From assembly GCA_964343705.1 (NCBI GenBank), contig CAYFJX010000006.1:90927-114926 (forward strand): a stretch of DNA of 24,000 nt. Direction: 5' to 3'. This DNA is from an uncultured Methanosarcinales archaeon (lineage in GTDB: Archaea; Nanobdellota; Nanobdellia; Woesearchaeales; UBA12501). Below, one piece after another: positions 1 through 24,000 of this stretch (its first letter is position 1; the number at the start of each line of letters is the position of its first letter). Under the pieces are notes generated by a model. It made no database searches. It was not told the origin of the DNA and saw nothing but the letters and a program-made list of their open reading frames with translations. The translations under genes were made by a program, and so were the position numbers.

Positions 1-837
1 TTTGAAATTACATGCTCCATCTTCAGAATCAAAGTAAGCAACAGCGCGTGAGGTCAAAACACCATACACTCGCTCATCTGAAGCTTCTTTAACACCACGA
101 ATTTCTACATCGCCACTGTCAACATCCCACTCTTGTAGAACAACATCATTATCAACATACTTACCAATCAAAACTTTGTTACCAGTAAAACCATCTGGCA
201 CAGCAAGACGATCTTCATGCTGGTCTTCAGATGACAATGCACAGTTTTCTCCAATAACATATTCTAAACTTTCACCAGCGCGAGGAAGGTCACACACCAG
301 TACTTTGTTTACACGGCCTTCCATAACACCCACTTCAAGTGCAATGCGGTTTTCAGAAAGAATAGCGTACCCATCACTGCGAATAGTTGCAAGCATTTCT
401 TGCATAATGCCACCAGCAGGACCTTGATCTTCATACTGTAGAACAATAGCACCATTTGGCGTGTCAAAAATCTTATTACCCTTAGTATCATTCACCACTA
501 TTTTAGAAACATCACCCCATGTTGCTTTAAGTGCAACATAATCATCAGTTACAGAAGCAACATCAAATTCTAGCTCATTGCTTTCAGCTAGGGTGGTGAA
601 TTCATCACAGTCACCCTCAACCCATTCATTATCAACACAATCATCAATACGTGTTCCAATACACGCGTCACCACACTCTTCTACTTTTGTTTCCCCATCT
701 TCACATTCTGGAACATACGGTTCAGGATCAGTGGTGACAACTTCTTCAATTTCAACTGTGTGTTTTTCTTCTCCACATCCTTGATACAATACTGCTCCAG
801 CTCCAATGCTAATTGCTAATAATAGTTCGTTTTTCAT
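1..837 (-). CDS. Secreted or lipoprotein-like protein rich in Cys and acidic residues. The C-terminus is cut by the window edge (279 codons visible).
   Basis: This ORF is absent from the supplied track because it runs off the window. I checked every codon of the minus frame from 837 down to base 1 and found no stop. It starts at ATG (plus-strand cat, 835-837) and reads MKNELLLAISIGAGAVLYQGCGEEKH. That is a short hydrophobic signal segment ending directly in Cys (lipobox-like). A Cys/Asp/Glu-rich block follows (PECEDGETKVEECGDACIGTRIDDCVDNEWVEGDCDEF). A minus-strand TTATAAA lies at 862-856, 25 nt upstream of the ATG. Confidence 0.6.
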   Translation of the reverse strand, partial: MKNELLLAISIGAGAVLYQGCGEEKHTVEIEEVVTTDPEPYVPECEDGETKVEECGDACIGTRIDDCVDNEWVEGDCDEFTTLAESNELEFDVASVTDDYVALKATWGDVSKIVVNDTKGNKIFDTPNGAIVLQYEDQGPAGGIMQEMLATIRSDGYAILSENRIALEVGVMEGRVNKVLVCDLPRAGESLEYVIGENCALSSEDQHEDRLAVPDGFTGNKVLIGKYVDNDVVLQEWDVDSGDVEIRGVKEASDERVYGVLTSRAVAYFDSEDGACNFK

Positions 838-927
838 AGTGCTCCCTCGTAATAGTTTATAAGTGTAGAAAGGGAGGGCAGGCAAGGGATATAAACTTTT
901 AATGTAGTGGGCTGGACTGCAGGGTAA

Positions 928-959
928 GGCTTAAATACCTCCTATTTCTCCCCTTTATC
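928..959 (+). promoter_or_regulatory. Archaeal-type BRE/TATA promoter with a conserved downstream cassette (copy 1)
   Basis: The sequence is GGCTTAAATACCTCCTATTTCTCCCCTTTATC followed by ATG. TTAAATA lies at 931-937, exactly 29 nt before the A of the ATG at 960, with no SD, so the mRNA is probably leaderless. The 14-mer TCCTATTTCTCCCC (940-953) recurs exactly at 23664-23677 on the minus strand. Confidence 0.6.
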
Positions 960-1187
960 ATGCTACCCTTACACGAACTTATCATGAAGTCATGGGATGG
1001 CATGACTGAGTACGAAGCAGACGTTGCATGTTACCAATATGAAGCAATTAGACTACGGCAAGAACTAGAACGAACAGGTACTGACTTAGTTCTTGGAAAA
1101 GGTGGTAGGGAATCATTTCAACCTTCAGATCTAGAAATTGATAGTTTGGGTTTAGGATTAAATGCTCTCTACAAAGCAATGGAATAG
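960..1187 (+). CDS. Hypothetical 75-aa protein. It is possibly the N-terminal part of a 211-codon frame interrupted by one TAG.
   Basis: The ORF starts at an ATG placed leaderlessly behind promoter copy 1. It ends at TAG 1185-1187. The 12 codons after the TAG and the next ORF (1224..1592) are in the same frame. Confidence 0.4.
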   Translation: MLPLHELIMKSWDGMTEYEADVACYQYEAIRLRQELERTGTDLVLGKGGRESFQPSDLEIDSLGLGLNALYKAME

Positions 1188-1223
1188 TTAACACAAGAAG
1201 GTCCATTAAATGTACAACAATAC

Positions 1224-1592
1224 ATGGAATTACAAAAGTATGTGATTGACTACTTACCTCGAGCAATCTGGGACAATGGAGCATGGTTTAAATTCTTTAA
1301 TAAAAGTGTAGAAGAAAATGAGATTCCTGTTGATGAAGATGTGTTAGGGTACATGATGCAAAATCAGCGGCTGTACTTTGAGTATGCAATGGGTGGTGCC
1401 ATACAAAGAAGGGATGGTACAAGTGATGAAGAAGCAATGGGTCGTGCTGCAGTAATCAAATTAAAAGGAGTTGACATTGATGGCAAAGGGGATATAACAC
1501 CCTCTATCATCGATGTACTACCACCAGACGCAGATGCTCGACAAATATATGAAATCTTCACTGGTAGGAATGTTGGTGTTACATTGCAGTAA
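1224..1592 (+). CDS. Hypothetical 122-aa protein
   Basis: The ORF has plausible globular composition (YFEYAMGGAIQRRDG, IKLKGVDIDGKGD). I see no TATA or SD of its own upstream, and it is in frame with 960..1187. Confidence 0.5.
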   Translation: MELQKYVIDYLPRAIWDNGAWFKFFNKSVEENEIPVDEDVLGYMMQNQRLYFEYAMGGAIQRRDGTSDEEAMGRAAVIKLKGVDIDGKGDITPSIIDVLPPDADARQIYEIFTGRNVGVTLQ

Positions 1593-1624
1593 CTCTTAAA
1601 TACTTCTTATTTTTCCCTTTACTT
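1593..1624 (+). promoter_or_regulatory. Archaeal-type TATA promoter with the conserved downstream cassette (copy 2)
   Basis: The sequence is CTCTTAAATACTTCTTATTTTTCCCTTTACTT followed by ATG. TTAAATA at 1596-1602 is again exactly 29 nt before the ATG (1625). An ungapped comparison with 928-962 gives 25 of 35 identical positions. Confidence 0.6.
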
Positions 1625-2521
1625 ATGAGACCTATATTAGAGAATGCCTTTGTTCATTTTCCTTTTTGGATTTCAGGCTTGGATGCAGGTAGAATTATCT
1701 ACAGGGATGCTCGTCGTATTGCAAAAGAAGAAAAGCATGTAACTCGCGAAGAAGTAGCTGATACTTTGGAAGATACGGTGCGACCCTTTGAGAATGGTGC
1801 TGCAGAAGCTATTTTTGACACTATTTTTTCAATTCGCTTGCAGGCAGAGGCATCAACTTCAAATATCAGAAAACCAGGCTACTTTCTTCTTGAATTCAAT
1901 CCTGCACTTGATGAAGGCAAGAAATGTGTTGTTGCACTTCAGAAGATGACATCAAAATTAAACGGTTTTCATGCAGCAGGTAATATTATACTCACCAAGC
2001 ATCTACGGCCATCAACCCTGCGTCATGAAACAGGCCATGCAGTAGACGCTTCTGGATTACTTACAAAAGAAGACCAAGAGGTAATCCACGCTGCACATTA
2101 CGATGTATACTGTCATGTTCATGCTAGCGCACGACAAGGACAAACTATTGACGAGGCTTTGAAAGGAACTGGTGTAAGAAGATACGCTCACATACATGGA
2201 CACAGACTTAGTCGCGGACCATTTTACTTAGAACGAGGTCACATTGCAAACCTGTGTGGTGTTACAGAAATAACCAAAGAGCAATATGATGCATATGTGG
2301 CAGCAGGTATGCATGAATTATCTCCTAAGGATTATAAAGCCTTTCGTTGGCACCAAAGAAGAGGATTTGATCATAGTGAAGCTTTTGCAGACGCGTTTGC
2401 AAAACTCACCAGTGGAGAAGAACTTGTTGTAAATGATGTTGGTTATAAGTTTCACACTGCAGTGAGAGAGGTATTAGAGAAAAGACTCGGCAAGATGAAA
2501 GATAATTTGGTTAGGGTGTAA
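1625..2521 (+). CDS. Putative zincin metallopeptidase (HExxH) resembling the anthrax lethal factor / M34-type motif pair
   Basis: The motif LRHETGHAVDASG matches HExxH, and from memory the lethal factor site reads HEFGHAVD. A later motif HSEAFADAFAKL resembles the lethal factor third-ligand region NEAEFFAEAF. A His-rich insert lies between the two motifs (HAAHYDVYCHVHA, HIHGHRL). I see no signal peptide or TM segment. Confidence 0.55.
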   Translation: MRPILENAFVHFPFWISGLDAGRIIYRDARRIAKEEKHVTREEVADTLEDTVRPFENGAAEAIFDTIFSIRLQAEASTSNIRKPGYFLLEFNPALDEGKKCVVALQKMTSKLNGFHAAGNIILTKHLRPSTLRHETGHAVDASGLLTKEDQEVIHAAHYDVYCHVHASARQGQTIDEALKGTGVRRYAHIHGHRLSRGPFYLERGHIANLCGVTEITKEQYDAYVAAGMHELSPKDYKAFRWHQRRGFDHSEAFADAFAKLTSGEELVVNDVGYKFHTAVREVLEKRLGKMKDNLVRV

Positions 2522-2540
2522 TCGGCTCATTCCACTGGAC

Positions 2541-2568
2541 ACCCCTTTTTCTCCGAAACTTTTTCGGA
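2541..2568 (+). terminator. Oligo-T tract plus short hairpin after the zincin gene
   Basis: A T5 run lies at 2546-2550. It is followed by the perfect inverted repeat TCCGAAA-ctt-TTTCGGA (2552-2568), whose loop and right arm form another T5 run. The element starts 20 nt after the stop at 2521. Confidence 0.4.
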
Positions 2569-2712
2569 TCTGTGATGAATTTCGAAAAACATCCGGGAAG
2601 TTTTGCTTCACTGGACACTGGACATGTGCGCGTAAGGTATTTAAATGGGGGGGTGTTATACAGTTCAAAGTGAAAAATAGATATCAGAATAAAATAATAA
2701 AAAAGGAGAGTT

Positions 2713-2970
2713 ATGGAAAATAAAAAAACCTTATTTGGTAAGATACTAAAAGGCCTGATTACTTTAGGAGGTTTTTTTGGTCTTATAAGTATAACTGATT
2801 TAAGAATCCCTTTAAACATTTGGGCAATAATTGTAATATCTTTGATATTAATTATAATTATATGGCATGGCTTTGAAATGTACAGAAAAGTGTTAACTTA
2901 CTTTAAGAAATTAGAAGAAAACATAAACTTTATTAAAAAAAGAGTATCAAAAAAGAGGAGACAAAAATGA
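2713..2970 (+). CDS. Small two-TM membrane protein with a basic C-terminal tail (85 aa)
   Basis: There are two hydrophobic segments (GLITLGGFFGLISI and IWAIIVISLILIIIIW). An SD-like AGGAGA lies 6 nt upstream of the ATG, and a TATA-like TTTAAAT lies at about 2640. The gene sits in an AT-rich islet. Confidence 0.55.
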   Translation: MENKKTLFGKILKGLITLGGFFGLISITDLRIPLNIWAIIVISLILIIIIWHGFEMYRKVLTYFKKLEENINFIKKRVSKKRRQK

Positions 2971-3080
2971 TTAATTTAAAAAAAGGAAAAATTGCAGCTT
3001 ACATAAAAGAAATAATTATCTCTGTAATACTCTTGTATATTTTATGGATTATTATTAAATCTCTTTTTTTAGGTAATTGA
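2967..3080 (+). CDS. Unannotated 37-aa single-TM micro-protein, translationally coupled to the upstream gene
   Basis: This is my own translation: MINLKKGKIAAYIKEIIISVILLYILWIIIKSLFLGN, then stop. The ATG (2967-2969) overlaps the upstream TGA (2968-2970) as ATGA. AGAGGAG at 2954-2960 is SD-like. The ORF is below the size cutoff of the supplied track. Confidence 0.35.
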   Translation: MINLKKGKIAAYIKEIIISVILLYILWIIIKSLFLGN

Positions 3081-3096
3081 TTATTTTTTAGTTTAA

Positions 3097-5019
3097 TCAA
3101 ACCTCATCAATCCCATTAAGACAATCAAGAATAATCTTCTTGCAATTACCAAGCTTGTCAGCTAGATTCTTATCGCCAGTTGCAGCTTGTATCTGTGTGA
3201 TCTTATCAAGCATTTGCCTGAATAACCGAATCAAATCACCTTCTAATAAATTAGTATTATGCAACAAGTCAAAGATAGTCATGCCTTCATAAGCAGGTAC
3301 CAGCAACGCCGAGACACTCTTCAAGCTGTTCCACTTTCGCTCCCCTGACACTGACTTGTCACGAGCAAGCATTTTCCTCAAGTGCTTAACTTCTTTAGTA
3401 ACATAGGTCTCGTAAAACTTGGTCTTTTCTCGTGGTTCATAACAAAAACATCCAAGAATCATGAGCATCTGGAACTCAGTCAATTGTTTGTAAAACTCTG
3501 TTGCAAAGATTTCACCAGTCAGTATCTCATCTGCGTAGATCTTTGCACTAAACTCACCTTTCAAAGTCAGTCCAGCGTGGTCTACATAGTTGAACTTGAC
3601 CAATTGCTTTTTTATCTTCTCAAACCGCCTATGTACCACACCTTTCTGTGCTAGGCTAAATGATTTTTTATATTTTTGAAACGTGTAAAAGTTCTTTGAT
3701 AGTACTACATCAATCTCTTTTTGTGTGTGGTTTTTGATCAAATTCAAAACAGTATTAACACACAACCTAAATTGTGACTGTATTGGTTCAACATCAGCAG
3801 CAGTCATTTTTATAACTGTTCTATAATCAAAATCACGACGGTCCATCATGGCATACACAAAGCCCTGTTTATCTAATCCTCGGCGACCTGCTCGTCCAGC
3901 AATTTGGAAATACTCTTTAGAATTCAAAGGCCTAAAGTTTATGCCATCAAACTTACGCAATGACTCAAAACACACTGTTTTTGCAGGCATGTTAATACCT
4001 ACAGCAAAGGTTTCAGTGGTGTACAACACATGCAGCAACCCAGCGCCAAATAATTCTTCAACAAGTTCTTTCAACAAAGGAATCAAGCCTGCATGGTGAA
4101 ACCCAATGCCATACGGCAATGTTTGACGCAGCAAGCGTGTTGATGACAAGCTTCTAATTTCAGGTGATGCCTTGTCAAGTTTTTCTCGTACTCGCTTGCT
4201 AATCTCAGGATCAGTGCCAAACACTTTACTTTTCATCAGTTCAACAGCGTTATCTTGGCACTTTTTCCGTGAAAAACAAAAAAAGAAGCAAGGAATCTTG
4301 TTGGTTATCTCTTTGACAAGGCTAACATGTGAGGGTCTTCGTACAAACTGACGTCGCCTTTTTGAACGTCGTTGTACATACTCGTAGCGAGGAATGTCTT
4401 TTACATCGCGGATTTCTTCAGCAGTACAAATTCCTAGTTCACCATCATAAAACAGCTTTTCTAAGGGAACACTTCGTTTGTGGTGCTTGATTACTTTAAC
4501 AGGGTGCTTGTTTACTGCTTCAATCCAACGCGCAAACTCGCCTGCATTGGGAATAGTTGCTGACAAGCACACAAACCGCACATGAGGCAAGGAAAAAATA
4601 ATAGATTCCTCCCACACATACCCACGCTCGCGGTCATTGATGTAATGTACTTCATCAAAAATAACATAGGACACAGCATCAAGCATAGGATCGTTGGTAA
4701 TTGCCATGTTACGATAAATCTCAGTAGTCATGATCAGAATAGAAGCGCTTGAGTTCTTAACAACATCACCAGTCAGCAAGCCCACATTCTCAGCTCCGTA
4801 TGCTTCAGAAAACTCCTTGAACTTCTGGTTGGACAAGGCCTTAATCGGCGCTGTGTACACAACCTTGATGCCTTGCTGGACATCTTTAGAAATAATATAG
4901 TCTGCAATCAGTGTTTTTCCAGACCCAGTGGGGGCTGAAACAACTACTGATTCGTTCTTTTCAATAGCAGCAATTGCTTCTTCTTGAAACTTGTCTAATG
5001 TTAATCCTTTGAACTCCAT
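3097..5019 (-). CDS. Superfamily 2 Ski2/HelY-like DEVH-box RNA helicase (640 aa)
   Basis: Helicase motifs are present: motif I SAPTGSGKT, motif II FDEVHY, motif III SAT and motif VI QIAGRAGRRG. The C-terminal region resembles DSHCT (LLEGDLIRLFRQMLDKITQI). TTAATAA lies 31 nt upstream of the ATG, with no SD. Confidence 0.9.
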   Translation of the reverse strand: MEFKGLTLDKFQEEAIAAIEKNESVVVSAPTGSGKTLIADYIISKDVQQGIKVVYTAPIKALSNQKFKEFSEAYGAENVGLLTGDVVKNSSASILIMTTEIYRNMAITNDPMLDAVSYVIFDEVHYINDRERGYVWEESIIFSLPHVRFVCLSATIPNAGEFARWIEAVNKHPVKVIKHHKRSVPLEKLFYDGELGICTAEEIRDVKDIPRYEYVQRRSKRRRQFVRRPSHVSLVKEITNKIPCFFFCFSRKKCQDNAVELMKSKVFGTDPEISKRVREKLDKASPEIRSLSSTRLLRQTLPYGIGFHHAGLIPLLKELVEELFGAGLLHVLYTTETFAVGINMPAKTVCFESLRKFDGINFRPLNSKEYFQIAGRAGRRGLDKQGFVYAMMDRRDFDYRTVIKMTAADVEPIQSQFRLCVNTVLNLIKNHTQKEIDVVLSKNFYTFQKYKKSFSLAQKGVVHRRFEKIKKQLVKFNYVDHAGLTLKGEFSAKIYADEILTGEIFATEFYKQLTEFQMLMILGCFCYEPREKTKFYETYVTKEVKHLRKMLARDKSVSGERKWNSLKSVSALLVPAYEGMTIFDLLHNTNLLEGDLIRLFRQMLDKITQIQAATGDKNLADKLGNCKKIILDCLNGIDEV

Positions 5020-5173
5020 GCTTTCTTTTTATGAGCTTTTCTTTATTAATTCTTGTGTTCTTCAAATCTCTTTTTCACTACTTTCGGAAATCCTTCGTAG
5101 CCTTCGAAATTCTTTTGGAAAAGAGTGGGCAATGCTTATTAAGGGTTCTCAACAGAATTGATTCTTAATAAAA

Positions 5174-5207
5174 AAGCTTAAATATAAGGTCAACTTTTAA
5201 TGTTGAC
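5174..5207 (+). promoter_or_regulatory. TATA promoter with a palindromic putative operator over the predicted TSS
   Basis: The sequence AAGCTTAAATATAAG contains TTAAATA at 5178-5184. It is followed by the inverted repeat GTCAAC-ttttaat-GTTGAC (5189-5194 and 5202-5207), which is centred where a TSS would fall. Confidence 0.45.
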
Positions 5208-5239
5208 TATGGGGCTAAAAACAAAAAAAGAGGTTGGAT

Positions 5240-5560
5240 ATGCGGAGAAAAAAGTTTACTGTGCACCTAACGCACATAGACTGCTTAGATATTACACTGC
5301 TCTTAGAAGGGGGCAAGTTATTGTCATTTTCCATAAACTACCGAGCATGTATTGGCAGCACCTGGTACGAAATATATCGCGTCGATACATCTCATGGTCC
5401 GCTACACGAGCACAGGTTTTGGCACAGTCGAAAAATGAAAGAGCTTGTTGGCTATCCAACTTTAGCGCAGGCATATCTTCATTATTATTCTCTCATCACA
5501 GAGAATTACACTTTGTACAGAAAACTATTTGAGGAATCAAGCAAACATGAAAAAAACTAA
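5240..5560 (+). CDS. Small His-rich protein, a possible toxin-like partner of the downstream wHTH protein
   Basis: I prefer the ATG at 5240 over the TTG at 5234 because GAGGT lies about 6 nt upstream. The core WYEIYRVDTSHGPLHEHRFWH is reminiscent, from memory and with low certainty, of DUF6516/TumE-type toxin-antitoxin components. The 3' end overlaps the next gene by 14 nt. Confidence 0.5.
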   Translation: MRRKKFTVHLTHIDCLDITLLLEGGKLLSFSINYRACIGSTWYEIYRVDTSHGPLHEHRFWHSRKMKELVGYPTLAQAYLHYYSLITENYTLYRKLFEESSKHEKN

Positions 5561-5924
5561 CAACAAACATGCTGAAATGATGAATGATCTTACTGAACAA
5601 TTGCTTAATGGTTCAATTGACATTCCTGATAATGCTGCTATTTTTCTTGACCCAGTTGTGCTTGCAGCCGTATTCACCAAAAAAAGATTGGAATTGATAA
5701 GAACTATCAAAAAAAATAATCCCCAATCAATTCAAGAACTCGCAAATCTCACTAAGCGCACTAAACAAGCAGTTGATCGTGATGTTAAATATCTTGAAGG
5801 TATGAACATCTTGGAATTGAGGAGCAAAGGTAAGGCAAAGGTTCCAAAAGTTAAAGCTCCTGTTTTGTTAGTTCAGTTGGTCCCAGTAAAAAAGAAAGAG
5901 TTAGTTATGTCAGGAGTTTGTTAA
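5547..5924 (+). CDS. Winged-helix DNA-binding protein (ArsR/MarR-like HTH), a putative antitoxin or autoregulator
   Basis: The HTH region reads RLELIRTIKKNNPQSIQELANLTKRTKQAVDRDVKYLEGMNILE. I prefer the ATG at 5547 because GAGGA lies 12 nt upstream; the track start at 5529 is a TTG. Confidence 0.6.
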   Translation: MKKTNNKHAEMMNDLTEQLLNGSIDIPDNAAIFLDPVVLAAVFTKKRLELIRTIKKNNPQSIQELANLTKRTKQAVDRDVKYLEGMNILELRSKGKAKVPKVKAPVLLVQLVPVKKKELVMSGVC

Positions 5925-6107
5925 TTAAAATTGTCTATCTGGTACGAAAATCTCTTTACATCCAGCTTATCTCCAAGATCAAAATAATCAGGGCTAATGA
6001 TATCAAAAATAGTAGCCAGCCATTGACCTTATACTTATTCCACAATTGGTGTATGAACGAAAATGTAAGAAAGATTAGTGGGGTTGAAAGTGACCTTATA
6101 GTCTCCT

Positions 6108-6878
6108 TCATATTTTTTTTTGGCGGTGGTATGTGTTAGTAACAAAATCAAGATGAAGATACGTATTCCAATTGTGTGGCTGTGGCACTACATGAACTTT
6201 ATTATCTCTAAAATAACTAGAAATATTTTGAATTGATCTGACTTCACCCACACTTAAAATTGAAATACAATCGCCCTTACATCCATACTTTCTCCCTTTA
6301 TCAAAAACGAAAGACCATTTTTCCACTTTATGATCTGGGTTTGTCGTAATAAAATACCTCCCAGAAAAATCAATTATTGGAGCTACAATTTCTACATCGG
6401 TACCATCATCGATTTTTACTCCGCATTTCCATTGTCGTCTTGTCGTTGATTTTGTCTTGCTACATGATTCACTCATGTTTTCACCATTCACCCTCAAATA
6501 GGGATTTGCATCAGCACCTATCGTCACAGAAAGAGACTCACCTTTCACTCCTTTTAAGCTAAGATACAAATTAGAATTAGTATACTCTATGTTAATTTTT
6601 TCGTAGCCTGAAGCGTTGTTTAAGATGATTGGCTGGTAGTCATCATGGAATTGAGTATTTAATGTAGAAGCCATGTAATATGCAAAAAGAGAGACAAATA
6701 ATAGGAAAAGGACCATTCTTAGGAGATGTTCTTTTTTAGTAGTAAGTATTAAAAATGAAAATTTTCTTTGAAGCTTTCTTTTAATTCTATTAACCTTTAG
6801 AGTGATTTTATCACCCAAAGGGGGTTGTACTCTTTTTCTTTTCTTCTTACCTTCTTTCGTCTTCTTGCGCTTTGTCAT
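6108..6878 (-). CDS. Membrane-anchored protein with a Lys/Arg-rich cytoplasmic N-terminus, one TM segment and a beta-rich Cys-containing ectodomain
   Basis: The N-terminus is highly basic (MTKRKKTKEGKKKRKR). It is followed by a TM segment (LLRMVLFLLFVSLFAYYMA). The ATG directly abuts the TAG stop of the upstream gene (6879-6881). Confidence 0.55.
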   Translation of the reverse strand: MTKRKKTKEGKKKRKRVQPPLGDKITLKVNRIKRKLQRKFSFLILTTKKEHLLRMVLFLLFVSLFAYYMASTLNTQFHDDYQPIILNNASGYEKINIEYTNSNLYLSLKGVKGESLSVTIGADANPYLRVNGENMSESCSKTKSTTRRQWKCGVKIDDGTDVEIVAPIIDFSGRYFITTNPDHKVEKWSFVFDKGRKYGCKGDCISILSVGEVRSIQNISSYFRDNKVHVVPQPHNWNTYLHLDFVTNTYHRQKKI

Positions 6879-7613
6879 CTATTCCTTCCATCCCTCAATA
6901 ATCTTTCTAAAGTCAACAGGATTTAGCTTGCCTAAATCAATATCTTTATTCAAACTCCAGTATCCTTCCATGGTGTGATCTCCAAAGCGTCCTACACTTT
7001 TCATGCCATGATCTGCGATAATAAGGACGGTATCAACTTCTGGACGTGAACGTACATCTTCTGCAATTTCATCTAGTTCTTTGTAGACAATCTTCATCTT
7101 GATTTCCTTGCCAAAGCTCAAGTGTGCAATGGTATCTGGCAGGGCAAAGTAGCCAAAGATAAGTTCTGGATGATCTTTGCCATTTCTTTTATTCTCACAC
7201 GCCTCATCAAGATGTCTAAAAAAATCTTCTTTAACTTCTCTGTGATGCCGAAAACACTCTTTGTCATACTCTTCAATGGTGATTTGCTGTTGCATTGCTT
7301 GTGCCATTTGCTTCCTGTTAAGATCATGTGGTTCATCTTGGTAATTAAACCCTGGAACATCAATGGCAACATGCTTAAAATTGCTCAAAAATGTTTGTTC
7401 AACTGGCACTTGAAATCGCCACAGGCTTTCAGCTGCAAGAGCGTCTTTTTCAGTATTTTCTCCTTTTAAGAATGATGACCAAATACAAATTGTTCGTGGT
7501 TCAGAAAAGCCATCAAGATTGGTTATACCATACTTTTCTTGCATTAAGTTTTTGAAGCCAAACTTTTCAACATAGGTGATTTCAAGTCCGTCATAGCCAA
7601 GAATGATAATCAT
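6879..7613 (-). CDS. Alkaline-phosphatase-superfamily enzyme (type I phosphodiesterase / nucleotide pyrophosphatase-like core)
   Basis: The N-terminal IIILGYDG looks like a metal-site Asp region. SEPRT is a candidate Thr nucleophile. LIIADHGM near the C-terminus resembles the DHG metal motif typical of this fold. The start overlaps the cysN stop as ATGA (7610-7613). Confidence 0.6.
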   Translation of the reverse strand: MIIILGYDGLEITYVEKFGFKNLMQEKYGITNLDGFSEPRTICIWSSFLKGENTEKDALAAESLWRFQVPVEQTFLSNFKHVAIDVPGFNYQDEPHDLNRKQMAQAMQQQITIEEYDKECFRHHREVKEDFFRHLDEACENKRNGKDHPELIFGYFALPDTIAHLSFGKEIKMKIVYKELDEIAEDVRSRPEVDTVLIIADHGMKSVGRFGDHTMEGYWSLNKDIDLGKLNPVDFRKIIEGWKE

Positions 7614-8836
7614 ACTATAATTCCACCTGCTGTTACATCATTTCCTCGGACCAGAACAAACCGTCCTAGTTCTTCAATAGCATTGAAGTTTTCAACAACA
7701 ATTGGCTCGTCAGTTTTAATAACAACTTCACCAACCTCTGTGTCTTGTAGCTGTGAAGCGTTTTCTTCCAATACTGTTAGATCTGATGAGTTAATTCGCT
7801 TTGAAATTCGCTCAATACGACAACCAACTTCCTGGGTCGCGCATTTCAGTGTTAATTTCTCATTAGCATCAAATGCTTGTTTGTCCATCCAGAACACTCG
7901 TGCATTAATTGTGTTGGTTACCGTTGGTGTTTCCTTTGTTACAACCTCTCCACGTTCAATAAAAAGTGGGTCATCAATAGTGATGCCTACGCTTTCACCT
8001 GCAGTGGCATTGGTTGGCTTTGCCAGGAATTTTTCTACACTTTTGATCTTTGATGTTTTTCCTGAAGGTGAAAATACCACATTATCTCCGACAGTTACAC
8101 TCCCTGATTCAACACGTCCAACAAGTATTCGCTTGTCATCAATCTTGTACACATCCTGTACAGGGAATCGTAATGGCTTGTTTTCCTGGGCCTTTTTGTT
8201 TTCAAATAAATCAAGTGCTTCAAGAATAGTGGGTCCAGTGTACCAATCCATTTTCTCTGCTTTCTTGGCAACATTATCCCCTTCTTTTGCAGAAATAGGA
8301 ATGATTTGCTTTGGTGTAATACCTACTGTTCCTAGGAACGCAGTAATATCATTTTTTACTGTTTCAAACCGTGCAGCGTCATAGTCAACAGCATCCATCT
8401 TATTGATAACAACCATTACTTGTTTGAGTCCAAGCATACCTAGGATGTACGCGTGCCGTTTTGTTTGTTCTTCAACACCTTCTTTTGCAGATACAATGAG
8501 TACACCGGTGTCAGCCTGGCTTGCTCCAGTAATCATGTTTTTCAAAAACTCCTTGTGTCCAGGAGCGTCAATAATAATGTAATTCCTTTTGTCAGTGGAA
8601 AACCAACTTTGCGTGGTGTCAATGGTAACATTTTGCTCTCGTTCTTCAGCAAGACTATCGAGAACATAGGCAAATTCAATATCTTTCCCCAGCATTTCAC
8701 ATGTTTTCTTAACTTCTTCAATAACACCTTCAGGAAGGCTATCTGTATCATAAAAAAGTCTGCCAATAAGTGTGCTTTTTCCATGGTCAACATGACCAAC
8801 AATAACAATCCGCATGAAGTTTTGTCGAATGTCCAT
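7610..8836 (-). CDS. cysN: Sulfate adenylyltransferase subunit 1 (GTPase, CysN type) without a fused APS kinase domain
   Basis: The GTPase motifs are present: G1 GHVDHGKST, G3 DAPGH and G4 NKMD. The CysN-like block EEQTKRHAYILGMLGLKQVMVVINKMDAVDYD is also present. The 408-aa length leaves no room for a CysC domain. Confidence 0.85.
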   Translation of the reverse strand: MDIRQNFMRIVIVGHVDHGKSTLIGRLFYDTDSLPEGVIEEVKKTCEMLGKDIEFAYVLDSLAEEREQNVTIDTTQSWFSTDKRNYIIIDAPGHKEFLKNMITGASQADTGVLIVSAKEGVEEQTKRHAYILGMLGLKQVMVVINKMDAVDYDAARFETVKNDITAFLGTVGITPKQIIPISAKEGDNVAKKAEKMDWYTGPTILEALDLFENKKAQENKPLRFPVQDVYKIDDKRILVGRVESGSVTVGDNVVFSPSGKTSKIKSVEKFLAKPTNATAGESVGITIDDPLFIERGEVVTKETPTVTNTINARVFWMDKQAFDANEKLTLKCATQEVGCRIERISKRINSSDLTVLEENASQLQDTEVGEVVIKTDEPIVVENFNAIEELGRFVLVRGNDVTAGGIIV

Positions 8837-8838
8837 CT

Positions 8839-9228
8839 TTATTGCCTCTCTAATTCGGCTCCTCCACCTTTATCCAATAGGCTAAACCATAATTTTATTC
8901 TCTTTACTTTTTTAAACCAACCGAAATATTTTTCATCCCAGGTTGGTTCTTCTGCTTTTCTTTGTAAATGATGGATCACATCATTTACAAATCTTTCAGT
9001 TTCCTCACCCATTGCTTGCCAATTCCCTCTGACAGTCCATTTCCCTTTTATCATGTTCAACCATCTTCTTTTTAGTCCTTTGGAGAAATCAGCTAGATCT
9101 TCTTTACAATAAATCTCAAGCTTTCCATGGGCCTTACTGAGTTGATTGTATTCCATGGCAAATGGATTGTGCGGGTTCTTTCTTCTTAACTCTCTTTTTA
9201 ATAAGTTCTCATATTTTTTTGCTTTCAT
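8839..9228 (-). CDS. Hypothetical Trp- and Lys-rich 129-aa protein, part of the AT-rich insert between cysD and cysN
   Basis: The ORF is intact but I recognise no motifs. Its stop lies 2 nt before the cysN ATG. Confidence 0.5.
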   Translation of the reverse strand: MKAKKYENLLKRELRRKNPHNPFAMEYNQLSKAHGKLEIYCKEDLADFSKGLKRRWLNMIKGKWTVRGNWQAMGEETERFVNDVIHHLQRKAEEPTWDEKYFGWFKKVKRIKLWFSLLDKGGGAELERQ

Positions 9229-9230
9229 TT

Positions 9231-10160
9231 TTATTTTACCTTATTTCCTGGATTTCTATGTGGGATAATTGATTCCACTTTCTTAAAGAAAATATCTGCA
9301 TGTTTTGCTCTAATCCATATCTTATCTTTATGAATGTTGTTACTTATATTCAAAGCATCAAGAAGACCGCTTACAAATTTCTTTTGTTCTGCATTATGGC
9401 TGCAGATTTGTGGGCAACCACAAGGATGCAAAGCTCCATCTGAGTCATAAAGACCTTTAAGATATTCCCATGCAACCTGTTTCTTAAGAAGCCACCTCTT
9501 CTTCTTTTGTGATGATAAAGATAGGTACCACTGAATAAATTTTTTTGAAGAACCCCATACAAACCAATGACTTTTATTGTCTTTTTTAGCAAATTTCATA
9601 TTTGAGTTAAAGCCAACCTTTCTCAATTTATCTTTAAATTTTTCAGCAAATTCCTTTGTTTTTGTCTCTAAACCAAGAGTGTATGTCTTGTTAGTGTAAC
9701 CATCCCCATCTAATACACCTAAGATATAGGCTAGTTCTTTACTTTTCTCAAAGTCTATTTTAATCAAGTTTTTCTTAGCTAAACACCTTAATCTATCTTT
9801 AATCTCTTTACTTGTATTATAATCTTTCTTTTTCCTTGCTAATTTCAACTTCATAGCTTTGAGTTTAATGGCGCTCCAAGTTCTATGGGGAAGTACACTC
9901 AAGAGTTCTTCCTTTGAAATGTTCAAGTAAGCCTTTTTTAGTATTTCTTCTTCTCTTGCATCCCATTTATTACTATTTCTACTTGCAATTCCATATCTAG
10001 TCATTAATTCAGATATGCCTGGCTGAGTCCAGCCAAAATGTTGAGCAATTTCTCTTTGAAGCATTCCACTTTTGTACAATTTCAGTACCTCATTCTTACC
10101 TGGTCTTTTTTTGCGATTTCTTGCCTTTCGCTCGTAAGGTTTTTGTAAATTTCGTTCCAT
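9231..10160 (-). CDS. Free-standing double-motif LAGLIDADG homing-endonuclease-like protein with N-terminal HTH and Myb/SANT-like segments
   Basis: There are two LAGLIDADG motifs, LAYILGVLDGDGY and YLKGLYDSDGAL. The N-terminal HTH reads GMLQREIAQHFGWTQPGISELMTRYG. The coding sequence is very AT-rich compared with the flanking cys genes. Confidence 0.8.
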   Translation of the reverse strand: MERNLQKPYERKARNRKKRPGKNEVLKLYKSGMLQREIAQHFGWTQPGISELMTRYGIASRNSNKWDAREEEILKKAYLNISKEELLSVLPHRTWSAIKLKAMKLKLARKKKDYNTSKEIKDRLRCLAKKNLIKIDFEKSKELAYILGVLDGDGYTNKTYTLGLETKTKEFAEKFKDKLRKVGFNSNMKFAKKDNKSHWFVWGSSKKFIQWYLSLSSQKKKRWLLKKQVAWEYLKGLYDSDGALHPCGCPQICSHNAEQKKFVSGLLDALNISNNIHKDKIWIRAKHADIFFKKVESIIPHRNPGNKVK

Positions 10161-10165
10161 AATCT

Positions 10166-11014
10166 TTAAAATATGCTTGAAGATATAAAATTTGTGATTA
10201 TTAGGGGGATAATCATGTAGCCCAAAGCCCTTAGCTTTTGCATTGTGTAGGCCCGCTCCTTGTCTTGTGCTCGACCTGCACGCTCAGCACTTTTTGTGTT
10301 TTTCAATTCTTCAACAATTTGTGGTACTGTTGCAGCGTTTGAATCAATAGGTTTGGTGATTGGCATGCATCCTAAACTTCGGTACCGCTTGCCATCTTTT
10401 GCAAAGTACAATTCATTGCAAGGAATTCCTTCTCTCTGTGTGTACAGCCAAATGTCAAGTTCAGTCCAGTGAAGTAATGGGTGAATTCTCATGTGGTTTC
10501 CTGCGTCTTTTCGATTCTTGAATTGATCCCACAATTCTGCTGGCTGGTTTTTGTAATCCCACTTGAATTCCTCGTTTCGTGGGGAAAAATATCTTTCCTT
10601 TGCACGAATGCCGTGCTCATCTCGTCGAATGCCAACAAATAATCCTTCAAACTGGTGTTTGACAATTGCTTTTTTGAGTGCCTGGGTTTTAAGTTGGTCG
10701 CAGCAGGTAAATGCGTCGTGGGTGGAGTAACCTACACCGCGGGCAAGTGCTTCTTCATTTTTTTCTACAAGTAGTCGAAGCCCCCATTGTTGTGCCCAGT
10801 GATCACGAAATTTGTACATCTCAGGAAACTTAAATGTGGTATCCAGGTGCATGACTGGAAAGGGTAGTTTGCCAAAGAAAGCTTTTCTACACAACCATAA
10901 GAGGGTGGTTGAGTCTTTTCCAATGCTCCACAGTAAGGCGAGATTTTTGTATTGTTTGAATGCTTCTCTAATAATATAGATGCTTTTGCTTTCCAGTTCG
11001 TCAAGATGGTCCAT
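10166..11014 (-). CDS. cysD: Sulfate adenylyltransferase subunit 2 (PP-loop ATP pyrophosphatase, CysD type) with an atypical 15-aa C-terminal extension
   Basis: The PP-loop reads SIGKDSTTLLWL and the N-terminus reads MDHLDELESKSIYIIREA. I prefer the ATG at 11014; the track start at 11023 is a GTG. The conserved tail ERAGRAQDKERAYTMQKLRALGYM is followed by IIPLIITNFISSSIF. Confidence 0.9.
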   Translation of the reverse strand: MDHLDELESKSIYIIREAFKQYKNLALLWSIGKDSTTLLWLCRKAFFGKLPFPVMHLDTTFKFPEMYKFRDHWAQQWGLRLLVEKNEEALARGVGYSTHDAFTCCDQLKTQALKKAIVKHQFEGLFVGIRRDEHGIRAKERYFSPRNEEFKWDYKNQPAELWDQFKNRKDAGNHMRIHPLLHWTELDIWLYTQREGIPCNELYFAKDGKRYRSLGCMPITKPIDSNAATVPQIVEELKNTKSAERAGRAQDKERAYTMQKLRALGYMIIPLIITNFISSSIF

Positions 11015-11023
11015 ATTGTTCAC

Positions 11024-11281
11024 CTAGTTAATATACCCCAGAGCTTTGAGTCGTTCTTTGACTTTTTCTTCATCTTCTTTTGAAAATGCTTCTTTTTCTG
11101 CTGGTTGCTCAGGAGCTTCCTTTTTCTCAATGTTAGAAACAAGTTGTCGTAGTACGTACGTGACGTAACTGCTCACTGAATTAAAGCCAGTGCCTTCACA
11201 CCGTTTTTTGATTTTTTCTGCCAATGGTTTTGGCAGTGATATAGTACTATAGCCGCTTTTGTTGTCTTTTTCCTCTGTCAT
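11024..11281 (-). CDS. Ribbon-helix-helix (CopG/Arc-like) DNA-binding protein, first gene of the cysD operon
   Basis: The RHH pattern is YSTISLPKPLAEKIKKRCEGTGFNSVSSYVTYVLRQL, followed by an acidic linker and the tail RLKALGYIN. ATATAATTAAAC lies about 30 nt upstream. The TAG stop abuts the cysD start region. Confidence 0.75.
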   Translation of the reverse strand: MTEEKDNKSGYSTISLPKPLAEKIKKRCEGTGFNSVSSYVTYVLRQLVSNIEKKEAPEQPAEKEAFSKEDEEKVKERLKALGYIN

Positions 11282-11364
11282 GTCTACACACCTAATTAAG
11301 TTTAATTATATCTCATTGAGAATTATTATCGGATTTATAAAGATTGTGCGTTTCTAGAATACAA

Positions 11365-12384
11365 CTACTTTTGTTCAGGATGTTCTTTGTACCATTCCCA
11401 CATTTTTTGCAGGCCTTCTTGTAGTGGTACTTCAGCAACAAAACCAGTCAATGCTTTAATTTTAGAAACATCAGGACACCTGCGTTTTACACTTCCTTCA
11501 GGAGCATTATGCACTTCAACCTTTTCTGGCTTCCAATTAAACTGTTCAAACATGCGCTCAGCAAGATCCACCATGCTAATCTCACCCTGGTCAGTTCCAA
11601 GATGGAGGATTTCACCAGTTGTCTTGTCAGAATCCATAACCATTTGCGTAGCGCGCACAGCGTCAGTAATATAACAGAACGTCCGAGTATTATCCCCTCC
11701 ATAAATGTTGAAAGGATCCTCTTTTTTCATCATCCGCACCATAAACTCAGGCATGACATGATCATAACCCATACGCGGTCCGTACACATTAGCATACCGA
11801 ACAATGGTCATAGGTACACCAAGCTTTTTCCAGTAGGCAATGCAAAACAGTTCACCAAGAATTTTACTTCCAGCATACGACCAGCGTAAGTTGAAAGGGT
11901 CAGCAACACACAAAGGTGTGTTTTCTGGTGTTGGAATAGGAACATCAGTCACTGATGAGGTTGACGCAAAGGTTTCAGTGGTTGATGAAAAAAGTAATTT
12001 TTTGTTTTTGTAATCAGGTAAGGTCACAAACCAATCAAGAATATTCATAACAGTCAAGATATCAGCCTTGAGTACTTTAGTGGGGATTTCATAAAAATGC
12101 CTAGTGCCATTAATCGCAGCAAGGTGGTACACTTGATCATAATCAGTGCCAAGCCCTGCAAGCTCGTCTTTGTTCATCAAATCAATTTTCTTAAATTGTA
12201 CACCTGCATTAATGAGGTCCTGCAAAGCTTGATCAAGTTTTCCTCTAAACAGATTATCACAAATGGTAACATTGTTTCCTTTTTCATGGAGGTCTTTTGC
12301 AAGGTGGTAGCCGATAAAACCAGCTCCGCCGGTTATCAGAATTTTTTTAGTCAAAGCCAATGCCTCCATGGTCAATGCCTTCAA
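11365..12384 (-). CDS. NAD-dependent nucleotide-sugar epimerase/dehydratase (extended SDR)
   Basis: The Rossmann motif ILITGGAGFIGYHL and the catalytic YAGSK (YxxxK) are present. The gene overlaps the end of the upstream dehydrogenase, so the true start may be the Met at 12369. Confidence 0.9.
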   Translation of the reverse strand: MKALTMEALALTKKILITGGAGFIGYHLAKDLHEKGNNVTICDNLFRGKLDQALQDLINAGVQFKKIDLMNKDELAGLGTDYDQVYHLAAINGTRHFYEIPTKVLKADILTVMNILDWFVTLPDYKNKKLLFSSTTETFASTSSVTDVPIPTPENTPLCVADPFNLRWSYAGSKILGELFCIAYWKKLGVPMTIVRYANVYGPRMGYDHVMPEFMVRMMKKEDPFNIYGGDNTRTFCYITDAVRATQMVMDSDKTTGEILHLGTDQGEISMVDLAERMFEQFNWKPEKVEVHNAPEGSVKRRCPDVSKIKALTGFVAEVPLQEGLQKMWEWYKEHPEQK

Positions 12385-13645
12385 TATTCTTCAAGTGCTT
12401 TCTATTAAATATTTGCCAGCAGTCAAGAACAACAGCGGGTTTATTCATGCGCTGTACAAGATTTTCAATATCAATTCGTTCATAACTCCGATGGTTATTT
12501 GCAATGATTACACAGTCTGCTCCTGCAAATCCTTCTTCAATGCTCGTCGGCATAACCTGCAATTCACGCAGTTGATCCTCTGTCACAATGAAATCATGGC
12601 CGTAAATAGTAGTGACACCATGCTTTCGTAATGCGTCAAGCAATAGTAATGTGGGTGAGTCTCGTGTGTCATCTGTTTCAGGACGACCCTTAAATGCAAA
12701 ACCAGAGACAAATACTTTTGCAGTTGCAATGTTCTTACCTTTTGCAGTAAGTTTTTCTGCTGCTTTTTCAACAATGTGCGCAGGCAGTGACTCATTCAAG
12801 CGCCTACCACCCATAATAAGTTCAGGAACATGGTTCTTCTGCTTACACACAGACAGTAAAATGTATGGATCTTTGCTTAAGCACGCGCCACCAACAAATC
12901 CAGGAATAGGAACATTAGATCGTTCATACCCAAAGTTTGCAGCCTTAGCAATCTCAACAGAGTCAAGTTTTAGTTTTTCACAAATAAGCCCCATTTCATT
13001 TGCATACGCAAAGAGAACATCACGGTATGTGTTGTTTACAATTTTAATCATTTCAGCAGCTTCCAGGCTTGACACTTCCATGATGGTTGGTGTTATTTTT
13101 CTAAAAAAGTTTGAAGCCTTAGAAACACTTTCATCATTCAAGCCGCCAACAATCTGGGGTAGTTCTTTTAATTCAATAAGTGCTTTTCCTTCAATGGTTC
13201 GTTCAGGACAAAATGCAAGATGGTACTTTTTACCAGACTGGTCCAGAATTGGTTTCACTACATTGCGTGTTACACCAACTGGTACAGTGCTTCGCAGAAT
13301 AACCAGGCTGTCATCTGACAATGCGTTTTTTACACTTTCAGAAGATGAGTTAATAAATTTCATAAGTGGCTCTCGAGTGTCATTATCCACTGGAGTTCCA
13401 ACTGAGATAATAAAGACATCTTGTTTTTCAGCAGGCATGTTAGTGGTAATGTGCAAGTTCTTGCCAATGTGCTTTTTCATCATGCGATCAAGACCAACCT
13501 CATGAAAGTGGGGCTTGCACGCATTGAGCTTATCAACCACTTCTTGCCTGATTTCAACGCCAGTCACGTGATAGTCAGCTTCAGCAAGCACTACAGCAAG
13601 GGTTAATCCTACATACCCCATTCCAATAATACAAACATTCTTCAT
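12347..13645 (-). CDS. Nucleotide-sugar 6-dehydrogenase (UDP-glucose/GDP-mannose dehydrogenase family)
   Basis: The N-terminal Rossmann motif reads VCIIGMGYVGLTLAVVLA. Also present are FCPERTIEGKA and the catalytic Cys motif GGACLSKDP. A TATA-like TTTTTAAA lies about 27 nt upstream, so the mRNA is probably leaderless. Confidence 0.9.
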   Translation of the reverse strand: MKNVCIIGMGYVGLTLAVVLAEADYHVTGVEIRQEVVDKLNACKPHFHEVGLDRMMKKHIGKNLHITTNMPAEKQDVFIISVGTPVDNDTREPLMKFINSSSESVKNALSDDSLVILRSTVPVGVTRNVVKPILDQSGKKYHLAFCPERTIEGKALIELKELPQIVGGLNDESVSKASNFFRKITPTIMEVSSLEAAEMIKIVNNTYRDVLFAYANEMGLICEKLKLDSVEIAKAANFGYERSNVPIPGFVGGACLSKDPYILLSVCKQKNHVPELIMGGRRLNESLPAHIVEKAAEKLTAKGKNIATAKVFVSGFAFKGRPETDDTRDSPTLLLLDALRKHGVTTIYGHDFIVTEDQLRELQVMPTSIEEGFAGADCVIIANNHRSYERIDIENLVQRMNKPAVVLDCWQIFNRKHLKNIEGIDHGGIGFD

Positions 13646-13755
13646 ACAGGCCTGACTTTCCCTCTGCTTTAAAAAGTTTATTGCAACGTATGCTACAAGC
13701 CTTTTAAACTCGTATTAACACTAATTTTTTAAAGAAACCAGCTTCTCTCAAGCCC

Positions 13756-14889
13756 ATGAAACGCTTAAACGTTGTGGTTCCAACACCAACCTTTTTTCCG
13801 GTTCGTGGTGGCGCAGAACAGGTTATTTACGAGCTTTGCATGCGTATGTCTAAAAAGCACAAGATGGTAATTGTTACACCACGTATCAAAGGAGCACCTA
13901 AGCAAGAAATGATGGGAGATGTGAAAATATACCGTTTCCCCACTATACGGCTTCCACTGCTCAACATGATCAGTGCCAACATAATGACGTTGTTCTACTT
14001 GCCGTGGGTTATGAAAAAAGAAAAAATAGACCTTATCCACCAATATCACATTTACCAAATGGGAGCTGCAGTGGCAATGGTCAAGAAGTTTATGAAAAAA
14101 CCATTGATCACCTACCTTATTGGATGGGACACCTACGATCCGATTCGTCCAGTTCCAAAAGTTTTCTGGCCAATGCTTCGCTTTGTCTACCGAAACTCAA
14201 ACAAAGTAATCACCAGCTGTCAAAGTATGCTGCGCGCAATAAAAAAGCACGGCTGTAAAAAAGATGTTGCCCTGATTCCCCACGGCAGCTTTATGTATGA
14301 AGTTGATGAAAAGCCAGATGTAAAAATTCGAGAACGATATAACATTCCTAAAGATAAAAAAATTGTTTTTTCACTACAACGACTCTTTCCCCGAAAAGGA
14401 TTGCAGTACCTGGTTAAAGCAATGCCTATTATACTTGCAAAACACAAGAATGTACAGTTCATTATTGGTGGCAAAGGCCCTGAGCGGCCAAAGCTTGAAA
14501 AACTTGCAGAAGAACTCGGTGTGAAAGACAACCTTATCTTTGCAGGCTTTATTCCTGACGATGAACTAAAGAATTATTATGCACAGTCAGACTTGTACGC
14601 ACTTCCCAGCTTGTACGAAGGCTTTGGTGTGGTGTACGTGGACAGTTTATGTGCCAAGACACCTATTGTAACCACTAAGTGTGGTGGTCCTGAAGATATT
14701 GTCACACCAGAAACTGGCATTCTTGTTGAGCCAGGTGACGAGCACGTGTTTGCAGATGCTATTATTACAGCCTTGGGAAAAGAGTGGGATCCTGAAAAAA
14801 TACTTGCACGCTCGCGAAAGTACGAATGGCGCACTGTTATTCAACAGTACAGTGATGCGTACGATGAAACAATGCAATCATTATCATGA
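13756..14889 (+). CDS. GT4-family (GT-B) glycosyltransferase
   Basis: The protein has the N-terminal VPTPTFFPVRGGAEQ and the EX7E-type region PSLYEGFGVVYVDSLCAKTPIV. It is divergent from the dehydrogenase gene. Confidence 0.9.
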   Translation: MKRLNVVVPTPTFFPVRGGAEQVIYELCMRMSKKHKMVIVTPRIKGAPKQEMMGDVKIYRFPTIRLPLLNMISANIMTLFYLPWVMKKEKIDLIHQYHIYQMGAAVAMVKKFMKKPLITYLIGWDTYDPIRPVPKVFWPMLRFVYRNSNKVITSCQSMLRAIKKHGCKKDVALIPHGSFMYEVDEKPDVKIRERYNIPKDKKIVFSLQRLFPRKGLQYLVKAMPIILAKHKNVQFIIGGKGPERPKLEKLAEELGVKDNLIFAGFIPDDELKNYYAQSDLYALPSLYEGFGVVYVDSLCAKTPIVTTKCGGPEDIVTPETGILVEPGDEHVFADAIITALGKEWDPEKILARSRKYEWRTVIQQYSDAYDETMQSLS

Positions 14890-16409
14890 GTTCTACATCC
14901 AAAAATCCAAGCTATGTTCGCAGGGCAGTTCGCGGAGCATCAATCATCTTTCTAATGGGACTCCTCGCAAGCTTCTTTGGCTATTTGCTTAGGTTCTTAT
15001 TGGCTAGGAAGTTAACACCTGAAGAATTTGGATTAATATATTCGATTCTTGCGCTGTTTGGTACTATCCAAGTTTTCAAAGAACTAGGATTACGGCCAGC
15101 ACTGAGCAAACACATATCATCTTTTATGGTGCATAAACAGTTTGGTAAAATCAAAGGAGCCTTTGTCATTGTACTTGCAAAGCAACTTGCCTTAACCGTG
15201 ATTATTGGGAGTGCGTTTATTTTCTTTGCTCGCATACTTGCCAGAGAATACTTTCACACAGCAGGCGCAACCCTGCCAGTGATTATCTACGCCATTGCAT
15301 TCATGATTCATCCTTTGCACGCCATGTTTAAGCCAACGTTTCAAGGCTTTCAATTTATGAAACTCTACTCACTTATTGACTTTTTGAAAATTATTGTTGC
15401 CTTTATTTTTACTGGCTTGTTTCTCATGCTTGGCTATGGTGTCTCAGCGCCAATGATTGCTTATGGTATTGCGTTTGTTGGCTTGCCAGTGTTTGTGTAC
15501 ATGCCTCTCTTGTATCGTCGTGTTAAGAGCATTCCTGGGTTTATGAAAGCAAAAATTGAAGTAAACTTTGGAGTATACAAGAAACTCATGCTCTTTGGAC
15601 TCCCGTTGATTCTTGGCGAGGTTGCAGGGCTTATTATGAGCAATATAGACACCCTTATCTTGACGTATTATTCCCTTACACAAGTTGGCCTGTATAATGT
15701 TGCATTGCCTGTTTCTAAATTGTTATGGCGCTTTGCATCAGCATTCACCACTGTATTGTTTCCTCTGTCTTCAGAGTTGTGGGAGCGAAAAGAAAAAGCA
15801 AAGCTTGAACGTGGCATGCACACGCTTCACAAGTACACCAGCATGATTATCGTGCCTTTGGCAATTATCATGTTCTTCTTTGCAGAAATGATTATTCAAC
15901 TACTTTTTGGCATGCCGTATGTTGGTGCAGCAAATGCTTTAAGGGTGCTGGCACTAGGAAGTATTTTTTACACCATGGCACAAATAAATTTGAGTACCTT
16001 GCTTGGTACAGGCAATCCAGTACTTGTTACTAAACTTACTGTGTTTGTTGGTGTGTTAAACCTAATTGGTAATGTTCTTTTAATCCCGCACTATGGCATG
16101 ATGGGAGCAGTAATCACCACATTCTTGAGCTTTGTATTGTTGTTAATTTTTTCAACCATTAAACTAAATAAGGTTATAACACTTACTCTTCCTTGGAAAA
16201 TCTTTGGCAAGGTCTTGGTGTTAAATGTACTCTTTAGTGGCTTGATTTACTCGTTTGGTTTAATTTTTACTTATCTTGAAGTAAACAGGTGGGCGGCAGC
16301 TGCCATTGTGGTCTTATTGGCCTCAGCATTGTACGTGCTTGGCCTTTTTATCTTCAGAATAGTCAGCAAAAAAGAAATACTCCACTTATGGAAGCTAGTG
16401 GTGAAGTAG
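14886..16409 (+). CDS. Wzx/MOP-superfamily polysaccharide or oligosaccharide flippase
   Basis: The 507-aa protein is polytopic, with roughly 12-14 hydrophobic segments. It overlaps the glycosyltransferase gene as ATGA. Confidence 0.85.
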   Translation: MSSTSKNPSYVRRAVRGASIIFLMGLLASFFGYLLRFLLARKLTPEEFGLIYSILALFGTIQVFKELGLRPALSKHISSFMVHKQFGKIKGAFVIVLAKQLALTVIIGSAFIFFARILAREYFHTAGATLPVIIYAIAFMIHPLHAMFKPTFQGFQFMKLYSLIDFLKIIVAFIFTGLFLMLGYGVSAPMIAYGIAFVGLPVFVYMPLLYRRVKSIPGFMKAKIEVNFGVYKKLMLFGLPLILGEVAGLIMSNIDTLILTYYSLTQVGLYNVALPVSKLLWRFASAFTTVLFPLSSELWERKEKAKLERGMHTLHKYTSMIIVPLAIIMFFFAEMIIQLLFGMPYVGAANALRVLALGSIFYTMAQINLSTLLGTGNPVLVTKLTVFVGVLNLIGNVLLIPHYGMMGAVITTFLSFVLLLIFSTIKLNKVITLTLPWKIFGKVLVLNVLFSGLIYSFGLIFTYLEVNRWAAAAIVVLLASALYVLGLFIFRIVSKKEILHLWKLVVK

Positions 16410-16414
16410 GTAAA

Positions 16415-16446
16415 GGCTTAAATATGATCAGCTAATTCTTGCCCTT
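16415..16446 (+). promoter_or_regulatory. Archaeal-type BRE/TATA promoter (copy 3 of the fixed-spacing TTAAATA architecture)
   Basis: The sequence is GGCTTAAATATGATCAGCTAATTCTTGCCCTT followed by ATG. TTAAATA at 16418-16424 is exactly 29 nt before the ATG at 16447. It shares the GGC prefix and the CCCTT-ATG suffix with copy 1. Confidence 0.55.
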
Positions 16447-17463
16447 ATGGGAAGCTTTGATATACAATTTACACAAGAGGACATTGTTGCACGGGTGCTT
16501 CCCCTGTTTGAGTTGGGTACGGATGAGTGCCTTTCGGAAGCTGCACGTATAACCCACCACTTAGGAGGTCCAACTCATTATGTTCTCATCAGTGCTAGTG
16601 AATTTACCTCTGAGTCAGAGAAGAAGGGTCAACGTCCAACTATCCACCAACGAGCACTTGTTGATATTATTGCCACTACAACTGGTTTTGTTGACTTTAT
16701 GGTTAAAAGATTGCTTGATCTTCCCCTTGACAAAGACCTGTTGAAAACTACTGAATCACGAGCAAAGCGTTACGCACGAGAAATATCCGAGGAAGTGCAA
16801 CGGCTAGATGCCTATAAGCATGTTGCAGAAAACGTGAGGGCACTTGGGGAGATTGCTCCTAGGCGTGAAAAGGATTTAATGCGTGTAGACAATGGAGTGC
16901 GTCTCTTCTTTTACACATACAACCACTTTTTCTCACCAGCTTTTGAACGCGATGTATATAGTCTCCATGATGATATACGACAATATGCTCTTGTTGTTCA
17001 AACTGGAAATGCAGAAGACATCAGATTAAGAACAACACGCCTACCACTCACAGAATTTGCTCTTGATTATTTTACCAATGCTGTTGTGCCATTGCTTTCA
17101 AATGCGTATGATCATGCACTCAATCCAGATAATGATCTTCAAGGGAGGTTAGAGTCAGATGCACGGCGTTTCAGAGTTGATGTAGACTACGAATCTCCTA
17201 AAACACCAACTGGTGAGCTCGTCATAACTGTTAAAGACAATGGCTTTGGCATACAACCAGACGTCTACGAGCGACTCTTTGAACAAGGTGTAACCAGCAA
17301 AACAGATGATACAACCCCCCATGGTATTGGATTGTGGGGAGCAAAAAGGTTTGTTGAAGAACAGGGTGGTCGTATGTGGTGTGAAACAGAACTCGGAGAA
17401 GGCACAACCTTCTCTTTTACTATTCCCTACACTTCATTTGAACATGGTGTGTACAGGCAATGA
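16447..17463 (+). CDS. Soluble orphan histidine kinase (HisKA_3-like H-box plus HATPase_c)
   Basis: The candidate H-box is YSLHDDIRQYAL. The other kinase boxes are N-box LLSNAYDHAL, G1 DNGFGI and G2 GIGLWGAKRFVEEQGG. There is no TM segment and no response regulator in the window. Confidence 0.75.
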   Translation: MGSFDIQFTQEDIVARVLPLFELGTDECLSEAARITHHLGGPTHYVLISASEFTSESEKKGQRPTIHQRALVDIIATTTGFVDFMVKRLLDLPLDKDLLKTTESRAKRYAREISEEVQRLDAYKHVAENVRALGEIAPRREKDLMRVDNGVRLFFYTYNHFFSPAFERDVYSLHDDIRQYALVVQTGNAEDIRLRTTRLPLTEFALDYFTNAVVPLLSNAYDHALNPDNDLQGRLESDARRFRVDVDYESPKTPTGELVITVKDNGFGIQPDVYERLFEQGVTSKTDDTTPHGIGLWGAKRFVEEQGGRMWCETELGEGTTFSFTIPYTSFEHGVYRQ

Positions 17464-17467
17464 AACT

Positions 17468-17794
17468 TTATAATCCTAGATACTTTCTTTTTCTGTCATA
17501 ATACTTGTGTTTATCAAGAAATAACTCAATAAAATACGCGTTTTTTTCTTTTGTTAAGATTCCTCGTATTCTGTTGTCATTTGACTTATAAATAAATGCC
17601 ATGAGATGTCTATGTTTTTTGCATGGTGCAGGTATTTCTGTTCCTTCTTTACAATCTTTTATCCATTCTAATATATCGTTTTGGCGTTCTTCTGTGCAGT
17701 TATTGATAACCTTGTTTACATGGCCATCAAAATTTATAACAACTCCTACAAGCTCTTTTACCCTCAACTTAAATTCTTCAGCTTGCAATGCCAA
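17468..17794 (-). CDS. Hypothetical small protein (~106-108 aa) coupled to the upstream nucleotidyltransferase
   Basis: There is no ATG start. Candidate TTG starts lie at 17794 and 17788, and AGGTGA lies just upstream inside the 3' end of the nucleotidyltransferase gene. The C-terminus reads KNAYFIELFLDKHKYYDRKRKYLGL. I do not recognise a family. Confidence 0.45.
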   Translation of the reverse strand: MALQAEEFKLRVKELVGVVINFDGHVNKVINNCTEERQNDILEWIKDCKEGTEIPAPCKKHRHLMAFIYKSNDNRIRGILTKEKNAYFIELFLDKHKYYDRKRKYLGL

Positions 17795-18668
17795 TCACCT
17801 CTTTAAATGCGCTGACAATATCTTCATAGTATTTTTTGTGTTTTGGATACTCCTTTATTACATCATCATATGATCTGATCAGTTCTTTCATTTCTTTCAA
17901 AGCTTTTCGCTGTGTTGTACTCATTACAACGGCTTGCACAAATATTTTTTTAACAAGTTCTTTAGGTTTTTTTATAGAAAGTAGGACATCGGTTTGCTCT
18001 TTTAGTTGAGGGGAACTTGGGATTTCTGATCTTGAAAGTACCGCTGCTTGCAATAGAAAATCTCTTGCGCTTTTTTTAACTCCTTTGAAGTCTTTAGTAA
18101 GATCTTGGAATAATTCTTGATATAATGAAGTCAAAGTATCAAGGCCTATTTTTTCTGTTATATCTTGCTTTTTAATTTTTTTATTTGAAACACACACCTT
18201 TTGCGCACTCGCAAAAAAAAGCGAGGAGTATACATCTTTGGATAGGTAATTAATATGGTGCTTTCCTTTTTTATAATCATCTTTTTGATATTTGGTAATC
18301 ACAAAAATATCAATATCATTATATTTTTGTGCGTAAAGAAAGCTTCCTGTGATAAATACCTGTTTATTTTTGAATTTTCGTGATAATTTTTTTAGTAGTT
18401 TCTTTGCTTGATCCAATCTTGCTGGCAGTATTTTTTCTCCACCATATACAAAAACATTTTCTGTTTCTTTTTCAACCATTGCGTTGATTGCTTTCATTTT
18501 CCGTGATATTGTTCGTGAGAACTCGTTCTTTTCACTTGAAGTCATTTTTTTATTTGTAAAACGCTTTTCTATGAGTTCAAATTGGTGTTTTGTGAAGATT
18601 ACTGGCACTATACTCTGCTTTATCTTTCTAAACTGTGTAAGATCCACATCATACCCTAATTTTCTCAT
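17778..18668 (-). CDS. Polymerase-beta-superfamily nucleotidyltransferase with a helical C-terminal domain
   Basis: The motif VFITGSFLYAQKYNDIDIFVI fits the GS...DxD nucleotidyltransferase pattern. I prefer the ATG at 18668 (MRKLGYDV), which has TTTATAAATATA about 25-35 nt upstream. The track start at 18734 is a TTG. Confidence 0.65.
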   Translation of the reverse strand: MRKLGYDVDLTQFRKIKQSIVPVIFTKHQFELIEKRFTNKKMTSSEKNEFSRTISRKMKAINAMVEKETENVFVYGGEKILPARLDQAKKLLKKLSRKFKNKQVFITGSFLYAQKYNDIDIFVITKYQKDDYKKGKHHINYLSKDVYSSLFFASAQKVCVSNKKIKKQDITEKIGLDTLTSLYQELFQDLTKDFKGVKKSARDFLLQAAVLSRSEIPSSPQLKEQTDVLLSIKKPKELVKKIFVQAVVMSTTQRKALKEMKELIRSYDDVIKEYPKHKKYYEDIVSAFKEVIGIAS

Positions 18669-18759
18669 AATAATATGTTTATGTATTATTATATTTATAA
18701 AACTTTTGGTTTTCGCTACCTTTTTATGTCTCAAAAACTTTGGATCATCCCTGCAACGC

Positions 18760-18957
18760 TGTCCGTACTGTGGAAAGCCTGAAGAACTTGTGTGGGTGCA
18801 GTAAAGGACAAGAATATTAGATTTCCTTTACTGTTACGAACAGACAACAATTTAATTATTATTGTCTGTGAGTATACATGGTCATGGCCAGTGCAAACAC
18901 TGTGGTGCTAATGTTGAAGAGTGCTGTAGGGGCGAGACGTGTCAGAGTAATCAGTAG
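18760..18957 (+). pseudogene. C(P)XCG-type zinc-ribbon micro-ORF split by a 75-nt in-frame insert that contains stop codons
   Basis: The left half reads CPYCGKPEELVWVQ and ends at TAA 18802-18804. The right half reads HGHGQCKHCGANVEECCRGETCQSNQ and ends at TAG 18955-18957. Both halves are in the same frame (codon starts equal 1 mod 3). The left half has no ATG start. Confidence 0.35.
18801..18869. repeat. Two consecutive perfect 8-bp-stem hairpins inside the zinc-ribbon interruption
   Basis: Hairpin 1 pairs GTAAAGGA (18801-18808) with TCCTTTAC (18824-18831) around a 15-nt loop. Hairpin 2 pairs ACAGACAA (18840-18847) with TTGTCTGT (18862-18869) around a 14-nt loop. Confidence 0.7.
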
Positions 18958-19033
18958 AAATGAACTTCTAAACCGGAAAATCTTCGGGTTTGTCGTCGAA
19001 AAAGTTATAAAGGATGAAAGCAATAAAGGGTGT

Positions 19034-19360
19034 ATGCTTAATTTAACGTTTGAACAGGAAATGAAACTATATGACTGGATTTTTTATAGTTGTATTGCTA
19101 TCATTGTAGTTTGGCTTATTTTGAAAATGACAGGCGTCATCAATACTCCTTTGATTGTACTGTATTTACCTGCAATTGTTGGTGTCCTTGGATTATTTGT
19201 GAGTTTCCACAAAGTGTCAAAATATTTTGGAAGACTCAATGGTGATATCTCCTATTTGAAGGAAGGGGTCAAGGAAGGAAAAGAAGAACGTAAGCACTTG
19301 TCCTCTCAAATTCACAAACTAAATAAAGAATTCCATGGACATCTCAAACAGTTTCATTGA
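19034..19360 (+). CDS. Small two-TM membrane protein with a charged coiled-coil-like C-terminus
   Basis: I prefer the ATG at 19034 (MLNLTFEQEMKLYDWIFYSCIAIIVVWLIL...). The track's N-terminal extension from 18878 overlaps the zinc-ribbon frame and looks non-coding. There are two hydrophobic segments followed by KEGVKEGKEERKHLSSQIHKLNKE. Confidence 0.5.
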   Translation: MLNLTFEQEMKLYDWIFYSCIAIIVVWLILKMTGVINTPLIVLYLPAIVGVLGLFVSFHKVSKYFGRLNGDISYLKEGVKEGKEERKHLSSQIHKLNKEFHGHLKQFH

Positions 19361-19370
19361 GTACTGACTT

Positions 19371-20210
19371 TTATTCTGCCCAGTTTTGAAACAGCATTTG
19401 AGGCATTCTTTCCTTATATTTCTCTCGCAAACCCTTAATTTGATTATACGAAACATCAGTAAACTTTTCAATAAACAATTTTGATAATAATGGGTAATCT
19501 ATCTTATCTGTTGTGTGTAACATACGTGCAGTAGCAAGCCCATACTTGTAGACCATTACAACTTCACTCACAAACTGGTCAAAATAAGGGCTTCCTGGCA
19601 AGGGAGTTACCAAAGGAAGATTCATCTCCCACACATTGTCTTCCTCAGCAAGTCGCTGCGCAAACTCAAGTGTTTCTTCAAGGCTTTCTTTTGTTTCTCC
19701 AGGAAGACCAAGAACAAACGAGGGAAACACGCCAATACCATGCTTTGCAAGTAATTGCACGTCATCAACAAACGCGTCCATAGAGTACCCCCTTTTGTGA
19801 GTTCTATTAGGACTCGGTGAGTCAAACTTAGAATCAGCAAAGTATCTTGATGATTCAACACCAATAAAAACTTGCACACACCCCATGCCTGCGAGGTCAG
19901 CTGCGTATTGTTCAGTAACCATCCCAGGGTACAAGTACATTCTGGTTTGTACATGTTCTAAACTTTGTGGTCGTGCTGCTGCAAGTACTGCAGCTTCTTT
20001 GATAGGGAAAATATCTGCTGTTTCAAAAAACTTGTCAATACCAGCTTCATCATAAAGTTGTTGTATCTCTTCCCAGAATGCTTCAGGTGTTGACCCTCGA
20101 AGGCCTTCAACAGGAATTGCACAATACTCACAGCGTTTTACTCTAAAACAACCACGATATTTTGAGAGGGGAAAAAAGATTGTCCTGATCGCTTTGGTCC
20201 TTGTTTCCAT
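19371..20210 (-). CDS. Radical SAM core domain, the downstream part of a frame-disrupted B12-binding radical SAM enzyme
   Basis: The cluster motif is YRGCFRVKRCEYC, which is CX5CX2C rather than the canonical CX3CX2C. The blocks VFIGVESS and GLPGETKESLEETLEFAQRL are typical of a radical SAM TIM barrel. The Met at 20210 lies just 4 codons after the stop that opens this reading frame. Confidence 0.75.
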   Translation of the reverse strand: METRTKAIRTIFFPLSKYRGCFRVKRCEYCAIPVEGLRGSTPEAFWEEIQQLYDEAGIDKFFETADIFPIKEAAVLAAARPQSLEHVQTRMYLYPGMVTEQYAADLAGMGCVQVFIGVESSRYFADSKFDSPSPNRTHKRGYSMDAFVDDVQLLAKHGIGVFPSFVLGLPGETKESLEETLEFAQRLAEEDNVWEMNLPLVTPLPGSPYFDQFVSEVVMVYKYGLATARMLHTTDKIDYPLLSKLFIEKFTDVSYNQIKGLREKYKERMPQMLFQNWAE

Positions 20211-20689
20211 TCCCAGGGACTTTTAAGATTCTTTAAAGAAATAGGGGGGATTTTTGCCAAGGGTGTTGAGAAATCTGGAAAAGGAAAAGGTTCTTTTCCA
20301 GTCAGCAATTCTATAAATCCTCTTTCACCATCACCAGGTATGGCATAGTCAATGAAATCATTGTTGCGTTTTGCTTTTTCAGCAAGACCAAGCATGTGCG
20401 GTCCTCCAAAAACAATCTTACTTTTTGGATGGTGTGCTTTGACTTTTTCTGCCAATACCAATGCATTGTCGTAATTACTAAACCACGTACCAAAACCAAC
20501 AATGTCAGCGTCAATACTATCAAGAAGCTCTTTGTCACTCATAACATTGCCATCAAACACTTCAACTTCAGCATCAGGCACTTCTTGTTCTGCATACACT
20601 GCCAATGTGAGAAGCCCAAGTGGTGGAATAGGTTGGTCCTGTGTTACTTTCCCTTGACTATGTCTTGAAAATATTAATTGTGCTTTCAT
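20138..20689 (-). CDS. B12 (cobalamin)-binding domain, the upstream part of the same class-B radical SAM enzyme
   Basis: The pattern is PPLGLLTLAVYAEQ...VEVFDGN...DIVGFGTWFSNYDNALVLAEKVKAHHPKSKIVFGGPH...AIPGDGERGFIELL. The ORF overlaps the radical SAM core ORF by 73 nt in a different frame. Its ATG shares one base with the upstream TAA (TAATG). Confidence 0.75.
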   Translation of the reverse strand: MKAQLIFSRHSQGKVTQDQPIPPLGLLTLAVYAEQEVPDAEVEVFDGNVMSDKELLDSIDADIVGFGTWFSNYDNALVLAEKVKAHHPKSKIVFGGPHMLGLAEKAKRNNDFIDYAIPGDGERGFIELLTGKEPFPFPDFSTPLAKIPPISLKNLKSPWEWKQGPKRSGQSFFPSQNIVVVLE

Positions 20690-21510
20690 TATTCCATCTC
20701 AAATGTTATCAGATAAAATTCTCGTGGACTATAATCTAGCTCTATGCCTTGCTCTCGTAATCCTGTATCAATTGCTTGTGCAGGAATAACATCATGACGT
20801 AGCACTTTGAAGCCAGGAAGCATTCTTTGTATCTCATACTCATCAATAAACTCTTCAGGAGGATGACTATGGCCAATTCGTACGTCATCTATTGCACGAC
20901 ACGCTGCAATAACATCAGCGTACTGTTCTGGATCTTCACGTATTCGTTTGGTGAATTGGACGTCGCCTATGACTGCATACCTTTTTTTTTCTAATTGTGT
21001 GGTCATTCGATCAAGCTCTTTCCCAAATGCTTCTTTACTTCCAAGACTAAGTGCAATTTCATGGGCTGCTTTAAGTATGAAAACAACCCCTCCATAATAC
21101 TTGTATCTTTCATTAGGAATATCTTGCATTCCTAGGCTTTCAGACTGATACAATACACTAACATATCCTGGTGGGGTAGGAGATCCCCGTAATCCATACC
21201 CTTCGCCAGGAATTCTTGGTCTTGTTTTTCCTAACTCTGAAGGTTCATAACCCTGTATTGACGCGTCAATCCCTGCTTCATGAAATAGTTCAGCCAAAAC
21301 TCCTGTGCCAGAGCCAATGTCTATAACATGTGGAAGTAAGCTAAGTCTTCTTTGTCTTGCATACTCAGCAGTCATGCCCCATCGTCCTGCAACAGCTTCA
21401 GGACTAAAAAATTCTTTTAAATGCTCTATAACCAGATCATAGAATTCAGTATCTCCTCTAACAAAACGTTCATTATACTCAGTCCCGTCCATTTCGTTAA
21501 ACTTACTCAT
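20689..21510 (-). CDS. Class I SAM-dependent methyltransferase
   Basis: Motif I reads VIDIGSGTGVLAELF, followed by an acidic post-I residue. The gene overlaps the upstream gene as ATGA. Confidence 0.75.
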   Translation of the reverse strand: MSKFNEMDGTEYNERFVRGDTEFYDLVIEHLKEFFSPEAVAGRWGMTAEYARQRRLSLLPHVIDIGSGTGVLAELFHEAGIDASIQGYEPSELGKTRPRIPGEGYGLRGSPTPPGYVSVLYQSESLGMQDIPNERYKYYGGVVFILKAAHEIALSLGSKEAFGKELDRMTTQLEKKRYAVIGDVQFTKRIREDPEQYADVIAACRAIDDVRIGHSHPPEEFIDEYEIQRMLPGFKVLRHDVIPAQAIDTGLREQGIELDYSPREFYLITFEME

Positions 21511-22205
21511 CGTGGTATCAACTGATAAATTGAAAAAGTTCCTTGCTGTAATCCAGTATCTACTTCTTGTTGTTTCAATTCATGTACGTCATAGCCGTGC
21601 TTCGGCCCGTGCACTGCTGGATTATTTCCTTCTCCAGCAAAATGAAAAAATGGGTGTAGCAAATACCCACCAGGTACAAGATGGTGCTTTGCATCGTGTA
21701 AAAAACATTGAAGCAAAGGTCCAGGGTCAAGCATAGCATGTGAAACAGGAAATTCTGAAAAAGGCCAGCCATGAAAAAAAGGATGGTTGAATGTGATTAC
21801 ATCTGCACGCTCAGGAACATTTTCAAATAAATGTCCTTGGCGCACTTTACAGATATCACTCAAATCATAATTTGCTACATTTTCACGAGAATTTGTAACT
21901 GCGGCATCCATGATGTCAGTGAGGTACACCTGGCTTGCCCCACCCATTGCCATAACAATGCCTTGTATCCCCGAACCACAACCCATATCTATTGCAACTT
22001 TTCCTGTGTAATGCTCTGGGTGTGTATGTAAGTATCGTGCAAACTGCACTGCAGTCATAACTTCAGGACGAAGTACACCCGGGTGTACAACAAACCCTGC
22101 GAGAGTTGCTCTTTCATCCAATTCAATATCTATTTCATACTTATCATGCTGGTGCTGCTCAATCTGCTGACATACATGTTCCTCTTGTTCTGGTGTGAGT
22201 GTCAT
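21507..22205 (-). CDS. Class I SAM-dependent methyltransferase of the HemK/PrmC/RsmC-like 'small domain' type
   Basis: The protein has VHPGVLRPEVMT, motif I VAIDMGCGSGIQGIV and motif IV ITFNHPFF (a variant of the (D/N)PPY/F motif). I prefer the ATG at 22205 (MTLTPEQ), which forms an ATGA overlap with the upstream stop at 22202-22204. Confidence 0.75.
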   Translation of the reverse strand: MTLTPEQEEHVCQQIEQHQHDKYEIDIELDERATLAGFVVHPGVLRPEVMTAVQFARYLHTHPEHYTGKVAIDMGCGSGIQGIVMAMGGASQVYLTDIMDAAVTNSRENVANYDLSDICKVRQGHLFENVPERADVITFNHPFFHGWPFSEFPVSHAMLDPGPLLQCFLHDAKHHLVPGGYLLHPFFHFAGEGNNPAVHGPKHGYDVHELKQQEVDTGLQQGTFSIYQLIPR

Positions 22206-22756
22206 TGTACAATACATGGTCTTTTCATTTCTTCAATCACCTTTGCATAACATTCCATTCCTTGCCAGTGCCATCGTAATGCTTGCGCAATTCTCACTGG
22301 TGTTTCTCCATATGCTTCTACTATGCCTCTGATGGGAAACCAAGTGTCATTTCCTTTTCGTGCTGGATGTGCTCTGTCAAACACTGGTAAAGGAACATTT
22401 CCCACTATCAATGGTTTGCGTAATCTATAAGCATCTTTGAGAAGTAAACCCTCAGCACCATACCTTCCTTCGTCAAGCCAATACTTACTTCTTTTCCCCA
22501 TCCCCTGCACAATGCCAAAAATAGTATCAATGCCTTTGCCGCCATGGTGGCCTCGTTTTGTCTTGAAAATGATAAGTTCATCTTCTTTGAGTTTTGCCAT
22601 ATCTTCCAACGTGCTTTGAATTATTCTTGGATTTTGACGCCGCTGTTGTTCTGCTTTTATAGTAGCTTCTCTTTCTAGCTTTCGCTTACATCTCTCTTCT
22701 TCAGCTCTTCGTAAAGAGCTTGTCTGTTCATCATATTGTGCTTCGTCGTATGTCAT
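22202..22756 (-). CDS. Hypothetical 184-aa protein with a charged helical N-terminus and a globular C-terminal domain
   Basis: The ORF is intact and in operon position. The N-terminus reads LRRAEEERCKRKLEREATIKAEQQRRQ, and the C-terminal region reads KTKRGHHGGKGIDTIFGIVQGMGK...WFPIRGIVEAYGETP. I do not recognise a family. Confidence 0.55.
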   Translation of the reverse strand: MTYDEAQYDEQTSSLRRAEEERCKRKLEREATIKAEQQRRQNPRIIQSTLEDMAKLKEDELIIFKTKRGHHGGKGIDTIFGIVQGMGKRSKYWLDEGRYGAEGLLLKDAYRLRKPLIVGNVPLPVFDRAHPARKGNDTWFPIRGIVEAYGETPVRIAQALRWHWQGMECYAKVIEEMKRPCIVQ

Positions 22757-22803
22757 TGTTCAAAGGTTTTATACAACTCTATTCATTTTTCAAAATCAAA
22801 AAA

Positions 22804-23523
22804 TTATTTCATAATCCTCACAAACACACCTGCTCGTGTGTCTACTGGATCAAATCCTCTGTTGTGGTAGTCCATGTCAACTTCTCCACCAACACCTGCA
22901 CGGAGGTTGTCCATGAGGTCATAGCCAACATGTCCTCGGAATACTCCTTTGAACACATTGTCTCCTTTTGCATGAATTGTTTCTGCATCAACAGTCAGTG
23001 GTCCAATATCATAGCTTGGCATGATAACTTGTACTTCACCAAGTGTTACTGGTCCAAATGACGCCCTTAGACTCGTGACTAACTGGGTGCCGCCAATATC
23101 ATTTACTCGGTTAGCACCTGCTACAGGAACAAGATCATCACCCACCATTCTCATCTCACCATAGGGGTTTATTCCTGCAAGGTCTGGGTCAAGTGTTACT
23201 GTGCTTAACATGAAAAATCCTGTCTTGTTCATGTCATAATCTACAGTTGCACGTACTCTTGTAAAATAGCCTATGTCTACTATGCCAAGGTCAACTGGGG
23301 TTGTTCTTGCTTTTACTTCAACTAGAACATCATCTCCTCGTGCAAACACTTCTGCACTTGTTGCATGTGCAGTTGCTACTGTTTGTGTTTTGGCAAGCGC
23401 GTCAAGCGTAGCAGCAGCTGGGTCAGCAAGTGCCACTGTGCTTAGTGCTTTACTTAGCACTCGTGCTGCTCTATGTTTTCTGTACATGTCTCGTAGTTTT
23501 CCTAGTAGTGTCATTGTTGTCAT
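22804..23523 (-). CDS. Hypothetical 239-aa protein rich in Val/Asp/Gly/Thr/Ala and predicted to be beta-rich; first gene of the operon
   Basis: An SD-like GGAGAT precedes the ATG. By my reading the protein has no Cys or Trp. It shows alternating hydrophobic patterns (VLVEVKARTT, IVDIGYFTRVRATVDYD, GVFVRIMK). Its stop is followed immediately by T6 and T4 runs on the minus strand. Confidence 0.55.
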   Translation of the reverse strand: MTTMTLLGKLRDMYRKHRAARVLSKALSTVALADPAAATLDALAKTQTVATAHATSAEVFARGDDVLVEVKARTTPVDLGIVDIGYFTRVRATVDYDMNKTGFFMLSTVTLDPDLAGINPYGEMRMVGDDLVPVAGANRVNDIGGTQLVTSLRASFGPVTLGEVQVIMPSYDIGPLTVDAETIHAKGDNVFKGVFRGHVGYDLMDNLRAGVGGEVDMDYHNRGFDPVDTRAGVFVRIMK

Positions 23524-23660
23524 CTCCTTTCTTGTTTAGAGCTCACGCTAGGTCTGATTCTTTTCAGAAGCTTCCCAACACCTAGCTCTTTTTTTTCTTT
23601 ATTTGCTCTTTCTTACTCTTTAGTGAAGCAAGCTTACTTTATAAGTGTTACCTCGCCCTA
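23524..23660 (-). other. Long (~135-nt), purine-rich, structured 5' leader of the operon
   Basis: A TSS is predicted about 29 nt downstream of the TATA (23687-23681), but no ATG occurs until 23523. An imperfect hairpin spans 23538-23589: CTAGGT (23548-23553) pairs with ACCTAG (23580-23585), and AGAG (23538-23541) pairs with CTCT (23586-23589) across a 4-nt bulge. The loop contains the palindrome GAAGCTTC. Confidence 0.4.
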
Positions 23661-23690
23661 AGGGGGGAGAAATAGGAAGGTTTATATGTT
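23661..23690 (-). promoter_or_regulatory. Archaeal-type TATA promoter with the conserved downstream cassette (copy 4, minus strand)
   Basis: The minus strand reads CATATAAACCTTCCTATTTCTCCCCCCTTAGGG. The 14-mer TCCTATTTCTCCCC (23677-23664) is identical to 940-953 and occupies the same position next to the TATA box. Confidence 0.55.
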
Positions 23691-23753
23691 TTGACTCTTT
23701 AAAGTACCAAAAATCCAAACCTTTATATGTAAGGTGTAATATATGACACTTAT

Positions 23754-24000
23754 ATGACACAAATATATCGTACCACAAAAATACCTGAATTTTACTTTAA
23801 ACAGATAGAAGACTATCTCAATACCTCATCAGAATTTGTTTCAGTTTCTGAATTTATTAGGGATTCAATTAAAGATAAATTAAAATCTATTAAGAGTGCT
23901 AAATTACCTCATTTTCTGTTGACTAAAGATCTTGTATTTAATGAAGAAACCATAAACATAGTTCACAAAAAAATCCTATTAAAAAATAATGAAAAAGAAA
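23754..24000 (+). CDS. Ribbon-helix-helix DNA-binding protein, C-terminally truncated by the window edge
   Basis: This is my own translation, because the ORF runs off the window and is absent from the track: MTQIYRTTKIPEFYFKQIEDYLNTSSEFVSVSEFIRDSIKDKLKSIK... It shows the RHH pattern of a beta-strand followed by two helices. TTTATAT at 23722-23728 lies 32 nt upstream. The gene is divergent from the methyltransferase/radical SAM operon. Confidence 0.55.
   Translation, partial: MTQIYRTTKIPEFYFKQIEDYLNTSSEFVSVSEFIRDSIKDKLKSIKSAKLPHFLLTKDLVFNEETINIVHKKILLKNNEKE

What the first reader, a model, noticed from the sequence alone, without database searches (positions are those of the whole stretch)
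19371..23690. Candidate undescribed modification system: beta-rich protein, unknown protein, two SAM methyltransferases and a B12-radical SAM enzyme in one tightly coupled operon
Five minus-strand genes run from a cassette-bearing promoter through a ~135-nt leader. ORF1 (239 aa) is Val/Asp/Gly/Thr-rich with no Cys or Trp. ORF2 (184 aa) is unknown. Then come a HemK-like methyltransferase (NHPF motif), a second class I methyltransferase, and a class-B (cobalamin) radical SAM enzyme. The last four genes are joined by ATGA/ATGA/TAATG overlaps. ORF1 is set apart by a 47-nt gap that begins with T6 and T4 runs (archaeal oligo-T termination signal) and contains a TATAAAA. That pattern would let ORF1 be expressed in excess of the enzymes, as with a substrate or structural protein followed by its tailoring enzymes. 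Combinations of B12-radical SAM C-methylases with class I N/S-methyltransferases are known from the methylations of methyl-coenzyme M reductase and from proteusin-type peptide maturation. No such substrate is apparent here. My working hypothesis is a multi-methylation machinery acting on the co-encoded ORF1/ORF2 protein or on a lipid or glycan. The function is not established by anything I can see.
Basis: inference. Interest (0 to 1): 0.75.

Follow-up and report, generated by a model that had tools for sequence, protein, structure and literature searches.

The report
Archaeal porin-like barrel with methylase genes
A tiny symbiotic-type (DPANN) archaeon carries an operon whose first gene is predicted to make an exported, bacterial-porin-like beta-barrel, which archaea are not known to have. 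It is followed by methyl-transfer enzymes, including a broken vitamin-B12 radical enzyme, that recur next to such barrel genes in related archaea, so they are candidate tailoring enzymes with an unknown target.

Summary
The gene string is real, but it differs from the description. The "B12-radical SAM gene" is two ORFs (20138-20689 and 19371-20210) related by a -1 shift at a T_TTT_TTC heptamer. The shift is identical in five assemblies.

ORF1 matches no Pfam family or PDB sequence. A confident AlphaFold model (pLDDT 85) shows a 12-stranded barrel, and every top PDB neighbour is a bacterial outer-membrane barrel (NanC, KdgM, intimin/invasin).

The host is a Woesearchaeota-type DPANN archaeon. 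The barrel gene sits at a conserved locus, divergent from a multi-repeat TrmB regulator, behind a promoter cassette seen in at least 30 of 80 related loci. An oligo-T tract follows its stop codon.

Intact orthologues of the radical SAM enzyme have an unusual CX5/CX8-CX2C motif. They lie directly next to barrel-family genes in several lineages, and next to other signal-peptide proteins of similar build, one of which is a Pfam outer-membrane barrel. The HemK-like methyltransferase recurs in two or three loci. ORF2 and the second methyltransferase do not recur.

Best reading: a highly expressed exported barrel plus a lineage-variable methylation module. The target (the barrel precursor or a hydrophobic cargo) is unproven, and the radical enzyme here is impaired or needs frameshifting.

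The parts
23637..23673 (-). Conserved promoter cassette: the imperfect palindrome TTTCTCCCCCC-TTA-GGGCGAGG, followed by a BRE-like GTAAC and the TATA box CTTATAAAG
   Evidence: The window holds one copy. It is 73% conserved with L001. The same cassette (T[T/A]CTCCCCC-N3-4-GGGGTAGGTAAT-TTTATATA) lies in the TrmB divergent promoter of 30 of 80 Woesearchaeota/Nanoarchaeota loci.
23524..23636 (-). 5' leader with blocks conserved in L001 (AAGCTTGCTTCACT, A-rich run, TTCTGAAAA, ACCTAGCGTGAGCT, GGAG Shine-Dalgarno)
   Evidence: Alignment A2. No Rfam family matched.
22804..23523 (-). ORF1: exported 12-stranded porin-like beta-barrel. Residues 1-50 form a conserved Ala-rich leader ending in ATAHA
   Evidence: AF2 pLDDT 85 with 12 long strands. 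The Foldseek top hits are all outer-membrane barrels. The strands alternate a hydrophobic and a polar face. The family has 23 representatives. No Pfam family or PDB sequence matched.
22757..22803 (-). Intergenic spacer with T6 and T4 runs (archaeal terminator-like) and TATAAAA
   Evidence: Read directly from the sequence. Oligo-T follows the barrel stop codon in L001, L008, L011, L014, L018 and L096.
22202..22756 (-). ORF2: lineage-specific orphan protein of 184 aa
   Evidence: Only its own cluster was found among 5.8 billion proteins. It is absent from L001. No family or phage match. The coding signal is positive.
21507..22205 (-). MT1: HemK/PrmA-like N-methyltransferase with NHPF motif, 232 aa from the second ATG
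   Evidence: Pfam MTS 47.6 bits. The closest PDB entries are HemK, GenN and PRMTs. Orthologues occur in L001, L030 (E 3.5e-51) and L103 (E 1.5e-60).
20689..21510 (-). MT2: divergent probable class I methyltransferase (DIGSGTG motif)
   Evidence: Only a sub-threshold Pfam hit. It has a single 39% homologue, P0009, which stands alone in L007.
20178..20689 (-). Radical SAM gene, 5' part: cobalamin-binding domain in frame 0 (the frame-0 ORF runs on to the stop at 20138)
   Evidence: Pfam B12-binding 39.4 bits. Aligns to the N-terminal half of intact orthologues.
20171..20177 (-). T_TTT_TTC heptamer where the reading frame must shift by -1
   Evidence: The fused product aligns without a gap across the junction (SFFPLSKYRGC against SSFPISQFRGC in L018). 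The downstream RNA is not unusually structured, z = +0.78.
19371..20176 (-). Radical SAM gene, 3' part: rSAM core with a CX5CX2C cluster motif and the C-terminal domain, in the -1 frame
   Evidence: Pfam Radical_SAM 44.4 bits. The fused protein is 42% identical to the intact 450-aa L018 enzyme. The coding signal is intact in its own frame.

Best explanation
This is an operon of a Woesearchaeota-type DPANN archaeon. It is transcribed from the conserved divergent promoter of a multi-repeat TrmB regulator.

The lead gene encodes an exported 12-stranded beta-barrel of bacterial outer-membrane (NanC/KdgM-like) architecture with a polar lumen, which implies a channel or pore.

An oligo-T tract directly after its stop codon lets most transcripts end there. 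The downstream enzymes would then be made at lower level by read-through. They are a HemK-like N-methyltransferase, a divergent methyltransferase and a cobalamin-dependent radical SAM enzyme of a dedicated subfamily.

These enzymes form a lineage-variable tailoring module that is repeatedly attached to such barrel genes. I infer that they most likely methylate the unfolded barrel precursor in the cytoplasm before export. The rSAM would add C-methyl groups and MT1 would add N-methyl groups.

In this genome the rSAM can be made only by -1 frameshifting at T_TTT_TTC, or as two chains. It also lacks a conserved 15-residue hairpin, so the module is probably impaired.

Shown: gene structures, the predicted fold, the synteny and the recurrence. 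Inferred: export, membrane insertion, the enzymes' substrate and expression levels.
For: Fold:
- AF2 pLDDT is 85 (above 90 through the barrel), with 12 strands of 10-15 residues.
- The top Foldseek PDB hits are all outer-membrane barrels. NanC gives TM 0.55/0.63 and KdgM gives 0.47/0.61.
- Across the family, every strand has a hydrophobic face (mean hydropathy +1.48) and a polar face (-0.90).

Export: family members carry Sec-type signal peptides or an N-terminal membrane anchor.

Locus: the order RadA, TrmB (divergent), barrel, TRAM, PpsA is conserved in archaeal MAGs. The promoter cassette is conserved.

Linkage to the enzymes:
- rSAM orthologues (E 6e-112 to 1e-36) lie immediately after family barrels in L018/L096, L011-13/L055/L123 and L030.
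- In a reverse search seeded on the rSAM, about 9 of 12 TrmB-linked orthologues have a signal-peptide or lipobox protein in the same cluster. One of these hits Pfam Phenol_MetA_deg, an outer-membrane barrel family, at E 2.8e-13.
- MT1 orthologues occur in L001, L030 and L103.
- A further class I methyltransferase sits beside the rSAM in L104 and L105.

Substrate class:
- The best solved relative of the rSAM profile is the protein-modifying enzyme MgmA, PDB 9CCB, at E 2.8e-17 (identity from PMC11796369).
- MT1's nearest solved relatives are N-methyltransferases.

Terminator: oligo-T follows the barrel stop codon in all loci checked.
Against: - No experiment or mass data exist, and the substrate is pure inference.
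- Most family barrels lack adjacent enzymes, for example L008, L014, L016, L017, L036, L038, L042, L044 and L047. Close relatives differ only in whether the rSAM is present (L018 against L016/L017). The barrel therefore does not need the enzymes.
- No residue or leader type separates enzyme-linked barrels from the others.
- The rSAM also occurs directly beside TrmB without a visible barrel (L115/L116) and with a GDSL lipase (L104), which fits a lipid or small-molecule substrate.
- rSAM similarity to MgmA is at superfamily level only: 24.9 bits against a cutoff of 360.
- ORF1's own N-terminus is only weakly hydrophobic.
- Archaea have no known outer membrane or BAM machinery.
- The barrel is a prediction from 22 sequences.
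Confidence: 0.4

Rival explanations
1. The enzymes act on a hydrophobic small molecule or lipid, not on the barrel. An example would be isoprenoid lipids scavenged from a host. The barrel would be the channel or binding protein for that cargo, and the genes are co-regulated for that reason.
For: - One rSAM-linked barrel belongs to Phenol_MetA_deg/COG4313, a family of hydrophobic-compound channels. A COG4313 structure, 4rl8, is also among ORF1's fold hits.
- L104 has TrmB, then a class I methyltransferase, a GDSL lipase and the rSAM.
- The rSAM hits lipid-related class B models (HpnJ, ladderane lipid rSAM, HpnR) as well as it hits protein-related ones.
- Barrels occur without the enzymes.
Against: - All those model hits are far below the curated cutoffs.
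- MT1's nearest relatives methylate protein, aminoglycoside or RNA nitrogen atoms, not lipids.
- No lipid-synthesis genes lie in the operon.
Confidence: 0.25
2. There is no functional link. The site just downstream of a strongly expressed, terminator-ended barrel gene tolerates insertions. The methyltransferases, the rSAM and ORF2 are unrelated passengers, for example RNA or housekeeping modifiers. The rSAM here is a decaying pseudogene.
For: - The content between the barrel gene and the TRAM gene varies from locus to locus.
- ORF2 and MT2 are lineage-specific, and the MT2 homologue stands alone.
- The frameshift and the 15-residue deletion affect the window rSAM. A second split rSAM occurs in L119.
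- In the window lineage a Fic gene and a 147-aa gene are inserted on the other side of the promoter.
Against: - The same rSAM subfamily is found next to barrels that share only 21-35% identity, and next to exported proteins of other sequence families. It sits upstream in some loci and downstream in others.
- Spacers are very short and junctions overlap.
- Both rSAM halves keep a full coding signal.
Confidence: 0.22
3. A RiPP/proteusin-like system. ORF1 would be a precursor whose N-terminal leader recruits the rSAM and methyltransferases, and a modified fragment would then be released.
For: - The enzyme combination (B12-rSAM plus N-methyltransferase) resembles polytheonamide maturation (my own knowledge).
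- ORF1, P0011, P0025 and P0028 share a conserved leader, KH[KR]xAR..SKA...DPAxAALDA..GTQTVATAxA.
- The rSAM hits the RiPP models rSAM_ocin_1 and ApyD weakly.
Against: - ORF1 is a 190-residue, confidently folded barrel, not a short core peptide.
- The conserved leader also occurs in P0011, which has no enzymes nearby. Enzyme-linked barrels include ones with ordinary signal peptides.
- No NHLP/Nif11 leader, protease or transporter is present.
- The RiPP model scores are far below the cutoffs (47 against 282 bits).
Confidence: 0.05

Closest known systems
KdgM/NanC-type 12-stranded outer-membrane porins, and the intimin/invasin and autotransporter beta-domains, of Gram-negative bacteria
   Same: The predicted fold matches: 12 long antiparallel strands. 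Foldseek probability is 1.0, and TM is 0.55/0.63 to NanC 2wjq. The strands alternate a hydrophobic and a polar face. Relatives have an N-terminal export signal.
   Different: - There is no sequence-family membership (no Pfam or PDB sequence hits).
- The host is an archaeon with no known outer membrane or BAM insertase.
- The gene is tied to a TrmB regulator.
- ORF1 contains no Trp, so any aromatic girdle would be weak.
MgmA (PDB 9CCB) and Mmp10: cobalamin-dependent radical SAM C-methyltransferases that modify methyl-coenzyme M reductase
   Same: - They share the architecture of a B12-binding Rossmann domain, an rSAM core and a C-terminal domain.
- MgmA is the best solved relative of the subfamily profile (E 2.8e-17).
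- It is an archaeal enzyme that acts on an unfolded protein substrate (PMC11796369).
   Different: - The score is 24.9 bits against the TIGR04014 cutoff of 360, so this is not an orthologue.
- The cluster motif is CX5/CX8-CX2C.
- No MCR genes are present.
- The putative substrate is an exported barrel.
- The gene is frameshifted here.
Proteusin (polytheonamide) maturation: PoyB/C B12-rSAM C-methyltransferases plus the PoyE N-methyltransferase
   Same: A class B rSAM and an N-methyltransferase are encoded behind the gene of their presumed protein substrate. The product is membrane-active. This comparison rests on my own knowledge.
   Different: - The candidate substrate is a folded 190-residue barrel, not a ribosomal peptide core with an NHLP leader.
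- There is no epimerase, protease or exporter.
- The RiPP rSAM model scores are far below their cutoffs.
HemK/PrmC and PrmA protein N-methyltransferases
   Same: MT1 has the MTS domain, the (N/D)xPF motif NHPF, and HemK as its closest solved structure.
   Different: MT1 is below every equivalog cutoff: PrmC scores 43 against 199 bits and archaeal HemK2/MTQ2 scores 30 against 87 bits. It is therefore not the housekeeping release-factor methylase.
Programmed -1 ribosomal frameshifting, for example Sulfolobus fucA1 (my own knowledge)
   Same: There is a perfect X_XXY_YYZ heptamer, U_UUU_UUC, in the correct frame. The shifted product aligns without a gap to intact orthologues.
   Different: - There is no stimulatory downstream structure.
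- No orthologue shares the shift.
- A 1-nt deletion in a T7 run would look identical.

Membership tests
Class B (cobalamin-dependent) radical SAM enzymes | N-terminal cobalamin-binding Rossmann domain | tested here: met
   PF02310 scores 39.4 bits (cutoff 32.1) on 20138-20689.
Class B (cobalamin-dependent) radical SAM enzymes | Radical SAM core with three cluster cysteines (canonical CX3CX2C) | tested here: inconclusive
   PF04055 scores 44.4 bits (cutoff 29.5). Three Cys are present, but spaced CX5CX2C here and in L018, and CX8CX2C in four other orthologues.
Class B (cobalamin-dependent) radical SAM enzymes | Single intact open reading frame joining both domains | tested here: not met
   The two ORFs are in a -1 relation. 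Five orthologues are single ORFs of 434-450 aa.
MgmA, MCR glutamine C-methyltransferase (TIGR04014) | Score at or above the curated equivalog cutoff | tested here: not met
   24.9 bits against 360. The profile reaches E 2.8e-17 to 9CCB, which is superfamily-level similarity only.
RiPP/proteusin maturation rSAM (TIGR03975, ApyD) | Model cutoff reached, and a precursor with a recognised leader (NHLP/Nif11) is present | tested here: not met
   47.4 bits against 281.85 and 48.4 against 750. ORF1 has no Pfam or NCBIfam hit.
HemK/PrmC N5-glutamine methyltransferase | MTS fold with an NPPY-type motif | tested here: met
   PF05175 scores 47.6 bits. The motif is NHPF. HemK is the top PDB hit at E 1.1e-7.
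HemK/PrmC N5-glutamine methyltransferase | Equivalog-level score (PrmC, or archaeal HemK2/MTQ2) | tested here: not met
   TIGR03534 scores 43.1 against 199.1. TIGR00537 scores 29.7 against 87.
Bacterial outer-membrane beta-barrel (KdgM/NanC-like, 12 strands) | Closed meander barrel of about 12 transmembrane-length strands | tested here: met
   This rests on prediction only. AF2 pLDDT is 85 with 12 strands. The top Foldseek hits are all outer-membrane barrels.
Bacterial outer-membrane beta-barrel (KdgM/NanC-like, 12 strands) | Sequence membership in a described OMP family | tested here: not met
   No Pfam family matched any of the 22 members, and no PDB sequence matched the profile.
Bacterial outer-membrane beta-barrel (KdgM/NanC-like, 12 strands) | Resides in a lipid membrane and forms a pore | not testable with these tools
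   This needs fractionation, bilayer conductance measurements or cryo-ET.
Programmed -1 ribosomal frameshift site | Slippery heptamer X_XXY_YYZ in the zero frame | tested here: met
   T_TTT_TTC lies at 20177-20171, with codons TCT TTT TTC.
Programmed -1 ribosomal frameshift site | Downstream stimulatory RNA structure, and conservation of the shift in relatives | tested here: not met
   Folding gives z = +0.78. All five orthologues are unshifted.
Class I SAM methyltransferase (for MT2) | Significant match to a methyltransferase model or structure | tested here: inconclusive
   Methyltransf_23 scores 19 bits against a cutoff of 27. No PDB hit. The AF2 model has pLDDT 41. The motif I sequence DIGSGTG and an acidic residue after strand 2 are visible in the sequence.

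The most novel reading that the evidence does not exclude
Woesearchaeota-type DPANN archaea keep, at a conserved TrmB-controlled locus, a fast-evolving repertoire of exported outer-membrane-type beta-barrels. These would be the first porin-like transmembrane barrels in Archaea. They could act as pores in the symbiont's own envelope or in a host membrane. In several lineages a dedicated cobalamin radical SAM methylase (CX5/8CX2C subfamily) and a HemK-like N-methyltransferase mature these barrels. That would be a previously unknown post-translational methylation of a membrane beta-barrel.
Probability: 0.25. Interest if true: 0.9.

Novelty: new variant of a known kind. Interest (0 to 1): 0.7.

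Why it matters
Transmembrane beta-barrels are regarded as a hallmark of bacterial outer membranes and of organelles derived from them. A conserved, regulator-linked family of such barrels in DPANN archaea would bear on two open questions: how these genome-reduced symbionts are enveloped, and how they exchange material with hosts.

The recurrent pairing with a private subfamily of B12-radical SAM enzymes gives a concrete, testable candidate for a new protein (or cargo) methylation pathway. It also defines a small set of intact orthologue pairs suitable for co-expression.

If the link proves false, the result still reclassifies ORF1. It also flags the rSAM here as frameshifted, which changes how this operon should be annotated.

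Tried and rejected
- **ORF1 and ORF2 family searches.** Pfam, NCBIfam, PHROGs, PADLOC and PDB sequence searches gave nothing. tblastn of ORF2 against phages gave nothing.
- **Defence-system idea.** Only domain-level hits appeared: MT1 to mad2, and the rSAM to PDC-M51A.
- **Riboswitch or ncRNA in the leader.** No Rfam family matched.
- **Repeated promoter cassette inside the window.** The cassette occurs only once there.
- **Locus searches in GTDB genomes.** Alignments A3 and A4 were too divergent to search with. A1 found nothing. Anchoring on TrmB worked.
- **Remote homology.** hhalign and hmmsearch found no link between the ORF1 family and the other TrmB-adjacent secreted proteins. Pfam on ten of these proteins gave only a non-significant OMP_b-brl hit.
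- **MT2 structure.** The AF2 model was unusable, with pLDDT 41.
- **Frameshift-stimulating RNA structure.** None was found.
- **Residues separating rSAM-linked barrels from rSAM-less ones.** None was evident.
- **TRAM as the rSAM's partner (RNA substrate).** Rejected. TRAM is present whether or not the rSAM is, and it is absent from the window, L018 and L030.
- **Literature.** No paper in the held library describes beta-barrel porin-like proteins in Woesearchaeota.

Full report
**1. What is in the sequence**

The minus strand between 23523 and 19371 carries six ORFs, not five:
- ORF1, 22804-23523, 239 aa
- ORF2, 22202-22756, 184 aa
- MT1, 21507-22217
- MT2, 20689-21510
- a 183-aa ORF with a cobalamin-binding domain, 20138-20689
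- a 279-aa ORF with the radical SAM core, 19371-20210

The last two overlap by 73 nt and stand in a -1 frame relation. The frame must change at TCT TTT TTC CCC (heptamer T_TTT_TTC, 20177-20171). A -1 shift there gives a 439-aa protein. That protein aligns end to end, and without a gap across the junction, with intact orthologues: 42% identity to a 450-aa enzyme in L018, and 27% (E 3e-43) to a 436-aa enzyme in L011.

The shifted sequence is identical in five assemblies from runs ERR2281799-803. It is therefore not a one-off assembly error, but all five sample one population.

- ORF1 has no Cys or Trp.
- MT1 carries NHPF.
- The junctions are ATGA/ATGA/TAATG. The L001 homologue shows that MT1 starts at the second ATG, 22205.
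- The 47-nt ORF1-ORF2 spacer has T6, T4 and TATAAAA.

Both rSAM halves and ORF2 keep a positive coding signal in their own frames.

**2. What ORF1 is**

ORF1 has no Pfam, NCBIfam, PHROG, PADLOC or PDB sequence match. The indexed search of 5.8 billion proteins found only the protein itself and one 64% homologue. An exhaustive profile search of 1.84 billion representatives found a small family of 23 members. Members are 200-315 aa. They carry either a classical signal peptide, a long N-terminal domain followed by a membrane anchor, or the conserved Ala-rich leader seen in ORF1.

An AlphaFold2 model built on the 22-sequence alignment is confident, with mean pLDDT 85 and above 90 across residues 60-239. 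It consists of 12 long antiparallel strands behind low-confidence N-terminal helices. All leading Foldseek matches in the PDB are bacterial outer-membrane barrels: the invasin/intimin beta-domains, KdgM, NanC (TM 0.55/0.63), OmpG and autotransporters. In every strand the family alternates a hydrophobic face (mean hydropathy +1.48) with a polar, charge-rich face (-0.90).

ORF1 is therefore best described as an exported, porin-like 12-stranded beta-barrel. This is a prediction. Membrane residence is not shown.

**3. Organism and locus**

The context genes are archaeal in character (an HVO_A0114-type HTH protein, a Ski2-type helicase, and TrmB just beyond the window end). The loci most similar at the TrmB gene come from MAGs labelled Woesearchaeota or Nanoarchaeota.

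In the family members whose contigs I could read, the barrel gene lies divergent from a large TrmB-family protein of 517-1084 aa. That protein has a highly conserved N-terminal HTH followed by several repeats of a C-terminal domain. The gene order is conserved: RadA, TrmB (divergent), barrel, TRAM, then LigT in L008/L009, then PEP synthase. In the window lineage a Fic gene and a 147-aa gene are inserted between TrmB and the promoter.

The promoter region upstream of ORF1 is 73% identical to that of L001. It contains the imperfect palindrome TTTCTCCCCCC-TTA-GGGCGAGG followed by a BRE/TATA. The same cassette stands in the TrmB divergent promoter of 30 of the 80 related loci. It is probably the TrmB operator together with the core promoter. 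That assignment is an inference.

**4. Do the genes travel together?**

*Forward survey.* I took 80 GTDB loci anchored on TrmB. Fifteen have an ORF1-family gene next to TrmB.
- An orthologue of the rSAM follows the barrel directly in L018 (E 6e-112) and L055.
- In L030 the order is barrel, 156 aa, MT1 (E 3.5e-51), 129 aa, rSAM.
- L037 has a weak MT1-like gene.
- In L001 the barrel homologue is followed after 24 nt by the start of an MT1 orthologue, with no ORF2.
- The remaining family barrels have no such enzymes nearby.
- Close relatives differ only in the presence of the rSAM: L018 has it, L016 and L017 do not.

*Reverse survey.* I seeded a metagenome scan on the rSAM alignment.
- Among strong, TrmB-linked orthologues, two more (L096, L123) follow family barrels.
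- Seven others sit in a cluster with a different signal-peptide or lipobox protein of 200-470 aa. Most end in a strand-like segment, and some of those close on an aromatic residue (L102, L105, L107, L109, L111, L114, L117).
- The L117 protein hits Pfam Phenol_MetA_deg, an outer-membrane barrel family, at E 2.8e-13. The others have no detectable homology to ORF1. Their barrel nature is inferred from sequence features only.
- A class I methyltransferase sits beside the rSAM in L104 (with a GDSL lipase) and in L105, and MT1 does so in L103.

*Lineage-specific genes.* MT2 has a single 39% homologue, which stands alone between a nitroreductase-like gene and a DNA ligase gene. ORF2 has no homologue at all outside this population.

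*Summary.* The conserved association is barrel plus rSAM, sometimes with MT1. It is not the five-gene set.

**5. The enzymes**

*rSAM.* It has both defining Pfam domains but reaches no curated family cutoff. Its subfamily has an unusual cluster motif, RGC-X5-C-X2-C or RGC-X8-C-X2-C. The best solved relative of the subfamily profile is PDB 9CCB (E 2.8e-17). That entry is MgmA, the B12-rSAM that C-methylates a glutamine of methyl-coenzyme M reductase and has a cleft for unfolded protein (PMC11796369). This is superfamily-level similarity. Besides the frameshift, the window enzyme lacks a 15-residue hairpin that is present in all five orthologues.

*The frameshift.* The RNA downstream of the heptamer is not unusually stable, z = +0.78. 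No orthologue is shifted. A recent 1-nt loss from a T7 run is therefore at least as likely as programmed frameshifting. A split two-chain enzyme is also possible.

*MT1.* This is an MTS-fold enzyme whose nearest solved relatives are N-methyltransferases (HemK, GenN, PRMTs). It is not the housekeeping HemK2/MTQ2.

*MT2.* This is only a probable methyltransferase.

**6. How it most likely works**

An oligo-T tract follows the barrel stop codon in every locus inspected, including those where the rSAM starts 24-38 nt later. Oligo-T is the archaeal intrinsic termination signal (established knowledge). The barrel is therefore probably made in excess, with the enzymes made by read-through.

Radical SAM enzymes work in the cytoplasm, whereas the barrel is exported. 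Any modification of the barrel must therefore occur on the unfolded precursor, as MgmA does with MCR.

I put 0.40 on "a tailoring module that methylates the barrel precursor". I put 0.25 on [quoted passage not shown]. I put about 0.22 on "no functional link, with a decaying rSAM". I put 0.05 on a RiPP-like precursor. In this genome the module is probably impaired.

**7. Comparison with known systems**

- The fold is that of KdgM/NanC-type porins, but there is no sequence membership and no known outer membrane in the host.
- The enzyme set resembles the MCR modification enzymes and proteusin maturation in logic. It fails every membership cutoff and lacks their substrates.
- I found no paper in the held library that describes such barrels in Woesearchaeota.

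**8. Verdict**

I rate it a new variant of a known kind. A more radical reading cannot be excluded, at about 0.25 probability. Overall interest is 0.7.

Noticed in passing
window 23637-23673 (-); L016-L059, just upstream of the TrmB starts: A cassette of about 40 nt, T[T/A]CTCCCCC-N3-4-GGGGTAGGTAAT-TTTATATA, is conserved in the divergent promoter of multi-repeat TrmB genes in 30 of 80 Woesearchaeota/Nanoarchaeota loci. It is probably an operator plus BRE/TATA.
   Followed up: partly
L002 7160-8713, L008 7918-9870, L011 5878-7878, L014 3-2885: The TrmB-family proteins here are 517 to more than 1000 aa long. They have one near-invariant N-terminal HTH and a variable number of tandem repeats of a C-terminal domain of about 115-130 aa ending in ...F..LW.Q.V.
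   Followed up: partly
L016-L059, first gene divergent from TrmB: About 31 of 44 long-TrmB loci have a divergent neighbour of 200-430 aa with a signal peptide or lipobox; many end in a strand-like segment, and some of those close on an aromatic residue. Only 15 belong to the ORF1 family. The position is conserved while the sequence is highly diverse.
   Followed up: partly
window 23754-24000 (+), continuing beyond the window (L002 9144-9770 and 8704-9147): In this lineage only, a Fic/DOC-domain gene and a 147-aa gene of unknown function are inserted between the conserved promoter cassette and TrmB.
   Followed up: no
window about 20240-20280 (-); alignment A6 columns 140-160: The window rSAM lacks a 15-residue hairpin (consensus IPNLVYRxxxxIxRN) that all five intact orthologues have. 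This is a second lesion in addition to the frameshift.
   Followed up: partly
L119 4962-5741 and 5839-6354: A second member of the same rSAM subfamily is split into two ORFs at a different position.
   Followed up: no
L007 382-1131: The only homologue of MT2 (39% identity) stands alone between a nitroreductase-like gene and an ATP-dependent DNA ligase gene. MT2 is therefore not tied to the operon.
   Followed up: yes
L104 1010-4159; L105 2760-6967: Other rSAM clusters exist. L104 has TrmB, then a class I methyltransferase, a GDSL lipase and the rSAM. L105 has a lipoprotein ending in GTIGWKF, then a class I methyltransferase, the rSAM and a 233-aa ORF.
   Followed up: partly
window 7610-11023 (-): A free-standing LAGLIDADG-domain ORF (9231-10160) and a 129-aa ORF lie between a cysD-like PAPS_reduct-domain gene (10166-11023) and a cysN-like GTPase gene (7610-8836).
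   Followed up: no
window 17778-18734 (-) and 18878-19360 (+): Just downstream of the operon lie two genes. One is a 318-aa protein with a weak nucleotidyltransferase/DUF6932 signature, and PADLOC gives it a weak oligonucleotide-cyclase hit. The other is a 160-aa protein of unknown function with no family match.
   Followed up: no
window 23514-23523 (-): The GGAG Shine-Dalgarno sequence abuts the first ATG of ORF1 and lies 9 nt before the second ATG (Met4). The true start is therefore probably Met4.
   Followed up: no
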